A DNA stretch of 64,000 nt from Myxococcota bacterium (GTDB taxonomy: Bacteria > Myxococcota_A > UBA9160 > UBA4427), in assembly GCA_028278345.1 (NCBI GenBank), contig JANQEL010000277.1:11889-75888 (forward strand), read 5' to 3'. The position numbers and the translations under genes were made by a program. This document shows, one piece after another, positions 1-64,000 of this stretch (its first letter is position 1; every line of letters begins with the position of its first letter). The notes beneath the pieces are model-generated. The model was not told where the DNA came from. It did no database searches and was given only the letters and a program-made list of their open reading frames with translations.

Positions 1-49
1 CCTGAAGTCGGACGCCACCCCCGATGAGCTCCGTCAGATCGCCGACTGG

Positions 50-241
50 ATGCGATCGCAGGGCGTGCCCACCGACGGCACCGAACGCGAGTGCGCGTGG
101 TGCAATAGCAGCCGCCCCGATCGACGCCTCGAAGCTCCCAGGTGGTTCCAGAACACAAGGGGCGAGTGGTTCTGCCACCCCTACCACCGCAGGGCTCGCA
201 ACCAGCAGTTGCGGCGGGCTCGCGTGAGAGGTGCCACATGA
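50..241 (+). CDS. small zinc-finger-like protein (C-x2-C ... C-x3-H); the frame is open back to base 2, so it may be 5-prime truncated by the window edge
   Basis: ORF track 50..241. Motif CAWC...WFCHPYH. Its stop TGA (239-241) overlaps the ATG (238-240) of the next ORF. Confidence 0.35.
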   Translation: MRSQGVPTDGTERECAWCNSSRPDRRLEAPRWFQNTRGEWFCHPYHRRARNQQLRRARVRGAT

Positions 242-537
242 CTTCGATGTTCAAGTGCTGGTGCGGAGCCGAGGGCGCTTTCGATGAGATGTTCGCCGAC
301 GGACCAAGCTCGTGTGGCGGGCTCGGTTACAACGCCTGCATGTGTGGTGGCGACTTCTGCGTCTGCCACAACCACGGCACGATCGAGTGTTTCGGGTGTT
401 GGGATTGCGAGCCGCCGGACATCGAGTGGGACGATGAGGACGACTACGAATCGGAGGACCCGAACGCGGAGTATCCCCCACCACCGAAGCCCGTGTACGA
501 GGACTGCGCCCCCACCCCATCATCGGAGAGCGGCTGA
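238..537 (+). CDS. Cys-rich small acidic protein, function unknown
   Basis: Internal ATG of ORF 142..537 (MTSMFKCWCG...). About 14 Cys in the first 60 aa, then an acidic/Pro-rich tail. ATGA overlaps at both ends (238-241, 535-539). Confidence 0.45.
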   Translation: MTSMFKCWCGAEGAFDEMFADGPSSCGGLGYNACMCGGDFCVCHNHGTIECFGCWDCEPPDIEWDDEDDYESEDPNAEYPPPPKPVYEDCAPTPSSESG

Positions 538-887
538 TGGGCATGGTGGACGCCGCACTGCGCATTCGTCGTCAGGTTGCCAGGAAGAAAGCCGCATCAC
601 GCGTATCTCGGCCAGTCGAATACATGCGAATCCAGTCGAGCTTTGGCGATCGAGAAACGCTCGGGTGGATCCCGAGAGAGTCGGCGATTGAATGCGGAGT
701 CAAGTTGCTCCCAGGAAAGCAGGCTTGGCGACTATCGAGCGACTCACCGCCGGAAAGATTGCCCGTCTGGATCGACAGCGAAACGAGCCACAGGCTTCGC
801 CGACATCCGCTGTGGATTGAGGGTGCTGAGTTGCCAACAGGAACCCCCACCCCGCCCGAGCCTTCCGAGGAGGACAGCACATGCTGA
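537..887 (+). CDS. hypothetical protein
   Basis: ORF track 537..887. Start overlaps the upstream stop. Its stop (885-887) overlaps the ATG (881) of the ATPase gene. Confidence 0.45.
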   Translation: MGMVDAALRIRRQVARKKAASRVSRPVEYMRIQSSFGDRETLGWIPRESAIECGVKLLPGKQAWRLSSDSPPERLPVWIDSETSHRLRRHPLWIEGAELPTGTPTPPEPSEEDSTC

Positions 888-2617
888 AGATCGCCCGCAA
901 CTTCGAGCTGCCCGACGACTCCGCAACCGAGACGTTCGCCATCCTCGGCCGACGTGGATCGGGAAAGACGAACACCGCGAAGGTCATTATCGAGCGCATG
1001 CTCGACGCCGGCGACCAGGTGATCATCCTGGATCCGAAAGGCGAGCATTGGGGCCTGCGTCTCAAGCCCGACGGGAAGTCTCGCGCCTACGACCTTCCCG
1101 TGTTCGGAGGCCTGCGCGGCGACGTCCCGCTCGAGCACACGGCCGGGAACCTGATCGCGGACACGCTGATCGATCGCAACCTCTCGGGCGTCGTCGACGT
1201 CTCGCTGCTCCCGCACGGGAAGCGCCAGCACTTCGCGGCCGAGTTCGCGCGCCGTCTCATGGATCGGCGGCGCCGCAATCCGTCGCCCACCTGTCTCGTC
1301 CTCGAGGAAGCGAAGTTCTTCGCCCCTCAGACGAAGACCGGGAACGACGCCGTCATGGCGGCCGCGTACCAGGACTTCCCCCTTGTCGGCCGGAGCTTCG
1401 GCTTCGGGCTGCTGATCATCACGCAGCGGCCGGCCCTCGTGGACAAGAGCCTGCTCTCGCAGGCCGAATGCATGATTGCGATGCAGGTGGTGGGGCCCCA
1501 CGATCGCAAGGCGATCCGTGAGTGGGTGAAGGAACAGGGCGACGAGACGGCGATGGACGTCGGCGAGCTCCCCGGCCTCGAGGTCGGGGAGGGCTTCATC
1601 TGGTCACCTGGGTGGCTGCGCACCTGCAAACGTCTGCACTTCCTCAAGCAGCGGACGTTCGACGCCGGAGCCACGCCCAAGCGCGGCGAGAAGCGCGTCG
1701 ACCCGCGTCCGCTCGACGAAGCGGCACTCGAAGGCCTGCGTGGCGCGATGGCTGAGAGTGTCGAGCGCGTGGAGGCGAACGACCCGAAGAAGCTGCGGGC
1801 GGAGCTCTCGAAGGCTCGTGAGCAGATTCGGAGGCTCGAAGCAGAGGGAGCGAAGGCCGACCCCGAGGCCCTGGAACGGGCGCGGCAGGAAGGGGTGGCG
1901 GAAGAGCGGGCGCGGTTCGCCCAGGTGGTGAAGAAGCTCGAAAACGCACGGAAGACGCAAGCGGAGGCCCTGCAGATGTCGGTCGACGGGATCGGCCTGG
2001 TCGTGAGCGAGCTCGCGGAACCGCTCGGGATCGACGTCCCGGCGCCGGCGGCGCCCGCGCCCAGGGCGGTGCGCACGGTTTCGGAGCCGCGGCCCTCACG
2101 ACCCGCGCGCCCGAACGAGGTGACGGGAGACAGCGCGGTCAGCGAACCGATGCAGCGCGTTCTCAACGCGATGGCCTGGCTCGATTCGATCGGGATGGCG
2201 GCGCCCTACTCGCGAGTTCAGGTGGCGTTCGTCGCCGGGTATCGACCGACAAGTGGGGGCCTCCAGAACCTCCTCGGGAAGTTGCGATCTGCAGGCCTCG
2301 TCGTATATCCGGCGAGCGGCGAAGTCGAACTCACCGAAGCGGGGGCGGCGGTTGCTGTCGCCCCAAGCACTCTGCCGTCGCGAGAAGAACTACATCGCCG
2401 GGTCCGCGACCGGATCTCGGCGCCGATGTGGAACTGCCTCGAGCCGCTGATCGGTGCCTATCCGAACGCGATGTCGAGGACCGAGATCGCCGAGATCGCG
2501 GGGTACTCGCCGACGTCCGGCGGCCTCCAGAATCTGCTCGGAAAGCTCCGGACACTCAAGCTCGTCGACTACCCATCGCCGGGCGAGGTGGTGGCTCGGG
2601 AAGTGCTGTTTCCGTAG
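881..2617 (+). CDS. HerA/FtsK-superfamily P-loop ATPase (DUF87-like) with a coiled-coil linker and two tandem C-terminal winged-helix repeats
   Basis: Walker A GRRGSGKT, then ILDPKGEH. Walker B-like CLVLEEAKFF. LLIITQRPALVDKSLLSQAECMIAMQV matches the HerA/FtsK signature. The C-terminus holds two about 60-aa repeats sharing GY.PTSGGLQNLLGKLR..LV.YP..GEV. Confidence 0.8.
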   Translation: MLKIARNFELPDDSATETFAILGRRGSGKTNTAKVIIERMLDAGDQVIILDPKGEHWGLRLKPDGKSRAYDLPVFGGLRGDVPLEHTAGNLIADTLIDRNLSGVVDVSLLPHGKRQHFAAEFARRLMDRRRRNPSPTCLVLEEAKFFAPQTKTGNDAVMAAAYQDFPLVGRSFGFGLLIITQRPALVDKSLLSQAECMIAMQVVGPHDRKAIREWVKEQGDETAMDVGELPGLEVGEGFIWSPGWLRTCKRLHFLKQRTFDAGATPKRGEKRVDPRPLDEAALEGLRGAMAESVERVEANDPKKLRAELSKAREQIRRLEAEGAKADPEALERARQEGVAEERARFAQVVKKLENARKTQAEALQMSVDGIGLVVSELAEPLGIDVPAPAAPAPRAVRTVSEPRPSRPARPNEVTGDSAVSEPMQRVLNAMAWLDSIGMAAPYSRVQVAFVAGYRPTSGGLQNLLGKLRSAGLVVYPASGEVELTEAGAAVAVAPSTLPSREELHRRVRDRISAPMWNCLEPLIGAYPNAMSRTEIAEIAGYSPTSGGLQNLLGKLRTLKLVDYPSPGEVVAREVLFP

Positions 2618-2687
2618 GCAACTCGATTCCTGCACGCTCAACACTACAATGAGCACGCAATTCAATCCACAACCATAGGACAGACCA

Positions 2688-3416
2688 TTGGCGCAGTTCT
2701 TCGAGGACGAGAAGCGGTACGACGACAACAAGATCAGGAAGAATTTCGTGTTCCTTGGCTACCCATTCGCGCCCCCACTCGCCCAGGACGACTACCAATC
2801 AGTTACGTCGGAACTTCAGGAGGAGCTGTCGATTCGACTCTGGTATTTCCTGGATGAGGTCACCACGCAAGAGTTGATGCGGAAAATCTGGCGCGCGATT
2901 CTCCGGAGTGACCTTTGTGTCTTCGACATATCCGGCGGAAACGCGAATGTCGCGTTCGAGTTAGGGTTGGCAGCTGCAGTCGATCGCCCCTGCATCACTC
3001 TCCTCAAGTCGGGCGAACCCAACCCTCTGGGCGGCGCTGACCTTGGATATTCGGAACGGGCCGAATACCAGAGCCGCGAGTCACTCAAAGAAACGCTTCG
3101 CGCTGTACTGTCCGCAAAGTCATCAGCGCTTCGCGCGCTGAATCGTGTCTCTTACTCGATCCAGAGTGACGTTTTTCCGTACGACAGAGTGGAGATCGAA
3201 TACCGACTTGGGCAGTTGCTCAAGGAGGTGTTCCAAAGCAAGAGGGCCACCCGGGCGACCGCATCGAGTATATTCGGTGACAACGCAACTGCATCGCGAG
3301 CCCTTCAAGGCCTACGCGAAGAGGGCGTATTCAAGCTTGAGGGCCAGAGAAAGGCCGCGAAATGGTTGCTTGCGGATGATTGGGTCCACCACGACCACGA
3401 GGTCGCAGGCGCGTAG
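2688..3416 (+). CDS. Rossmann-like nucleoside 2-deoxyribosyltransferase/TIR-like domain protein with a C-terminal winged-helix-like domain
   Basis: TTG start preceded by AGGA. Motifs FLGYPF...DLCVFDISGGNANVAFELGLAAAVDRPCITL resemble the NDT-type D..G...E.G.A.A..KP core. Local GC is lower than in the flanks. Confidence 0.6.
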   Translation: MAQFFEDEKRYDDNKIRKNFVFLGYPFAPPLAQDDYQSVTSELQEELSIRLWYFLDEVTTQELMRKIWRAILRSDLCVFDISGGNANVAFELGLAAAVDRPCITLLKSGEPNPLGGADLGYSERAEYQSRESLKETLRAVLSAKSSALRALNRVSYSIQSDVFPYDRVEIEYRLGQLLKEVFQSKRATRATASSIFGDNATASRALQGLREEGVFKLEGQRKAAKWLLADDWVHHDHEVAGA

Positions 3417-3484
3417 CATGACGATCGTCGGACTCAGTGTTGAGTCGTCGTCGACCGGTCATCACCCCGGTCAACAAACCCGAA

Positions 3485-3577
3485 ATCCGTCTCCGGACGC
3501 ACCTCTCCCAAGGAAGCCCCCTGACGGGAGCGAGGATCACCGCGAGGTGGTGACGGCCGAGGCCGTGGGCGGGTGAT
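3485..3577 (+). repeat. Copy A of a roughly 92-nt conserved structured intergenic element
   Basis: Aligns with 6102-6193. The 41-nt core aggatcaccgcRaggtggtKacggccgWggccgtgggc is 38/41 identical. It contains hairpins cacc-GCGA-ggtg and acggc-CGAG-gccgt. Confidence 0.6.
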
Positions 3578-3632
3578 AGCAGGGCGGAGCGGCTACGCTC
3601 TACGCCCAACGGTGTAACTGGAGGCCAAGGCC

Positions 3633-4382
3633 ATGAAGCACCTCGCCCTCGTCTTTCTTGTGCTGGTCTGCGGCTCGGTAGCGGGCGCCCAGACCGTCGA
3701 CGTCCTGAAGAACGTCAATCTTCGCCACGACCCCTCAAGCAGCCAGGACGAGATTCGAAGGATCGACGCCGGCGAGCAGCTCGAACTCATCCGAGTGGTC
3801 GCACCTGGCGCCTACTGGGAGGTGAGAACCTCCGAAGGCGAGGTCGGATTCGCCTACGCGAAGAGCGGGCGGATGCGAATCCGCAGCGAATACCGCCGCA
3901 AGGACTGGGGAAGCTGGGCAGACGCCGATGGCGACTGCCAGAAGGCCCGCGACGAAGTGCTCATCGCTGAGTCCGAAATCGCGGTCACCTTCAAGCCCCG
4001 AAACGACGGTCGAGAGTGCAAGGTCACCGCGGGTCGATGGACGTGCCCGTTCACGGGTGAGGTCTTCACGGACCCGGGCGCCCTCGACATCGACCACATG
4101 GTGCCCCTTCGCAACGCCCACCTGTCGGGGGCGAGCGACTGGGACAGTGCCAAGAAGGCCCGGTACTACAGCAACCTCGACGACCCCGAGCACCTGATCG
4201 CGGTGAAAGCTGGAGCGAATCGGTCGAAGAGCGCGCGCGGCCCAGAGGCATGGAAGCCAAAGCTCGGGAGCTATCACTGCCAGTACGCGAACGACTGGGA
4301 GGCGATCAAGGGCCGGTGGGATCTCTCGATGACGCCGGCCGAGAGTGCGGCGGTGGGGGAGATGCAGGCGACCTGCCCCTAA
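3633..4382 (+). CDS. secreted SH3b-domain / HNH (DUF1524-type) endonuclease
   Basis: N-terminal signal peptide MKHLALVFLVLVCGSVAGAQT. SH3b-like segment (NLRHDPSSS...YWEVRT..GEVGFAY). HNH/DUF1524-like motifs DIDHMVPLRNAH and AVKAGANRSK. Confidence 0.7.
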   Translation: MKHLALVFLVLVCGSVAGAQTVDVLKNVNLRHDPSSSQDEIRRIDAGEQLELIRVVAPGAYWEVRTSEGEVGFAYAKSGRMRIRSEYRRKDWGSWADADGDCQKARDEVLIAESEIAVTFKPRNDGRECKVTAGRWTCPFTGEVFTDPGALDIDHMVPLRNAHLSGASDWDSAKKARYYSNLDDPEHLIAVKAGANRSKSARGPEAWKPKLGSYHCQYANDWEAIKGRWDLSMTPAESAAVGEMQATCP

Positions 4383-4594
4383 TTGAGCCACCGATGGCCG
4401 ATCCGGATTACCCACTCCAACGGCCAGACGAACGATTGTTTGCCGCCCACTAGACGATTCTACTTGACTTAGACCCCGCGAATCTGAGAAAAACCCGGGC
4501 CTCTATCCAAAGTTGCGTACGGACGGAGAAGCATCGAACAAAATGACAAGCGTCGAGGTTACAGTTGAATCTGTAAGCGACCGAGTCGAGGAGC

Positions 4595-5098
4595 GTGAAA
4601 GAACACATGAGATCCTTTCGACTATTTCGATCGCTGGCGTCGGAATCGAGCCCTCGCGCAACGTCGACACTTCTGCTTCGGGAATTCCCGATGTTGGTGG
4701 ACGCCAAGACGGTTCGTGTCGATGCGGTTCCCTACGTGATCACTCACGACCTTTTTGTACAACTAATACGCCACTTCGCTTCGGATACGACTCACAACGT
4801 CCACGTGACGGCGTGGGAATTGAGTTCGCCAGACCCTCCAAAGATCGAGCAGGTTTACATAGAGGGCGAAGAGGCACTGAGACAAATCAGAGATGCACGA
4901 GACGGCGATATCTCAGTTCGACAGATCCAAGTAGACACGCTCGGCCAACGGAAGCATCAGTTCCTGCTTTCGTCAGACGGCCTCATTCACAAGATAATGG
5001 GACCTCCGGATTTTTCACCGGACTTCCTTCGAGATTGCTTGCGCAAGTCAATGCGAAAGTGCGTCGTTACCGACGTATACGAAGATTCATCGACGTAG
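4595..5098 (+). CDS. hypothetical protein in low-GC cassette; start uncertain, alternative ATG at 4691
   Basis: ORF track 4595..5098 has globular-looking composition. The overlapping ORF 4513..5109 is Arg-rich and looks like the wrong frame. GC is clearly below the window average. Confidence 0.4.
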   Translation: MKEHMRSFRLFRSLASESSPRATSTLLLREFPMLVDAKTVRVDAVPYVITHDLFVQLIRHFASDTTHNVHVTAWELSSPDPPKIEQVYIEGEEALRQIRDARDGDISVRQIQVDTLGQRKHQFLLSSDGLIHKIMGPPDFSPDFLRDCLRKSMRKCVVTDVYEDSST

Positions 5099-5105
5099 TC
5101 AGCCG

Positions 5106-6008
5106 ATGAAGATGCGGAAGCCGTCGATCGGATGGCCTGATGCAGCCAATGCGGGGATAGTGCTGGTACTTGGGTCTCTGTCCTTCGCGACTGCACCCGA
5201 ATGGTGCAAAGCGCTAGACGCGTGCCTGCCCACTTCGGCGGCTGTCTATCACACCGGCCTACTCGTTACTGCATGCACTGCCGCCGTCCCAATTACGCTC
5301 AGGGCCCTGTGGTATTCCGCATGGTGGACTTGGTCCAGGTTCGCATCGACTGTGACGGTTCAGATATGGAATCCATCCCCGAAAGACGGCGAAGAGAAGA
5401 CCAGATTGGTTCTTTTTCCAGGCGACACGAGGGCAGTCGTGATCGAGGCAAGGTGGACATCGCCACCGCATCCCTGGCTCCTAAAGAGGCTCATGCGCAA
5501 CACATTGTTGTACCTAAAGGTGGGATCGTGGAACTCGCTTCACCTAGCGTCGGCGCGGGGACCAAGAAGGATTACCGCGGATCGTCGCACAATCGTATCT
5601 GGCGAGATTGCCACACTTCCGCACGTAGTCAGACTTCCCGGAGTTATGCGACTTGGATGGGAGATGGGCCACAGCGCATTCTCCGGCATCTTCAGAATCA
5701 TGCAGGGAGGCTCGCCGATACCGGGCAACCCGAAACAGCTTGAGGCAAAGGCTAGGTTTTGCCTCAAGCATATCTATCGGTTAAGTCGGCAAGATGATCG
5801 TGTATTTCATCGAATCCCGACGCCGAAACATCTCATTCTTCGATTCTTGACCGACGTCGAAATGGTCGACATCGATGGAAATGGTGACAAACTCACTGTT
5901 ATCACTCAGATCCAATCGAGATCCGATGATGCACCATCGCGACCCGCAGAGGTGGGTGCCGAGCAAGCTACTGGCACGCCCCAAGACATGCCTGAAGCGC
6001 CTCACTGA
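5106..6008 (+). CDS. hypothetical membrane protein (two N-terminal TM helices plus a roughly 200-aa soluble domain)
   Basis: ORF track 5106..6008. Hydrophobic segments GIVLVLGSLSFATA and TGLLVTACTAAVPITL. Starts 7 nt after the preceding ORF. Low GC. Confidence 0.5.
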   Translation: MKMRKPSIGWPDAANAGIVLVLGSLSFATAPEWCKALDACLPTSAAVYHTGLLVTACTAAVPITLRALWYSAWWTWSRFASTVTVQIWNPSPKDGEEKTRLVLFPGDTRAVVIEARWTSPPHPWLLKRLMRNTLLYLKVGSWNSLHLASARGPRRITADRRTIVSGEIATLPHVVRLPGVMRLGWEMGHSAFSGIFRIMQGGSPIPGNPKQLEAKARFCLKHIYRLSRQDDRVFHRIPTPKHLILRFLTDVEMVDIDGNGDKLTVITQIQSRSDDAPSRPAEVGAEQATGTPQDMPEAPH

Positions 6009-6101
6009 TTGTCCTCAAGCTCTCTACGTACCGCGCCTGCAGCGTCGCGGTGGTGGTCGGGTAGATGCGGTCCAGACCTTTATCGCCCGGCCGCTCCGGA
6101 G

Positions 6102-6193
6102 ATCGATCTCCAGACGCCCCCCCCAACGCAACCCCCTGTCAATCGGGGGAGGATCACCGCAAGGTGGTTACGGCCGTGGCCGTGGGCAGCGAT
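6102..6193 (+). repeat. Copy B of the roughly 92-nt conserved structured intergenic element
   Basis: Direct repeat of 3485-3577. Hairpins cacc-GCAA-ggtg and acggc-CGTG-gccgt; differences from copy A fall in the loops. Confidence 0.6.
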
Positions 6194-6284
6194 TCTGGAC
6201 GCGCGCACTTGACGCCGTACGTGTGGTGAAAACGGTGCGCCGAACTCAACCGCGTCTGCTGCGCGGCAGTCAAGCGAGGCGCCT

Positions 6285-6776
6285 ATGCCCAGAAAGAAGA
6301 CAGCACCGCAACGATTCCCGTTCCAATACGAAAAGGACGGAAGAACGATCGACGCCGAGTTCGAACGCGACGGCCCCATGGTGCGAGCGCACTACCGCGG
6401 ACGCGCGTCGACTTGGACTCAGGTTGGCAACTCGGGCGCCCAGATCGTCGCTCGAATGCTGCTCCGCGAGATCCTCGACAGGATCACCATGGAAGAGATC
6501 GAAGAGGCGATCAGGGCAGAGCTACCCGACAGCGGCGTCGAGCATCGCGGCTACGGCCGGGCCCAAGGCGCCCGCTTCCGGATTTCCAACGGTGAACCCT
6601 GGGAGCTCCACTTCCCGATGGAAACCCTGATGGATTTCCCAATCGACGAGCTTCGAACCAAGGCGGCTGATGCGGTCCGATATCGTGAGCATCACCCCGG
6701 ATTCAATGTGAGTTTCGATGCCGAGGGCTTTCCGATCGCGACGTCGCCGTCGAACCCACAGCACCACTGGACGTAG
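6285..6776 (+). CDS. hypothetical protein
   Basis: ORF track 6285..6776. High-GC codon usage. Followed by a strong hairpin. Confidence 0.5.
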   Translation: MPRKKTAPQRFPFQYEKDGRTIDAEFERDGPMVRAHYRGRASTWTQVGNSGAQIVARMLLREILDRITMEEIEEAIRAELPDSGVEHRGYGRAQGARFRISNGEPWELHFPMETLMDFPIDELRTKAADAVRYREHHPGFNVSFDAEGFPIATSPSNPQHHWT

Positions 6777-6794
6777 AATCGGCGTCCCAAACGG

Positions 6795-6832
6795 AAAAAA
6801 GGGGGGAGAGGCCCGAAGGCCCTTCCCCCCTT
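6795..6832. terminator. GC-rich hairpin terminator; the A6 tract upstream gives the U-tract for minus-strand reading
   Basis: aaaaaa-GGGGGGAGAGGCC-cgaa-GGCCCTTCCCCCC-tt. 12 of 13 stem positions pair. Lies between the convergent-looking units 6285..6776 and the SRAP gene. Confidence 0.55.
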
Positions 6833-6945
6833 GATAGTTCGGTCCGTCGCGACGATCGGAGCGCCCCCTGCAGCGCGCCTTGCCTCAGCGCTCGCGTGGT
6901 AGGATGATCTATCTCACCTACCCGCTGTGCCCGAGGCCCCCCAAA

Positions 6946-7770
6946 ATGTGCGGCAGAGTCTATTTCATCCACCCCGCTCAGGCAGTTGCCGAGTTCTCTG
7001 ACGTCGCGCTGCCTCCGTGGTGGGAGTTTCGATACAACGTGCCGCCGGGCACGAAGATCCCCGCTGTTCGTCAGGCGCAGAGCGGCGAGCGCGAACTCGT
7101 CGAACTCATGTGGGGCTTCATCCCGTCCTGGCACAAGCGAGACGAGCCGGTCACGCGGAAGCCGATCAACGCGCGCAAGGAGAGCTTGAGGAGCGGGCTT
7201 TGGCGCGGCTCCTTCGCCCGCAAGCGCTGCCTGATCCCCGTCTCCGGGTTCTACGAAGGATGGAAGCCCGACAAGAAGAAGAAGTCGGAAAGATGGTTCC
7301 GGTTCAGCGATTACCGCGGCCGGCCGCTAGCCCTGGGTGGTCTGTGGGATCAATGGATCGACGCGAACGGAGAGCTCTTCGAGACCTGCGCGATCATCAC
7401 CACGGAGTCCATCGCGGAGGTGCGCGCGGTCCATGACCGAATGCCCGTCATCCTCGACCCCAAGCAGTTCGAGGACTGGCTTGCTCCCGCCCCGCTCGAA
7501 AACCCACACCTCTACGTGGACAGCCCCTCGCCAGCCCTGCATCTCGAGTGTGTCGAGGTCCACCCCACGGTGATGAACGCGAGGGCCATGCAGGGCTCGG
7601 ACTGCCTCGACGAGTATCCGCCGCTCTCTGAGAGGGAACTCAAGGCTCGCGCTGACGGATGGAAGTACACCTACTACCTGAAGCAGGGCATCGACGGTCC
7701 CGCGAAGATGTGGAAGAAACCCGGCGGGCAGCCGACGTCGATCGAGGAGTACGAGGAGAGCGGGGGGTGA
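6946..7770 (+). CDS. SOS-response-associated peptidase (SRAP/YedK family) abasic-site crosslinking protein
   Basis: Start chosen at MCGR (the family's catalytic Cys2). Also carries MWGFIPSW, CLIPVSGFYEW-like and MPVIL motifs. Confidence 0.85.
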   Translation: MCGRVYFIHPAQAVAEFSDVALPPWWEFRYNVPPGTKIPAVRQAQSGERELVELMWGFIPSWHKRDEPVTRKPINARKESLRSGLWRGSFARKRCLIPVSGFYEGWKPDKKKKSERWFRFSDYRGRPLALGGLWDQWIDANGELFETCAIITTESIAEVRAVHDRMPVILDPKQFEDWLAPAPLENPHLYVDSPSPALHLECVEVHPTVMNARAMQGSDCLDEYPPLSERELKARADGWKYTYYLKQGIDGPAKMWKKPGGQPTSIEEYEESGG

Positions 7771-7788
7771 GCTGGTCGCAAAGGCTGC

Positions 7789-8088
7789 TCAGTCGTCGTT
7801 CTTCCGCAGCTCCCTGAACGCATCAACTGCCTCCTCGAATCGCCCCTCGCCGAGCGCCCGCAGGAACCGGGACGCGTCCCCGGACAGCACACGATCGCCC
7901 GCTTCGATGGGTGCGGTGTACTGCTTGTGGCGCTTGCCGTCCTTCCACGCCTCGTCGTTCTCGTTCAGGTATCGGGCGCCCTCTTCCGAGAGCTGGCCGG
8001 CGATCGACCAATCGTCGATCTGCTTTCCAGCCTCGGTGCCTGCGCAGCCGAGTGCCGTCACTGCAACTGCGATCGCGACGAATCTCAT
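7789..8088 (-). CDS. small lipoprotein, function unknown
   Basis: Lipobox in MRFVAIAVAVTALGCAG. Last gene of the minus-strand late operon. Confidence 0.5.
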   Translation of the reverse strand: MRFVAIAVAVTALGCAGTEAGKQIDDWSIAGQLSEEGARYLNENDEAWKDGKRHKQYTAPIEAGDRVLSGDASRFLRALGEGRFEEAVDAFRELRKNDD

Positions 8089-8091
8089 GAC

Positions 8092-8532
8092 CTACCCCCT
8101 TCCTTCGGTGATCTCGATCTGCGGGTTCCGCTCGCGCAGATCCATGAGGTACGCATCGATCGCGCGCATCGTGAGAAGCGAGTGGGACACGCCCAGCGTC
8201 CCCTGGATCATTCGAATCGACGAGCCGGGGCCGATGCAACCGCGAAGCTGGTGCGCCCAGTTCGCGACATGGAGCAGGCACGTCGACCGAGCAGACACCC
8301 CGTCATCGAAATGCGCGACCCCGTCACCCACGAGCGCCCACGAGTGTGGGTACGCCTCAGAGTGATGGGGCTCGAGGTCGTACACCCCTGGCGGGAGGCA
8401 GGAGACGGACGGGCGGTTGTAGACCCAGGGCGGCTCGACGGTGACGAACCCACCCTGCCGGCCCGTGAGAAGGAGCCGACCCCAGGTGGCGTCGGGATCG
8501 AAACCGAAGCGTTCGACGCGGAGGGCGATCAC
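8092..8532 (-). CDS. DUF5675-like phage protein (possible cell-wall-active enzyme)
   Basis: Pattern TWGRLLL...SCLPPGVYDL...LLHVANW...RGCIGPG resembles the DUF5675 family. GTG start at 8532 chosen because it forms a GTGA overlap with the upstream stop (8529-8531). Confidence 0.6.
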   Translation of the reverse strand: MIALRVERFGFDPDATWGRLLLTGRQGGFVTVEPPWVYNRPSVSCLPPGVYDLEPHHSEAYPHSWALVGDGVAHFDDGVSARSTCLLHVANWAHQLRGCIGPGSSIRMIQGTLGVSHSLLTMRAIDAYLMDLRERNPQIEITEGRG

Positions 8533-8861
8533 GAGCGGCGCCTCCGTAGGATCAGCGCCAAGAGCATCACGACGCAGACCGCGAGGGACCACGGCGTGCC
8601 CGGCTCGGGGACCATCGTCACGTCGCGAACCGGGGGAGTCCAGTTCGAGGTGTGCCCACGGATGTCGAGCTGCTCGAGCTGGTGATCGATCTCGGTTCCC
8701 GGTGGCGCGTCGACGACCACGCGGTAGGCAACCACCGGGCCGAGATCGTACACGTGAAGGATCTCGAGGAGCTCACCGGTTTCAGCGGCGAATGCCCGGA
8801 TGTCCGTCGCGTGGCGCCAGTCGTCCAGGCCGACCAGGTACTGACTGGTCTCCTCAGGCAC
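8529..8861 (-). CDS. hypothetical tail-anchored protein with a PEP-CTERM-like C-terminus
   Basis: C-terminus VPEPGTPWSLAVCVVMLLALILRRRRS (PEP motif, TM helix, Arg cluster). No N-terminal signal peptide. Confidence 0.45.
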   Translation of the reverse strand: MPEETSQYLVGLDDWRHATDIRAFAAETGELLEILHVYDLGPVVAYRVVVDAPPGTEIDHQLEQLDIRGHTSNWTPPVRDVTMVPEPGTPWSLAVCVVMLLALILRRRRS

Positions 8862-8864
8862 CGG

Positions 8865-9200
8865 CTACTCGTCGGGCGGCGGATCGGGCTGCGGCTGGGC
8901 CGGCACGTTGATCACAATCGGCTGTGGATCGGTGGGCCGAATGGCCTGGCCGACGAAGCCCGGAGCAAACGCCGCGCCAATGTTCAACGAGGTGTCGAGC
9001 ACCTTCGACACGAACTTCTCCCCGGGAACGCTGAGTCCCTCCGACTCGCTCTTCCCCACCGAATTGTCGATCGTCCCGTCCCCGATGCTGATCGAGTGAG
9101 TGAAGACCTTGTTCTCGTAGTCATGCTTTGCCATCGCCTGACAGCCGAGGCTAACCAGCGCCACGAGCGCCAGCGTGATGAGCGTTTTCGTTCCGTGCAT
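8865..9200 (-). CDS. lipoprotein, o-spanin candidate
   Basis: Internal ATG gives MHGTKTLITLALVALVSLGC with a lipobox. Lies immediately downstream of a TM/coiled-coil protein. Confidence 0.45.
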   Translation of the reverse strand: MHGTKTLITLALVALVSLGCQAMAKHDYENKVFTHSISIGDGTIDNSVGKSESEGLSVPGEKFVSKVLDTSLNIGAAFAPGFVGQAIRPTDPQPIVINVPAQPQPDPPPDE

Positions 9201-9204
9201 GGTG

Positions 9205-9447
9205 TTACCCCCCTGGGCGCGTATCGCGCTTGAGACCTTCGATTGCGACTCTGATCTTCGAGATGTCCCGCTGCGTCGCCTTGTAGTCGGCGCGCATCTC
9301 ATCGATCGCCTTCTCGTGAACTTCGATCTTGTCGACAACGCGACCCCAGGTCATTGCGACCGAGAGCGCGGCGATTGCGATCGTCACTCCCACGGCCAGC
9401 ATCGCGGTGTTCATGACGCCGTTCCTCTGGCCCGCCATCGCCCCCAT
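9205..9447 (-). CDS. N-terminal TM plus coiled-coil protein, i-spanin candidate
   Basis: Start at 9447 (ATGA overlap with the upstream stop). TM segment AMLAVGVTIAIAALSVAM followed by a charged helical segment. Confidence 0.45.
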   Translation of the reverse strand: MGAMAGQRNGVMNTAMLAVGVTIAIAALSVAMTWGRVVDKIEVHEKAIDEMRADYKATQRDISKIRVAIEGLKRDTRPGG

Positions 9448-9752
9448 CAGCCGAGGCCCATCCCGCGGACCCACCACGGAACGCTACGCCCGTTCGGGTG
9501 CTTCTCTGTGGGCTGCATGTACTCGTGGGCCATGCTGCGCGCGAAGGACCCGATCCCGTTCAGGAAGCCCAGCGCGATGAACGGGAGGAAGTCGGCGAGC
9601 GGCCGAAGCAACTCCGGCAACGATGGAGCGATCGCGTTGCCGAGGACTTCCAGCACGGATCCCCAGCCAATGACCTTCGCTGTCGTCTTCAGGTGCGACT
9701 GCGGCTCGCGCGTCGTCGGGGCCATCTGTTCTGCCATCGATCTTTCCTCCAT
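9447..9752 (-). CDS. small membrane protein, holin candidate
   Basis: Start MEERSM at 9752 (ATGA overlap with the upstream stop). Hydrophobic segments VIGWGSVLEVLGNAIA and LADFLPFIALGFLNGIGSFA. Confidence 0.4.
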   Translation of the reverse strand: MEERSMAEQMAPTTREPQSHLKTTAKVIGWGSVLEVLGNAIAPSLPELLRPLADFLPFIALGFLNGIGSFARSMAHEYMQPTEKHPNGRSVPWWVRGMGLG

Positions 9753-12103
9753 CAGTTGATTGAACTGCCGCCGCCGAGCACGGCCCCGCCCAGGATCTTG
9801 AACGTCGCCGAGGTCGCGGCCACCGGTGTGCAGGGACCTCCCTCGTAGCGGATCTGCGCGGGCAGCTTCGAATACGAGGGGCTCCCACCGTTGTAGTCGT
9901 CGGCTGGTGCGCCCATCCCCGCATGGAACGGACCCGACTCCTGGCACCACCACGAAGGCGAGAACGCAGCATCGAGTTCGACCTGTCGGTCGTACCCGAT
10001 CGAGGTGGGCCAGGCGGTGGACCACCCCGCATCCGCCCCGCTGTCGACCTGGTCGCCCTCCAGGTAGTCGGTCAGCGTGCTCGTGGGATTGCCGCCACCC
10101 GTCGTCTCGAAATCGTCGAGCAGCGTCTCTCCGTAGACGATGTTCCGCTCCCAGTGGTCTTCCCAGCCATTGAACGGGACCTCTGAACCGGGGTTGGAGC
10201 AGTCGCGGCTTTGGTCGTCATCGTTGTCGCACCAGTCGAGACCGTTGCCGTCGTTCCGAATCGAGCTGAAGAAGTTCCCGATCCAGTTCCGAAACTGGTT
10301 CGCGTGCCCCTGAAGGTCCGTGCCGCCGACACAAATCCCCCCGCTATCGCACTGCGTCGAGATCGTCGTCGTCTGCGCAGGCGGAGGAACGCCGCGGTTG
10401 AACGCATACGTGATGTACGGCCCAGAGCCCCGCCCTTGGATCGCACCCTCCATCGGCACGATTCCGGCCTCGAGATGATTGCGCTCGTAGAGGCCGCCAG
10501 CGTTCGGGCCACCGTGCGTAAACAGCCCGCGGGACACCGACACGCCAGACCCCGTGTAGTGCTCATACAGCCCGTAGACGGCGGACTCGTATCCGCCGTG
10601 CTGGGTGATGAAGGAGACCCGGCAATCGATGCAGCTCCCGTTGATCCACTGGCTCTCGCTCGACTGCCCGGCGAACTTCACAGCAGCGATGTCGTAGTTC
10701 TTGAGCAGCGTGCCGACGTTGTTCGTCGATGGCGACGTGACTGTCACCGGGTCGCCGTTGAGATCCGACCCGTCCGAGTGGTAGCGGAGCGTCATGTCGA
10801 CCGAGGAATCCGGCGTCCCATCCGCGGAGTCGCAGTCGAACACGGTGTCGCGAAGGATCGGCTCGTCGAAGTCTGGCGGGAAGTAGACGAGCGGTTCCAG
10901 GCCGCCGCAGAGGACGTACGGAGCACAGTCGGCTCCGTCGACATTGATCTGGAGCGGCGTCGTGTCCTCGGTGATCGAGTTGACCGTGATGACACAGCGC
11001 GCAGCGAAGAACGGCCCCTCAATGTCGACGTTCTTCATCAGGAACCGGCTCGTCGCTGAATTCTGGCTGGAGTTGTCCTCGACCGCGGTGTTCCCCCACG
11101 CCAGGATCTTCACGTCCTCGAGCCAACACTCGTGGCAGCCGTAGACCTCCCAGGCGGAGAACGACTTCTTCACCATGTAGGGTTCGGCGTGTTCGATCGT
11201 GAGATTTTCCCACCCGATGTGCATCGGCACGTTGTCATCGTCGATCGTCCCGCCGCCGATGCGCTCGACGTGTCGAAGCGTGTGGCCGGTAATCGGGGAC
11301 GAAACCAGTTCGAGTCCGGTGCCCTCCATCTGGAAAGGATTCTCGCGGTCCACCTTGATTCGGTTGTTCACGGTGAGGAGATCGGTACAGGCGGTGGGCC
11401 CTTGCAGCGTCCCGTCGTGCCAGCGGGCGCACTCGACCTCGACGAAGCGTCGCCAGTTCGCGCTGCCGTCATTCCACTGGTTCACTTCCTGTTCGATCAG
11501 ATCGCCGACATAGACCTCCGTGATCTGGTTTCCCGTTGACCCGTCGGTGCCGACGATCGTGTCGCCCTTGGCAAAGCCGTGCGACCATACCCACGAGTCG
11601 ATGGTCGTCGGAGAAGTACTCCCCACCTGCCAGAGAATGTTCGGGAAGCCCTCGACGTCGGCAGGGAGGCCGGCTGGATCGACCAAGATCCGGGTCAACC
11701 CGTCCGCGTTACCCCGCACGACCAGCTTGTCTATGCTGTTCGAGATCGTGTCGATCGTGGAGGTCCCGGTCACCGTCATGGTGCAGTTCGTGGCATCCAC
11801 ATAGATCACGGTCGGATCGCTCGACGAGGTGATGGCCCCGATGGCCGACTCGAGCGCAGACCACGAGCACGACACGTCGACTGGTGTCCACCCAGAGGTA
11901 TCGAGCGGCAGGTAGGTATCGAGCATCACCGGCCGGTAGATACGACCCTGCAGGTCGGTGCCGGCGCCGCCCGCCCCCCAGTGCGAGTTCGCGAGCGTCA
12001 CTCCCTGCGCCCGGGCCGAGTCGCAGAAGAGCGCGAGACCCAGGATCGCCGGCAGCCCGAGGACGATCGCGGAGCGCCATTTCGAGGGGAGGCGTTCGAG
12101 CAT
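9752..12103 (-). CDS. secreted-type beta-helix-like protein (tail spike or depolymerase-like)
   Basis: Start at 12103 (MLERLPSKWRSAIVLGLPAILGLALFCDSARA-QG), which looks like a Sec signal peptide with an AXA site. ATGA overlap with the upstream gene. Large Gly/Thr/Asp-rich body. Confidence 0.65.
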   Translation of the reverse strand: MLERLPSKWRSAIVLGLPAILGLALFCDSARAQGVTLANSHWGAGGAGTDLQGRIYRPVMLDTYLPLDTSGWTPVDVSCSWSALESAIGAITSSSDPTVIYVDATNCTMTVTGTSTIDTISNSIDKLVVRGNADGLTRILVDPAGLPADVEGFPNILWQVGSTSPTTIDSWVWSHGFAKGDTIVGTDGSTGNQITEVYVGDLIEQEVNQWNDGSANWRRFVEVECARWHDGTLQGPTACTDLLTVNNRIKVDRENPFQMEGTGLELVSSPITGHTLRHVERIGGGTIDDDNVPMHIGWENLTIEHAEPYMVKKSFSAWEVYGCHECWLEDVKILAWGNTAVEDNSSQNSATSRFLMKNVDIEGPFFAARCVITVNSITEDTTPLQINVDGADCAPYVLCGGLEPLVYFPPDFDEPILRDTVFDCDSADGTPDSSVDMTLRYHSDGSDLNGDPVTVTSPSTNNVGTLLKNYDIAAVKFAGQSSESQWINGSCIDCRVSFITQHGGYESAVYGLYEHYTGSGVSVSRGLFTHGGPNAGGLYERNHLEAGIVPMEGAIQGRGSGPYITYAFNRGVPPPAQTTTISTQCDSGGICVGGTDLQGHANQFRNWIGNFFSSIRNDGNGLDWCDNDDDQSRDCSNPGSEVPFNGWEDHWERNIVYGETLLDDFETTGGGNPTSTLTDYLEGDQVDSGADAGWSTAWPTSIGYDRQVELDAAFSPSWWCQESGPFHAGMGAPADDYNGGSPSYSKLPAQIRYEGGPCTPVAATSATFKILGGAVLGGGSSIN

Positions 12104-15100
12104 CAGTGCCACAGCGTGTCGCCGCAGATCGAGTTCGCCCCCACTGCGCCGGTAGTGGAGCAACCAAGCCCGCCGGCCGTGGTGCCGTGTCGCAGGTAGG
12201 GGCCCTCGCCGCACGTGCCAGTCCCGGCGCCGGTGCAGCAGGCCCACGGATCGGCTGAGGCAACGCACTCGGAATCCGCACCCGAGGTCCGGCGACCGAT
12301 GTTGCCGAACGCCGAGACGTAGTCGGTGCGGCCGGTGGTCAGGAGCAGGTCTTCGCCGGTCCCGAGCCCGCTCGCGATGTTCTTGCTCACCACGGCGTCG
12401 ATCGTGTCGTCGAGGCTGATCGCGTCCACGTTCACCCCGCCAGCGAGGTCGATCGTATTGCCTGAGATTGTCACGATCTGGACGTCGCCGGTGCTCGTAG
12501 ACAGGGTTTTGATCCCGTCACCCGTATTGCGGAGGTCGTTGTCCCTGATACGGAACACCTCTCGGGTGGTGCCCGTTGTGACACGTGCGTCGATGCCGGA
12601 GATCGTGTAGTCGGCGATCTCGTTGTCGACGATCTTGACGTCTCCGATGTTCTGGACTTGGATGCCGCGACCGCCGGTGCCCTGGCCGTCCAGGTTGTTC
12701 TCGATGATCCGCGCGCCGGTTGCGTTCGAAGTGGCGTAGATCCCGGGCGACTCAGCGTCGATGTTGTTCTTCTCGATCCTGCAGGCAGGCGTGTCGCAGC
12801 GAATCCCGTAGTTTCGGGCGTTCGCTGACTGCTCCATCAGAACCGTGTTCTCGGCGATGCGAACGTTCTTCATGCTCTGGGTGATCTCAATCCCCTCGGC
12901 ATTGAACGAGCTGCTATCGATTCGAATGCTGTTCTCGATGATGTTCAGGAACCCCTCGTCGTCAGCGTGCGGCGCCGCAGGCGATCCGGTTGATGCGATC
13001 CCAATCACGGGGTCCGGATTCGTTGCACTGCCCAGGCACTCGAGCGTGTTGCCTTCGATGGTCGCCGTCATCGAAGTATTGCTTCCGCCCTGGGTGTTGT
13101 AGGGGTAGACGCCGATGCACCCGCGACGGAAGTCCGCGACATCGTTTCCGATCGCCTTCGCGTGCCGCGCGCGGAGGTTGATTCCCCACCGGTCCTGGCT
13201 GGTCTCGATCGGCCGGATGTGGTTGCCGTCGATCACGACGATCTCCGTGTCGTCGCCGTCGACGTTCAACTCCCCTCTGAGTACGTTGTTTCGAACGGCG
13301 ACGTTCCGGATCGGTCCGCCGAGGCCGCGAACGTCCACCGAGCGGCACTCGTCTACGCCAACCTCGTCGCAGAAGCCCGCGCGTGGCGTGTGTACGACGA
13401 CGTTGTCGGTAATCGAAACGCCGTCGATGTAGGTCCCCTGCAGACCAGTCGCATTCGTCTGGACGTAGATCCCTGTCTGCCAGTGCCCGCGGAAGATGTT
13501 CCCCGAGATCTCGAGACCCGAGATCCGGCGGTTCGTCGCGCCCGGGTCGACGTCGATTGCCGTGAATGCGCCGGTCGCAAGGGCGGTGGCGCTGCCGGTC
13601 CCCGCGGTATCATGGTCGTTCGGGTTCGCGTAGTCGAACAGGTTGTTCTGGATCTTGATCCCAACGCCCGAGTAGATCGCGACCGCGCCGTGGGCCGCGC
13701 TCCCGAAGACGTTGTTCTCGATGACCAGCTGGCCCTCGGCGATCTTGCCGTCGAGCGCCTCGTCGCCGGCCAGCGGAAAGTGGTTGTGGTGGATGTGCGT
13801 GATGCCGCCCGAATGACGCAGCGACATGTGGTGGATCTCTTCGGAACCGCTGACGAGCGGGTTTCCACTCGTCTGCATATGGGCGTATGGGTCGTCGTCC
13901 ATCCACGTGAAGCCCGCGATCTCGAGGTAGAACTCGGGATGGATCTTGTGGATGATGCACTCGTTCGGGGTCGCCGACCAAGTTCCCAGCGCAGACCCGT
14001 CGACCGCGACGCCCTCGATGTCATGAAGGTCACACGTGAACGGCGAGCCCGTGGTGCACGCCTGGACCGTGAACGTCTTTTCGTTGACTTCGGTGTTCCC
14101 AGAGCAATTGCGGATAAAGACCGTGTCACCGGTGCGCAGACCCGTATCAGCGTCGAACGTGATGACGGGCGGCGTGGCGTTCGAGAACGCAGTCACGTCC
14201 TCATCGCCCGGCGCGATGCCCAGTACATTCGCGCCGAGCTGTTGCTGGTTCGCGTTGTCGGTCCACTCGTCGGTCGAAGCGAACTGATACCCACCCCCGC
14301 GAGCTCGCGGGAGAATCACCGACCGGCCAGGACCCGCTCCGATCAGCCGAATCCCGCGCGGACACTCCCCCGCGTCGACATGAATCGCTGAGTAGCCGGC
14401 CGACGTCACGTCTGCGCCCACGCGAAAGTTCCCCGTTGGCGCGAAGACCACGTCGTACCCGTTTGCACACGCATAGGTGATCGCTGCGTTGATCGTCGGT
14501 GCGGCATCGATCGAACTCGCATGGACCGCGGATTGCGTGCTGCCGTTGCCGTCCGTCCCGTCATAGGGGTCGCCGGTATCGATCACACCACTCGCGATGC
14601 CGGCCGGGACCGAAAGCCCCGAACCCGGCGGCGGATCCATGACGTTCAACACCGTGAGCGGGCTGCCCCCGCGCGTCATGCACGCTTCAGGGATGCGACC
14701 GTCGGCGCTGATGGTGCAGACAGTCGACTGGGTGAGACCCGAGTCGGGCACCTTGAGCGTGAAGGTGTTCGATCCGTCGTCGGCCCCTTCCGATAGCTGC
14801 AGGGTCGACCCGTCGGTCGCGTGTGGCGTGGTCGTGATGCCAGCACCGGCGACGTTCAGCGTGAGTTCGCCCGTGTCTTCGTCGAAGAAGAACGGCGCGC
14901 TCGAGTCCGTACCCCCGATCGCGAAGTCGTCGGTCTGGCCCGTCAGGTGCGTCACGGTGCCGGCGTCGGTGGTGGAGAGTTCGGAGTCGCGGGCGATCGC
15001 AGGGTCGATGGCCGACTCGCTGAGCGTGCCGTCGGCCAGGTCGTCGAGGTCGGCGTCCGCGGGCTGGGCGCCAATCGCAGTCAGCGCCTCGGCCGGGGTG

Positions 15101-15486
15101 CTGTACTCGACATCGGTCGTCGCGGTGGCAACGCGCACGAAGTCGCCGGCGCCGGGCGTATCCGCGCCGTCATCGAGCTCCGAGGTGCCAACCGTGTCTG
15201 TCCCGAGGCCTCCACCGCCACCGGATCCGACCGCGACCCAGGCCGAGCCGTTCCACTTGCAGATAGTGAGTCCTGTGTACGACGTACCTGTGCCGACGGT
15301 GCAGTCGTCCTGGTCGACGGCGTCGGTCACGACGTACGTGAACACGTTCGTCGGGGATCCCGGCAGAGCGGAGATCACGATTCGCGGAGGGCCGCTGAAC
15401 TCGATCCTCGAGGCCTGCGCGGCACCAGAAACGAAAAAGGCCGCCCAAAGGGCGGCCACGATCGGCAAGCACTGTCTGAGTTTCAT
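12103..15486 (-). CDS. parallel beta-helix repeat protein with a tail-fibre-like N-terminal region and a Sec-type signal peptide
   Basis: N-terminus MKLRQCLPIVAALWAAFFVSGAAQA-S. More than 12 PbH1-like repeats (IENNVF, IQNNLF, ISGNIF, ITDNVV, VRNNVL, IDGNHI, IEGNTL, IAENTV, IEKNNI, IIENNL, IVDNEI, IRDNDL, ISGNTI). Cys-rich C-terminus. Confidence 0.7.
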   Translation of the reverse strand: MKLRQCLPIVAALWAAFFVSGAAQASRIEFSGPPRIVISALPGSPTNVFTYVVTDAVDQDDCTVGTGTSYTGLTICKWNGSAWVAVGSGGGGGLGTDTVGTSELDDGADTPGAGDFVRVATATTDVEYSTPAEALTAIGAQPADADLDDLADGTLSESAIDPAIARDSELSTTDAGTVTHLTGQTDDFAIGGTDSSAPFFFDEDTGELTLNVAGAGITTTPHATDGSTLQLSEGADDGSNTFTLKVPDSGLTQSTVCTISADGRIPEACMTRGGSPLTVLNVMDPPPGSGLSVPAGIASGVIDTGDPYDGTDGNGSTQSAVHASSIDAAPTINAAITYACANGYDVVFAPTGNFRVGADVTSAGYSAIHVDAGECPRGIRLIGAGPGRSVILPRARGGGYQFASTDEWTDNANQQQLGANVLGIAPGDEDVTAFSNATPPVITFDADTGLRTGDTVFIRNCSGNTEVNEKTFTVQACTTGSPFTCDLHDIEGVAVDGSALGTWSATPNECIIHKIHPEFYLEIAGFTWMDDDPYAHMQTSGNPLVSGSEEIHHMSLRHSGGITHIHHNHFPLAGDEALDGKIAEGQLVIENNVFGSAAHGAVAIYSGVGIKIQNNLFDYANPNDHDTAGTGSATALATGAFTAIDVDPGATNRRISGLEISGNIFRGHWQTGIYVQTNATGLQGTYIDGVSITDNVVVHTPRAGFCDEVGVDECRSVDVRGLGGPIRNVAVRNNVLRGELNVDGDDTEIVVIDGNHIRPIETSQDRWGINLRARHAKAIGNDVADFRRGCIGVYPYNTQGGSNTSMTATIEGNTLECLGSATNPDPVIGIASTGSPAAPHADDEGFLNIIENSIRIDSSSFNAEGIEITQSMKNVRIAENTVLMEQSANARNYGIRCDTPACRIEKNNIDAESPGIYATSNATGARIIENNLDGQGTGGRGIQVQNIGDVKIVDNEIADYTISGIDARVTTGTTREVFRIRDNDLRNTGDGIKTLSTSTGDVQIVTISGNTIDLAGGVNVDAISLDDTIDAVVSKNIASGLGTGEDLLLTTGRTDYVSAFGNIGRRTSGADSECVASADPWACCTGAGTGTCGEGPYLRHGTTAGGLGCSTTGAVGANSICGDTLWH

Positions 15487-15497
15487 GGATCTCCTCG

Positions 15498-15818
15498 CTA
15501 CTTCTGCCTCTGCGGGGCGACTTCAATCCCCGCGACGGAATCGAATGAAAAGTGGGTGAGCCCGGTGGGGTCGTTGAACCGTCCCGGGTCGAATGGACCG
15601 AGACGCTCCAATCCTCCAGCCTCGATCGTCTCGACCTGGTCGTCGAGAAAGCCGTGCGTGCACTTGTGCACGGCGGCCACGGTGATCTCCACGTCGCTCT
15701 CCGTCGGATTAAACACGTGGAGCTCGGTGGCTCCGTCGTTCTTGAACGAGTCGCCGCCCGCTTCGGGAGGCACACCGACCACGTCGGCCGTTCGCGCGAG
15801 TACCGTCAGTTCAGCCAT
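15498..15818 (-). CDS. hypothetical phage protein, paralog of 25614..25979
   Basis: Shares AGGD.F.N.G ... C..GF ... RFND..G ... AG(I/L).VA with the 25614..25979 product. Confidence 0.55.
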   Translation of the reverse strand: MAELTVLARTADVVGVPPEAGGDSFKNDGATELHVFNPTESDVEITVAAVHKCTHGFLDDQVETIEAGGLERLGPFDPGRFNDPTGLTHFSFDSVAGIEVAPQRQK

Positions 15819-16189
15819 TCGACCGTTGCCTCATCGTCCTTCGGGCCCGTGATTTCGGGGATCAGCTGCCGCTTCGGCTTGAGGGGGCGCTGCATCTTCC
15901 AGAGCGGTGTTCCGTCGTGGAAGTAGAAGTCGCCGTCTCGGAACGAGACGCGATTTCGATAGAAAGCCGCGGCGTTCAGTTTCGCTGGGGGAACCGGGAG
16001 CACGTACACCGCTGGCGCCAGTTGCCTATACGGCCGATCCGAGGAGCCGTCTCCCACCGTCAGTCGGCGATCGGCAGCCTTCGAATGCGCATCGACCTGC
16101 ACGATCTGCCCGCGGTAGACGAAGAACGCAACGCCGATCCACTCCACCACGCTTGGCTCGAAACGAGGGGCCCTCAGGCTACGGAACAT
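15806..16189 (-). CDS. hypothetical phage protein; start uncertain
   Basis: ORF track 15806..16228, trimmed to the internal ATG (MFRSL) to limit overlap with the upstream gene. Confidence 0.4.
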   Translation of the reverse strand: MFRSLRAPRFEPSVVEWIGVAFFVYRGQIVQVDAHSKAADRRLTVGDGSSDRPYRQLAPAVYVLPVPPAKLNAAAFYRNRVSFRDGDFYFHDGTPLWKMQRPLKPKRQLIPEITGPKDDEATVEWLN

Positions 16190-17363
16190 CGTGGTAGTAC
16201 CAGGACGCCTCCCAATCGATGAGTTCACCGCCTGAGAAGTCGGTCAGGATCGTGAGACGTGGATTAGTTCGATCGGCGTCGGTGCCGGTCGCAGACAGTT
16301 CGGGACCCAGCCACACGCGGTGAGAACCTGCGACGTTCTCGGCGTGACACGTAAACCCGAAGTAGTACTGATCGAGCACGATCGTATCGATGGGATCGGA
16401 TCCGCCGATCGTGCTGCTCACTGAGCCAGTAAGAAACCCAGATCCCAGCACAGCCGAGAAATCCTCGACCATCATGAACGTCTTCGTTGTCGCCGACGGT
16501 ACATCGGTGTACGTGGGGGCAGCCTCGTCGGCCACGAACTTGAACTCACGAAGCAGCGTCAACCCATCGTCGTCGTAGATCCGCAACGTCAGATACGAGT
16601 CGGTTCCGACGTTGCGGTGAAAGAGGATATGGCCGCGCTGCACGCCATCGATGTCGAGCTGAAATCGACACTCGTCGCCGACGTTCACGTTCGAGATAAA
16701 CGATCCGGCATTCGTCTGGATGATCCCGGCTGCTTGCTGCAGCGAGGCCAACGCGAGCTGCAGGAACCCCGCTGCTTGGATGCCGTCGACTGTGTCGGCG
16801 TCGCCTACCGGGTCGCCCACCTGGACGTAGCCAGATGCAGCCACACCTCCGAGCGTGGCTGCGTCGACATTGCCGTCGTCGAGCAGCGCGGCGGTGCCGA
16901 GGCCCAGCGCGGCTCGGAAGCCCGCGTGATCGAGCACGCCGTAGCCGCGGCGAACCTCACGCCACTTCGATGTACTTGAGTCGTAGCGTACGATGATCCA
17001 GCGCGACGAAGTGAGATCCCAGTTTGACGCATCCTTCAGCACAATCCCGCCAACGCCCTGGTCGTGACGGATCGTCGTCGTGTTCCCAGGCGTGAGTGGC
17101 GATAGCTCCAGCAGCGCCCCGTCGACGTAGGGCGTTGCTGTGATCGTGTCGAGGTTGTCCGCCGATGCCGATCCTTCGTTGTCGACCATGACCCAGGCAG
17201 CCGAAGGCGCGAGTGCGCCCGTCGTGATCTCGGACGATTCGGCTACCACTGCGCCGATCAACTGTCGAACGACATTCAGCGTATCGTCGAGGTCCGCACG
17301 AACGTCCGCTGTGAGTCGCGTCGGATTTGTGATCTGCCCATCCGGGGGAAGCGGATCCGCCAC
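16179..17363 (-). CDS. tail fibre-like protein
   Basis: Motifs typical of fibre shafts (ALGLGTAALLDDGNVDAATLGG..ASGYVQ, DADTVDGIQAAGFLQ). Lies directly downstream of the gpJ-like gene. Confidence 0.55.
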   Translation of the reverse strand: MADPLPPDGQITNPTRLTADVRADLDDTLNVVRQLIGAVVAESSEITTGALAPSAAWVMVDNEGSASADNLDTITATPYVDGALLELSPLTPGNTTTIRHDQGVGGIVLKDASNWDLTSSRWIIVRYDSSTSKWREVRRGYGVLDHAGFRAALGLGTAALLDDGNVDAATLGGVAASGYVQVGDPVGDADTVDGIQAAGFLQLALASLQQAAGIIQTNAGSFISNVNVGDECRFQLDIDGVQRGHILFHRNVGTDSYLTLRIYDDDGLTLLREFKFVADEAAPTYTDVPSATTKTFMMVEDFSAVLGSGFLTGSVSSTIGGSDPIDTIVLDQYYFGFTCHAENVAGSHRVWLGPELSATGTDADRTNPRLTILTDFSGGELIDWEASWYYHDVP

Positions 17364-20300
17364 CTAGTAACCTCCGATTCGAGCGTCGACGTCGCGAGTG
17401 ATACGGGTCCCCGTATCGTCGAAGACGTGCACCTCGGGCCCGTTCGTGGCGTCCTTGTCGATGACTGTTGCATAGCCGGCACCGCTGCCCTGCACAGTCA
17501 CGATCACGTGCTTGATGACCGAGTAGGTCTTCGTGATCGGGAGCCTGGGATTCCCGGCCGCCGCAATTTCGAAGTCCTCGATGAACTCGACTACGTCGTC
17601 GACGTCGATCTGCACCACGAACTCCGAAATCCGGCCCTCGGTGTTGCCCGGTTGGGTCGTCACCCGGAACTCGTAGGTCACGTTCTGCGCGATGATCTCG
17701 CCCGGCCAGGGCAGCCAGTTCGCCCCGCCCTGCTCGCGATACTCGATCGACCAGCCGTCGCCCGTGACGGTGATCGCAATCGTCATCCGGTTCGGCACTG
17801 ACGCCGCGGGCGGCGTGTAGCTGTCTTCGTAGGTCAGGCCCTTGTAGCCCTGGTCCCAGAACGGCTCGGCGTCGCCAGGCCAGAACGGCTGGTCATCCGC
17901 AGGCCAGAAGAGCGTGCCCTCGGCGTCCGCAACCAGGTCGCCGGATCCACCCTCGACCGTGCAGTCGGTCTTCGTCCCGGTGAAGCCGTTCGCGTGGAAG
18001 TCCTCGGTCTCGAGGATGTTGTCGAACTCCGGTGGGTTGACCGTCTTGACGATCGAAGCGGCGTTTACGCTGCGGTTCCCGGCTTGGTCGACTGCCTTCA
18101 CCAGAAACGTTCGCTCGCCTGAGGGCGCTCCCGAGATGTCGACGAACGCCTCCGTGATCAGCCCGTCGTGAAACGGAATCGCCGTCTCCCAGGTGGTGTC
18201 ATTTCCCGCCTGGCTTCGAAGTTCGAACCCGGCCCAATCCCGCGGCGGGTTGGGATAGCTCCAGGAGAGACGCGTCGGTCCCTCCCCTCGGAAGTCTGTG
18301 ACGTCGGGCGGCGGCGTCGATGTTCCGACCACCGTGTGGCCTGAGAGCGTCGCCCACTCGCTCGCGCGGCCGTCCGCGCGGACGCCCCGCACGCGCACGT
18401 CGTAGGTGATCCCCTGGTCGACGTCGGGGAAGGCGATCGCGTGGTCGCCTGCGTTGACGTAGGGCAGCGTCGACCAGGGCCCGATCGGGTCCGAGGATCG
18501 AATCTGCGCCTGGAAGAATTCTGTCGGGATCAGCGCGTTCTGTGGCGTCGTGACGGTGATTCGGATCTGCGGAGCGAACGTGCCGTCGCGGTTCTGCAGA
18601 AGCACCGACTCGTCGGACGCGATCGAGGTGATCTGCGGCCGCTCGGGCACCTGCAGGGCCGGAGCGCGCGGGTCGGTCATCTGCGGGTCGAACGTAGGGA
18701 TCGCGCCCGTGTCGGCGTCGTAGATCTCGGGGGAGTAGTCGACGCACTCGATGCGCGCGCCGAGGTCCGAGTTCGGGAACACCTGGTGGACGATGTAGTC
18801 GCCGGTCTCCTGGCCAGACTCGCCGACCGTGGCAACGTCGCCGACTGCTGGTGGAACGGTAAGCGACGAAACGTCAATGCCACCCGGCTGCGCAGCGATG
18901 AAGAGTTTCGCTTCGACTCCAATGTTGAAGATCACGAAGTGCACGGTCTCGTTCGACGCCGAGCGAATCCGAAGGCCGTATTGCAGCGCCGGGTCGTAGT
19001 CGAGCGCTTCGTCGAGTGTGACTGCGAGGATCTCGCCGCCCGGCGCGTAGGTTATGTGCGTGATTCGACCGCTCACGACCCCAACGAGCATCACGTCATG
19101 CGTGAGCCGGAAGCGATCACCGCGCGTCAGCCGAAGCGACGCGATGTCGGTTTCGAACGAGTAGATCTCCGGGCGCAGCTTCTTCGCCGCGATGTGGTAG
19201 CGGCCTTCTTTCCACGCGCGATCGGCGTCAGCCACGCCCCAGAGATCGATTCGGCCGAAGATCGTCGGTTCGGTGGTTCCGCCGAGTCCGTCGTTCGTGT
19301 AGCCGTCGTCGCCGACCACGATCTCGTCGGGCTGGTAGCCGGCGTCGGGGTTCACGAACCCAACGCGAACGGCGTGCAGTTCGCGCTGAAACACCTTCGA
19401 GCCGCTGAAATCGTGAACGTCACGAGGGGTGAGGTGCGAGATGACGGCGTTCTTCACCTCGTCGACGACGACGCCGTACTTCCCATCGATCAGGGTCGGC
19501 GCGCCTCGAGCGGTGCCGGCGATGTCGCGCGCGAGCTGCCCGATCGTCGACGTGAAGTCGACCACCGCGTCGAAGTGGATCCCCTCGTTCGTGTTCCGAT
19601 CGGCCCAGGCCGCAATCGACGGCGCATCGATGCGATCATTCGAGACTGGCCGCGGGTTGTGCGCGCCGCGGTAGACCTCGGCGAACGCCCACGCGGGATT
19701 TCGAGTCGCCTGCAGGCTCGTGTTCGTCGAGAGCTTGTTCGCGGGCCCCCACCCGTCTCCCTGCGGCTCGCCCGACGACCAGACCGGGAGGATCGACGTC
19801 GCCATCGCGTTGAAGTCAGTCACCTGGCCGGCGAGCTGGTCGCTTGCCTTGATCCGCATCTCGACGAGACACAGATTCGGAACTCGAGGTCGCGTACCCG
19901 GGCGGATCGATCGAATCTTCGTCCAGACGCAGTCCTCCGCGCGCGATTGGACGATCTGATCGCTCGACTGGTACGTCGTATCGATCCGCTGGACGTTGAT
20001 CTCCCACTGCCCCGCTGCGGGCGGGATCCAGTGGACGCCGCGGATGATCTGGCCACGCACGCGGCCGCGGATCCGAAACTCTCCCGCGCTCGGGTTGGTG
20101 ACCCCGGTCCCCAGCGTGTCGGCCGTGACATCGATCCAGGGATCGGGGGTCCCGGCCGCGCGATATTGGATCGAGAGTTCTACCTCGACCCACTCCGGAT
20201 CCCCGTCGTCCTCGTCGAATCCGATCAGACCCGCCGGGAACGTGAAGTCGAGCGAAACCTCGTGCGTATCCGCAGGCGTCGTCCGGGTGCCGACGGTGAC

Positions 20301-21113
20301 ACCGTCCTCGAGGGTGACCGCGAAGTCGTCCTCGTCGACGCCCTGCGTGAAGATCGAGAGCGGTGCATCGGGGGTAGGAAAATCGTCGTCGTAGCCCGGA
20401 TGGACGACGTAGTCCTCGGGCGGAACGAGCTCGTCGATCGGCGTCTCGCCGATCTTGAGATCGGTGAGCTGCAGAGGCCCGTATCCGAAGTCGAACAAGA
20501 GCCGTAGGTAGAAGTCGTCGCCGAGAGCCTCGGTATAGGGCTTCGCCGCGTAGCGAGGGAATCGCAGGTACTGGCCGAAGTGGCGCACGACCGGTGCATA
20601 GGGCGCGAGCCGGTTCTGCTCGCCGACCAGGGCGGGCGATTGCTCGCTCGTCGGGATGTCGCCGTCGAAGGGTTTCGTCGGCGCCGGCGCGAGGAGCGAG
20701 CTCGTGCCGGAGTAGATCGCTAGGCCGCCGGCGGCAACACCGCCCACAGTGCCGAGCGTGACGCCGGTCGCACCCAGTAGGGCACCTGCCGACGCGATCG
20801 CCAGTCCCACACCAACGACGATCGAGAGAACTGCTTTTCCGGTGCGGCCCCCGTGCGGAACGGGGATGCAGACGATCGACGTCCCGGGCTTCGGCCGCGT
20901 CTTGTCGAACAGCGCCGCGGGTACACTGACACCGTCAACCAGCACCTCGACGTGGTAGTGCCGACACGGGCACAACTCAAACTGCTCGAGGATTTCGGCC
21001 AGCGTGGCACCGTGAGCGATCTCCCGGACCGGGGTCTTACCGACGCCGAACGGATTCCGAAGGGCTACCGCATGGACCGGTGCCGGAAGTATGTCCTGAT
21101 TCGGCGCTGCCAT
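17364..21113 (-). CDS. fused tail assembly protein I-like / host-specificity protein J-like central tail fibre
   Basis: N-terminal roughly 200 aa mirror lambda gpI (ubiquitin-like segment ...SIVCIPVPHGGRTGKAV, then a Gly/Ala-rich hydrophobic stretch). The remainder is a more than 1000-aa gpJ-like body. Position follows the gpK-like gene. Confidence 0.8.
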   Translation of the reverse strand: MAAPNQDILPAPVHAVALRNPFGVGKTPVREIAHGATLAEILEQFELCPCRHYHVEVLVDGVSVPAALFDKTRPKPGTSIVCIPVPHGGRTGKAVLSIVVGVGLAIASAGALLGATGVTLGTVGGVAAGGLAIYSGTSSLLAPAPTKPFDGDIPTSEQSPALVGEQNRLAPYAPVVRHFGQYLRFPRYAAKPYTEALGDDFYLRLLFDFGYGPLQLTDLKIGETPIDELVPPEDYVVHPGYDDDFPTPDAPLSIFTQGVDEDDFAVTLEDGVTVGTRTTPADTHEVSLDFTFPAGLIGFDEDDGDPEWVEVELSIQYRAAGTPDPWIDVTADTLGTGVTNPSAGEFRIRGRVRGQIIRGVHWIPPAAGQWEINVQRIDTTYQSSDQIVQSRAEDCVWTKIRSIRPGTRPRVPNLCLVEMRIKASDQLAGQVTDFNAMATSILPVWSSGEPQGDGWGPANKLSTNTSLQATRNPAWAFAEVYRGAHNPRPVSNDRIDAPSIAAWADRNTNEGIHFDAVVDFTSTIGQLARDIAGTARGAPTLIDGKYGVVVDEVKNAVISHLTPRDVHDFSGSKVFQRELHAVRVGFVNPDAGYQPDEIVVGDDGYTNDGLGGTTEPTIFGRIDLWGVADADRAWKEGRYHIAAKKLRPEIYSFETDIASLRLTRGDRFRLTHDVMLVGVVSGRITHITYAPGGEILAVTLDEALDYDPALQYGLRIRSASNETVHFVIFNIGVEAKLFIAAQPGGIDVSSLTVPPAVGDVATVGESGQETGDYIVHQVFPNSDLGARIECVDYSPEIYDADTGAIPTFDPQMTDPRAPALQVPERPQITSIASDESVLLQNRDGTFAPQIRITVTTPQNALIPTEFFQAQIRSSDPIGPWSTLPYVNAGDHAIAFPDVDQGITYDVRVRGVRADGRASEWATLSGHTVVGTSTPPPDVTDFRGEGPTRLSWSYPNPPRDWAGFELRSQAGNDTTWETAIPFHDGLITEAFVDISGAPSGERTFLVKAVDQAGNRSVNAASIVKTVNPPEFDNILETEDFHANGFTGTKTDCTVEGGSGDLVADAEGTLFWPADDQPFWPGDAEPFWDQGYKGLTYEDSYTPPAASVPNRMTIAITVTGDGWSIEYREQGGANWLPWPGEIIAQNVTYEFRVTTQPGNTEGRISEFVVQIDVDDVVEFIEDFEIAAAGNPRLPITKTYSVIKHVIVTVQGSGAGYATVIDKDATNGPEVHVFDDTGTRITRDVDARIGGY

Positions 21114-21520
21114 GCTGGACCGTTGATCCTCTCGAGCGTGGTGCCGCGCCGCGGGAAGACGTGGAGCATCATCCCATCGCCTGCGTACACCCCCACGTGA
21201 CACGGAAACCCCCGAAACGAGCACCAGACGGCATCACCTGGCTGCGGAGACTCGACCTCGTCCCACGCGGCGACCTGGTCTTCGAAGACCGCGAAGACGC
21301 CCGCGTGGTCGTCGATCGACTCGTATCCGCCCGAATAGCTCAGGAGCTCAATCGCGAACTCGTGCCGATAGACCCACCGGAGAAGACCCCAGCAGTCCCA
21401 ACCGGCACGGTCACGTCCGTGATCGAGAAACGGAACGGGCGGGCTGACGTAGTCGTTGGTCCAGCCCGGGCCTAGAAGGCGTCGGGATACAGATAGGGTG
21501 TCGCAGTGTGTTGCGGACAT
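21065..21520 (-). CDS. NlpC/P60-family tail peptidase (lambda gpK / GTA g14 analogue)
   Basis: Catalytic-Cys motif GWDCWGLLRWVY and a His in CHVGVYAGDG. Synteny M-L-K-I/J. Confidence 0.75.
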   Translation of the reverse strand: MSATHCDTLSVSRRLLGPGWTNDYVSPPVPFLDHGRDRAGWDCWGLLRWVYRHEFAIELLSYSGGYESIDDHAGVFAVFEDQVAAWDEVESPQPGDAVWCSFRGFPCHVGVYAGDGMMLHVFPRRGTTLERINGPAWQRRIRTYFRHRSMR

Positions 21521-21945
21521 CGCAGGTTCGATACGTCGTCGAAGATGAGCTCGCCCGAGACGGTAAGAGCGTTGTACTCCACCGATTCGAGCTCGAAGTT
21601 GAAGGGCCCCGCCTCGACCGTGTCGGGGTCGCTCGCGAGGACGATTTCCATCGTCACCGCGGGGCGGCCAACTGCGTTGCGCACCGCTTGGACGATCTGT
21701 CGGTCGACGTTGTCGAGCGTGATTCGCACGCTCTGACTTGCGCCCTCTGTCTCGCCCGGAAGCTCGGCCGAGAACTCCATCGCCGCATACACGTTCCCGC
21801 GGCTCGTCACGTTGACGTTGTTCCAGACCACGCGGATCGGTTCGGAGAGGCTCGCCTCGTCGAACTCGAGCAACAGCAGGAAGACCTCGCCGGTCTCCTC
21901 TGCATTGATAGCGGCCTGAGCCACCTGAGAGAGCGTGCGACTCAT
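21472..21945 (-). CDS. minor tail protein (DUF1833-like, in the gpL position)
   Basis: About 157 aa. Motifs ITLDNVDRQIVQAVRNA and a C-terminal ..TPYLYPDAF resemble DUF1833. Synteny. Confidence 0.55.
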   Translation of the reverse strand: MSRTLSQVAQAAINAEETGEVFLLLLEFDEASLSEPIRVVWNNVNVTSRGNVYAAMEFSAELPGETEGASQSVRITLDNVDRQIVQAVRNAVGRPAVTMEIVLASDPDTVEAGPFNFELESVEYNALTVSGELIFDDVSNLRCPQHTATPYLYPDAF

Positions 21946-22295
21946 TGCGGGAGGATCTCGAAGACGAGCGACCCCTTATAGAGATTCGGCTTCGGATTCG
22001 AGAAGCTCGGCGGGCCGACGAGGCGAACCTCGACGAGCGCCGCCGTCCGCGGATGCGTGATCTCGAAGCGCTGCGATCCGTGCGAGGTCGTCGTCTTGTA
22101 GAACGTCAGCAGGTCGCCGAACTGCGACTCGGTGAGCGCGAGTCCCCAGGTCATCCGGTCGACGCTCTCCGTGAATCGCCGGCGCACCTTGGCGGGACCG
22201 GAGTCGGTCTGCGTGCGGACCTTCACCTCACCGATCTCTTCGTTGTATCCGAAGAGCGGCGCCTGCGGAAGCGATGCGGGCCAGGCGATCGGCAT
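21942..22295 (-). CDS. minor tail protein (in the gpM position)
   Basis: 117 aa, immediately downstream of the tape measure gene. ATGA-type coupling. Confidence 0.5.
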   Translation of the reverse strand: MPIAWPASLPQAPLFGYNEEIGEVKVRTQTDSGPAKVRRRFTESVDRMTWGLALTESQFGDLLTFYKTTTSHGSQRFEITHPRTAALVEVRLVGPPSFSNPKPNLYKGSLVFEILPQ

Positions 22296-22298
22296 CGG

Positions 22299-24221
22299 TT
22301 ACGCCCCCGCTGTGCCTTTCGGTCGAAGAGCAAACCGTGAGCGCAGCGGACCGTCGACAGCGCCTCGACCGATCGCCCTTCTCATCACGCCCTCGACCAT
22401 GATCTCAAGCGTACGCTCGCCATTCGGGCCAGTGCCCTCGGCCACGTCGACGTCGGCGCCGCTGCTGTAGATGTTCACGGTCAACCGAGCGGCACCTCCG
22501 ATCGGAGATCCGCCCGAGCTCGCGGCAGCGACCCGGTGGTTAGGGATCACGAACGAGTTCGAGTTCGGGACCACGATCTCGGGTCCGCGTTCCCCGACCA
22601 GGTAGGGCTGGCCTGCTCGCACAGGCCCACCATCAGCACGCTTCCCAAAGCCGAAGGCGGTGAAGAGGGGTTCGAAGATCACTTGCTGAGACAGACGCGA
22701 CAGGAAATCGCGCACGAACGAGTCACCCAACGCCTTGAACGCGTTCTGCCCTGTAAGCAGCGTGTCTGCGAACGCGTGACCCATCGACCGCCGCCACGTC
22801 TCCGCGTTGCCGGTCATCTGTTCAAAGAGCGTCTTGTTCGCATCCTCGAGGTTCTCAGTGATGAGGCGAAGCTCTTCCTGACGAGCGGTGAGATCCCGAA
22901 TCTCCTGGGCCTCTCGGCTCTTCGCGTCGATCCCGAGTTCGCGGATCTGATTCTCGGCGGCGATCGCTGCGGTCACTCGAGCAACCGCCTCGGCCCCTTC
23001 CCGCTGCGCCGTGAATAGGCGTTGCTCTTCCTCCGCTTGGCGGCGAAGTGTCGCGAGGCCTTTCTCGCGCTTGTCGATCAGGCTCTGCTCGGCCTTCGTG
23101 CGGGATTCCTCTCCGCGGCCATCGATGTCCGGTGCGCTCGGTATCGCTGGCGCCCGAGTGCGCTGTTGGAACTCCTCGAGGCGCTTCTCGAGACGATCGA
23201 TCTCCTGGATTCGCTCTTCGATCAGGGCGTCGAACTGGGTCTCGATCGGACCATCCGGAAGCTCACCGGTGAAGATGTTTCGACGCCCCTCGATTGCAGC
23301 ATTCTGCAATCGGATGAACTGTTCGAGTTCATTCGCGGCTTCGGCGAGTCGGTCTTTCGTCTCCTCGATGTTCTTCGGGTCCGCGTTGATAATGTCCCGA
23401 AGACCTGCCCATGCCTGCCCAGCAAAGTGTGCGATATCCGCGAGGCCTTGCGCAGTGTCGAGCATCGGACCAGCGAGATCGACGAGTGCCTCGGTTGCCA
23501 GGACTCGAACCGCGCCGGAGAGCTTCGAGAGCTCATCCTTCGCGTCGACCGCGCGGCGGATCGTATCAGCCCCGAGCACCTGGCCCGCGCCTTCGGCCTC
23601 GGCGGCCAGGCGCTTGAAGTCGTCGGCCATGTTGACCAGGACGGCACCTTCGGAGTCGAAGAGCTTGAACGCGAGGCGAAGGCGCTCTGCTGGTTCGTCG
23701 ACGCCCGCAAGAGCATCCATTGCGTCGCGGAACAACGCTTCGGTAGAGCGCATGTTCCCGTTCGCGTCACGCAGCGACAGGTCAAGCTCTGCGATCGCGT
23801 CACGCGCTTCGCCTGTTCCATTCGCGGCTTCGCCCGCGCGACGGGTGAAGCGCTGCATGGCCATTTCGAGCGTGTTGATCGCGACGCCGCTTTGCTCCGC
23901 CGCGAATCGAGATTCCTGCAGGAAGTCGGTCGTGACGCCGAGCTTCGAGGCGGCCTTATCGATCGCATCCGCGTAGTCGAGTGATCTCTTGACCAGCAGC
24001 CCAAGCCCGCTCGCACCGGCCAGGGCGGCGACGCCCACGTGCACTTTCGAAACGGCCGTCCGCAGCCCCGCGGTCGCGACCTGCGCCTTCGCAAAGCTCG
24101 ACTGCATGCGCTTCGAACTGCGGCTGACTCGGTCCTCTACCCTGCGAAGGTCCCGTCGTAGCGTGCTCGAGTCCGCCTCGAGCTTGATGACGAGCTTCGC
24201 GAGTTCCTTGTTCGTCGGCAT
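22299..24221 (-). CDS. tail tape measure protein
   Basis: 640 aa, highly alpha-helical Ala/Glu/Arg/Leu-rich. Located between the chaperone genes and the minor tail genes. Confidence 0.85.
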   Translation of the reverse strand: MPTNKELAKLVIKLEADSSTLRRDLRRVEDRVSRSSKRMQSSFAKAQVATAGLRTAVSKVHVGVAALAGASGLGLLVKRSLDYADAIDKAASKLGVTTDFLQESRFAAEQSGVAINTLEMAMQRFTRRAGEAANGTGEARDAIAELDLSLRDANGNMRSTEALFRDAMDALAGVDEPAERLRLAFKLFDSEGAVLVNMADDFKRLAAEAEGAGQVLGADTIRRAVDAKDELSKLSGAVRVLATEALVDLAGPMLDTAQGLADIAHFAGQAWAGLRDIINADPKNIEETKDRLAEAANELEQFIRLQNAAIEGRRNIFTGELPDGPIETQFDALIEERIQEIDRLEKRLEEFQQRTRAPAIPSAPDIDGRGEESRTKAEQSLIDKREKGLATLRRQAEEEQRLFTAQREGAEAVARVTAAIAAENQIRELGIDAKSREAQEIRDLTARQEELRLITENLEDANKTLFEQMTGNAETWRRSMGHAFADTLLTGQNAFKALGDSFVRDFLSRLSQQVIFEPLFTAFGFGKRADGGPVRAGQPYLVGERGPEIVVPNSNSFVIPNHRVAAASSGGSPIGGAARLTVNIYSSGADVDVAEGTGPNGERTLEIMVEGVMRRAIGRGAVDGPLRSRFALRPKGTAGA

Positions 24222-24233
24222 CGGAACTCGCCG

Positions 24234-24599
24234 TTAGTGCGGCCGAGATCCGTTCTCGTCCGCGACATCGGCGAGCGATTCAGGCAGTGGCTTCGGCCCG
24301 CTCATCACCCGCTGCATGAAGGGCGTGAGTCGTTCGATCGTCTCTCCCAGGCCGAGTTCGAATATCGCGTCGTCGATCTCCTCTCGAGTCGGCGCGCGGT
24401 TCTCGTCCCCGGACGTGAGCAAGACCTCGAGGACGTGGCCCGATTCGGTGTAGCTGCCCTCGACCAACGCGAAACGGCGCAGAACCACACTGATCGGACC
24501 GCATCGCTTCTCGATCTCAACCATGTCTTGGGGGGTGCACCGAGCGGGGAGCTCGCCCAGTGCGGGCGAGAGGTCGATCGTGAACGCGTCCAGGTTCAT
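24234..24599 (-). CDS. tail assembly chaperone-like protein (second GTA g10-like copy)
   Basis: Similar to the N-terminal half of 24596..25189 (..TP.DMVEIE...GPI..V..R). Sits just upstream of the tape measure gene. Confidence 0.5.
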   Translation of the reverse strand: MNLDAFTIDLSPALGELPARCTPQDMVEIEKRCGPISVVLRRFALVEGSYTESGHVLEVLLTSGDENRAPTREEIDDAIFELGLGETIERLTPFMQRVMSGPKPLPESLADVADENGSRPH

Positions 24600-25189
24600 T
24601 CTGCGATTGCCTCCACGTTCGTTGCGCGAGCCCTCTGGCGCAGCTCACGCTCTGCCGCACGAAGCCGGTCGGCAATCGCGCGCTTGTCGTCGTCGGTCAG
24701 GGCGTTATCGCGATCACGATCGCCCCCGTTGGCCAGGACGAAGGCGTCGTACACCGCCCACCACTCCGGAACCGTCCAGATCCAGACTTCGTCGGGCGAT
24801 TGCCCCCAGACCGCGACGGCCTGCGCGACGAAGGTCTTCGCTGGAAACGACTGCGGCCCATCCACGTCGGGGTCCGGCGCCGGCGCTTCATCACCCCGCA
24901 CGAAGTAGGAGAGCGCCAGTGACACAGCACATTGGATCGCGCGATCGGTGCCTATCGAAAGAACCGCCCCGCCCACGTCGTCGTAGATCTCGCGATCCAC
25001 GCATGCCCGAATCACACCGAGGAAGTCTCGGTACGACGGTCCGCCGATCAGGCGGTGTGTGACGTCGACGATCGGTCCGAGATCCTCTTCGATCTCGACC
25101 ACGGCCTCGAGCGTCGGCCTGGCAATGAGGCCCGCGAACTCGACTTCGCCGCGGTCTCTGTTGCTAGCTCTCGGCCTGGAGCGTGACAT
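24596..25189 (-). CDS. tail assembly chaperone, with g10-like and g11-like segments in one frame
   Basis: N-terminal GEVEFAGLIARPTLEAVVEIEEDLGPI resembles RcGTA g10. C-terminal VWGQSPDEVWIWTVPEWWAVYDAF resembles the g11/TIGR02216-type motif. Confidence 0.5.
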   Translation of the reverse strand: MSRSRPRASNRDRGEVEFAGLIARPTLEAVVEIEEDLGPIVDVTHRLIGGPSYRDFLGVIRACVDREIYDDVGGAVLSIGTDRAIQCAVSLALSYFVRGDEAPAPDPDVDGPQSFPAKTFVAQAVAVWGQSPDEVWIWTVPEWWAVYDAFVLANGGDRDRDNALTDDDKRAIADRLRAAERELRQRARATNVEAIAE

Positions 25190-25580
25190 CGTCCGCGTTC
25201 TCGAAGTTCACGGACATTTCCGCGAACCCGCGGCTCTGGCTGGCCAGACCGAGGTTCGTGATCTGGAACGGACCGAAGATCTCCTGGCCGTTGCCGAGAA
25301 TGATCTTGATGTTGATCCGCTTGTCGTTCGCGTAGGCGACCTGAAGAAGTCGCGTGGGACCCGTTTCGTCCGAGAAGATGAGTGTTCCCGAGTGGGATGT
25401 CTCCGTGATCACGCCGGTCGTGAAGAGCTGTCGTTGACCGCCACTGTCCTTCGTGTCGGTGCGCTCCTCGGGATTGCTGATGGTCAGGTTGTCCGTCAGC
25501 GCATCCGCGAGGATGTTGAAGTTCTCGGGAGTCGCGCCGTCGCCGATCGCTACTCGAACTGTCTTTCCTTCGATCTTCAT
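25164..25580 (-). CDS. major tail protein (TP901-1 / GTA g9-like)
   Basis: 138 aa. Resembles the GTA g9-type major tail protein (…GPFQITNLG…SVNFE…). Position is upstream of the chaperone genes. Confidence 0.7.
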   Translation of the reverse strand: MKIEGKTVRVAIGDGATPENFNILADALTDNLTISNPEERTDTKDSGGQRQLFTTGVITETSHSGTLIFSDETGPTRLLQVAYANDKRINIKIILGNGQEIFGPFQITNLGLASQSRGFAEMSVNFENADDVTLQAES

Positions 25581-25613
25581 TCGTCAGTTCTCCGAGCACT
25601 CAGAACGAGCGCG

Positions 25614-25979
25614 CTAGAAGGGAAGAATCACCGCGGCAACCTTGAGACCGGCCGCGTTGTCGTAGGTGACGTCCACCATGTTGTCGCCGAGGTCGTTGAA
25701 CCGAGCCCCTTCGAACCCGATCTTGATGAAGCCTTCGAATCCGTCGGGAACCGTGATCGGCTCATCGTGGTTGAACCCGAAGTTGCAGTCGTTCGGCGCC
25801 ACGAAGGTGACGGTGCGAACTGCTCCGGCGGTGCTCTTCACCCAAAAGCCGATCTTGACGCCGGCGCCGTTCAGGAAGTCGTCTCCTGCGGCATCCGCGT
25901 CTACCGCATCGGCTTCCGCGTCGATGTCGAATGCGGCCGTGGGCTCTTCCGGGAATACGATGCGATCGAGTGTCGCCAT
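25614..25979 (-). CDS. hypothetical phage protein, paralog of 15498..15818
   Basis: See 15498..15818. Located between the tail terminator and major tail genes. Confidence 0.5.
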   Translation of the reverse strand: MATLDRIVFPEEPTAAFDIDAEADAVDADAAGDDFLNGAGVKIGFWVKSTAGAVRTVTFVAPNDCNFGFNHDEPITVPDGFEGFIKIGFEGARFNDLGDNMVDVTYDNAAGLKVAAVILPF

Positions 25980-26000
25980 GGGCGAGCTTCCTCCTAGCGA

Positions 26001-26423
26001 CTACAGGCTTTGTCCTGGCGCCGATTGATATTGGTACTCGTACTCGAGCGTCGCGGACGGGAACGGTTCGTTCGCATCTTGCTCGTCGTCGAACGGCGAC
26101 TGGCGATAGTGAAAGCAGCCACCTTCAAACGCTGTCGCCATGCGGGAGCGAACCTCTTCGATCATCTCGTCGACGACGTCGACCCCCTCATCCCCACCAT
26201 CGGTCTTGCCGATCAGCGTGATTTCAACCGCCACGACCAGGTCGACCGAGTCCTTCGTCGTCTGATCGCCTTCGACCTCTCCCCCGACCCAGACGACTGC
26301 ACACGGGATCTCGCTCTCGGCCACATTCTCGGCGCGACTCGTGATCGGACCGCCAATCGCGCGAGGGAGTCCCGTGAGCCGGGCGAGGAGCTCCGACCGA
26401 ATCCGTTGACGCTTGCTCGGCAC
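26001..26423 (-). CDS. tail terminator protein (lambda gpU-like)
   Basis: Pattern IPCAVVWVGGE...VVAVEITL...EMIEEVRSRM...ATLEYEYQY parallels gpU. Synteny. Confidence 0.6.
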   Translation of the reverse strand: MPSKRQRIRSELLARLTGLPRAIGGPITSRAENVAESEIPCAVVWVGGEVEGDQTTKDSVDLVVAVEITLIGKTDGGDEGVDVVDEMIEEVRSRMATAFEGGCFHYRQSPFDDEQDANEPFPSATLEYEYQYQSAPGQSL

Positions 26424-26435
26424 GCCTGCCTCCGG

Positions 26436-26771
26436 TCAGTCGTTTAGGTGGAGATCGAACACGTGCATCCCCGTCCCGTCGGGCTTCGACGTGTGGATCT
26501 CGTACGTCGTGCCGTTCGCCTCGAGACCCCAACCCTTCTCGGCACCGCCCGTCTCGTGAGACGGAACGATCACCTGCGGGTTAGTTGAAGCGACGTCGAT
26601 GCCCGCGGCTTCCGCCTCGTGGTGGCCGTTCTCGAGGATCCCGCGCGGAAGGCGCTGCCCGCCCTGGCCGTCGTCGACCATGACGGGCGCGCCACCGCCC
26701 GGTGGAGTGATCGTGAGATCGACTCCGAAGTCGTCCATCAATGCCGATCGATCGGCATCAGACTCGATCAC
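26436..26771 (-). CDS. head-tail joining protein (lambda FII-like)
   Basis: 111 aa. Pattern ...RGIL.N......G..V.S.NP.V.V......G......YEI....PDGTGM..F.L matches the FII architecture. Synteny. Confidence 0.55.
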   Translation of the reverse strand: MIESDADRSALMDDFGVDLTITPPGGGAPVMVDDGQGGQRLPRGILENGHHEAEAAGIDVASTNPQVIVPSHETGGAEKGWGLEANGTTYEIHTSKPDGTGMHVFDLHLND

Positions 26772-26774
26772 GGA

Positions 26775-27149
26775 TCAGTCGGCCTGAAGCGCCGCCCAGG
26801 CCGCATCCCGCTCGGGTGCGGTGACCGGCGGTGCACTCGGGGCGAGCTTCACGACCTCGGCCTGCACCGCTTCGACGGTCGGACGACCGTCGCCCGTCAC
26901 GTTTGACGAGTCCTTGAGATCGACCTCGCCAATCGCTTCCTGGATGAGATCCAGGCGCTCGCCGCCGTCCTCGACATTCGAGTGCGCCGCGCCTTCGCCG
27001 GGCTCCCGAAGGAATCCGCGGTCGAAAAGTCGTTGCACCTCCCCCTCGTCGAGACCGAGGTCGTCGGTGTCGACGAGGGTGTCGCGTGCGACCTCACGGG
27101 GCTTGCGCTTCGTTCCGAGCTGAAGGGTGACACTCGTTACTGCTTCCAT
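26775..27149 (-). CDS. hypothetical head-associated protein (in the FI position)
   Basis: C-terminal GDGRPTVEAVQAEV...VTAPERDAAWA motif is common in phage head-module proteins. Position follows the major capsid gene. Confidence 0.45.
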   Translation of the reverse strand: MEAVTSVTLQLGTKRKPREVARDTLVDTDDLGLDEGEVQRLFDRGFLREPGEGAAHSNVEDGGERLDLIQEAIGEVDLKDSSNVTGDGRPTVEAVQAEVVKLAPSAPPVTAPERDAAWAALQAD

Positions 27150-27153
27150 GGGA

Positions 27154-28176
27154 TCACCTCACCGTCGCGCCGACCGAAGCGTCGGGACGTCCGGGCGCCA
27201 GAATCGGCGCGGACTGCGCCATCAGATACGTGCCCGCCGGGTCTTCCTCGTCCCACATCTTCGGGAAGAAGGGAAGCGCTCGATAGCCGGCCTTCTTGTC
27301 GCGAATGGCGCCGTAGTGCTGGCGACCTTCGAAACCGGACGACACGCCAAGCACGGCGTACTGCGGAAGCAGCTGAGTATCGACCTCGGTGACCGGATCC
27401 TCGTACCAGTCTTGGTAGGTCCAGAACCCGAAATTCCCGATCGACCCCTGGAACTGGGGTTCGGCGCGACCGGGGGGCGCGCTCTCGAGCGTCGCACTCG
27501 AACCGCGACGCGTATCGAGCAGGTTCTGGACCCGCGCGTCCTGCGAGAACAGATCGAACGCGTCGGGCTCCATCACCCACTCGGTGATCGCCGCGCCGCT
27601 GTTCTTCTGCGCAAGGAGCGACCATGTCTGCAGGTTCAGGTACGGGTCGACACCCGCCTCGCCCCATCGCGCCGCGCCCGCGAGCGCGATCGTCTGGGCC
27701 GCCGCGCGGAGGAAGTCGACGACGATGTCGTCGAACCCCTCGCCGGAAATCGTGACCTGACCCGTCAGCATGATCTGAACCGCCATCCACTCGAGCCGCC
27801 GGTCGATCATCTCCTGCTGGTCGACGAGAGTCATGGCCACCCAACGCGCCTCACGCTCTTCGGGAGAGAGATCCCCGAGAAGCGCTTCTCCGAGCGTGCG
27901 ATGATCGATCGCATTCTCGGGATCGAACGGCCGCTTGTCCTTGATGTAGGCCGGGGTGATCGTGTCCGTCTGGTGTCGCAACGTCTCGACGATCTTCCCC
28001 TGCGACTTCGGGCTGACGAACGGTGCCAGTCGACGCTTGCCCTTCTCGATGTCGATATGCACCTTGCTCTTGTCGCTCTGTCGGATCGCTCCGAAGTATC
28101 GTCGCGTCAAGAACGTCTGCGGAACCTTCAGGTTGCGGAAGATCTCGATCAGTTCCTCGGTCGAATACTGGTCCAT
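27154..28176 (-). CDS. major capsid protein, lambda gpE family
   Basis: 340 aa. N-terminus MDQYSTEELIEIFRNLKVPQTFLTRRYF...SKVHIDIEKGKRRLAPFVSP is typical of the Phage_cap_E family. Follows a gpD-like gene. Confidence 0.9.
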   Translation of the reverse strand: MDQYSTEELIEIFRNLKVPQTFLTRRYFGAIRQSDKSKVHIDIEKGKRRLAPFVSPKSQGKIVETLRHQTDTITPAYIKDKRPFDPENAIDHRTLGEALLGDLSPEEREARWVAMTLVDQQEMIDRRLEWMAVQIMLTGQVTISGEGFDDIVVDFLRAAAQTIALAGAARWGEAGVDPYLNLQTWSLLAQKNSGAAITEWVMEPDAFDLFSQDARVQNLLDTRRGSSATLESAPPGRAEPQFQGSIGNFGFWTYQDWYEDPVTEVDTQLLPQYAVLGVSSGFEGRQHYGAIRDKKAGYRALPFFPKMWDEEDPAGTYLMAQSAPILAPGRPDASVGATVR

Positions 28177-28202
28177 GGATTCTTACCTCCTCCAGGTCTC
28201 GG

Positions 28203-28580
28203 TTACGCCGAGACCGGCTTCTTCAGGTGGATGCCGACGGCGCGAAGCGCTTCGCGGCACTGGTCGACCGTGACCGTCCCGCCGGTACTCAGCTTTTCCT
28301 CGTTCAGATCCGCTTCGTCGTAGACGAGGACGTCGATGTCCCCGCCACTCGGATCGGCCGTCTCCTGCGCGAGAACCGCGCGCGACGTGGCCGCCGTGTG
28401 CGCACCCGTCTGGTGGACGCTGGCGTAGTTCGTTCCGTCGTAGCCGAGGATCGCACCGCGCGAGATCTCGCCCTGCGCCTGATTCTCGGTCAACGTGACC
28501 GTTCGGGTCTTCACCGGACCGCCGACGACCAGTTCGTCGAGGCCGGGGTCTTGCGTCTGCGTGTATTCGGGAGAGCTCAT
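28203..28580 (-). CDS. head decoration protein (lambda gpD-like)
   Basis: 125 aa. Position between the protease and capsid genes. gpD-like pattern (…GAILGYDG…AVLAQE…VLVYDEA…). Confidence 0.75.
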   Translation of the reverse strand: MSSPEYTQTQDPGLDELVVGGPVKTRTVTLTENQAQGEISRGAILGYDGTNYASVHQTGAHTAATSRAVLAQETADPSGGDIDVLVYDEADLNEEKLSTGGTVTVDQCREALRAVGIHLKKPVSA

Positions 28581-28583
28581 GAC

Positions 28584-29921
28584 TCACTCCTTTCCGGCGT
28601 CGACCGCAACTCCGGCCGCACGCGCCTGTTCGATCGCCCGGGCGACCCTCGCCTCGGACTCGCTCGGGGCTTCGCCACCGCCCGGCTTGGGCGGATCCGT
28701 TTCCTTCCCGTCTTCCTTGAAGGCATCGAGGCGGCCCTTGTTCTCGGCCTTCGTCGCTTCGAAGAGACGCCCCTTCGCGGCTTCGACCGTGACCTTGGGG
28801 TCGGCAACGAGTTCGGCGACGAGCTCGTCGAGGCCGGTGTCGGCGCCGGCTTCCTCGATCCCGAGGATTCGCTCGCGCTCGGACTCAGCGCCCTTCGTCT
28901 GGTTCTCGGCGGCGAGCTGCTCGAGGTCGGGCATCTCTGCCTTCGCCTTCTCGACGGCCTTCTTCGCCGCGGCCTCACCGATCGCTGCCACGACCTTCGG
29001 GCAGTGCTCGGCCAGCAGTTCGACGGTGATGTCGTCGGTATTGACCTGCATCGTGTTCTCCTTTGCCCCGCCCGCGGCGAGTGGTGGAAACGCGGGCGCA
29101 CTCGCGCCTGCGCTTGAAATCGTCTGCTCGAGCGTCCCGAGCTCGTCGGCCATCCCTGCGGCGATCGCGTCTTCGCCGACGCGGATCCAGCCTTGGCCGA
29201 AGTCGCTCACGACGGTCTCGGCGGAAACTCCGCGGCCGCGAGCGACGTCCGCGATGAAGACCTCGGCCATCGCGTCGACCATCTCCTGAATTCGGGCGCG
29301 CCCTTCGTCCGTCGAGGCGTCCGTATCCTTCCCCGGCGATTGGCTCGAGACGATCGTGATCTCCTCGATCCCCATCGCTTCGTCCATCTTCGAGAAGTCG
29401 AACGTGGTGAAGAGAATCCCAATCGAACCGAGCACCGACGTCCGCGTCGCCACGATTCGCGAGGCCGACGATGCGAGCCAGTACCCCGCACTCGCAGCAC
29501 GACCGGGCACGAACGCCATCACCGGCTTCACCGACCGAGCTTCGAAGATCGAAGCCGACAGGGCCTCGCAGCCCGCGACCTCGCCGCCCGGGCTGTCAAC
29601 CACGAGCATGATTCCTTCGACCTGGCCGTCATCGAGCGCCATCGCGAGCTGCCCGCCGATCCACTCGTACGAGGCGCGGTCGCCCGACCAGTACGAGAAC
29701 TGCGTGAGCCCACCCACCACGGGAATTACCGCGACCCCGTCCACGACATAGAGGTCGTCGAGGGTGGCGCGGCTACCGAGTGGGGCTCGGGCAACGAGCG
29801 CATCTTCTGGCGCGCCCTTGAACCGAAACAGATCGTTGTGGCTCTTCACCGCGAGCAGTGCATCGCGGTAGCCGTCTTCCGTGATCGCCCACGGTTGCGT
29901 CAGGAGCTGCGAGAGCGTCAC
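28584..29921 (-). CDS. S49-family head maturation protease/scaffold (lambda gpC-like)
   Basis: ClpP/SppA-type core (IMLVVDSPGGEVAGC...AASAGYWLASSA) followed by a charged coiled-coil C-terminal scaffold-like region. Confidence 0.9.
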   Translation of the reverse strand: MTLSQLLTQPWAITEDGYRDALLAVKSHNDLFRFKGAPEDALVARAPLGSRATLDDLYVVDGVAVIPVVGGLTQFSYWSGDRASYEWIGGQLAMALDDGQVEGIMLVVDSPGGEVAGCEALSASIFEARSVKPVMAFVPGRAASAGYWLASSASRIVATRTSVLGSIGILFTTFDFSKMDEAMGIEEITIVSSQSPGKDTDASTDEGRARIQEMVDAMAEVFIADVARGRGVSAETVVSDFGQGWIRVGEDAIAAGMADELGTLEQTISSAGASAPAFPPLAAGGAKENTMQVNTDDITVELLAEHCPKVVAAIGEAAAKKAVEKAKAEMPDLEQLAAENQTKGAESERERILGIEEAGADTGLDELVAELVADPKVTVEAAKGRLFEATKAENKGRLDAFKEDGKETDPPKPGGGEAPSESEARVARAIEQARAAGVAVDAGKE

Positions 29922-31564
29922 TCGTCGTCTCCTTCACCGTTCGCATCGTCATCGTGGCGATCGGCACTATCGTCAGGATCGTCGGGGTCATCCGGATCGT
30001 CGCCAGGTGGCGAGGGGGCGGGCGTCGAATCACCAAGTGCCTCGCGCGTCGCCTTGTCGCGAACACGACTCGCAACCACCCCGTCGTAGTCTCGACCGCG
30101 AAGCTCGGCCGTCGCTTCGGTCTCGCTGATGATTCCCATATCGAGCATCTTGTCGACCGCCGCGATCTCCTTGTCGGGATTGATCTGCCCTTGGCTGGGG
30201 CCGGTCCATGTCGCACCCAGGTACGCAGCACGGATGAGCGGATCTCGAAAGAATCCCGGCGCCGAGAGCAACCCTCGCGCCACGGACTCGGCGATCGCCC
30301 ACTCATAGACCGGGTCGCAGAAGTCGCTGCCCAACCACTGCCGACGCTTCAGGAAGAACCGCCACGCTTCGCCGAGTGCTCCCTTGGCCGCACTGAAGCT
30401 TGAGGAGAAGAGCTTCTTCATGACCTCGGGTGGCATCTCGAGCGCGATCGCGATCTGCGTGATGATCGAGTCGACGAACGGGTCGAACTTGTCGTTTGGT
30501 CGAGCCGGATTCGCGGTCTCGATCGACTCGCCCTCGGCCAGGTCGAACACACCGGCGGGCGCGAGTTCGAGGTCACGCGTCTCACTGTCGACCGTTCCGT
30601 CATCGGTGGCAGTCGAACTCACCGTCGCGTTCGCGAGTCCCATCTCGCCGGTCTCGGTCTTCACAAAGACGGTGAAGAACGATGAAATCACGGCAGCGGC
30701 GAGCTCGGCTTCCGTGTATCGCTCGAGCTGCTTCAGTGCTTCGATGACCGGCGCGAGATACGGGATACCGCGCGTCTGGTCCGGACGCGTTCGAGAAAAG
30801 ACGTGAAGCGCCATGCGCTCGCCCGACTTCGCACCGTAGGCACGAACGCTGGTGAAATCGTCCTCAGAGGGCGTAACTATTCCGAGTCGATCGCGCGTGC
30901 GATTGTCGATGAAGTACCTGAGCGGCGCACCGCTGGGTTGCTTCTGAACGCCCTCCACGACGAGCGGGTCCGAAGTCTGGCTGGGCGGCGTGCAGATACG
31001 GTCCGCCTCGACGAACTGCAGCTTGAGCCCGAGCAGATCACCTCGGTTCTGCACGAATCGACGAACGACGAGAACGTCGCCGCTCTCGAGAGCCGATCGC
31101 AGGACCAGGTCCTGCATCTGGAAGAAGTTCTGTTGGCGCGTGATGTCGAGTTGACGCGAGGCGATCCGCCAGATCCGCTCCGCCTTCCGCTCCCACTCTT
31201 GCGCCTGCTCGTCCGAGAGCCCGAGGAACTCTCGATCGATCGTCGACCTCAGCTGGAGGCCCGTACCGACGACGGACGTAACCACGGTTCCGACCGCACT
31301 CGCCGCAATCGGTGCATTGCGGACGAGATCTCTCGAGCGACCACGAAGTGCCTTCAGATCCGGGATCGAATCTGCGTCGGCTGAACGTGCGAGCGGGTTC
31401 CAGTTTCGAAGCGATCGTTTCGAAGAACGGGCGCCGTTGTGCGACCCACCACCGCCGATCAGGCCTGCATATGCGTCGAGAGCCGCTCGAGCTCTTACCC
31501 GCTTCAGGGCTCGAGTCGGCGACACCGTCGCGATCATGCGATCGATCCGTGTGGGGCCCTTCAC
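29918..31564 (-). CDS. portal protein, lambda gpB family
   Basis: 548 aa. Position between gpW and the protease. Lambda-family portal features and an acidic C-terminal tail. Confidence 0.9.
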   Translation of the reverse strand: MKGPTRIDRMIATVSPTRALKRVRARAALDAYAGLIGGGGSHNGARSSKRSLRNWNPLARSADADSIPDLKALRGRSRDLVRNAPIAASAVGTVVTSVVGTGLQLRSTIDREFLGLSDEQAQEWERKAERIWRIASRQLDITRQQNFFQMQDLVLRSALESGDVLVVRRFVQNRGDLLGLKLQFVEADRICTPPSQTSDPLVVEGVQKQPSGAPLRYFIDNRTRDRLGIVTPSEDDFTSVRAYGAKSGERMALHVFSRTRPDQTRGIPYLAPVIEALKQLERYTEAELAAAVISSFFTVFVKTETGEMGLANATVSSTATDDGTVDSETRDLELAPAGVFDLAEGESIETANPARPNDKFDPFVDSIITQIAIALEMPPEVMKKLFSSSFSAAKGALGEAWRFFLKRRQWLGSDFCDPVYEWAIAESVARGLLSAPGFFRDPLIRAAYLGATWTGPSQGQINPDKEIAAVDKMLDMGIISETEATAELRGRDYDGVVASRVRDKATREALGDSTPAPSPPGDDPDDPDDPDDSADRHDDDANGEGDDE

Positions 31565-31776
31565 GAAACGGGCGTTCCGTATCGGCTGCGGATGCCACCG
31601 CGAGCTTCTTTGGCGACCATCTTCCGCAGAAACTTCTCACGGGCGTAGTAGTGAGTGAGGTTTCCCAGCGTGACTTGGCGCGCACCCGTAGGCGTCTGGA
31701 TTTCGTACGCCTGCGCGCCGGCTTCGATCTTGGCGAGCGCGGCCTGCACACTGTCGAGCTGCTCTTGATACGTCAC
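31561..31776 (-). CDS. head-to-tail joining protein (lambda gpW-like)
   Basis: 71 aa from a GTG that forms a GTGA overlap with the terminase stop. Sequence VTYQEQLDSVQAALAKIEAGAQAYEI...R.VT..NL... fits the gpW family. Confidence 0.65.
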   Translation of the reverse strand: MTYQEQLDSVQAALAKIEAGAQAYEIQTPTGARQVTLGNLTHYYAREKFLRKMVAKEARGGIRSRYGTPVS

Positions 31777-33743
31777 GCCTCGTACCCTCTCGATCTCGTC
31801 TGGCGTCGGCGAGTGCCGCGCTTGACCGGCTTCGTGGCCGCGACCACTTGCGCATCGCCGGCGGTCGGGATCGGACGTGGGACCAGCGTCGCGATCTTCA
31901 GTGCCTCGGCCTCGAGATCCAGGTCGAAGGGATCGCTCTGAATACCCTCGAGCACCGCGATTCCGTACACGGCCAGGTCGAGCGGCTCCGTTGGTTCGTG
32001 CTTTCGCTTCGGGCGCCAAACCGAATAGGGCTTACCGACGTGGTATCGGATCTCGCGAGTTTCCGAGACCAATCCCTTGAAGAAGTCCCGGTCTCTGTCG
32101 TGCGGGAAGTGGTAGTAGCCCGGGCCCGGCTCCGTGATTCGGAGCCTCGAGTGAAGTCGATCCTTGCAAGCGTCGACGCCGATCGTGAAGAAGTTGTGCC
32201 TCGGAAGAACCTTTGACTCACTGATCTTGTCAGGCCAGATCGGCCGACGGAGCCCGCTGGCTTCACTGCGCCCCTTGAGTGCGAAGACAAACTGCGACCT
32301 TCCGTCGGGTAGCGGGCGACGAAATCGCGGCTTGCAGTACTTGTAGATCGTCTGCGTAGCGTGACCGCCCGAGTCGATCCCGGCAGCCCGGACGTAGAGC
32401 TGAATTCCCTTGGCGTGCCAGAACGGTCGATCGAGAATCGCGTCGAGATCTTTCAGGACGTTGGGATCACCATCGACGTCGCCAAAGATCCGACCGTATT
32501 CGATCGACCATCGTTCCTGTCCGGAGCCCCATCCCTGAACCTCGTACTCGACGCGCGGTGGTTGCCGCTGTACGTCTGCCGACAGAGTGAGGAACGCCAC
32601 ACCCTCGGGCAGTTCGGCGCCCTTCGGCAAGCCCAGAGTCCAGTCGTACCGACGTTCGTAGAGATCGTCGTCCGGAATGGACTCGCCGTCTTCCGCCCAC
32701 GTCTCGGCCAGGTCCGTGTTTACAAACGTCTGCAGATCGTGGTTGCGCTTTGCACGAAGGAAGTTCGATGCGAGTTCCGCGAACGTCGTCCACGGGCTGT
32801 AGATTGCGTTCAGGTGGAAGCCGGCGTGACCCTTGAACGGCTTCTCGGCGATCCACTCTCCACCGCGAAGCATCGCCATCTTGTGACGGTCTTCGATGCG
32901 GAAGCCGCATCCCTCGCACTCGTAGTGAGCCGTCGACGGATCGTGCTCCCCCTCCCCGTCCTGTTCCCACTTGACTTGCTTCCAGACCAGCTTCTGCATG
33001 AGGCCGCAGTCTGGACAGGGAACGAAGTAGTACCGCTTGTCCGAATCCTCGAACGCAGCTTCGATCCGGCTCTGACCCTTGATCGTCGGCGTGCTGGTTC
33101 GAACCCGTTTCTTCTTCGGGAACGTCCGTGCGCGACGCCACAGGAGCTCGCCTGGGTCACCTTCAGGCCCTGGCTTGATTCCGTCGCACTCGTCTTCGAT
33201 GACGATCGGCGCGGACCGGCCGCGCGTCTGACGCGGCGCGTTTCCTGCGATCGCGAGGACGAAGCCACCGGCGTACTCCTTCCGGAGAATCGTGCTCGAC
33301 TTGTCGCGAGAGCGCGGCGGAGCCACCTTCTCTGCCAGGCAAGGGCTCTCCGCGATCATTGGCTCGAGCTTCTGCCTCGACCAGTCGCGCGCATCGTCCT
33401 GCGTGGGGTGCATGAAGATCACGGCTTGCGGGTCGTGATCAATCACGTAGCCGAGAATGTTCCCCTCGACGCCGTCGGTCTTTCCGCTCTGTGCGCCCCA
33501 CATGAGCGTGAGCTCAACGACGGACGGGTCAGCGAACACGTCCTGCGGTTCGCGTTGGTACGGTGCCCTGTCGACGCGGTACGGGCCGGCGGCCGCGGTC
33601 TTCGAACTGAGCATTCGATTTCGCTCGGCCCACTCGGTAACCGTGAGACGATCCGGCGGCTTGAGTTCACGGACCGCGCTCCGGACGCCCCTGAGAAACG
33701 CGGCTAGGCCAAGCTCGTCATCCTTCGGTCTCGTCGTCTCCAT
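31773..33743 (-). CDS. terminase large subunit (lambda gpA family)
   Basis: About 656 aa. Walker A-like MWGAQSGKTDG. Zinc-ribbon CPDCG...CEGCG. gpA-family architecture. Start chosen at METTRPK. Confidence 0.9.
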   Translation of the reverse strand: METTRPKDDELGLAAFLRGVRSAVRELKPPDRLTVTEWAERNRMLSSKTAAAGPYRVDRAPYQREPQDVFADPSVVELTLMWGAQSGKTDGVEGNILGYVIDHDPQAVIFMHPTQDDARDWSRQKLEPMIAESPCLAEKVAPPRSRDKSSTILRKEYAGGFVLAIAGNAPRQTRGRSAPIVIEDECDGIKPGPEGDPGELLWRRARTFPKKKRVRTSTPTIKGQSRIEAAFEDSDKRYYFVPCPDCGLMQKLVWKQVKWEQDGEGEHDPSTAHYECEGCGFRIEDRHKMAMLRGGEWIAEKPFKGHAGFHLNAIYSPWTTFAELASNFLRAKRNHDLQTFVNTDLAETWAEDGESIPDDDLYERRYDWTLGLPKGAELPEGVAFLTLSADVQRQPPRVEYEVQGWGSGQERWSIEYGRIFGDVDGDPNVLKDLDAILDRPFWHAKGIQLYVRAAGIDSGGHATQTIYKYCKPRFRRPLPDGRSQFVFALKGRSEASGLRRPIWPDKISESKVLPRHNFFTIGVDACKDRLHSRLRITEPGPGYYHFPHDRDRDFFKGLVSETREIRYHVGKPYSVWRPKRKHEPTEPLDLAVYGIAVLEGIQSDPFDLDLEAEALKIATLVPRPIPTAGDAQVVAATKPVKRGTRRRQTRSRGYEA

Positions 33744-34236
33744 CAGAATCGGTCGGGTCGTATGTGGCGAGCACCGCCAGCGCCCCATCAACCTCCGACT
33801 CGATCGTGGATTCGATCTTCAGCGCGTCCTCTTCACCGACCAGCATCGGCGCGACACGCGCACCGATGCCCCGCATCTGCTGACGAATCGTGACAGCGAG
33901 ATCGGTCACGATTCGCACCGAGTCCTCGACGGAGACAACCTCCATCCGCTTCTCGGCGAGCTCGATCTCTCGGAGCGCCGCGCGCGCTCGAAGCTCGCGA
34001 GCCTCGGCTTCGGCCGTCGATACGTCGGCGGTGTCACCGACCACCTTGGCCACGTCGCGCTGACGGACCCAGCCGATCACCGCGGCGGTGTCGATCTGCC
34101 AAGGGACGCCCTTTCGTCCAGGCGACTCGATCGGCATGCCCTCGCGAATCCAGGCAGACACCGTTGGCAGGCTGACGCCGAGGATCGTCGCGAGTTCGGA
34201 CCGGTTTACGATGCGACCCACGAGAGTCCCCGGCAT
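33718..34236 (-). CDS. terminase small subunit (Nu1-like, N-terminal wHTH)
   Basis: NRSELATILGVSLPTVSAWIREGMP...G..W.ID matches the Nu1 N-terminal DNA-binding motif. Lies directly upstream of gpA. Confidence 0.75.
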   Translation of the reverse strand: MPGTLVGRIVNRSELATILGVSLPTVSAWIREGMPIESPGRKGVPWQIDTAAVIGWVRQRDVAKVVGDTADVSTAEAEARELRARAALREIELAEKRMEVVSVEDSVRIVTDLAVTIRQQMRGIGARVAPMLVGEEDALKIESTIESEVDGALAVLATYDPTDSDGDDETEG

Positions 34237-34373
34237 GAAAACAGAAAACGCCCAAGAGTGGGGCAATCGCTACACGAATTCGGCGGCTCCGCGTCACCCG
34301 CAACGCTCTGGTTGCTCAGGAGGACCCGAGAGATGCAAGTTGTCGCTTCTAGACCGTCTTGCATGCCCTGGGG

Positions 34374-34916
34374 TCACCGACGCAGTTCGGCGCCGAGCCG
34401 ACGCACGAGCTCTTTCTGCAGGCTGCGACTCGCGAACTTGAGGATGCGTTGCGTCTGGCCCTGGTCGTTCAGGACCTGGAGCACGCTCGGCCCGAAGCGC
34501 TCGCGGATGGGCAACCGGTTGTCGCCCTTGCGGCGAAACACGCCGACGTGACCGGACCGCATGGTCGCGACGAAGTGACCGCCGACGAGCTTGCGACCAC
34601 CGCTCTTCTTCACGCGAACCGTGACGCCCTTCCGAGTCTGTTTCGCTCCGTAGCGATGAAGCGGAATGGGCTTGTTGAGGATCTCGACCGCGCCGGCCAG
34701 TTGTCCCCGAACAGCACGACGCCCCACGATGGCAGCGTTTACGTCCCGGGCCTTGAGGGCGACCTCTTCCTGGACCTGGCGGCGGGCTTGCGTGCGCGTC
34801 TGGGCGACTGCCCGGTTCACCGAATTGCGCACGACCTGAATGCGCTTCTTCGAAGTGAGGGCCTTGAGCTGCTTCTCGACGTCCGTGGTGTCGATGTGGG
34901 ACGTAATCCGCATCAC
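34374..34916 (-). CDS. minor tail protein Z (lambda gpZ)-like
   Basis: Colinear similarity to gpZ (NRAVAQTRTQARRQV..., GHFVATMRSGHVGVFRRKGDNRLPI, LQKELVRRLGAEL). Confidence 0.75.
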   Translation of the reverse strand: MMRITSHIDTTDVEKQLKALTSKKRIQVVRNSVNRAVAQTRTQARRQVQEEVALKARDVNAAIVGRRAVRGQLAGAVEILNKPIPLHRYGAKQTRKGVTVRVKKSGGRKLVGGHFVATMRSGHVGVFRRKGDNRLPIRERFGPSVLQVLNDQGQTQRILKFASRSLQKELVRRLGAELRR

Positions 34917-35078
34917 CGTCTCCCGTGCGCCGACAGGTTGGGGGCTGCTCTAACGCATGGTCGTCTTCCGGCCGTTCGCAATGCGCAGCTTTGACTGGTT
35001 ACGACTTCTGCCGGATTCTCGGAGAGCTGTCAAATCGAGCCAGAGATCGTTCCGTGTGAAACGTAGCTGTGTCGAGTC

Positions 35079-35348
35079 TCACGACGCACCGCCGTGTTGG
35101 TTAGTGTTGTTTGTTGTTGGTCCGTGTTGTTTGTTGTTGGTTTCTGAATCGCCCGCATCCCGCTGCAGATTCTTGAACCGTTTCGCATCTCCGAGGTCGA
35201 CGTAGTGGCGGCCGCCAAGCGTGTACGACTTCGGCACCTTGCCCTCTCGAAGCCACTTCCTTGCCGTCCACTCGGCGACTCCCATGAACTCAGCGAACTC
35301 CTTCGTGCCGAGCGGCCGATCGTTTTCGCTCACCATGTCTTCCCCCAT
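35079..35348 (-). CDS. excisionase-family helix-turn-helix DNA-binding protein
   Basis: LGTKEFAEFMGVAEWTARKWLREGKVP...GGRHYVDL fits the HTH_17/MerR-like pattern. The low-complexity Asn/Thr/Gln tail is encoded by a tandem repeat. Confidence 0.65.
   Translation of the reverse strand: MGEDMVSENDRPLGTKEFAEFMGVAEWTARKWLREGKVPKSYTLGGRHYVDLGDAKRFKNLQRDAGDSETNNKQHGPTTNNTNQHGGAS
35104..35140. repeat. GT-rich tandem direct repeat (2 x 17 nt with a 20-nt period) inside the 3-prime end of the CDS
   Basis: gtgttgtttgttgttgg occurs at 35104-35120 and 35124-35140. A related ccgtgttgg lies at 35092-35100. Confidence 0.7.
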
Positions 35349-35980
35349 GCCATGAGACCCCGCTCCCGCAGGAGTCCATGCAGTTCGTCACGCCCCTCGC
35401 GAATGAGCTTCCGCACCCCCCATTCGTGCGTGTGGTTCTTCGGGATGTGACGCCAGCGTTTCGCTGCCTCCCGCCCAACGGCTGTGCGGCGCTCGACACC
35501 CGCAGCCTTCTGGCCCATCGGGCCGTTCGTCCCGATCGCGAGCCCGACGTAGAGCACGCCGTACACGCGCCACCGCCATAGGTCGAGCTGCTCGACGACC
35601 TGGTCGAGCTCGAGCCACGCGTCCAACTGCTCGATCGGCTTCTGGCTCGGAACGAACACCGTGTGCCCGGTGGGCCGGGCGGTGACCGTCGATGACTTCT
35701 GGCGCGTCCCGACCTGGGCGACCTCGTACCAGGGGACGCCCTCCCACGTGCGGCGGCACTCGAAGCAGATCTTGCGCCAGTGCCCGGGCAGCGACGGGTC
35801 CGGGTCAGTGATCGACCGTTTCGAGACGGTGATCGCCGGTCCCCTGCCGCAGTGCTTGCAACGATCGCCGGCGACGCCCTGCGGTCCCGTGTTGGTGCGG
35901 ATCGAGTCGATCGACTCGTGCAGTCGGAACAGGTGCCGAATCGCTTCGTCCGGGTGGGCGTAGGGGGTCATTCGGCCCAC
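35330..35980 (-). CDS. zinc-ribbon protein with a C-terminal HTH-like segment, possible late-gene regulator
   Basis: CKHC...CFEC four-Cys motif. C-terminal WGVRKLIREGRDELHGLL looks helix-turn-helix-like. First gene after the AT-rich palindrome and upstream of the packaging genes. Confidence 0.45.
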   Translation of the reverse strand: MGRMTPYAHPDEAIRHLFRLHESIDSIRTNTGPQGVAGDRCKHCGRGPAITVSKRSITDPDPSLPGHWRKICFECRRTWEGVPWYEVAQVGTRQKSSTVTARPTGHTVFVPSQKPIEQLDAWLELDQVVEQLDLWRWRVYGVLYVGLAIGTNGPMGQKAAGVERRTAVGREAAKRWRHIPKNHTHEWGVRKLIREGRDELHGLLRERGLMAWGKTW

Positions 35981-35992
35981 CCCGCACCGCTA

Positions 35993-36113
35993 GGGCAGAA
36001 AGGGCAGAAACGAAGGGGGTTCCTATTTCTTTTCCCTACACCTATATATTCTTTAACTATATAGATATGGGAAATAGAATTAGAAACAGGGGTCAATTCT
36101 GCCCTTTCTGCCC
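35993..36113. promoter_or_regulatory. 121-bp AT-rich imperfect palindrome bounded by perfect 17-bp inverted repeats (GGGCAGAA x2)
   Basis: gggcagaaagggcagaa at 35993-36009 and its exact reverse complement at 36097-36113. The 87-bp interior is the most AT-rich stretch in the window and partly self-complementary. Confidence 0.65.
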
Positions 36114-38585
36114 TCACAGCAGCCCCCCCTGCGTTGAATCTCCCTCTGCTTTCTCCGTTCCACCGTCGAAATCCACGGTTGTGAGCGCGATCCCGTCGGC
36201 GATCCGAATGCCACCCGTCTTTCGGATCGGGTAGTCGGAGTCGACCACCGAGTAGAACTTCTTCTTCCCCAGTCCCCGCACATCGTTCTCTCGGCACCAC
36301 TTCCGATACGCCTCCCACAATGCGCCACGCTCGATCCAGGCGTCTTCGTCGAACCTGCACGCGTCTTCGTAGAACTCCGACAACGGATTCGAGCTCGCGC
36401 GATACGACTCGACCCCCTCGATCACGGCCGCCGGCGGCCGCAGGTGGCCATCGCCCAGGTACTCCATCGCCCCCATGACGAGCCAGGCGAGGATCCCGGT
36501 GCGCGCCTCGAGCGTGGAGAGCTTCGCGCCAAGCAGCGGATCCATCTCCGAGGTATCGACCTTGTGCGCGAACTCGAACGGCCGCAGCCGCCTCCACAGC
36601 GCGTCGTCGTCGACCCGCCCCCGCGGTCGGTCGTTCGCGACGAACCAGAGCCCCATGACGGGCGTCCACTCCTGTACGGACTCGAAGAGCCCGCGCGCGA
36701 CCATCGTGTCGCCGCCCGAGAGCTGCTTGATCAGGCCATCGTTGAGCGCCTGGCCGTGACCGACCTCCGTCGACGAGACGACGCGCACGCGCGCGAGCCG
36801 CGCGAGATCCGGTGACGCCGCCCCGCCCCCACCTGAGCGCCCCTGCTGCTGCAGGAACGTCGAGAAATCGGCCGCCTTGTGGTAGCTCCCTAGTGCCCCC
36901 TGGATCGCCTTGATGATCGTGCTCTTGCCCGTCGCCCCCGGCCCGTAGACGAAGAAGAACACCTGCTCGGGCTGCACGCCCAGGAGCGAGTAGCCCATGC
37001 ACTTCTGAAAATAGTTCCGGACCTCGCGGTCGGGGATCGCCGCCTCGAGCGTGTCGACGAACTCCTGACAGAGGACGTTCTCGTCATACGGCGCGCCGGC
37101 GATGCGCGTGCACCGGTGTTTTCGGTCGTGGGGCTCGATCTCCCCGGTTCGCAGGTTCACGATGCCGTTGCGGCAGTTGAGCACGTACGGGTCGGGGTCG
37201 AGGTCGCGCTCTGACGCTGCGCAGTGCGCCTTCGCGAGCGTGATGATCGAGGCCATCATCCCCGAGGTGCCCGACCGCTTCACCCACTTCTCCGCGGCCT
37301 TGCGGTCGTCCTCGTTCTCGATGCACTGCGGCAGCGCCCACAGGTCGTCGAGGAATCGCTGCGACCGGATCTCGACGCCGGCGTTCCCGCCCCGGCGGTT
37401 GCCATCGGAGAGCCCGTCGCTGAAATACTGGCCGTCCCAGACGTACCAGGCCTTCTGGGAGGTGTGGAAGATGAGGTCTTCGCCGTGGATCGCGAGAAAG
37501 CGGTCGGCGTTGCCCTTCTCGTTCCACGGGAATTCCCGGTTTCGAAGCGCGGGGTGGGTCGAGGCCTCGGCCTCTGCTGCATCGGCCCGCTGCTCGCGAA
37601 CGCGCCGCATTGCGGTGATCACCGTCCTCGAGAAGTAGTCGCCGCCCCGATTCTTGATGGCGTACCAGGCATCGGGGTCGCGATGCCGCGAGGCCATGAG
37701 ACCGAACGCGATCGTGCGCGGGTCCATGATCCCCCACTGGCAGAGCGCGATCGCGAGGCCGAAGTCGGTCTTGTCCGGGCTGCCCCCCTCGACCTTCAGG
37801 CGCTTGTCACGCCGGAAGAGTTGCCGAACGCGCTGGTTGTCGTCGACGGCGGCCTCGACGGCGTCCGGGGTCGCACCGTCCCACTCGTCGACCGAGATCG
37901 TGAAGCCCTCGATCTCCTCGGGAGCAGTTGTCGTTTTCTCGACTCGTTCGAGGCGCTCGATCACCATCTCATCGAGCCAGATCGGCGCTGGCGGAAGCTC
38001 GCCGGGGTCGATGTTCCACTCGTAGGTCATTCCTGACGCGTGCTTCGAAGGGGGTGCGATCACGAAGTCGCCATCGCCCAGGTAGGTGAGCCCCTGCGCG
38101 AGGCCCGGGACACGTGGGCGCTCGACCGGCGGCGCCGCGAAGTAGTAGTGCACACCCCCGCCCCCGGTGGCCACGCTCGGCGTCGAGAGCGGCAACACGC
38201 CGTGACGGGACTGCAGATCGTCGAGGACGGCCAGGCCCCCGCGCTCGGCCGACACATCGAGCACGACCAGGCCGGAGGCCTTGCCGGTCATGATCCCGAT
38301 GTTCGCGTCGGGCCATCGATCGAAGGCCTTCTCGATGAGCTCGCGGAACCACTCGCGCGGATCGCGCTCGTCGTCGGCGTGATCGATCTGGGAGAGGTCG
38401 CGCTCGTGCTTGCCGATCCGGTCGCACGCGGCGCTGTACTCGCACGAGCAGCTCCCGTCCGAGAGCGGGGAGTGGAAGGGGCGAACCGACCAGCCGGCGT
38501 CGTAATAGCGGAGGGCGTGTTCCTTGTTGGTGATCAACGGATGGGTTCCCCTCGCGGTCCTCGAGAGCGGTATCGCTTGCGCCAC
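36114..38585 (-). CDS. bifunctional primase-polymerase / D5-P4 family replicative helicase
   Basis: N-terminal prim-pol-like domain. Central D5_N-like region. SF3 helicase Walker A FFVYGPGATGKST. GTG start. Confidence 0.9.
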   Translation of the reverse strand: MAQAIPLSRTARGTHPLITNKEHALRYYDAGWSVRPFHSPLSDGSCSCEYSAACDRIGKHERDLSQIDHADDERDPREWFRELIEKAFDRWPDANIGIMTGKASGLVVLDVSAERGGLAVLDDLQSRHGVLPLSTPSVATGGGGVHYYFAAPPVERPRVPGLAQGLTYLGDGDFVIAPPSKHASGMTYEWNIDPGELPPAPIWLDEMVIERLERVEKTTTAPEEIEGFTISVDEWDGATPDAVEAAVDDNQRVRQLFRRDKRLKVEGGSPDKTDFGLAIALCQWGIMDPRTIAFGLMASRHRDPDAWYAIKNRGGDYFSRTVITAMRRVREQRADAAEAEASTHPALRNREFPWNEKGNADRFLAIHGEDLIFHTSQKAWYVWDGQYFSDGLSDGNRRGGNAGVEIRSQRFLDDLWALPQCIENEDDRKAAEKWVKRSGTSGMMASIITLAKAHCAASERDLDPDPYVLNCRNGIVNLRTGEIEPHDRKHRCTRIAGAPYDENVLCQEFVDTLEAAIPDREVRNYFQKCMGYSLLGVQPEQVFFFVYGPGATGKSTIIKAIQGALGSYHKAADFSTFLQQQGRSGGGGAASPDLARLARVRVVSSTEVGHGQALNDGLIKQLSGGDTMVARGLFESVQEWTPVMGLWFVANDRPRGRVDDDALWRRLRPFEFAHKVDTSEMDPLLGAKLSTLEARTGILAWLVMGAMEYLGDGHLRPPAAVIEGVESYRASSNPLSEFYEDACRFDEDAWIERGALWEAYRKWCRENDVRGLGKKKFYSVVDSDYPIRKTGGIRIADGIALTTVDFDGGTEKAEGDSTQGGLL

Positions 38586-38950
38586 CGGCCGATCGTCCCG
38601 ATCGCGTCACCGACGGAGCGAACGACGGCGGCGATGCCCCCGGCCGCGCGCACCTGCTCGATGAAGTTCATCTGCTCCGGAGTCGGGCGGCCGCCTGGGG
38701 CCTTGGCTTCCAATGCGGTGAAGATCGCCATGGTTCGGCCTACGTCGCGCGCGGTGATCTTGTGGGGCGTCCAGCCGATGAGGTCGGACGAGCCCTTGTG
38801 CAGGCCGTAGACGACGGTGTGGGTCCTGCCGCGGCGGTCCTTGAACTTCGCGACGCCGACGTTGTTGCGGAAGAGCCGGCTCTCGGTCTTCGAGATCTCG
38901 ACCCACACTTCGCGGAGGATCTGGGCTTCCGACGGAGAGGGGTCGGTCAT
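38534..38950 (-). CDS. VRR-NUC domain nuclease
   Basis: PD-(D/E)xK-type motifs ...SSDLIGW... and FTALEAKAP. Confidence 0.8.
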   Translation of the reverse strand: MTDPSPSEAQILREVWVEISKTESRLFRNNVGVAKFKDRRGRTHTVVYGLHKGSSDLIGWTPHKITARDVGRTMAIFTALEAKAPGGRPTPEQMNFIEQVRAAGGIAAVVRSVGDAIGTIGRWRKRYRSRGPRGEPIR

Positions 38951-39144
38951 TCGTGCACCAGATCGCCGGAAGGCTCAAGAGGTGGTTCGGAGACGAGTTC
39001 ACCGCAACGCCGGCAGTAGAGAGCCCAGCCGTCTTTGATCAAGTGACGCTTGCTGACCTCCACGAAATCATGGTCGGGTCGGATTCTGATCCGGTTCTCG
39101 TCGTAGTCCTCGGCAACGATCTTCGTGCAGCTACCTTCGATCAC
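38947..39144 (-). CDS. small hypothetical protein
   Basis: 65 aa from a GTG that forms a GTGA overlap with the helicase stop. ATGA overlap with the VRR-NUC start. Confidence 0.4.
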   Translation of the reverse strand: MIEGSCTKIVAEDYDENRIRIRPDHDFVEVSKRHLIKDGWALYCRRCGELVSEPPLEPSGDLVHE

Positions 39145-40580
39145 GCCGCCCCCCTCCCCCGCCGTCGCTTCCACTGCTCGCGCCATTCGTTGCGCTCGCG
39201 CAGGATGTGGTCCGCCCACGCCTCCGGGTGGTCGTAGTCCCGGCGCTTCCCGAGGGCGATGAGTTCGTCGCGGGTCTTCGCTCCGCGTGTTTCCGCCTTC
39301 TGCTTCGCCTTCTTCGCCTGCTCTTCGCGGAACGCCGCCTTGTCGACTTCCTCGAGCGTCCCCTCGACCTCTTTCACTTCGCGCGCCTGGATCGGATAGA
39401 CGTGACCGCAGACGGTGCAGGCGGGAGCGACGATGCCGTGCACCGCGTAGCACTTCGGGCACTGGCGAACGGGAGCGGACTTCTCGCTCTTCTTCGAACG
39501 CCGACCGGCCGTGAGCTTCCACTCGCGCTCATCGTCCGGGAGGCCGTGGCGCATGGCGTTGCCGACGTGATCGAGGATGATCGCCGGCTCGGGTTTCGGC
39601 CGGAGAGCTCGCCCAACCCACTGCAGCCACATCGACAGAGAGTCCGTCGGGCGAGCCTCGATCACGCACTCAACCGTGCAGTCGACGCCGGCGTTCGCGC
39701 TGAGGTCGAATCCCTCGCCGAGCAGCTCGACGTTGCTCACGACTTGAAGGCCGCCCACGGCCAGGGCGCGTAGCTTGGCCGCTCGTTCGGCCGACGGCGT
39801 GGTGCCGTCGATGTGCGCTGCGGGGATGCCCGCGGAGAGGAACGCGGCGACGATCTTCTCCGAGTGCTCGCGCGAGACTCCGCGCGCGAGCGTCCTCATT
39901 CCGTTCGCGTGGCGCTTCCAGTGCTCGACGATGTCACCGACGAGCTCGCGCCGGTTCACCGCGACGTCGAGGTCGCCCTTGTGGAAGTCGCCGCCTCGCC
40001 GGCGGACGCCCTTCAGGTCGAGCGCGGTCGGCGGGGCGAAGAGGCGGTACCGCGAGAGGTATCCGTGCTCCATGAGCCACGCGACCGAGGGGCCGAGGAC
40101 GAGTTCCTGGAAGTGGTCGCCGAGGCCCTTGCCGTCGAGGCGCTCGGGCGTGGCTGAGAGGCCCACGATGTAGGCATTGGGCCAGGCCTCGAGCACCTGG
40201 CTCCACGTGCGGGCCGCCGCGTGGTGACACTCGTCCAGGATCACCAAGTCGGGAGCGGGCAGGCGCGCGAGGCGGCGGCCGAGCGTCTGGATCGAGCAGA
40301 TCTGCACGCCGAGCTTCGGGCGCTTCGGCCAGCCGCGCGCGATAAACCCGTGCGGGATGCCTTCGTTGGTGAACGCGTGCGACGTCTGCAGCACGAGCTC
40401 GGCCCGGTGGCAGACGAAGTAGATCCGCTTCGATCGGTTCGACGCGGTACCGGACATGGCCGCGGCCATGGCGGTCTTTCCGGCACCGGTCGGCGCCTGG
40501 AGCAGGGCTGATCGAACGCGGCCGAGAGCTGCGCGCGTTCGATCGATCGCGTCTTCCTGATATGGCCTGAGTTGAACCAA
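39141..40580 (-). CDS. superfamily 2 DEAD/DEAH-box helicase with a C-terminal zinc ribbon
   Basis: LRPYQ, Walker A APTGAGKT, DECH box (ILDECHHAA). C-terminal CPKC...CTVC. TTG start at 40580 is preceded by GGGGGG; the ORF track's longer N-terminus (to 40694) looks non-coding. Confidence 0.85.
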   Translation of the reverse strand: MVQLRPYQEDAIDRTRAALGRVRSALLQAPTGAGKTAMAAAMSGTASNRSKRIYFVCHRAELVLQTSHAFTNEGIPHGFIARGWPKRPKLGVQICSIQTLGRRLARLPAPDLVILDECHHAAARTWSQVLEAWPNAYIVGLSATPERLDGKGLGDHFQELVLGPSVAWLMEHGYLSRYRLFAPPTALDLKGVRRRGGDFHKGDLDVAVNRRELVGDIVEHWKRHANGMRTLARGVSREHSEKIVAAFLSAGIPAAHIDGTTPSAERAAKLRALAVGGLQVVSNVELLGEGFDLSANAGVDCTVECVIEARPTDSLSMWLQWVGRALRPKPEPAIILDHVGNAMRHGLPDDEREWKLTAGRRSKKSEKSAPVRQCPKCYAVHGIVAPACTVCGHVYPIQAREVKEVEGTLEEVDKAAFREEQAKKAKQKAETRGAKTRDELIALGKRRDYDHPEAWADHILRERNEWREQWKRRRGRGAA

Positions 40581-40714
40581 CGTACCCCCCGGACGTTGAT
40601 TGAGGTGGGTGGTTACGCGGGAACCGCCACGCGGGCCCCGATCGTGGATGCCCAGCAATCGGGGCCCTCTCCTACACTGGTTGGTGGAAAACAACCCAGC
40701 GGGAGACGTGTGCG

Positions 40715-41464
40715 ATGAACGAGGGCGATCAGTCGAAGAACGGCGAGAGCAGCTCGCCCAAGATCAGCAACGCCCCTACGCCGGCAATGAGTGAGAGCCA
40801 GCCGGCCCGAAGGCCGGACCACCAGGAGTCCATACCTACCTCCGATAACCGGTGGGGACAGGCCGCTGAGCGCATTGGAGCGTTCTTCCGGGACAACGGC
40901 GTGACGCTCCTCGTGCCAAGTATCGCAGCCATCGGAGCGATCATCGCGGCTGTGATACTGAGCCAGGGATCGCAGCCGGCCCCCGGCATTCACATCGAGC
41001 GCTACTACGCAACGCCGGAGGTCGCACCGGACCCAACCGAACACTCGCCTTCTAACTCTGACACGAGTCCAGAGACAGAAAAGTTCGTCGGCTACGAACC
41101 CCACTCCCAGGGCTGGGTCTACTTCAGCACTCTGCGCATCCCGAAAGGCACAAGACGTCTCGTTCGCGAGACGAGCTGCCAAGGCGACGACTGTGTCCAG
41201 ATCGTCCTGCAGCATGTTGAGAAACGCAACGAAGATAACCAGCTCGAGATGGTGGTCTTCGACCCTCCGGCTGTTTCCGGCCTGACTCTTCCGATGCCCT
41301 TTCGCACTGGCTGCAGCTATCGAATCGGAACGCCAAACTCGAAGTTCTACATCCACATCGCGCGAGACGTAGAGTTCGAGCCACTCGTACTCGTCTGGGC
41401 TTCCGGGCCAGATCCAGACTATGAAGGTGTCGACAACAGTGGCGCGATCTGCCCGCCGGCGTAG
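40715..41464 (+). CDS. single-pass membrane protein, opposite-strand moron
   Basis: ORF track 40715..41464. TM segment VTLLVPSIAAIGAIIAAVILS. Lower GC. Transcribed against the flanking early genes. Confidence 0.5.
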   Translation: MNEGDQSKNGESSSPKISNAPTPAMSESQPARRPDHQESIPTSDNRWGQAAERIGAFFRDNGVTLLVPSIAAIGAIIAAVILSQGSQPAPGIHIERYYATPEVAPDPTEHSPSNSDTSPETEKFVGYEPHSQGWVYFSTLRIPKGTRRLVRETSCQGDDCVQIVLQHVEKRNEDNQLEMVVFDPPAVSGLTLPMPFRTGCSYRIGTPNSKFYIHIARDVEFEPLVLVWASGPDPDYEGVDNSGAICPPA

Positions 41465-41473
41465 CACCCCCAC

Positions 41474-41830
41474 CTACCCCACCTCCCGCGCTCGCTCATC
41501 GGCGGGCCTCACGGTGCGCATCCGTCGACGACTCGACCGCTTCCGGCACTCGGCCGCGAACAGATTCAGTTCGTCGAGCCAGGAGACCTCGCCGTCACAG
41601 GCCTCGATCGCGTCGAAGACCAGGTCGAACGGAAGGCGGTGCGGATCGTCGGGATCGGCCCACTGCGACACCCTGCCCTGCGCGCGGCGTCGGGTCGCGA
41701 ACCCTTGGTGCTCGTAGGCGAGCTCGGTGAAGCGCTTGCGTCGCGATGTTCCTGGCTCCCCGAGGTCGGCGAAGACCATCTCGCTGGCACGCCGGGCCGC
41801 ACGTGGTGGGCGATCCGCTTGATTCTGCAT
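41474..41830 (-). CDS. hypothetical early protein
   Basis: ATG at 41830 (MQNQADRPP...). The upstream part of ORF 41474..42547 runs antisense through the lipoprotein gene. Confidence 0.45.
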   Translation of the reverse strand: MQNQADRPPRAARRASEMVFADLGEPGTSRRKRFTELAYEHQGFATRRRAQGRVSQWADPDDPHRLPFDLVFDAIEACDGEVSWLDELNLFAAECRKRSSRRRMRTVRPADERAREVG

Positions 41831-41866
41831 GGGTTTCTCCTGGGGGGTGATGCCGACCGAAGTCGG

Positions 41867-41882
41867 TGGAAACATGTTTCCA
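41867..41882. promoter_or_regulatory. perfect 16-bp palindrome, candidate operator
   Basis: TGGAAACATGTTTCCA in the divergent intergenic region between 41830 (minus) and 42017 (plus). Short inverted repeats flank it. Confidence 0.4.
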
Positions 41883-42016
41883 ACGACACGCAGAACAGTG
41901 TCGATCGGGGAGAAAATCGAGGGCGTCGAAAAAAATGACGCAACGACTCCACCGACTTCTGCGGTACGACAAATCGGAGCTGAGCGGCGGGAACGTCGGC
42001 TCAGGGGAGGCGGAAA

Positions 42017-42529
42017 GTGCGGAGAGCGGTGGCAGTGATCGTGATTGCGTTGGTTGCAGCGGGGTGTGCGGGGTCGGTTTACAACCCCCACCCTCGACTC
42101 GCCTACTACGACGAGGCTGAATACGCGCCGTACAGACTGCCGGGCTCCGGAGCGATATCCGGCGAGGTACTTGGCTCTCTCGGCCCCGCCCGAAATCGCC
42201 CGGTAGAGCTTCGGCCGGTCACGTCCCATTCGATCGAGTGGGTTCAAAGGCGAGTTCTCCGGACCGAGCTGTTGGACCCGCCCGACCCTCGAACTGTTGA
42301 GTTCGTACGACAAACCACGACGGACAGCGATGGACGCTTCGTGTTCACCGACCTGCCCGCCGGCGACTACTTCATCACCTCGAAGACGGCGAGCCTCCAG
42401 GGATTCCTTGCACTCGGCCGCGCGAACGTACAAAGCGGCGAACACAAGTCTGATGTCAGCGTCGAGCGGTGTCAGCATGAGATGCTTGTTCCACCTACCG
42501 CGCGCTGCCGCGCACTCCTGCTCGAGTAG
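42017..42529 (+). CDS. lipoprotein with a carboxypeptidase-regulatory-like beta-sandwich motif, opposite-strand moron
   Basis: Lipobox VIALVAAGCAG. The DSDGRFVFTDLPAGDYFI motif is typical of CarboxypepD_reg-like domains. Confidence 0.6.
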   Translation: MRRAVAVIVIALVAAGCAGSVYNPHPRLAYYDEAEYAPYRLPGSGAISGEVLGSLGPARNRPVELRPVTSHSIEWVQRRVLRTELLDPPDPRTVEFVRQTTTDSDGRFVFTDLPAGDYFITSKTASLQGFLALGRANVQSGEHKSDVSVERCQHEMLVPPTARCRALLLE

Positions 42530-42534
42530 TGCGA

Positions 42535-42861
42535 TCACGCCGCGCACTTCCCCTGCTCGCGGGCAAGGTCACGGATGCGTTCGCCCTTAAAGACGAGCGC
42601 GAAGTACGGAGCCCCAACGATTGGCCCAACGCGGCGACAGGTTTCTTTGTCCCACCCCCGAGAATCGACGTTCAGGAATCCCCACAGCTGCTGAGGAGGC
42701 ATCCGAACATCCGCATTCTCGGCGATGTACCGGGCCGCCTCGCTCAACGAGGCGAAGTCCGAAACGAAGTGGTCGACTAGATCCCGTCCCGTCCGAGCAT
42801 CTTTCAGCCATCGATTCAGGTCACTCATTTCAACGTGAAAGTGATAAACGAAAAAGCCCAC
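42535..42861 (-). CDS. hypothetical protein, possible Cro-like regulator; start may be the internal MSDLNRW
   Basis: First minus-strand gene, divergent from the XRE gene. Segment SLSEAARYIAENADVRMPPQQLWGFLN is HTH-like. Confidence 0.4.
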   Translation of the reverse strand: MGFFVYHFHVEMSDLNRWLKDARTGRDLVDHFVSDFASLSEAARYIAENADVRMPPQQLWGFLNVDSRGWDKETCRRVGPIVGAPYFALVFKGERIRDLAREQGKCAA

Positions 42862-42933
42862 GTCAAGGCTCTATTTCAATTTCCTGTTGATTGCGTGTCT
42901 GCGGGCGGCAAGTAGCTTCGTGAATTCATCATC

Positions 42934-43353
42934 TTGAGGTTGAAATTGCCTGCGAAGTCTCGCGGCAGGGGAGCGGAAAGGGACCGGGACGGCCTGCCTG
43001 TCCCGGATGCCCCGCTCTCGCCTAACCAGCGTGCGATCCGAAACCTGGTCATCACTGGATTCGGCGGCAGCGTCCATAAGCTGGCATCTGCGGTCGGCAC
43101 CGAGCCACAGACGGTCTACAAGTGGATCAACGGACTCAGCGAACCGAACCGCGTCAACCTCGCAGCAGTCGCAGAGGCAGCAGGCGTGGGGGTTGAAGAC
43201 CTCTGGGTCCCAGATCCGGACGCGATCTACTTCCGCGGCGCCGTGATTCGCGGCACCGGCAAGACGCGGGAGTTGTATGAGGAACTCAGCCGCCATGCGG
43301 AGGCCGTCGTGAAACACCACTCCCCTTCACTCGCGAAGAAGCTGGGGCTCTGA
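42934..43353 (+). CDS. XRE/Cro-CI family HTH regulator, repressor candidate; non-ATG start uncertain
   Basis: HKLASAVGTEPQTVYKWINGLSEPNRVNLAAVAEAAGV is a classic XRE HTH. The frame has no in-frame ATG. Confidence 0.6.
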   Translation: MRLKLPAKSRGRGAERDRDGLPVPDAPLSPNQRAIRNLVITGFGGSVHKLASAVGTEPQTVYKWINGLSEPNRVNLAAVAEAAGVGVEDLWVPDPDAIYFRGAVIRGTGKTRELYEELSRHAEAVVKHHSPSLAKKLGL

Positions 43354-43354
43354 G

Positions 43355-44002
43355 GTGAGCGCGAGACTAGACCCGCACGGTCAGCCGGTCGCGCGTTTCA
43401 ATCGCTCGCGCCTGACGGATCGCGCGATCGATGAGCTCGTAGGACTCTGCAAGGGTGTCCTAGCGGATGGCGTTGTCGACGAGAACGAGGCGAAATTCCT
43501 CGCAAACTGGATGCAGGCGAACCGAGAGGCCCGCGATCGATGGCCGGCGAACGTTCTCTTCCCTCGGATACGGGAGATGCTCGAGGACGACGTTCTCGAC
43601 GCAGATGAGCAAGCCGAACTCCTCGACTTGATCATCGATGCGACGGGCGGGGGTCTAGCGCCAACCCCCGAGGACGGCAGCATGTCGACAGCGCTGCCCG
43701 TCTGCGCACCTGCTCCGGAGATCGAATTCGAGGGATTTACCTTCTGTATGACCGGGAAGTTCGCGAGTGGGACCCGGAAGGAGTGCCAGGCGCAGGTTGT
43801 CGCTCTCGGCGGCTCGTGCAAGGGCGCCCCAAGCAGAGCTGTCGACTACCTGGTCATCGGAACGATCGGCAGCACGGACTGGATTCACTCGACCCATGGG
43901 CGAAAGATTGAAAGAGCCGTGCAACTGCGCGAAGAAGGCTCCGGCATCCACATTGTTGCGGAAGAACACTGGTTTGCGGCGGTCAAGGGCGCCGCGCAAT
44001 AG
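43355..44002 (+). CDS. TerB-like N-terminal domain / C-terminal BRCT domain protein
   Basis: N-terminus ...LADGVVDENEAKFLANWM... is TerB-like. C-terminus FEGFTFCMTGKF...R.E....V..LGG.....S...DYLVIG... matches a LigA-type BRCT. Confidence 0.65.
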   Translation: MSARLDPHGQPVARFNRSRLTDRAIDELVGLCKGVLADGVVDENEAKFLANWMQANREARDRWPANVLFPRIREMLEDDVLDADEQAELLDLIIDATGGGLAPTPEDGSMSTALPVCAPAPEIEFEGFTFCMTGKFASGTRKECQAQVVALGGSCKGAPSRAVDYLVIGTIGSTDWIHSTHGRKIERAVQLREEGSGIHIVAEEHWFAAVKGAAQ

Positions 44003-44150
44003 ACCAGCAAGTCACTCCTACAACGTGCGGTGTCGTCGAGCGTTTTTCTGAACACGCAAACCGCACAAGGTCTCTAGCGTTCTGTCGTGTGACCGGGGCT
44101 GTCACGGTCTCCAGCCAAAACGGGATCCCCCCCCAACAGAGGATCCCCCC

Positions 44151-44708
44151 ATGACCCTATTGCACTGCTCTTACTCGATCGTCTCCGTCGTCGACCAGAT
44201 CCACCGGCGGCTGGGCTACTCCGGCGGAAAGCTCGAGCTTGCTCAGATGTTCGACGAGTTCCCGGGCTTTTCGCTCGCGCCGGTTTCGAAGAACGCGCTC
44301 CCAAGACACGCTCTCGCGGCGATGGTCCGACGAGGTGGCATTGCAACGATTGCTTTCGATCCAGAGCAAGATCGTCGACGCCTACGGTTTTCTATCGCTC
44401 ACGAAATCGGCCACGCGCTCCTGCACGCGGGGCACCTCCGAGAGTTTCGGATTCCACAGCGCTCTCGGAATCCAGAATCGGTGCGCGAGCGACAGGCGAA
44501 CTACTTCGCGGGAGAACTCCTTGCGCCGCCGTGGGCCGTAGAACTGGCACTCGACTCGATGATCGGCACGCTGGAATTCCCCGCCTGCCCGTCGTTCCCA
44601 CTCCTGCGTCAGCTCGCCGATCACTTTGATGTTTCTGTTGCGGCGATCCGGTACCAGTACGCCGGCTTCGCATCACTCCGGCAAGGACCCGCCGGGCTGC
44701 GACCATAG
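44151..44708 (+). CDS. ImmA/IrrE-family (COG2856) zinc metallopeptidase
   Basis: HEXXH motif in FSIAHEIGHALLH, with a downstream E..ANYFAGELL. Confidence 0.8.
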   Translation: MTLLHCSYSIVSVVDQIHRRLGYSGGKLELAQMFDEFPGFSLAPVSKNALPRHALAAMVRRGGIATIAFDPEQDRRRLRFSIAHEIGHALLHAGHLREFRIPQRSRNPESVRERQANYFAGELLAPPWAVELALDSMIGTLEFPACPSFPLLRQLADHFDVSVAAIRYQYAGFASLRQGPAGLRP

Positions 44709-44736
44709 ACGCACGCACGGACGCCTTCCCACTTTT

Positions 44737-44793
44737 TTATCAACTTGGGGTTGTATTCGAGGTTCGGCTCGAATATAAACTCTGTGTTGATAA
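44737..44793. promoter_or_regulatory. nested perfect inverted repeats in an AT-rich intergenic region
   Basis: Outer pair TTATCAAC (44737-44744) / GTTGATAA (44786-44793). Inner pair TATTCGAG (44754-44761) / CTCGAATA (44768-44775). Confidence 0.5.
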
Positions 44794-44808
44794 ACGGGAG
44801 GGCGCCCA

Positions 44809-45186
44809 TTGGCCGTCGACAGCACCCCGAACACCCCGCTCGAACCCCCGGCCCCCTCCCCCGTCCGCCGCTGCGATCTCTGCAGCCAATCCCCTGACAC
44901 CCTCCGCCAGGTCGTCGTTCGCTATCCCGGCGCGGAGCGCTTCTGCGATCCGGTCTGCTTCGAGGGGTGGACGCGTCGCGCGGTAACCGACATCGCCACC
45001 GCCGGCGCCGTGTGCGCCGCGGCTACGTCCGTCGCCTCGAACGTCTTCCTCACCGGCCAACAGTTTCGCGACCCCGAGCGCACCGCGACGCTGCTTCGCA
45101 TCGCCGACCAGACGCTCGATCGCCTGCACCGGGAGTTCGATCGGTCGGTCGATCGCCAAGAGCGCGACGTGGAGGCTCCGGAATGA
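44809..45186 (+). CDS. hypothetical protein with a C-x2-C-x20-C-x3-C zinc-finger-like motif
   Basis: TTG start preceded by GGGAGGG. Motif CDLC...FCDPVC resembles that of the 50..241 product. Confidence 0.45.
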   Translation: MAVDSTPNTPLEPPAPSPVRRCDLCSQSPDTLRQVVVRYPGAERFCDPVCFEGWTRRAVTDIATAGAVCAAATSVASNVFLTGQQFRDPERTATLLRIADQTLDRLHREFDRSVDRQERDVEAPE

Positions 45187-45506
45187 CCTTCCAGCCTCGC
45201 TACCCGCGCGTCGAGCGACCGAACCAGCCGCCCTTCCATCTCGAGCGCAAACCGTCGCGGCCTGACTGGCTCGACTGCTTCGGCTCGTGGGCGGCGCTGA
45301 TCTTCGTCGCTGTGCTTCTGATCTTCGCGCTGCCCGTGTGGATTGACCGCGCCTACACGGTCGAGGCCACGCATCGCTACATCGGCTCCGCCGAATCCGT
45401 TTTCCCGATCGGGGGTGAGCAGGTTCGGGAGTTGGCGCACGCCGCGCCGTGCCCGCCCTCGGGCCTGGATCGCACCGAGGGCGGGCAGTTCGTCGTTCGC
45501 AAGTAG
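45183..45506 (+). CDS. hypothetical membrane protein
   Basis: ATGA overlap with the upstream stop. TM segment [18 protein letters not shown]. Confidence 0.45.
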
Positions 45507-45514
45507 GGAGAGGT

Positions 45515-45922
45515 ATGTCAGGCATTAACAAGGCAATTCTGATCGGGAACTTGGGGCGCGACCCCGAGCTCCGATACACAGGCACCGGTACGGCGGTCTG
45601 CAACTTCTCGATTGCGACATCGGAGTCGTACACAGACCGCAGTGGCGACCGCGTCGAGCGCACCGAGTGGCACCGCATCGTCACGTGGGACAAGACGGCC
45701 GAGCACTGCGCGCAGTACTTGAAGAAGGGCCGGAAGGTCTACGTCGAAGGCCGGATCACCCTGAACGAGTGGGAGGACAAGGAAGGCGCGAAGCGTCACA
45801 CGACCGAGATCGTCGCCCAAACGGTCCAGTTCTTGAGCCCGCAGAGTGATGGCGGCGGCCAGGGTGGCGGGTACTCGTCGAACGAACCGCCGCCGGCCGG
45901 TGATGGGGACATTCCGTTTTGA
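45515..45922 (+). CDS. ssb: single-stranded DNA-binding protein
   Basis: [31 protein letters not shown]...W..IV.W...AE....YL.KG..V.VEGR. Gly-rich linker and a C-terminal DIPF tip. RBS GGGAGAGG. Confidence 0.95.
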
Positions 45923-46929
45923 GCGCGGCGGAGGATCCGACGACGATCGGCCCCGGAGAAGATGGCCAGTTCGCCCCCGAGGAGCCTCACGAGCTCTACA
46001 AGGACGACCCGCTCGGCATCTGGAAGAAGGTCTGCACCACACCACTCGAGAAAACCAAGGAAGTGAAGTTCGGGTCGAAGCGGTTCACCTCGATCAACGC
46101 CTACTGGCAGATCGAGACCGCGACCGGGCTGTTTGGTCCGATGGGTACGACCTGGGGTCTGCGCGACGTCGTGTGGGAGCAGATTCCGCCCGATGAGAAG
46201 GACCGTCCATCGATCGCCGTCTCCGGCGAGTTCTACTACCCCGGCGGGTCGATCCCGGTCGCGGCCGACGACATCTGGAAAGCCGGCGACGATGTTCGAA
46301 AGAAGCTGATCACGCAGCTCATCACCAAGGGCCTCTCGTACCTCGGCTTCGGTGCCGACGTCTTCCAAGGCGCGACCGACGGGAAGCACTACGTCGCCCC
46401 CGGTACTCCTGCGGGTTCACCCCCCGCAGATCCCCCCTCGTCGGCGGAGCCCCAGGGCAAGAACTCCCCGCCGGCGGGGGGTGGTCCTGCAGCCGGTCGG
46501 GACCAGGTGCTCCTGCGGCTGACGACCGATCTCTTCAACCGCGCGATCGGGCGGTGCAAGACACTCAACCTCGAAAACGTAGAGGCGGTCGCTCGGGATC
46601 TCTGCTCGACGACGCTCGAGAAGCTCGAGGTCGCAAAGACGCCCGAAGCGATCGAGGCGAACTGGGACGCGATCGTGAAGGCGATCGACACCTGGAACGG
46701 GCCGATGCAGAAGGAAGAGGCCTCGACCACGACGCTCGGTAGTGACGAGAACGCGATGCGCGCGCTGCACGCGTGGGCATCGAACGACGTCGGCGCCGGC
46801 GACAAGGCGCACGAGCTCTTGCACGACGCGCTGCCCGACGGGATCACGAGCCTCGCGGACCTGCCGCTCAACCGCATCGGCGAGACGAAGGCGAAGGCGC
46901 GCGCGCTGTTCGCGGGGGAGCAGAACTGA
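45919..46929 (+). CDS. putative single-strand annealing recombinase (Rad52/Sak-like)
   Basis: Position directly after ssb. Motif [22 protein letters not shown] resembles the Rad52/Sak signature. TTG start. Confidence 0.45.
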
Positions 46930-47186
46930 TGGAGATGGACAGAGCATCGATCTCGCTGCACATCGAGGTTGACGCGCGCGCGACGTTTCGAACCAGCGCT
47001 TCCGACGAGAGTCGGTGGTCGAGCATCGAACTCGACGAACACAACAGCGTGAGCCTGCTCTCCCACCACCGCCTCGAGTGGCTTCGCAGTCTCCGCGTTG
47101 CCGTCGACCAAGCGATCGCGCACGAGGAAGCGCGCGAAAACGCCGGCGCCGCGGAACCAGCAGAGGGGGCGGTATGCGAGCGGTGA
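46929..47186 (+). CDS. hypothetical protein
   Basis: ATG overlapping the upstream TGA. 85 aa. Confidence 0.4.
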   Translation: MEMDRASISLHIEVDARATFRTSASDESRWSSIELDEHNSVSLLSHHRLEWLRSLRVAVDQAIAHEEARENAGAAEPAEGAVCER

Positions 47187-47425
47187 GTGCGCGAAGTCGA
47201 TGGCGCGAGCGCGATCTTCGAGACGCCCAGGTCTCGGCCGAGATCAGGCGGCGTAAGAACGAAGAGATCGGGCGGAAGCTGTTCTGGAAGAACCGCGCGA
47301 ACTGGGTGCGGATCCACCGAAGGGTGCACCGCAACGGCAAGGAAGGTGCCGTCTGTCACCTCTGCCACGTCGGCCCTGAGAAGGCCCGCGAACTGATCGA
47401 CGAGTTCTACCGGGTGAAACGGTGA
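47174..47425 (+). CDS. hypothetical basic protein
   Basis: ATG at 47174 preceded by AGAGGGGG. 83 aa. Confidence 0.4.
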   Translation: MRAVSARSRWRERDLRDAQVSAEIRRRKNEEIGRKLFWKNRANWVRIHRRVHRNGKEGAVCHLCHVGPEKARELIDEFYRVKR

Positions 47426-47595
47426 AGGCCGGCGCAAAGCCGTACGTGCTCGGCGGCCGGTGCCGCAAGGGGCACCTGTTGACCGAGAAGGTTCTCGGGT
47501 TCATCCGCGGTCGAAAGCGGACGCGGCGCTACTGCAGAAGGTGCGCGTCGGTTCGCGATCGCCGGTATCGGAAGCAGTCTGGGGAGAGAAACTGA
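47422..47595 (+). CDS. small zinc-finger protein (57 aa; below the ORF-track size cutoff)
   Basis: The GTG forms a GTGA overlap with the upstream stop, and its TGA overlaps the next ATG. Own translation gives VKAGAKPYVLGGRCRKGH...RRYCRRCASVRDRRYRK. Confidence 0.4.
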   Translation: MKAGAKPYVLGGRCRKGHLLTEKVLGFIRGRKRTRRYCRRCASVRDRRYRKQSGERN

Positions 47596-48266
47596 TGAAA
47601 TACGTAGACGTCTATACGCAGGAAGACATGGAGCGCGTACTCCGCGACGGCGATCGGCCGGAGCTACGTGGAAGCGGGGAGTTTGTCGTTCGGGACTCGG
47701 CCACCGTCCACGCCTGGGACTCGGCCACCGTCCACGCCTGGGACTCGGCCACCGTCCACGCCGGGGGCTCGGCCACCGTCCACGCCGGGGGCTCGGCCAC
47801 CGTCCACGCCGGGAAATTCGTCGCAACGCAAAAGATGAGCCGGCTCGCGAATGTCACGGGCGGTCACATCATCGAGATCGAGCCCGCGACATCGCCTGGC
47901 GATTGGGCCGAGATCCATCTTGCAGCACCGCACGAAGATGGCGTGCTGGTGCTCTACAAGGCGGTAAGTGACGACTACCGCAGTGGCTACGACTTCGAAT
48001 ACAAGCCCGGGTCGATGCCGGTCGCGCCCGATTGGGATGGCGGCGATGCCGAGTGCGGTGGTGGTCTGCACTTCTGTGCGAGCCCGATGGAGGCGATGGC
48101 GTACCACTCGGAGGCGACGCGTTTCATGGCCTGCCCGGTCGCGCTTGACGACTTGGCTGTGGTCCCGAACCCGGCATACCCGAACAAGATCAAGGCCCGT
48201 GGGTGTTGCGCGCCCATCTGGGAGGTGGACATCAATGGAAAGCGGGTCGGAGAGGGGGCGAGCTGA
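47595..48266 (+). CDS. hypothetical protein with five octapeptide repeats and a conserved-looking C-terminal domain
   Basis: ATG preceded by GGGGAGAG. Repeats are (D/G)SATVHA(W/G) x5. C-terminal LYKAV..DYRSGYDF.Y.PG...APDWD....CGGGLHF. Confidence 0.6.
   Translation: MKYVDVYTQEDMERVLRDGDRPELRGSGEFVVRDSATVHAWDSATVHAWDSATVHAGGSATVHAGGSATVHAGKFVATQKMSRLANVTGGHIIEIEPATSPGDWAEIHLAAPHEDGVLVLYKAVSDDYRSGYDFEYKPGSMPVAPDWDGGDAECGGGLHFCASPMEAMAYHSEATRFMACPVALDDLAVVPNPAYPNKIKARGCCAPIWEVDINGKRVGEGAS
47694..47813 (+). repeat. 5 x 24-nt in-frame tandem repeat
   Basis: gactcggccaccgtccacgcctgg x3, then gggggctcggccaccgtccacgcc-type units. Near-perfect copies. Confidence 0.9.
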
Positions 48267-49981
48267 TGACGACGAAGCCGGAATTCCGACCCGACCAGCC
48301 ACTCGACGAACTCGTCGAGTCCCCCCTCAACCCGCGGAAGGTCTTCGTTCAGGAGCACGTCGACGAGCTCGCCGAAGATCTCGAGAAGCACGGGATGCTG
48401 CAGCCGATCGTCGCGCGGCCGATGAACGGCCACCTCGAGGTCGTCGTCGGCGCCAAGCGTCGACGCGCGGCCCTGCAGAAGAACTGGACGACGGTGCCCG
48501 TGATCGTCCGCGAGATGAACGACCAGGAAGTACTCGAGGCGCAGATCGTCGAGAACGCGAAGCGCTCCGACATCCACCCGCTCGAGCAAGCCGACTCCTA
48601 CCAGATGCTGATGACGAAGTTCGGTCTCACAGCCGAACAGATCGCAGAGAAGGTCGGCAAGAGCGAGTCCTGGGTCTATCAGCAGCTGCAGCTCTGCAAG
48701 CTGAGCAAGAGCGCGCGCGAGGCCCTCGAGGCGGGGAAGATCTCGGCGTCGATCGCCGTCGAGATCGCGCGGATCCCGGTCCCGAAGCTGCAGGACCAGG
48801 CCGCGAAGCATATCGCCGGCGGCGGCGGCCGGCGCCACGGGTTCACGAACGAAGCGGGGAAATGGGAGACTGCGCCGATGTCGTTCCGAGAGGCGGCGGC
48901 CTACATCCGGACGACGTTCCACCTTCGCCTCGCCGACGCACCGTGGAAGATCGACGACGCCGAGCTGCTCCCGAAGGTCGGCGCGTGTTCCGAGTGCCCG
49001 AAGCGATCGGGGAACCAGCCAGCGCTGTTCGCCGACATCGCGAGTGCAGACGTCTGCACCGATCCACCGTGCTTCGCCTTAAAGAAGAAGGCCGCCGGGA
49101 AGCAACGCCTGGCCGAAGCGAAGAAGTCGGGCCAGCGGGTTCTCTCGAGGAAGGAGGCGAGCGAGGTCGTCGAGGAGACGAGACGCGGCAGTCGGTGGAT
49201 CCGTCACAACTCGGGTTTTATCGACCCCGACAGCCAGTGCTACGACGACCCCAAGTACCGAGACCACCGCAAGGCGTTGGGCAAGGACGCGCCGACGCCG
49301 GTGCTGGCGCCGTTGAAGGACGGCTCCGTCATGGAGCTCTACGACGCCAAGGAAGTGAAGAAGGCGCTCAAGGCGAAGGGGATCAAGGGAACCTCGACGT
49401 CGACGCCGGCGCGCCGCGAGAAGCGCAAGCCCACGCCACTCGAACGCAAGCGTGACTTCTACGACGCGCTGCGCGAGCGCGTGCGGCCGCTGGTGCGCGA
49501 GGCGGTCGATCGTCAGCGGATGCTCGCGATGCCCGCGAAGACGGTGCCGTTCTGGCGAATGCTGGTCGGCGCCCTCTCGGAGAACTTCGAGGCCTGCGAG
49601 ACGGTCGTCCGCGAACGAGGCCTCAAACCGAAGGCGTCGAAGACGTCGAAGTACGTCGACCCGACAGCGCTGGTGAAGGACGAAGCCAACCGCCTGAAGG
49701 GCAACGAGCTGCTCGGCCTGGTGGTCGATCTCGCGACGGATCGAGATCTCGACTACCGGCCACGCCGCGAACAGCCCGACCTCGGTGTGCTCGGCACCGC
49801 GTGCGAACTCTTCGGCGTCGACGTCAAGGGTCCGAAAGCTGAGCTCGCGAAGGCCTGCAAGGCGATCGCCACGCAAGAGCGGAAGGCCTCGAGGAAGAAG
49901 GCGGCGGCGAAGAAGAAGGGGGCTCGAAAGAAGGGCGCGAAGAAGACCGCCCGGAAGAAGAAGGGGGCGCGGAAGAAGTGA
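48266..49981 (+). CDS. ParB/Sulfiredoxin-domain protein with a Cys cluster and a Lys-rich C-terminal tail
   Basis: ParB N-terminal motifs (LNPRKVF, GMLQPIVARP, VVGAKRRRAA, ENAKRSDIHPLE) and an HTH (AEQIAEKVGKSESWVYQQL). Central CSECPKR...C...PPC. The tail is KKAAAKKKGARKKGAKKTARKKKGARKK. Confidence 0.85.
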   Translation: MTTKPEFRPDQPLDELVESPLNPRKVFVQEHVDELAEDLEKHGMLQPIVARPMNGHLEVVVGAKRRRAALQKNWTTVPVIVREMNDQEVLEAQIVENAKRSDIHPLEQADSYQMLMTKFGLTAEQIAEKVGKSESWVYQQLQLCKLSKSAREALEAGKISASIAVEIARIPVPKLQDQAAKHIAGGGGRRHGFTNEAGKWETAPMSFREAAAYIRTTFHLRLADAPWKIDDAELLPKVGACSECPKRSGNQPALFADIASADVCTDPPCFALKKKAAGKQRLAEAKKSGQRVLSRKEASEVVEETRRGSRWIRHNSGFIDPDSQCYDDPKYRDHRKALGKDAPTPVLAPLKDGSVMELYDAKEVKKALKAKGIKGTSTSTPARREKRKPTPLERKRDFYDALRERVRPLVREAVDRQRMLAMPAKTVPFWRMLVGALSENFEACETVVRERGLKPKASKTSKYVDPTALVKDEANRLKGNELLGLVVDLATDRDLDYRPRREQPDLGVLGTACELFGVDVKGPKAELAKACKAIATQERKASRKKAAAKKKGARKKGAKKTARKKKGARKK

Positions 49982-50265
49982 CCGAGTACCTGCGAGTCGG
50001 CAGAACAGCGACGGTCATCCGCAAGGCAACCGCGAAGCGATGGGAAGAGGAGGCAAAGGCCTTCTCGCCAGCAAGCCGGTACGCGCGCAAGCGCAAGCGG
50101 CCGCGCCTGAACTCACGCCGCAAGCGACGAGCTCGCGCGCACGGTGAGCTGCTCATCGACCAGACGCCGGAGATCAGGCGCACGTTCGTCAACAAGAAAC
50201 GAGTCGCGCGTACTGCGCGCAAGCTGCGGCGGATGGGCGAAAAGCTGAAAGGAATGTTCCGGTGA
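49978..50265 (+). CDS. highly basic small protein
   Basis: ORF track. Start/stop coupled on both sides. Arg/Lys-rich. Confidence 0.45.
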   Translation: MTEYLRVGRTATVIRKATAKRWEEEAKAFSPASRYARKRKRPRLNSRRKRRARAHGELLIDQTPEIRRTFVNKKRVARTARKLRRMGEKLKGMFR

Positions 50266-50561
50266 CCCGCCCCTCCCCCATCAGCATCGCGCTCGCCGTG
50301 GTCTTCGTCCTGCTGATCGCCGCGAAGGCGTTCGGGATCGGGCCCGCCGCGGCCTGGCCGTGGCTCTGGATCCTGGCGCCGCTGTGGGGGCCGGCTGCGA
50401 TCGCGATCGCAGTGGTCTTGCTGCCGGTCGCGATCGTCGTCGTGATCGGCATCGTTGGGGTCGTGATTCTCCTCGTCGTGTTCGCACTGATCCCCGTTCT
50501 GAACTGGTACGAGGACCGGCGCTGGAGCAGGACGTTGAAGAAGTGGAGGTCTGAGCGGTGA
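50262..50561 (+). CDS. small integral membrane protein
   Basis: About three hydrophobic helices across 99 aa. Confidence 0.5.
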   Translation: MTRPSPISIALAVVFVLLIAAKAFGIGPAAAWPWLWILAPLWGPAAIAIAVVLLPVAIVVVIGIVGVVILLVVFALIPVLNWYEDRRWSRTLKKWRSER

Positions 50562-50597
50562 CCTCGACCGAGTGGACCGGGCCGGGGAGGTGCGTGG

Positions 50598-50942
50598 GTG
50601 AGTGAGAATGACCTGATCGTGTGGGGAGACGAAGACGGCGACCGCTGGTTTGCCGACGGCGCGCACCTTTCGCTCGAAGAGATGGCTCGCGAGGTCGAGC
50701 GGTTTGAAGTTGAAGTGACGAGCGAGGAGGACTTCGCGGAGAGGCGGGCCGAGGTGGAGACAGGTCGCGTCACCCACCTCCTGGTCGTCGAGGACTATCG
50801 GGACGAGGAGCGTTTCGTGGTTTTCCGCAACGATTGGCGCGGGCGATGCGCGCAGCTCTTCCTTGACGCAAGACCGTTGACCGAGCTGCTCGCAGGGAGC
50901 GGGATCGACGAGGACCCGAACCAGGCGGAGCTCTTCCAGTGA
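50598..50942 (+). CDS. strongly acidic small protein
   Basis: 114 aa, very rich in Asp/Glu. Its stop overlaps the integrase start. Confidence 0.5.
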   Translation: MSENDLIVWGDEDGDRWFADGAHLSLEEMAREVERFEVEVTSEEDFAERRAEVETGRVTHLLVVEDYRDEERFVVFRNDWRGRCAQLFLDARPLTELLAGSGIDEDPNQAELFQ

Positions 50943-52144
50943 CCGCCCCCGCGAACAGCGCCGACTGGCGACCCTCCCCGTCCTTTGGGATTCTCCGCGA
51001 AATGGCGCGGACCTTCGGCTCGGTGGTCTCTCGCACTCACAAGGGCGTGACCCGGTGGGGCCTGCGCTTTCGCGTCGACGGCGACGAATACCACTCCTGG
51101 TCGGTCCCGGTCGGCGAACGTCGCATCCGCTACTCGACTCGCGACCTGGCCGAGGGAGTACTCGACGAGATCCGGAGCTCCATCCGCCACGGGATCGACC
51201 CCCTGGCCGCGATCTCGCCCTACCTGAACAACTCCCCGCTCTTCCGATTCGAGCGGTTCTGGGACGAGTGGACGACCCGGCAACGCGCACGAACCGACGC
51301 CGGGCAACTCCACCCGACGCGCGTTACCTGGAACGAGTCCTTCACGCGCCTCGGCTACCTGGACCCGATCCTCGACGTGTCGGTCTGGGATCTCGGCTAC
51401 GGCTACATGGAGACGCTGCAGACCCACCTGCTCGACACCTGCGAGCTCAGTCCGAAGAGCACCCGCCACGTGCTGTCGGACGTCCGCACCTGCCTGCGGT
51501 GGCTCGCGCGCCGGAAGGGCTTCCCCGCCGCGCCCGATATCCCGCCGACGGTAGTCCCCCGGCACATCCCGAAGATCCCGACGGTTGCCGAGCAGCGCGC
51601 TCTGCTCGACGCGATTCCGTGGGGCGACCGCGGCTACTTCCTGGCCCGCGGCCTCCTTGGCGTGCGTGACGAGGAGGCCGCACGCGCGAACCTCGAGGAC
51701 TACCGCTGGGGCGACAATGCGGCCGGCGACTCGTGGTTCATCCGTGCCAAGGGCGGCCAGAACCGCCTACTCCCGGTCCCGGGCGAACTCGCGCACTGGG
51801 TCCGCGACCACCATCGACCAGGCCCTTGCGAAGCGGGGACGCCGCTCTTCGCGAACCCGAACGCCGACCTCGAGAAGAACCCCGAAGGCCGGTGGACGCC
51901 GTCTTCACGCCGGCGGGTGATGCTGGCTGCGATGCGCGCCATCGGGAAACCGAAGGCCTGGCGGCCGAACGAAGCGCTGCGCCACTGCTTCGGCACACGC
52001 ACCGCCGAGCGACTGCTCACTGAGGGCTATGGGGAACACGATGCGATCCGCATGGTCATGTCGATCATGGGCCACACGTCGGACGTGACGTCGCGGCGAT
52101 ACGTACAACTCGCCGTCGAAGTGCTGAGGAGCGCGATCACGTGA
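50939..52144 (+). CDS. int: tyrosine site-specific integrase
   Basis: C-terminal catalytic signature ...LRHCFGT...MGHTSDVTSRRYVQL. Adjacent to the tRNA 3-prime end. Confidence 0.9.
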   Translation: MTAPANSADWRPSPSFGILREMARTFGSVVSRTHKGVTRWGLRFRVDGDEYHSWSVPVGERRIRYSTRDLAEGVLDEIRSSIRHGIDPLAAISPYLNNSPLFRFERFWDEWTTRQRARTDAGQLHPTRVTWNESFTRLGYLDPILDVSVWDLGYGYMETLQTHLLDTCELSPKSTRHVLSDVRTCLRWLARRKGFPAAPDIPPTVVPRHIPKIPTVAEQRALLDAIPWGDRGYFLARGLLGVRDEEAARANLEDYRWGDNAAGDSWFIRAKGGQNRLLPVPGELAHWVRDHHRPGPCEAGTPLFANPNADLEKNPEGRWTPSSRRRVMLAAMRAIGKPKAWRPNEALRHCFGTRTAERLLTEGYGEHDAIRMVMSIMGHTSDVTSRRYVQLAVEVLRSAIT

Positions 52145-52165
52145 CACCGTCGTGCGTCACCACTC

Positions 52166-52193
52166 GGGGAACATGGGGGAACCGAGGGGGAAC
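52166..52193 (+). promoter_or_regulatory. three helically phased GGGGAAC direct repeats, candidate integrase arm-type or Xis sites
   Basis: GGGGAAC at 52166, 52176 and 52187 (10-11 bp spacing), between the int stop and the tRNA. Confidence 0.4.
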
Positions 52194-52237
52194 ACGGCGA
52201 AAACAGGGGTGGTAAGTGCCTGTCTTCAGAGAATGTT

Positions 52238-52311
52238 TGGAGGCGGCGACCGGATTCGAACCGGTGATCAGGGCTTTGCAGGCCCGTGCCTTACCACTTG
52301 GCTACGCCGCC
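52238..52311 (-). tRNA. tRNA-Cys (GCA)
   Basis: The reverse complement folds as a 74-nt cloverleaf: acceptor GGCGGCG/CGCCGCC, anticodon loop CUGCAAA, T-arm GGTTCGAATCC, discriminator U73 and encoded CCA. Confidence 0.9.
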
Positions 52312-52502
52312 CGAATCGGCCCGGGATCGGTGCGAATCGCGTCTCGAGGGACGCCATCCGCGCGGGCCCGGCCAACGGGGTTGGAGGAGTTACCGCGGCA
52401 GAGCCCGGGCGTCAATTTCCGCTTTGGACCCGGGGAATTGCCGGCAAGCCGCGATGTCTTCAGGCTGCTAGAGATTCGGCCGAGCCAGCGCGGGAGCCAC
52501 GC

Positions 52503-52877
52503 ATGAAGTGGGCAGCATTGATGTTCGGGGGCGCCCTCGGCGCAACGCTCCGCTACGCGCTCAGTGTCTTCGTCGATCAGCGAATTGCGGCTCTCTTCCC
52601 GTGGGGGACCCTCGCCGTCAACGCCATCGGTTGTTTCCTGATCGGTGTGATCCTCACGAACTTCGACCAACGCGAGGTCTTCTCTCCTGCGCTCCGCCTC
52701 TTCGTGGTGACCGGCGTACTCGGCGCCTTCACCACCTTCTCCACCTTCAGCCTCGAAACCTGGCGACTCGTCGAAGCCGGGCGCGCGGGTCTCGCCTTCG
52801 CGAACGTCGCCGGCAGCGTGCTGCTCTGCCTGGCCGCCACCTTCGTCGGGATCCAGCTGGCGCAGCGGGTCGGCTAG
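52503..52877 (+). CDS. crcB: fluoride ion channel CrcB/FluC
   Basis: 124 aa with four TM helices. Motifs GGALGATLRY and GAFTTFSTFS. The ORF-track N-terminal extension runs across the tRNA and is discarded. Confidence 0.85.
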   Translation: MKWAALMFGGALGATLRYALSVFVDQRIAALFPWGTLAVNAIGCFLIGVILTNFDQREVFSPALRLFVVTGVLGAFTTFSTFSLETWRLVEAGRAGLAFANVAGSVLLCLAATFVGIQLAQRVG

Positions 52878-52883
52878 CCAGAA

Positions 52884-53423
52884 TCAGAGAGCGGGCAGTT
52901 CGATTCGTCTGCCCGCCACTTCGATCCCCGTGCCTTCGTCGTCGACGGCGTTCATGAACTCGGATTGCGCGCGGTGGGTGAAGCGCGCGAGCACGCCTTC
53001 GGGTGCGAGGTGGCGCTTCACGCGACAGAGCAGCGCTCCGTCGATTGGGGAGGTCGTGAGCGACGAGACGTCGAGGACGTCGGTCGAGAGATCGGAGAGG
53101 CGCACGGTGCCTTCGGCCAGGTCGAGGTCTTCGACGAAGAAGCCCGCCTCTTCGACATCGATCAATCCGCGGAAGCGACCGATCTGCACGACATGGGCGT
53201 CCGTGCCGTCGGGCCCTTCGCCCGGCAGGAAGCGCACGGAGACGTCGAACTTCTCGCGCAGTTTGCGGTTGCGAAACGGCAACCCTTCGTGGGTCCACGA
53301 ACCGTCGTGCTCGAGCACGAGATCGAATGAACGAAGCGGAGGCGGGCCGCCCGCAGCGGCATTTGCCGCGTCGATCTCCCGCACGATGCGCGCTTCGCCG
53401 TCGCCCTGCCCTGTCTCACTCAC
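52884..53423 (-). CDS. DUF1285-like protein
   Basis: DGSWTHEGLPFRNRKLREKF... and VEEAGFFVEDL resemble the DUF1285 family. Confidence 0.45.
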   Translation of the reverse strand: MSETGQGDGEARIVREIDAANAAAGGPPPLRSFDLVLEHDGSWTHEGLPFRNRKLREKFDVSVRFLPGEGPDGTDAHVVQIGRFRGLIDVEEAGFFVEDLDLAEGTVRLSDLSTDVLDVSSLTTSPIDGALLCRVKRHLAPEGVLARFTHRAQSEFMNAVDDEGTGIEVAGRRIELPAL

Positions 53424-53450
53424 GCCGGGAGTCTTCCCGGCAGAGCGCGC

Positions 53451-54161
53451 TCATGCAACGCGACCGAAACGCCGGGCGAAGGAGAGGCCGATGGCGCGGC
53501 GCACGCGCGAAGCGAACTCGGGACCCGAGCTGGCGCCCTCGCGTTCGAGGGAGGTCATCTCGACGTCGTGTAGGCCGCAGGGCACGATCGAGTCGAACTC
53601 GCGCAGGTCGATGTCGACGTTGAGCGCGAAGCCGTGGTGGGTCACCCAGTGGCGCACCCCGATGCCGATCGAGGCGAGCTTGCGGGTGGGATCTCCCGCC
53701 ACTGGCGGCGCCACGAACACTCCCGTGCGTCCGTCCACGCGGTGGGCGAAGACACCGAAGGCACCCACCACGTCGATCAGCGCCGCTTCCATGTCGCGCA
53801 CGAATCGGTGGATGTCGGGAGAACGCTGTCGACGCAGATTCGAGATCAGATAGCCGACCAGCTGGCCGCGCCCGTGGTAGGTGACATCGCCGCCGCGCGG
53901 CACCTCGATCACTTCGACACCGCGCGCGGCGAGTGCTTCGGGCGTCTCGCGCAGGTGTTCGCGCCGCCCGGCGCGGCCGAGGGTGACGACCGGCGGATGC
54001 TCGAGCAGGAGCAGGCGGTCTTCGGCGCCGGCCCGCACCGCTTCGAGGGCTTCGTTCTGTCGCGCAAGCCCTTCGCGGTAGGGCACCTCACCCAACCAAT
54101 CGCAGCGCAGCGCGGGCGGGGCCGCGCGCGGAGCGACGGGCGCGTGGGGCGTCTCGCTCAT
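53451..54161 (-). CDS. lipB: octanoyltransferase LipB
   Basis: EHPPVVTLGR, RGGDVTYHGRGQLVGY, KLASIGIGVRHWVTHHGFALNV. Confidence 0.9.
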   Translation of the reverse strand: MSETPHAPVAPRAAPPALRCDWLGEVPYREGLARQNEALEAVRAGAEDRLLLLEHPPVVTLGRAGRREHLRETPEALAARGVEVIEVPRGGDVTYHGRGQLVGYLISNLRRQRSPDIHRFVRDMEAALIDVVGAFGVFAHRVDGRTGVFVAPPVAGDPTRKLASIGIGVRHWVTHHGFALNVDIDLREFDSIVPCGLHDVEMTSLEREGASSGPEFASRVRRAIGLSFARRFGRVA

Positions 54162-55435
54162 AGATCGAATTCCGCGGCCTCGAGCAGTTCGCGGATGCGG
54201 AAGAGGAAGGCGTTGGCCGGGGCCCCGTCGACGGCGCGATGATCGTAGGAGAGCGCGAGATGCATCATCGAACGGATGACGATCGCATCCTCGCCCTCGA
54301 TCGTGCGCACGACCGGGCGCTTCACCATCTCCCCCATGCGCAGGATGCCGACCTGGGGCTGGTTGATGATCGCGAAGCCGTAGAGATTGCCCTTCCTTCC
54401 CGGATTCGAAATCGTGAAGGTCCCGCCGCGCAGCTCATCCGCGCTGAGCTTCTTGTTGCGCGCGCGATTCGAGAGATCGTCGATCGCAGCGGCGAGACCG
54501 GCCAGCGACAGGCGATCGGCTTCGCGCACCACGGGCACCACGAGCCCCTTGTCGGTCTCGACCGCGATGCCGACGTTGATCGCCCGCTTCTCGACGATTG
54601 CGTCATCGATCACCTGGGCGTTGAGCGCCGGATTCTCGCGCAGCGCGCGCACGACCGAGTGCACGATGAAGGGCAGGAAGGTGAGTCCGACGCCGTGCTG
54701 TCGTTCGAACGCCGCCTTGTTCGCCTTGCGCACGCGGGCCACCGCGCTCATGTCGATCTCGGCGACCGTGCCCACGTGGGGGCTCGTGCGCTTCGAGTAG
54801 ACCATGTGATCGGCCACGAGCTTGCGCAGGCGCGACATCGGGATGACGCGATCGCCCTCTTCCACTCCGGCGCCGTACTGCGCCGCCGTCGGACGGGCCG
54901 CGGGCTTCGAGGTCTTCGCGGGGGCCTGGGCTGCGGGAGCCTGGGGTTGGGTCTGCACGGGAGGTGCAGCGGGAACGTGCGACGCCGCTTGTGCCGTGAC
55001 ATCGCTCTGCGTGACGCGACCGTGGGCACCGGTACCGGTCACGCTCGACGGATCGACCCCGGCCTTCTCGGCAGCGCGCTGTGCCAGGGGCGTCGGTGCC
55101 GGAGCGGGGGCCGCGGGTGCGGGCGGTGCTTCGACCGGCGGTGCGGGTGTCAGCGGCGCGGGTTGCTGTGCAGCGGGAGCGACCCCCGTCTGCGCGCCGG
55201 CCTCTTCGATGATCGCGATCTCGGCGCCCACTTCGACGGTGTCGTCGACCGCAGCGAGAATCTTGGCGATCACGCCGGCGCCCGGCGACGGGATCTCGAC
55301 GTCGACCTTGTCGGTGGTCAACTCGACGATGATCTGGTCGAGGGAGACCGTGTCTCCCTCGGCGACCAACCACCGAGCCACGGTGCCCTCGACCACGCTC
55401 TCCCCGAGGTTGGGGACCCGAACCGAAATCGACAT
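54158..55435 (-). CDS. 2-oxoacid dehydrogenase E2 component (dihydrolipoamide acyl/succinyltransferase)
   Basis: N-terminal lipoyl domain (ELTTDKVDVEIPS), Ala/Pro linkers, E3-binding domain, and a catalytic domain ending in the SYDHRAVDG motif. Confidence 0.9.
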   Translation of the reverse strand: MSISVRVPNLGESVVEGTVARWLVAEGDTVSLDQIIVELTTDKVDVEIPSPGAGVIAKILAAVDDTVEVGAEIAIIEEAGAQTGVAPAAQQPAPLTPAPPVEAPPAPAAPAPAPTPLAQRAAEKAGVDPSSVTGTGAHGRVTQSDVTAQAASHVPAAPPVQTQPQAPAAQAPAKTSKPAARPTAAQYGAGVEEGDRVIPMSRLRKLVADHMVYSKRTSPHVGTVAEIDMSAVARVRKANKAAFERQHGVGLTFLPFIVHSVVRALRENPALNAQVIDDAIVEKRAINVGIAVETDKGLVVPVVREADRLSLAGLAAAIDDLSNRARNKKLSADELRGGTFTISNPGRKGNLYGFAIINQPQVGILRMGEMVKRPVVRTIEGEDAIVIRSMMHLALSYDHRAVDGAPANAFLFRIRELLEAAEFDL

Positions 55436-55770
55436 GCCTTCGAAACCTCCGCCTGGAATCACACTGCGCACGCGGGCGCGCCGATGGGAAATCGGCTTCG
55501 CGATCCGCCTACTTGAACGTCAAAGACGCACACGAATGGAGGCGTGTTGCGGGTCCGACCCGATGTGATGCGCCCTCGTTCGAGGGCCGATCTTGCCCAT
55601 GGCCTGCAGATCGGCGCCGAGAAACGCGTGCACGCTCGGGATTCGCCCGGATCGCTCGGGCTATAGTTAGCGCTGCTTCCGTCGATACGGCCAGCCAAAC
55701 GAAGGCGGAACTCGCGCGGGCGATCGACGGCGACCAGAGAGCCCAGGCGTGCGGCCCCCAGAGGTCATCG

Positions 55771-56511
55771 ATGACTGCCCCCGACATCGCGACCCCCGCC
55801 CCCCAGCGCAAGATCCTCGCCTGGAGCGTTCATCTCTTCACGGCCAGCGGGGGTGTCTTCGGCGCGTTGGCGCTGGTGGCGATCGCCCGGGGCGACCTCG
55901 CCTTCGCGGGCATCATGATGCTGCTCACCATGGCGATCGACTCGGTCGACGGCGCCATGGCCCGCGCCGTGGGCGTCTCGGAGGTGCTGCCAAAGGTCGA
56001 TGGCCGCCGCCTCGACGACATCATCGACTTCGTCAACTTCGTGATCGTCCCGGTGGTCTTCATGGCCGCGGCGGGTTCGCTCACCCACTGGTTCTTCATC
56101 GCCCTGCCGGTGCTCGCCAGCAGCTACGGCTTCTCCCAACTCGACGCCAAGACCGAGGACAATTTCTTCCTCGGCTTCCCGTCGTACTGGAACGTGCTCG
56201 CTCTCTACCTGTGGATCCTCGATCTCTCACCCGGCGCGGGTGACGCGTGGTTGCTCACGCTTTCGATCGCGGTCTTCATCCCGCTGAAATACATCTACCC
56301 GAGCAAGATGCAGGTGCTGCGTATCAGCACCTGCGCAGGCGGGCTCGTGTGGACCCTCGTGATGGTCTGGATGATCGCTTCGCCCGATGCCGCGGCGGCG
56401 ATCTACGCCCCCGAGATCAGCCTGGTCTACCCGGCCTACTACATCGCGCTCTCGATGTGGCTCGGGCGCTGGCACGAGCAGATCGCGCAGCTGCTGCCGA
56501 GCGCGCGCTGA
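55771..56511 (+). CDS. pcs: phosphatidylcholine synthase (CDP-alcohol phosphatidyltransferase family)
   Basis: AWSVHLFTASGGVFGALAL...DSVDGAMAR...LPKVDGRRLDDIIDFVNFV is colinear with bacterial Pcs. Start at MTAPDIA. Confidence 0.75.
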   Translation: MTAPDIATPAPQRKILAWSVHLFTASGGVFGALALVAIARGDLAFAGIMMLLTMAIDSVDGAMARAVGVSEVLPKVDGRRLDDIIDFVNFVIVPVVFMAAAGSLTHWFFIALPVLASSYGFSQLDAKTEDNFFLGFPSYWNVLALYLWILDLSPGAGDAWLLTLSIAVFIPLKYIYPSKMQVLRISTCAGGLVWTLVMVWMIASPDAAAAIYAPEISLVYPAYYIALSMWLGRWHEQIAQLLPSAR

Positions 56512-56526
56512 ACCGAAGGCGATGCG

Positions 56527-57612
56527 CTAGCGCGTCATCGCCTCGAGCAGGTCGGTGATGCGCCACGGCTTCGAGAGCACGCGGTGCACGCCGACGGCGA
56601 GCAGGTCTTCCTCGCTGCCGCTGCCACCGGTTCCGATCACCAGGGCGCCCGGGCGCACGTCGTGCACCGCGCGGATCCACTGGCGGATGTTCGCTCCCGC
56701 GAACTCGAAATCGATCAGTACCGTGGCGGCGCGCGGTTCGGCATCGAGGAGTTTCAACGCGCGCGGGAAGTCGTTGGTCGGATAACAGAGCGCACCCAGG
56801 CGCTCGATCTGGGAAACCAGCAGGCGCCGCACCGAGCCGTCGTTCTCGATCACGATGACCGGGCCGTAGTCGGGCAGGATCGGGCGGGTGGTGCCGTGCT
56901 GGTCGAGCAGGATGCGCACCCGCGGATCGTTCGAGAGCGGACGCTCTTCTTCGTCGAGCAGCACGACGAGATAGCCGGCGTCGTGGGTGAGCCGGCGGGA
57001 GCGCACGATCCAGGTCTCGGTCTCGTAGGATTCGCCGGTCGCCAGATCGATCGACGCGCTCACCCAATCCTCCCGGGCGGCTTCGATCAACGCGAGGGCA
57101 TCGGCGCCCAACACGTCCTGCAATTGACTCGCGTCGCGCCCGCCCGTCGTGTGATCGAACATCTGACGCGCGCGCTTGCTCGCGAAGTGGAGCTTGCCTT
57201 CGTTGTCGATCTCGACCACGCCCACCGGCGCGCTGCGCCCGCGCGTCGACGTCGTGCGCGCGGCGTTGTCGACGGCGTCCTGGAGATCGCCGAGGTTGAA
57301 CGGCTTCTCGAGCAATTGCAGCACGCCGCAGCGATCGGATTCGCTGAGCAGATCCTGCGAAGAGAAGCCCGTGATCAAGATCGTGCGGAGATCGGGATTC
57401 ACCGCGCGCAACGCTTCGGAAACGTGAAGGCCGTGGATGTGGTTCTTGAGCATCCAGTCGGTGACGAGGATGTCGGGCCCGGCCGAGATCCCTACGTCGA
57501 AAGCCTCGCGGCCACTGGCCGCCGCCAGCACTTCGTGCCCCTCGTGAGCGAGAAAGCGCGCCAGGGTTTCGCGCAGAGAGTTCTCGTCTTCGACGATCAA
57601 GACGGAAGCCAT
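56527..57612 (-). CDS. response regulator with N- and C-terminal receiver domains and a central PAS-like region
   Basis: VLIVEDE...DILVTDWML...EKPF at the N-terminus. A second REC-like domain (VIVIENDG...VLIDFEF...SKPW) at the C-terminus. Confidence 0.75.
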   Translation of the reverse strand: MASVLIVEDENSLRETLARFLAHEGHEVLAAASGREAFDVGISAGPDILVTDWMLKNHIHGLHVSEALRAVNPDLRTILITGFSSQDLLSESDRCGVLQLLEKPFNLGDLQDAVDNAARTTSTRGRSAPVGVVEIDNEGKLHFASKRARQMFDHTTGGRDASQLQDVLGADALALIEAAREDWVSASIDLATGESYETETWIVRSRRLTHDAGYLVVLLDEEERPLSNDPRVRILLDQHGTTRPILPDYGPVIVIENDGSVRRLLVSQIERLGALCYPTNDFPRALKLLDAEPRAATVLIDFEFAGANIRQWIRAVHDVRPGALVIGTGGSGSEEDLLAVGVHRVLSKPWRITDLLEAMTR

Positions 57613-57784
57613 TGTGGGTGTCTTCCTCCTGCGAACAGCGAAAACGCTGCTCGACAATCTACACGCTTCGGTGGTCGTGTTGAACGGTTCTTTTGAACGA
57701 GAGGGGGGCTGCGGGGTGTACGTCGAGGTTTCGTGCGCGGTTGCAGCTGCAACGCTTCTCTGGCCCCTGTAGCATGCGACCCGC

Positions 57785-58870
57785 GTGGGAAGCTCGGACA
57801 CATATGGCGCTCGAGACAGCCGAGTTGGTGTTCTACTCATCAACCTCGGTACGCCGGATTCGCCCGAAGTGCCGGATGTGCGCAGGTATCTGCGCGAATT
57901 CCTCGGCGATCCCCGAGTTCTGACGATGCCCGCGGCGTTGCGTTGGCTCCTGTTGAACTGCGTGATCCTGCCCTTCCGACCGCGGCGATCTGCCGCGGCC
58001 TATCGTTCGATTTGGACACCGGATGGTTCGCCGTTGCTCCTGTTGGGCGTCGAACTCCGCGAAAAATTAGGGAAAACCCTAGGTGGGGAACACCGCGTTG
58101 CGTTGGGTATGCGGTACGGAAACCCATCGATCGAAGCCGCGGTTCGCGAATTGATGAGCGACGACGGCGGCGCACCGGTGCGGGAGATCATCGCGGTCCC
58201 GCTCTTTCCCCAGTACGCCACGGCCTCGACGGGAAGTGCAATGGCGAAACTGGGTGAGGTCCTCGCCGCGCTGGAGATCGACCTGCCCGTCAAGTTGGCG
58301 GCGCCCTTTTTCGACCACCCCGGATTCATCACGGCCAGCGCAGAAGTTGCGCAGTCTGCCGTCGGAGATTTCGCGCCGGACCATGTGGTGATGAGCTTCC
58401 ACGGGCTGCCCGAAAGCCAGGTTCGTGCCCTCGACGCGACGGGAGCCCACTGCCTGGTGAAGGACGACTGTTGCGACGCCATCGGGCCCGCGAACCCGAG
58501 CTGCTACCGCGCGCAATGCTTCGCAACGGCACGCGCACTTCGCGAAGCGCTTTCCCTCGCCGAAGAGACCACCACCGTCGCGTTTCAATCGCGACTGGGC
58601 CGTGCGAAGTGGCTCGAGCCGGATCTCACGCACGTGCTCCCCGAGCTGGCCGAGCGCGGAGTCGAGAAATTGGCGGTGATGTGTCCGGCCTTCGTGGCCG
58701 ACTGCCTGGAAACCGTCGAGGAGGTCGGCATCCGCGCGCGCGAACAGTGGGCGTCCCTCGGCGGCGAAGCCCTATGCCTGGTGCCCTGCGTGAACGCCGA
58801 ACCGAGTTGGGTGAAGGGGCTGGCCGAGATCGTGCACGAGACGGCTAGAGAGCACGCACCGCCTGCGTAA
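57785..58870 (+). CDS. hemH: ferrochelatase
   Basis: GVLLINLGTPDSP...VRRYLREFL.D.RV, PLFPQY...STG, SFHGLP, and a C-terminal Cys-containing region. GTG start uncertain. Confidence 0.9.
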   Translation: MGSSDTYGARDSRVGVLLINLGTPDSPEVPDVRRYLREFLGDPRVLTMPAALRWLLLNCVILPFRPRRSAAAYRSIWTPDGSPLLLLGVELREKLGKTLGGEHRVALGMRYGNPSIEAAVRELMSDDGGAPVREIIAVPLFPQYATASTGSAMAKLGEVLAALEIDLPVKLAAPFFDHPGFITASAEVAQSAVGDFAPDHVVMSFHGLPESQVRALDATGAHCLVKDDCCDAIGPANPSCYRAQCFATARALREALSLAEETTTVAFQSRLGRAKWLEPDLTHVLPELAERGVEKLAVMCPAFVADCLETVEEVGIRAREQWASLGGEALCLVPCVNAEPSWVKGLAEIVHETAREHAPPA

Positions 58871-59885
58871 AGGCCTTGACCCCTTCGACCGGCGTCTGCG
58901 GCAGGCAACCGTGGCCGAGGTTGGCGATGTAGCCGCGGGCGGGCTTCGCGGCGGACGCCATGGCGCCCACCATCTCGGCGATCTTCTCCGGGGCCGCGGC
59001 GAGGGCGCACGGATCGAGGTTGCCCTGGAGCGAAACGCGATCGCCGTGGCGCGAGGCGGCTTCGGCGAGATCGACGCGCCAATCGAGGGAGAGCACGTCG
59101 ACGCCGGCTTCGACGGAAGCATCGAGCAGGTGAGCGCCGTTGTTGATGTAGAGGATCAGCGGCGCGCGATCGCGCGCGACGGCCTGCGCGATCTCCTGGT
59201 GCCTCGGCAGGATCCAGCGGCGGTACTCGTCGGCGGTGATCAGCCCCGCCCAGGTGTCGAAGAGCTGGACCGCCTGGGCCCCCGCTTCGATCTGTGCGTT
59301 CAGGTAGGCGATCGAACACGCCGTGAGCTTGTCGAGCAGGGCTTCGAGCACGGCAGGTTCGCGGTGCATCATGTGCTTGAGCACACCGAAATCCTTCGAC
59401 CCCCTCCCTTCCACCATGTAGGCCGCGAGGGTGAACGGAGCGCCCGCGAAACCGAGCAGTGGAACCTCGCGCTCGGCGAGGTTCTCGCGGAGCGTGCGGA
59501 TGATCTCGAAGACGAAGGGCACGGATTCGTTCGGATCGGGCACACCCAGGGCGTCGACCTGCGCCGCCGTCCGAATCGGATCGGCGAGAACCGGCCCCGG
59601 TGAGAAGTCGAGTTCGACCCCCATGCCGGGGATCGGCGTGAAGATGTCCTGGAACAGGATGACGGCCTCGCTGCCCACCAGATCGATCGGCTGCAGGCTC
59701 ACCTCGACCGCGCGCTCGACGTCGCGGCACATCTCGAGAAAGGTCACGCCCTCGCGCACTCGCCGGTATTCCGGCAGGTAGCGCCCCGCCTGGCGCATCA
59801 GCCAGACGGGGGGACGATCGACCGGCTCACCGCGACAACTGCGCAGGAAGCGTTCGGTCGGCGTGAACTGCGAGGCTTCGCTCAT
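58845..59885 (-). CDS. hemE: uroporphyrinogen decarboxylase
   Basis: RPPVWLMRQAGRYLPEYR signature. Start at MSEASQF. Confidence 0.9.
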   Translation of the reverse strand: MSEASQFTPTERFLRSCRGEPVDRPPVWLMRQAGRYLPEYRRVREGVTFLEMCRDVERAVEVSLQPIDLVGSEAVILFQDIFTPIPGMGVELDFSPGPVLADPIRTAAQVDALGVPDPNESVPFVFEIIRTLRENLAEREVPLLGFAGAPFTLAAYMVEGRGSKDFGVLKHMMHREPAVLEALLDKLTACSIAYLNAQIEAGAQAVQLFDTWAGLITADEYRRWILPRHQEIAQAVARDRAPLILYINNGAHLLDASVEAGVDVLSLDWRVDLAEAASRHGDRVSLQGNLDPCALAAAPEKIAEMVGAMASAAKPARGYIANLGHGCLPQTPVEGVKAFTQAVRAL

Positions 59886-59916
59886 CGAAGTCTTCTCGGT
59901 CGGGCCGCGGTTGCGC

Positions 59917-61059
59917 TCAATAGCCGCGCAGGGACGCCCAGCGATCTCGGTGAAAGTTCCCATCACCGAACGTGAGTTCGGCCACCCGGGCGCGCTTCAG
60001 ATAGAAGCCGACGTCGTACTCGTCGGTAACCCCGACGCCGCCGAAGAACTGGATCGACTCATTGGCGACGTGGACGTAGGCGTCGGAGCAGCGTGCCTTC
60101 GCGAGCGAGACCAGCTGCACCTTGTCGTCGGCATCCTCGTCGAGGGCACGCGCCGCGGCCATCACGGAAGAGCGACACATCTCGATCTCCATGAAGAGAC
60201 GCACCGCTCGATGCTGAAGACCCTGGAAGCTGCCGATCTTCACGTCGAACTGCTCGCGCTCCTTCATGTGGTCGACCGCGCTCTGGAAGGCCTGGTTCAT
60301 GCCACCGAGCATCTCGGCGCAAAGCCCCACGGTGGCATGGTCGACGGCGTCGCGAAGCACTTCGAGGCCGGCGCCCTCTTCGCCGACGCGCGCGCTGGCG
60401 TCGACGGCCACGTCCTTCAGCTCGACGATCGCCGCGAGGCGATGGTCGACGCGGTGCTGGCTCGTGCGGGTGAGGCCCGCGGCGTCGCCCGGCACGATGA
60501 AGAGGCTGATCCCATCGGCGTCGCCGTCCGCGCCCGAGGTGCGCGCGCTGACGATCAGGGAATCCGCCGCAGCGCCGTCGATCACCTGGATCTTCTTGCC
60601 GCTCAGGCGATAGCCATCTCCATCGCGTTCGGCGCGCACAGCGACCTTTGCGAGGTCGTAGCGGCTGCCCTCTTCCTGGATCGCGACCGCCAGACAGGCC
60701 GAACCGTCGATGATCGCGTCGAGGTGCTGCTTCTTCTGGTCTTCACTGCCCGCCCGATGCAGCAGCTGGCCGGCGAGCAGCACGCTCGAGATGAAGGGCT
60801 CGGGGGCGAGTACCGCGCCCGCGGCCTCGAGCACGGTAATGAGCTCGGCCATCCCCATGTCGGCGCCGCCGTTCTTCTCCGGGAAGGGAATGCCCGTCCA
60901 ACCGAGGTCGGCCATCTCCTTCCACAGGGTCTTCGAGTAGCCGGTGGTGTCGCCGCTATCGCGCAGTTCGCGGAAGCGCGAGACGGGGGACTTCTCGTTC
61001 AGGAAGTCGGCTGCGGTTTCGGCGATGAGTTGTTGTTCTTCGGTGAGTGCGAGGTTCAT
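59917..61059 (-). CDS. acyl-CoA dehydrogenase family protein
   Basis: 380 aa. ACAD N, middle and C domain pattern (…FGGVGVTDEY…). Confidence 0.85.
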   Translation of the reverse strand: MNLALTEEQQLIAETAADFLNEKSPVSRFRELRDSGDTTGYSKTLWKEMADLGWTGIPFPEKNGGADMGMAELITVLEAAGAVLAPEPFISSVLLAGQLLHRAGSEDQKKQHLDAIIDGSACLAVAIQEEGSRYDLAKVAVRAERDGDGYRLSGKKIQVIDGAAADSLIVSARTSGADGDADGISLFIVPGDAAGLTRTSQHRVDHRLAAIVELKDVAVDASARVGEEGAGLEVLRDAVDHATVGLCAEMLGGMNQAFQSAVDHMKEREQFDVKIGSFQGLQHRAVRLFMEIEMCRSSVMAAARALDEDADDKVQLVSLAKARCSDAYVHVANESIQFFGGVGVTDEYDVGFYLKRARVAELTFGDGNFHRDRWASLRGY

Positions 61060-61141
61060 CGTTCTTCTTTCTTCGTTTTTCTTCGTGTGCTTCTTCGGTT
61101 TCGTCTTCGAGTGGATTCGATCGGGTACGAGGGGGTGGGGA

Positions 61142-62341
61142 TCAGCCGAGCCCGAGCACGTGCTTGGACATGATGTTGAGCTGCACCTCGGTGGTCCCGC
61201 CTTCGATCGAATTGCCGCGGGTACGCAGCCATTCGCGGGTCAGATCGATCTCGGGCTCTTCGAAGCCCTCGCCTTCCCAGCCGATGCCCTGCGGGCCGGC
61301 GATGCGAACCATGAGCTCGTGCTGGTTCATGTTGTTCTCGGTGCCGAGCACCTTGAACATCGAACTCTCGGCGCCGGGCTGGTGCCCCGCCTTCGCGTTG
61401 TCGTTCATGCGCTGGGCCGCGTAGCGGAAGGCCGCGACGTCCATCTCCATCTGGGCGACCTCGTTGCGATAGACGGGATCGGCGAGCTGGCCGTCCTCTT
61501 CGCCGAGATACTTCGCCGCCATCTCGACCAGGCGACCGCGGCCCTTCCGAGCACCCCGCGAACCGCCGAAGGTCTGCGAGATCATGGTGCGTTCGTGTCC
61601 GAGCAGCGCCTTGGCCACCGTCCAGCCCGCGTTGATCTCGTGGATCACGTTGCTGACCTTGGCGCGGACATCCTCGAAGTGGGTCTCGCAGAAGGGAGAC
61701 TTGCCGCTGATCAACTGGATGGGCTTCACGCTGACGCCCGGGGTCTCCATGTCGATCAGGATGAAGGTGATGCCCTCCTGCTTCTTCGCGTCGGGGTCGG
61801 TGCGCACCAGGGCGAAGATCCAATCGGCCTGATCGGCGTAGGACGTCCAGATCTTCGTGCCGTTGATCACGAACTCGTCGCCGTCGCGCACGGCCTTCGT
61901 TTGCAGGGATGCCAGGTCGGAGCCGGCACCGGGCTCGGAGTAACCCTGGCACCAGCGGATCTCACCGCGGCAGATCTTGGGCAGGTGTTCCTTCTTCTGT
62001 TCTTCGTTGCCGAAGCGCAGGAGCGTCGGCCCGATCATCGTGAGGCCGAAGCCGATCAGCGGCGCGGGGAGGCCGAGCTTCGCCATCTCCTGGGTGAGCA
62101 CCTTGTCCTCGGCCTTGCTGAGGCCGCCGCCGCCGTACTCGGTGGGCCACATCGGCGAGGTCCACTGCTTCTCGGCCATGATTTCGAGCCAGACCTTGTG
62201 GTCGGGGGTCGCGAACTTCGCCTTGCGCCCTCCCCAGACGGCCGCGTCCATGTCGGCGTTGCCCTTGCCGCGGAGCGACTCGGGGGCGTTGGCTTCGAGC
62301 CAACTGCGGGTTTCGGAACGGAACTTCTCGAGATCGGCCAT
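61142..62341 (-). CDS. acyl-CoA dehydrogenase family protein
   Basis: 399 aa. ACAD signature (WCQGYSEPGAGSDLASL, GTKIWTS, IEGGTTEVQ). Confidence 0.85.
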   Translation of the reverse strand: MADLEKFRSETRSWLEANAPESLRGKGNADMDAAVWGGRKAKFATPDHKVWLEIMAEKQWTSPMWPTEYGGGGLSKAEDKVLTQEMAKLGLPAPLIGFGLTMIGPTLLRFGNEEQKKEHLPKICRGEIRWCQGYSEPGAGSDLASLQTKAVRDGDEFVINGTKIWTSYADQADWIFALVRTDPDAKKQEGITFILIDMETPGVSVKPIQLISGKSPFCETHFEDVRAKVSNVIHEINAGWTVAKALLGHERTMISQTFGGSRGARKGRGRLVEMAAKYLGEEDGQLADPVYRNEVAQMEMDVAAFRYAAQRMNDNAKAGHQPGAESSMFKVLGTENNMNQHELMVRIAGPQGIGWEGEGFEEPEIDLTREWLRTRGNSIEGGTTEVQLNIMSKHVLGLG

Positions 62342-62433
62342 CGGGGGCTCTCCTTGCTGGATCGGGCTGTTGGGATTCGGTTGGTCTGCGTCGCGTATGC
62401 GCGACGCGCGCGGAGGCGCGGAACCGGAGCGGC

Positions 62434-63363
62434 TCAGCCGCGCAATTCCGCGGGAAGCTTGAACGTCATGCCCTCGTCGACGAGGGCCAGCGAGCGTACG
62501 GCGACGTCGCCGCTGTGGAGTTCCTTCAAGCGCTCGATCACCTGCTCGACCAGGAACTCGGGGGTCGATGCGCCCGCGCTGACGCCGACGCAGTTCACGT
62601 TGGCGAGCCAGCTGGGCTCGATCTCGTCGGCGTTCTGGATCAGCGCGCTGTGGATGCCGCGCTTGGCGGCCACCTCGACCAGGCGATTGCTGTTCGACGA
62701 AGCCGGTGCACCCACGATCAGCACGAGGTCGGCCTGCTCGGCCAGGGTCTTCACGGCGTCCTGTCGGTTCTGCGTCGCGTAACAGATGTCGTCGCGCTTG
62801 GGCAGGCGGATCTTCGGGAAGCGCTCCTTCAACGCCTGCATCACGACGGCTGTGTCATCGACCGAGAGCGTCGTCTGGGTGACGCAGCCGAGGCGATCGG
62901 GGTTTCGCACCTCGAGCTTCTGAACGTCGTCGACGGTTTCGACGAGATGCATCTGGCCGGGCGCCTGCCCCATCGTGCCTTCGACTTCGACGTGGCCCGC
63001 GTGGCCGATCATGATGATCTCGTAGCCCTGCGCGACCATGCGCTTTACTTCGACGTGCACCTTGGTCACCAGGGGGCAGGTGGCGTCGATCGTGTGGTGC
63101 TCGTGCGCCGCCGCTTCTTCGCGCACCCGGGGCGAGACGCCGTGGGCGCTGAAGATCAGCTGCGAGCCCGGGGGCGCCTCGGAGGGCTCTTCGACGAAGA
63201 TCGCGCCCTTCTCGCGCAGCGCGTCGACGACCGCCTTGTTGTGGACGATCTCGTGGCGCACGTACACGGGCGGGCCGTGCCGTTCGAGCGCGCGTTCGAC
63301 GATTTCGATGGCGCGGTCCACGCCGGCGCAGAAGCCCCGGGGACTCGCGAGCAGGATCTCCAT
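62434..63363 (-). CDS. ispH: 4-hydroxy-3-methylbut-2-enyl diphosphate reductase
   Basis: [44 protein letters not shown]. Confidence 0.95.
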
Positions 63364-63494
63364 CGGATCTCCGTTCTGGATCGAAGGCGTACCCTAGCAG
63401 TCTCCTTCGACCTCGGGGGCTCGCAGATCCGTGGGTGGAACGGGCATTCGCAGACCCGGCAAGGGTTCGCGCGATCCGATAGCCTGCGCGCCCC

Positions 63495-64000
63495 ATGTCC
63501 GGTGACGATCCATCTTCCATCCCCCAGTCCACCGGCCCCGACGACAACCTCGACCCCGAGACCGCGCCCGGTCTTCCCGCGACGACCCTCGCCCAGCAGG
63601 CGATGCCGACGCGCGAACCCGAGAGAGGCGATCTCGTACGGCGGCTGCGGCTCCACACCTCCGCCGTCCCCGAGATCTTGAAGCTCTCGTGGCCCGTCAT
63701 GTTGGCGACCGGTGCCGTGATGCTCGCCGGGGTGATCGACCGCGCGATGATCGGACGCCTGGGCGATGCCGAAGGCGGCGCCGCCGTGCCGTTGGCCGCG
63801 GTCGGCATCGCGACGCAGTTCTTCTTCGTGGTGCAGAGTTCGCTCTTCGCGATCGGGCTGGCCTGCGTGGCCTTGATGGCGCGCGCGATCGGCGCCGGGG
63901 ATCCGCGTGAGGCCCAGCGTGCGTTCGGCGCGTCGCTGCAGGTCGGCGTTGCGAGCAGCATCGCGCTGAGTGTGCCGATCGCGTGGGTCGCCCCGACGGC
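63495..64000 (+). CDS. MATE-family efflux transporter (3-prime truncated by the window end)
   Basis: Own translation from ATG 63495 gives ...ILKLSWPVMLATGAVMLAGVIDRAMIGRLG...QFFFVVQSSLFAIGLACVALMARAIGAGD. The frame is open to the end of the window. Confidence 0.7.
   Translation, partial: MSGDDPSSIPQSTGPDDNLDPETAPGLPATTLAQQAMPTREPERGDLVRRLRLHTSAVPEILKLSWPVMLATGAVMLAGVIDRAMIGRLGDAEGGAAVPLAAVGIATQFFFVVQSSLFAIGLACVALMARAIGAGDPREAQRAFGASLQVGVASSIALSVPIAWVAPT

Follow-up and report, generated by a model that had tools for sequence, protein, structure and literature searches.

A PHROG 3989 BRCT-domain gene between the repressor and ImmA/IrrE-type protease genes of a lambda-like prophage

Introduction

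In the ImmR/ImmA pair of ICEBs1, the DdrO/IrrE pair of Deinococcus and the CapH/CapP pair of CBASS, an XRE-family gene lies upstream, on the same strand, of a gene for an M78 metalloprotease with an HEXXH motif and a downstream glutamate. Such switches are recognized by this M78 domain, in which the glutamate is a zinc ligand, and by the fusion or adjacency of the two partners; CapH/CapP is further recognized by its position next to a CBASS operon. Two other groups of described proteins bear on the locus studied here. Orf2 of Vibrio phage K139, whose gene comes directly after that of the repressor in the lysogeny operon, consists of acidic helical units followed by a BRCT domain, and the BRCT domains of LigA and RFC1 (p140) bind 5'-phosphate DNA.

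We analyzed a window, that is, the whole stretch of 64,000 nucleotides, in which a lambda-like prophage with cohesive (cos) DNA ends has its immunity (lysis-lysogeny) module. This module carries an XRE-family gene and an ImmA/IrrE-type protease gene with a third gene between them, whose product combines a helical N-terminal domain with a LigA-type BRCT domain. A preliminary description of the locus proposed that this middle protein could be a regulated effector or else a sensor, of DNA damage, of DNA ends or of a phospho-signal, that gates the protease. It is the middle gene, and not the ordinary XRE/ImmA pair, that carries the interest of the locus.

Results

The prophage lies beside a tRNA-Cys gene, where it is integrated, and encodes a gpA terminase, a lambda-type portal, capsid E and gpJ, which place it among the lambda-like prophages. 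The three genes fall within its immunity region. Their plus-strand reading frames were confirmed, and their codon-position GC content (GC3 0.69-0.75, GC2 0.47-0.49) is that of coding sequence. The HTH, BRCT and metallopeptidase assignments made earlier to the three products also proved correct, with Pfam matches to HTH_3, BRCT and Peptidase_M78 (COG2856), respectively. A search for RNA reads of the stretch returned a DNA run of a coral metagenome only, and no RNA run.

The first of the three genes (42934..43353, plus strand) encodes an XRE-family helix-turn-helix (HTH) protein of 139 amino acids (Pfam HTH_3, E 1.2e-5, residues 44-90), which also matches transcriptional repressor families of PHROG. 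From residue 19 on, it is 34% identical to its counterpart in a related prophage, L005. This protein is presumed to be the immunity repressor and the substrate of the M78 protease. Divergent from it lies a small minus-strand gene (42535..42861), which was called as an open reading frame of 108 amino acids; its true start is likely near 42828, at Met12. The product has no Pfam or PHROG match, and it is 44% identical over 99 amino acids to the product of the gene at the same position in L005. The label Cro-like, given to the gene previously, is therefore plausible, since a custom HTH profile scores this counterpart as HTH, although the window's own gene lacks a Pfam match, and we regard the gene as probably Cro-like.

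The divergent control region between the two genes (42862..42933) contains inverted repeats that are candidate operators. The repeats, ATTTCAA(C/T) / GTTGAAAT, reach into both flanking genes (42827-42946). No sigma-70 consensus promoter was found in this control region, and scanning the module for promoters and terminators turned up no signal above the expectation from shuffling.

The third gene (44151..44708, plus strand) encodes an ImmA/IrrE-type zinc metalloprotease of 185 amino acids (COG2856; Pfam Peptidase_M78, PF06114, E 9.3e-14). The translation contains HEIGH at residues 84-88 and E113 within ERQANYFA, corresponding to the HEXXH motif and downstream zinc-ligand glutamate of the ImmR/ImmA-type proteases. 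The protein also matches the PADLOC capP (2e-18) and RmrA models and is 51% identical to its L005 counterpart. As in the described pairs, the XRE gene lies upstream of the protease gene on the same strand, and the arrangement is part of a mobile element's control region, where it diverges from the small Cro-like gene. The XRE/ImmA pair itself is an ordinary switch.

What separates this locus from ImmR/ImmA, DdrO/IrrE and CapH/CapP is that an unrelated gene of 648 bp and a spacer of 148 nt part the two partners. Among loci with relatives of the protease, an HTH domain was fused to the protease in 11 of 43 and encoded directly upstream, on the same strand and within 200 nt, in a further 28, so that 39/43 were fused or adjacent; relatives of the BRCT protein were found in none of the 44 loci searched for them. 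The position of the BRCT gene thus departs from the usual pair, as the preliminary description had pointed out. The locus also differs from CapH/CapP in what follows the protease: no CBASS genes were seen downstream, and the genes 3' of it are an open reading frame without assignment, a gene for a single-stranded DNA-binding protein (SSB) and a probable recombination gene, whose PHROG matches are of the exonuclease type. Within the spacer (44003..44150), a GGGATCC...GGATCCC hairpin (44122-44147) ends three bases ahead of the protease ATG at 44151; its score is terminator-like on the minus strand only.

The middle gene (43355..44002, plus strand) begins with GTG at 43355, and the XRE stop codon ends at 43353, leaving a gap of 1 nt. 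Its 215-amino-acid product has no enzyme domain; in it, an acidic helical bundle is followed by a BRCT domain. The latter covers residues about 122-215 (43718..44002, plus strand; Pfam BRCT, E 6.3e-6, residues 122-179) and belongs to the LigA/RFC1 class. Foldseek comparison of an AlphaFold model (mean pLDDT 86.5) confirmed the BRCT fold, with the best matches to LigA (E 7e-6) and the RFC1 BRCT (E 3.5e-4), in agreement with the earlier assignment of a LigA-type C-terminus; XRCC1/Lig3 BRCT heterodimers were also among the fold matches. T133-G134...R141 align with the T-G...R residues of the E. coli LigA and human RFC1 BRCT domains, with T-G in the beta1-alpha1 loop and the arginine eight residues on. 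Across 54 homologues, T133, G134, R141, W176, H178, G182, R183 and K184 are invariant. From the alignment we infer that K184 takes the position of the conserved alpha2 lysine that follows the G-S motif in LigA.

The same domain has features that LigA and RFC1 lack. An insertion of eight residues, T-D-W-I-H-S-T-H, precedes the Arg-Lys pair, with W176 and H178 invariant and the other residues nearly so. It forms part of a family-specific loop, W176-I-H-S-T-H-G-R-K184, with the family pattern W-[IL]-H-S-T-[HY]-G-R-K, which is modelled at a pLDDT below 50. The catalytic, HhH and clamp-loader modules that accompany the domain in LigA and RFC1 are absent from the middle protein.

The N-terminal domain (residues 1-105, 43355..43669, plus strand) is modelled as five helices with a pLDDT of 90.6. 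It contains two D-x6-E motifs, D38/E45 and D78/E85, and all four residues are invariant in the homologue alignments. This domain had been described as TerB-like, a label that only its homologues lend some substance to: 13 of 50 homologous N-termini match TerB (PF05099; best E 0.008), and 19 of 50 weakly match DUF533 (best E 5.6e-5), which is presumably a member of Pfam's TerB clan. Profile searches with the window protein's own N-terminus, by contrast, gave no TerB match, Foldseek of the confident model gave no significant PDB match, a PDB profile search yielded no TerB assignment, and when hhalign was used to compare it with a TerB alignment, which was built from relatives of the host, the probability was 3%. 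At best, the domain is TerB-clan-like, a weakly supported assignment.

The middle protein, like K139 Orf2, is a member of PHROG 3989; it matches the family profile over nearly its full length (phrog_3989, 8.1e-66, residues 21-212), and tblastn aligned it with K139 Orf2 at 31% identity over 89% of the query. In both proteins, acidic helical units precede the same BRCT domain with a WIHSTHGRK-type loop, and both genes lie directly 3' of a repressor gene. K139 Orf2 differs in having 301 amino acids, with an extra N-terminal helical unit compared with the short form found here. The K139 repressor, moreover, is an S24-type CI, and its operon continues with glo and int, with no M78 protease following. 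Orf2, which is also present in Kappa kp3, VPUSM8, 919TP and VcP032, carries the NCBI label "BRCT domain-containing protein". The family falls into at least 1,227 clusters when grouped at 50% identity (E <= 1e-30), and 522 matches to the middle protein at 47-69% identity come from several phyla. An experimental study of any family member was sought in the searchable full-text literature, and none was found.

Some family members are joined to domains that act on DNA, namely HhH plus BRCT, LigA domain Ia plus a DnaQ exonuclease, and an SF1 helicase plus a restriction endonuclease; a HIRAN fusion is a weak match. Campylobacterota phages pair the family gene with a staphylococcal-type nuclease. In two genomes, which belong to different orders, the family gene follows the housekeeping ligA at a distance of 13 nt. 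We considered whether this adjacency represents a vertically inherited housekeeping pair and rejected it, as the gene was present in only 3/81 and 1/11 genomes of the two orders, respectively.

We then compared gene neighbourhoods across the family, with neighbours called by a custom simple gene caller and custom profiles. Of 58 dereplicated loci, 25 encoded a same-strand HTH or S24 repressor within two genes upstream, and about half had no adjacent repressor. The partner repressors are mostly of the S24/LexA type, and the gap to the BRCT gene is often only 1-30 nt. The repressor is the sole widely common neighbour family (23 loci), and tallies of Pfam neighbours agree. In the phages Marin, PG1 and K139, the family gene likewise lies 3' of cI, in K139 within the annotated lysogenic operon cI-orf2-glo-int, and the 1-nt gap after the XRE gene puts the window's gene in the same kind of place.

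The protease, in contrast, is a rare neighbour. An M78 gene lay next to and downstream of the BRCT gene in 2 of 60 dereplicated loci, these being the window and one distant relative. PF06114 occurred in 1 of 34 BRCT-bearing virus records, as a match below threshold and on the opposite strand. Together with the empty count among the protease-bearing loci, these tallies rule out a conserved XRE-BRCT-M78 system; the co-occurrence that the preliminary description had put forward as a check is not conserved at the level of the family. The one related prophage found, L005, at about 50% protein identity (range 34-62%), keeps the four-gene order Cro-like/XRE/BRCT/M78, so that a lineage-specific link between the BRCT and M78 genes is possible. 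The idea of a second conserved partner was also rejected: the one other recurrent neighbour is a protein of 120/149 amino acids without assigned function, encoded in 6 loci and on either side of the BRCT gene.

Discussion

We found that the gene between the XRE and ImmA/IrrE-type genes of this prophage belongs to a family that, in other phages, is found behind repressors whatever their type but hardly ever next to an ImmA gene; it therefore resembles a passenger carried in the repressor operon rather than a component of the switch. The observed basis is gene content, family membership, neighbourhood statistics and conserved residues. The arrangement can be accounted for by three elements. A small, probably Cro-like gene faces left, and the XRE repressor and the COG2856 zinc protease would form an ordinary ImmR/ImmA-type switch facing right, in which the protease presumably cleaves the repressor after DNA damage, by analogy with ICEBs1 ImmR/ImmA and DdrO/IrrE. 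A separate PHROG 3989 passenger gene would have been placed between the two switch genes, because the usual place of the family is directly behind the phage repressor, whatever its type. What the window adds is that the family tracks the repressor irrespective of what inactivates it, S24 self-cleavage or an ImmA protease, which argues that the gene is tied to the operon of the repressor rather than to the protease.

With moderate confidence, we take the middle protein to be such a passenger, one that recognizes nicks with a 5'-phosphate or DNA ends. It would be made in lysogens together with the repressor and may bind 5'-phosphorylated nicks, gaps or ends, or the LigA machinery acting on them. 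The aligned pocket residues and the fusions to DNA-end domains support the earlier suggestion of a protein that senses DNA ends or damage. Its most likely use would be interference with foreign DNA as it enters or replicates, for instance at unsealed cos joints, and thus superinfection exclusion. Like rexAB of lambda, the gene lies just 3' of the repressor gene, is probably co-transcribed with it and varies between otherwise related phages. Unlike RexAB, to which it has no sequence or fold relationship, its product is without a membrane or enzyme domain, and exclusion genes are typically far less conserved across phyla than this one. At 50-69% identity across phyla, such conservation is unusual for exclusion proteins, and a housekeeping-type target fits equally well. 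That the gene follows ligA in core-genome contexts speaks against a toxic or abortive function. For K139 itself, Nesper et al. reportedly assigned exclusion to Glo in 1999.

Instead of acting on foreign DNA, the passenger might tune prophage induction. A protein that sits on 5'-phosphate ends in nicks and gaps, or that modulates LigA, would alter the amount of DNA that activates RecA and thereby set the damage threshold at which a repressor is inactivated, whether of the S24 or the XRE/ImmA type. This tuning role, which we hold to be somewhat unlikely, covers the linkage to both kinds of repressor as well as the frequent near-overlap with the repressor gene, the ligA adjacency and the high conservation across phyla. 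A 2026 preprint points the same way in grouping cI and BRCT genes of Roseobacter phages, from annotation only, as damage-responsive modules that replace quorum-sensing cassettes (doi 10.64898/2026.07.02.736140). However, many loci have no adjacent repressor, and the pairing with a staphylococcal-type nuclease in Campylobacterota phages is more like a sensor-effector cassette.

The four-gene order shared with L005, kept at only about 50% identity, is compatible with a functional link within this lineage. It is nonetheless rather improbable that the protein was recruited here to read 5'-phosphorylated nicks or ends and to signal to the M78 protease, with PHROG 3989 representing a new class of DNA-end sensors without an effector of their own. 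If it was, damaged or invading phage DNA would be read through a route to repressor cleavage that is independent of RecA, and sensors of this family would be wired to phage repressors of different kinds.

In the model that follows from the preliminary description, the BRCT protein is a third component of the switch, and cleavage of the XRE repressor would wait for the sensor to be engaged. The tight order of the XRE and BRCT genes, the same four-gene order in a prophage with 34-62% identical proteins and pocket residues that suit 5'-phosphate DNA speak for such gating. To our knowledge, it is also generally unclear how ImmA-type proteases are activated, and this too counts in its favour. Set against these points are the near-absence of M78 genes beside the BRCT family (2/60 loci, and 1/34 virus records below threshold), the absence of the BRCT protein from all 44 loci with relatives of the protease, and the 148-nt spacer with its hairpin between the two genes. 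Most partner repressors, furthermore, are self-cleaving S24 proteins of the CI kind that need no ImmA protease. Gating is thus highly doubtful: of the earlier interpretation, the unusual insertion and the reading of DNA ends or damage hold up, and the role as partner of the protease does not.

A role in host repair, with the protein as a cofactor or scaffold of LigA through BRCT-BRCT pairing as in XRCC1-Lig3 and the gene as a lysogenic-conversion gene that improves nick sealing, is just as doubtful: the place directly after the housekeeping ligA in two unrelated genomes, the fusion of some members to the LigA HhH-BRCT region and domain Ia, and the XRCC1/Lig3 heterodimers among the fold matches support it, but even within the two orders in which it follows ligA the gene occurs only sporadically, so that it is not a core partner of LigA, and repair offers no obvious reason for tracking a repressor gene.

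The passenger reading directs attention to a very large family whose gene temperate phages repeatedly put directly behind the repressor and whose function has apparently never been studied. The LigA/RFC1-type pocket, the ligA adjacency and the fusions to domains that process DNA ends together give a concrete hypothesis, namely that lysogens make a reader of nicks or DNA ends. If the protein is an exclusion factor or an input into induction, a common unexplained gene of prophage immunity regions would be accounted for. A further match concerns the PADLOC profile of PDC-S48, a candidate defence system, which aligns with the middle protein at E 0.0061 and 13.7 bits (residues 26-168 against profile positions 229-375 of 411); it spans the shared helical-plus-BRCT region only.

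Architecture of the three-gene region

The three plus-strand open reading frames named in the preliminary description were all recovered, with the codon-position GC content of real genes (GC3 0.69-0.75, GC2 0.47-0.49). Pfam backs their proposed identities as an XRE protein (42934-43353; HTH_3, E 1.2e-5), a BRCT protein (43355-44002; BRCT, E 6.3e-6, residues 122-179) and an M78 metalloprotease (44151-44708; Peptidase_M78, E 9.3e-14). The translated protease carries HEIGH at residues 84-88 and E113 within ERQANYFA, and it is also matched by the PADLOC capP and RmrA models. Only 1 nt separates the XRE stop codon from the BRCT gene, and a 148-nt spacer precedes the M78 gene. This spacer contains a hairpin, GGGATCC(N12)GGATCCC (44122-44147), which ends 3 bases before the M78 ATG at 44151, receives a terminator-like score only on the minus strand, and might occlude the ribosome site of the M78 gene.

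BRCT family members rarely accompany M78 proteases

The interest of this region stems from the uncharacterised family of its middle protein and not from the triad. The profile of PHROG 3989, whose function is unknown, matches the BRCT protein at 8e-66, and tblastn found relatives in 17 deposited phages, including Pseudomonas phages, Stutzerimonas phage PG1, Sulfurimonas phage SNW-1, and Vibrio phage K139 and the Kappa family, where the gene is named orf2. A large protein search returned 522 matches, the best 120 of which share 47-69% identity and span several phyla, and a profile search of all representatives gave 1,227 clusters at 50% identity (E <= 1e-30). We found no functional study of this BRCT family in the searched literature.

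We gathered relatives from 25 genomic and 80 viral loci, plus further loci in deposited phages and metagenome contigs. Dereplication at 85% identity left 62 clusters, for which genes were called by a simple script and the neighbours scanned with Pfam. An M78 gene lies directly downstream of the BRCT gene in 2 of 60 loci, namely the window and one relative, and M78 is absent from the 25 most frequent families listed at the second and third positions to either side. When PF06114 was run against entire records, it hit one of the 34 virus records with a BRCT gene, and this hit was sub-threshold and lay on the other strand. Conversely, none of the 44 loci with relatives of the window protease carries the BRCT gene, and an HTH domain is fused to the protease or encoded within 200 nt upstream in 39 of 43 such loci. 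These counts in both directions show that the XRE/M78 pair is normally contiguous and that the BRCT family is normally unconnected with it. The view that a BRCT gene between these partners is an unusual insertion was thus borne out, whereas the check for co-occurrence of BRCT genes with XRE/M78 pairs spoke against a link, and a conserved XRE-BRCT-M78 system was rejected. On our preferred reading, the BRCT protein is not integral to the ImmA switch.

A local functional link between the BRCT protein and the protease, confined to this lineage, is nevertheless conceivable. The one related prophage found, JANOFF010000156, keeps the order Cro-like/XRE/BRCT/M78 at protein identities of 44%, 34%, 62% and 51%, respectively, so the arrangement is old within this lineage.

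The BRCT gene is linked to phage repressors

In 25 of 58 loci, the BRCT gene has a same-strand HTH or S24 (self-cleaving LexA/CI-type) repressor gene within two genes upstream, and the gap is often 1-30 nt; the repressor is the sole widely shared neighbour family (23 loci). By our estimate, a random phage gene would be found there a few per cent of the time. The repressors are mostly S24-type CI proteins, and the annotated lysogenic operon of K139 reads cI-orf2-glo-int. A 2026 preprint notes that in Roseobacter phages the modules substituting for quorum-sensing cassettes contain both cI and BRCT genes (doi 10.64898/2026.07.02.736140). Given this repressor-linked habit, the simplest account of the window is that a gene usually sited just after a repressor would have landed in an XRE-ImmA operon, splitting the two partners. 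The window holds a variant of a known arrangement, a repressor-linked PHROG 3989 gene, here accompanied by an XRE/ImmA repressor instead of an S24 CI protein.

In Campylobacterota phages, the BRCT gene takes a cI-like position opposite cII, with a staphylococcal-type nuclease gene after it. This nuclease gene directly follows the BRCT gene in one Sulfurimonas/Sulfuricurvum phage locus (L003) and, counting L003, three loci have such a gene no more than three genes downstream; the two products may form a sensor-effector pair. In L003 (3980-5037) and three similar loci (L023, L025, L053), the BRCT gene heads a leftward unit opposite cII, and no adjacent repressor was called. Separately, six dereplicated loci also encode a 120/149-aa protein without a Pfam match, upstream of the BRCT gene in L004 (3571-4020), L111 and L112 and downstream of it in L035, L040 and L042 (approximately 5621-5997); some loci have this gene between cI and BRCT, and others have it immediately behind BRCT. 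One viral contig (L058:3007-6809) has the order CI(S24)-BRCT-small gene-UmuD-like-427-aa gene, in which the 427-aa gene is probably UmuC-type; this order sets the BRCT gene beside a translesion-polymerase cassette.

Fold and predicted function of the BRCT protein

The AlphaFold model (pLDDT 86.5) comprises a helical N-terminal domain, a proline-rich linker and a BRCT domain that matches LigA and RFC1 in Foldseek. T133-G134 and R141 align with the T-G...R residues of the E. coli LigA and human RFC1 BRCT domains, which in RFC1 reportedly bind the 5'-phosphate of DNA, according to Kobayashi and colleagues. These three residues, together with W176, H178, G182, R183 and K184, are invariant among 54 homologues. 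The loop W-I-H-S-T-H-G-R-K is an insertion relative to LigA, and since the lowest confidence of the model falls there, the model suggests that it becomes ordered only with ligand bound.

The preliminary description held that the N-terminus is TerB-like, which survives only weakly. Among 50 homologous N-termini, 19 match DUF533 (best E 5.6e-5), a member of Pfam's TerB clan, and 13 match TerB (best E 0.008). The TerB profile does not match the window's own N-terminus, a PDB search with the confident domain model (pLDDT 90.6) gave nothing significant, and hhalign against a TerB alignment gave a probability of 3%. The firm finding for this domain is a five-helix bundle that carries two invariant D-x6-E motifs.

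Genomic context offers further clues to function. In two genomes of different orders, a Phycisphaeraceae MAG (L115:5646-8633) and an unrelated MAG (L117:154-3016), the BRCT gene starts 13 nt after housekeeping ligA in core-genome surroundings with rpsR, ruvX and ruvC. Its occurrence in these orders is nevertheless sporadic (3/81 and 1/11 genomes), and by our estimate two such placements among approximately 25 genomic loci are very unlikely to arise by chance. Longer family members fuse the whole helical and BRCT module to further DNA-handling domains. In P0136, P0183, P0156, P0239, P0223, P0148, P0147 and P0216, these are HhH and a second BRCT, which make up the C-terminal part of LigA; LigA domain Ia with a DnaQ-type exonuclease; SF1 helicase, REase_MTES_1575 nuclease and DUF3320 in a 2,042-aa protein; and HIRAN (weak match). 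A helicase C-terminal domain is a further fusion partner. The ligA adjacency, the fusions, the nuclease neighbour and the identity to the related prophage (62% for the BRCT protein vs 34% for XRE) point to a universal DNA structure as the target, such as 5'-phosphate nicks, gaps or ends, or to the LigA machinery, rather than to anything phage-specific. The earlier idea of DNA-end reading is probable, judging from the LigA/RFC1 pocket residues, the fusions and the ligA adjacency.

We predict that the BRCT protein reads 5'-phosphate nicks or DNA ends without acting as an enzyme, and that it is putatively produced together with the repressor in lysogens. We rank first a putative role in shutting out incoming DNA, for instance by leaving cos joints unsealed. 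Second would be an adjustment of the damage signal through which repressors of either type are inactivated, and third a putative LigA cofactor benefiting the host. Least likely is the specific gate on the M78 protease suggested initially, for which comparative genomics gives no support (the counts of 2/60, 1/34 and 0/44 above).

Control region and prophage setting

The divergent 108-aa gene, described initially as Cro-like, gave no domain match; because its same-position counterpart in the related prophage is 44% identical, it is real and plausibly Cro-like. Three copies of an ATTTCAA(C/T) / GTTGAAAT repeat, at 42827, 42873 and 42939, span 42827-42946 across the divergent control region and are candidate operator half-sites.

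The surrounding prophage is lambda-like, with a gpA-type large terminase, a lambda-family portal, an S49 protease, capsid protein E and a gpJ-like tip protein; the triad is flanked by replication genes on its left and by SSB and recombination genes on its right. Since GC3 is 0.67-0.75 throughout block 40715-44708, from two plus-strand envelope-protein genes through the M78 gene, against approximately 0.86 in neighbouring phage genes, base composition suggests that this immunity and moron region is mosaic and was acquired separately. A 401-aa ORF (50939-52144) has tyrosine-integrase-like C-terminal motifs (HxxR...Y) and no Pfam match at E <= 1e-4. It adjoins a minus-strand tRNA-Cys (52238-52311), the probable attachment site; a search with a 14-nt seed found no att direct repeat. 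The stretch originates from a coral metagenome, and the host is an uncultured bacterium, probably of the Myxococcota, whose IspH shares 72% identity with the one in a 'Deltaproteobacteria' MAG. Finally, the ORF at 47460-48266 contains six overlapping in-frame copies of a 24-nt tandem unit (47668-47837), encoding (D/G)SATVHA(W/G) repeats.
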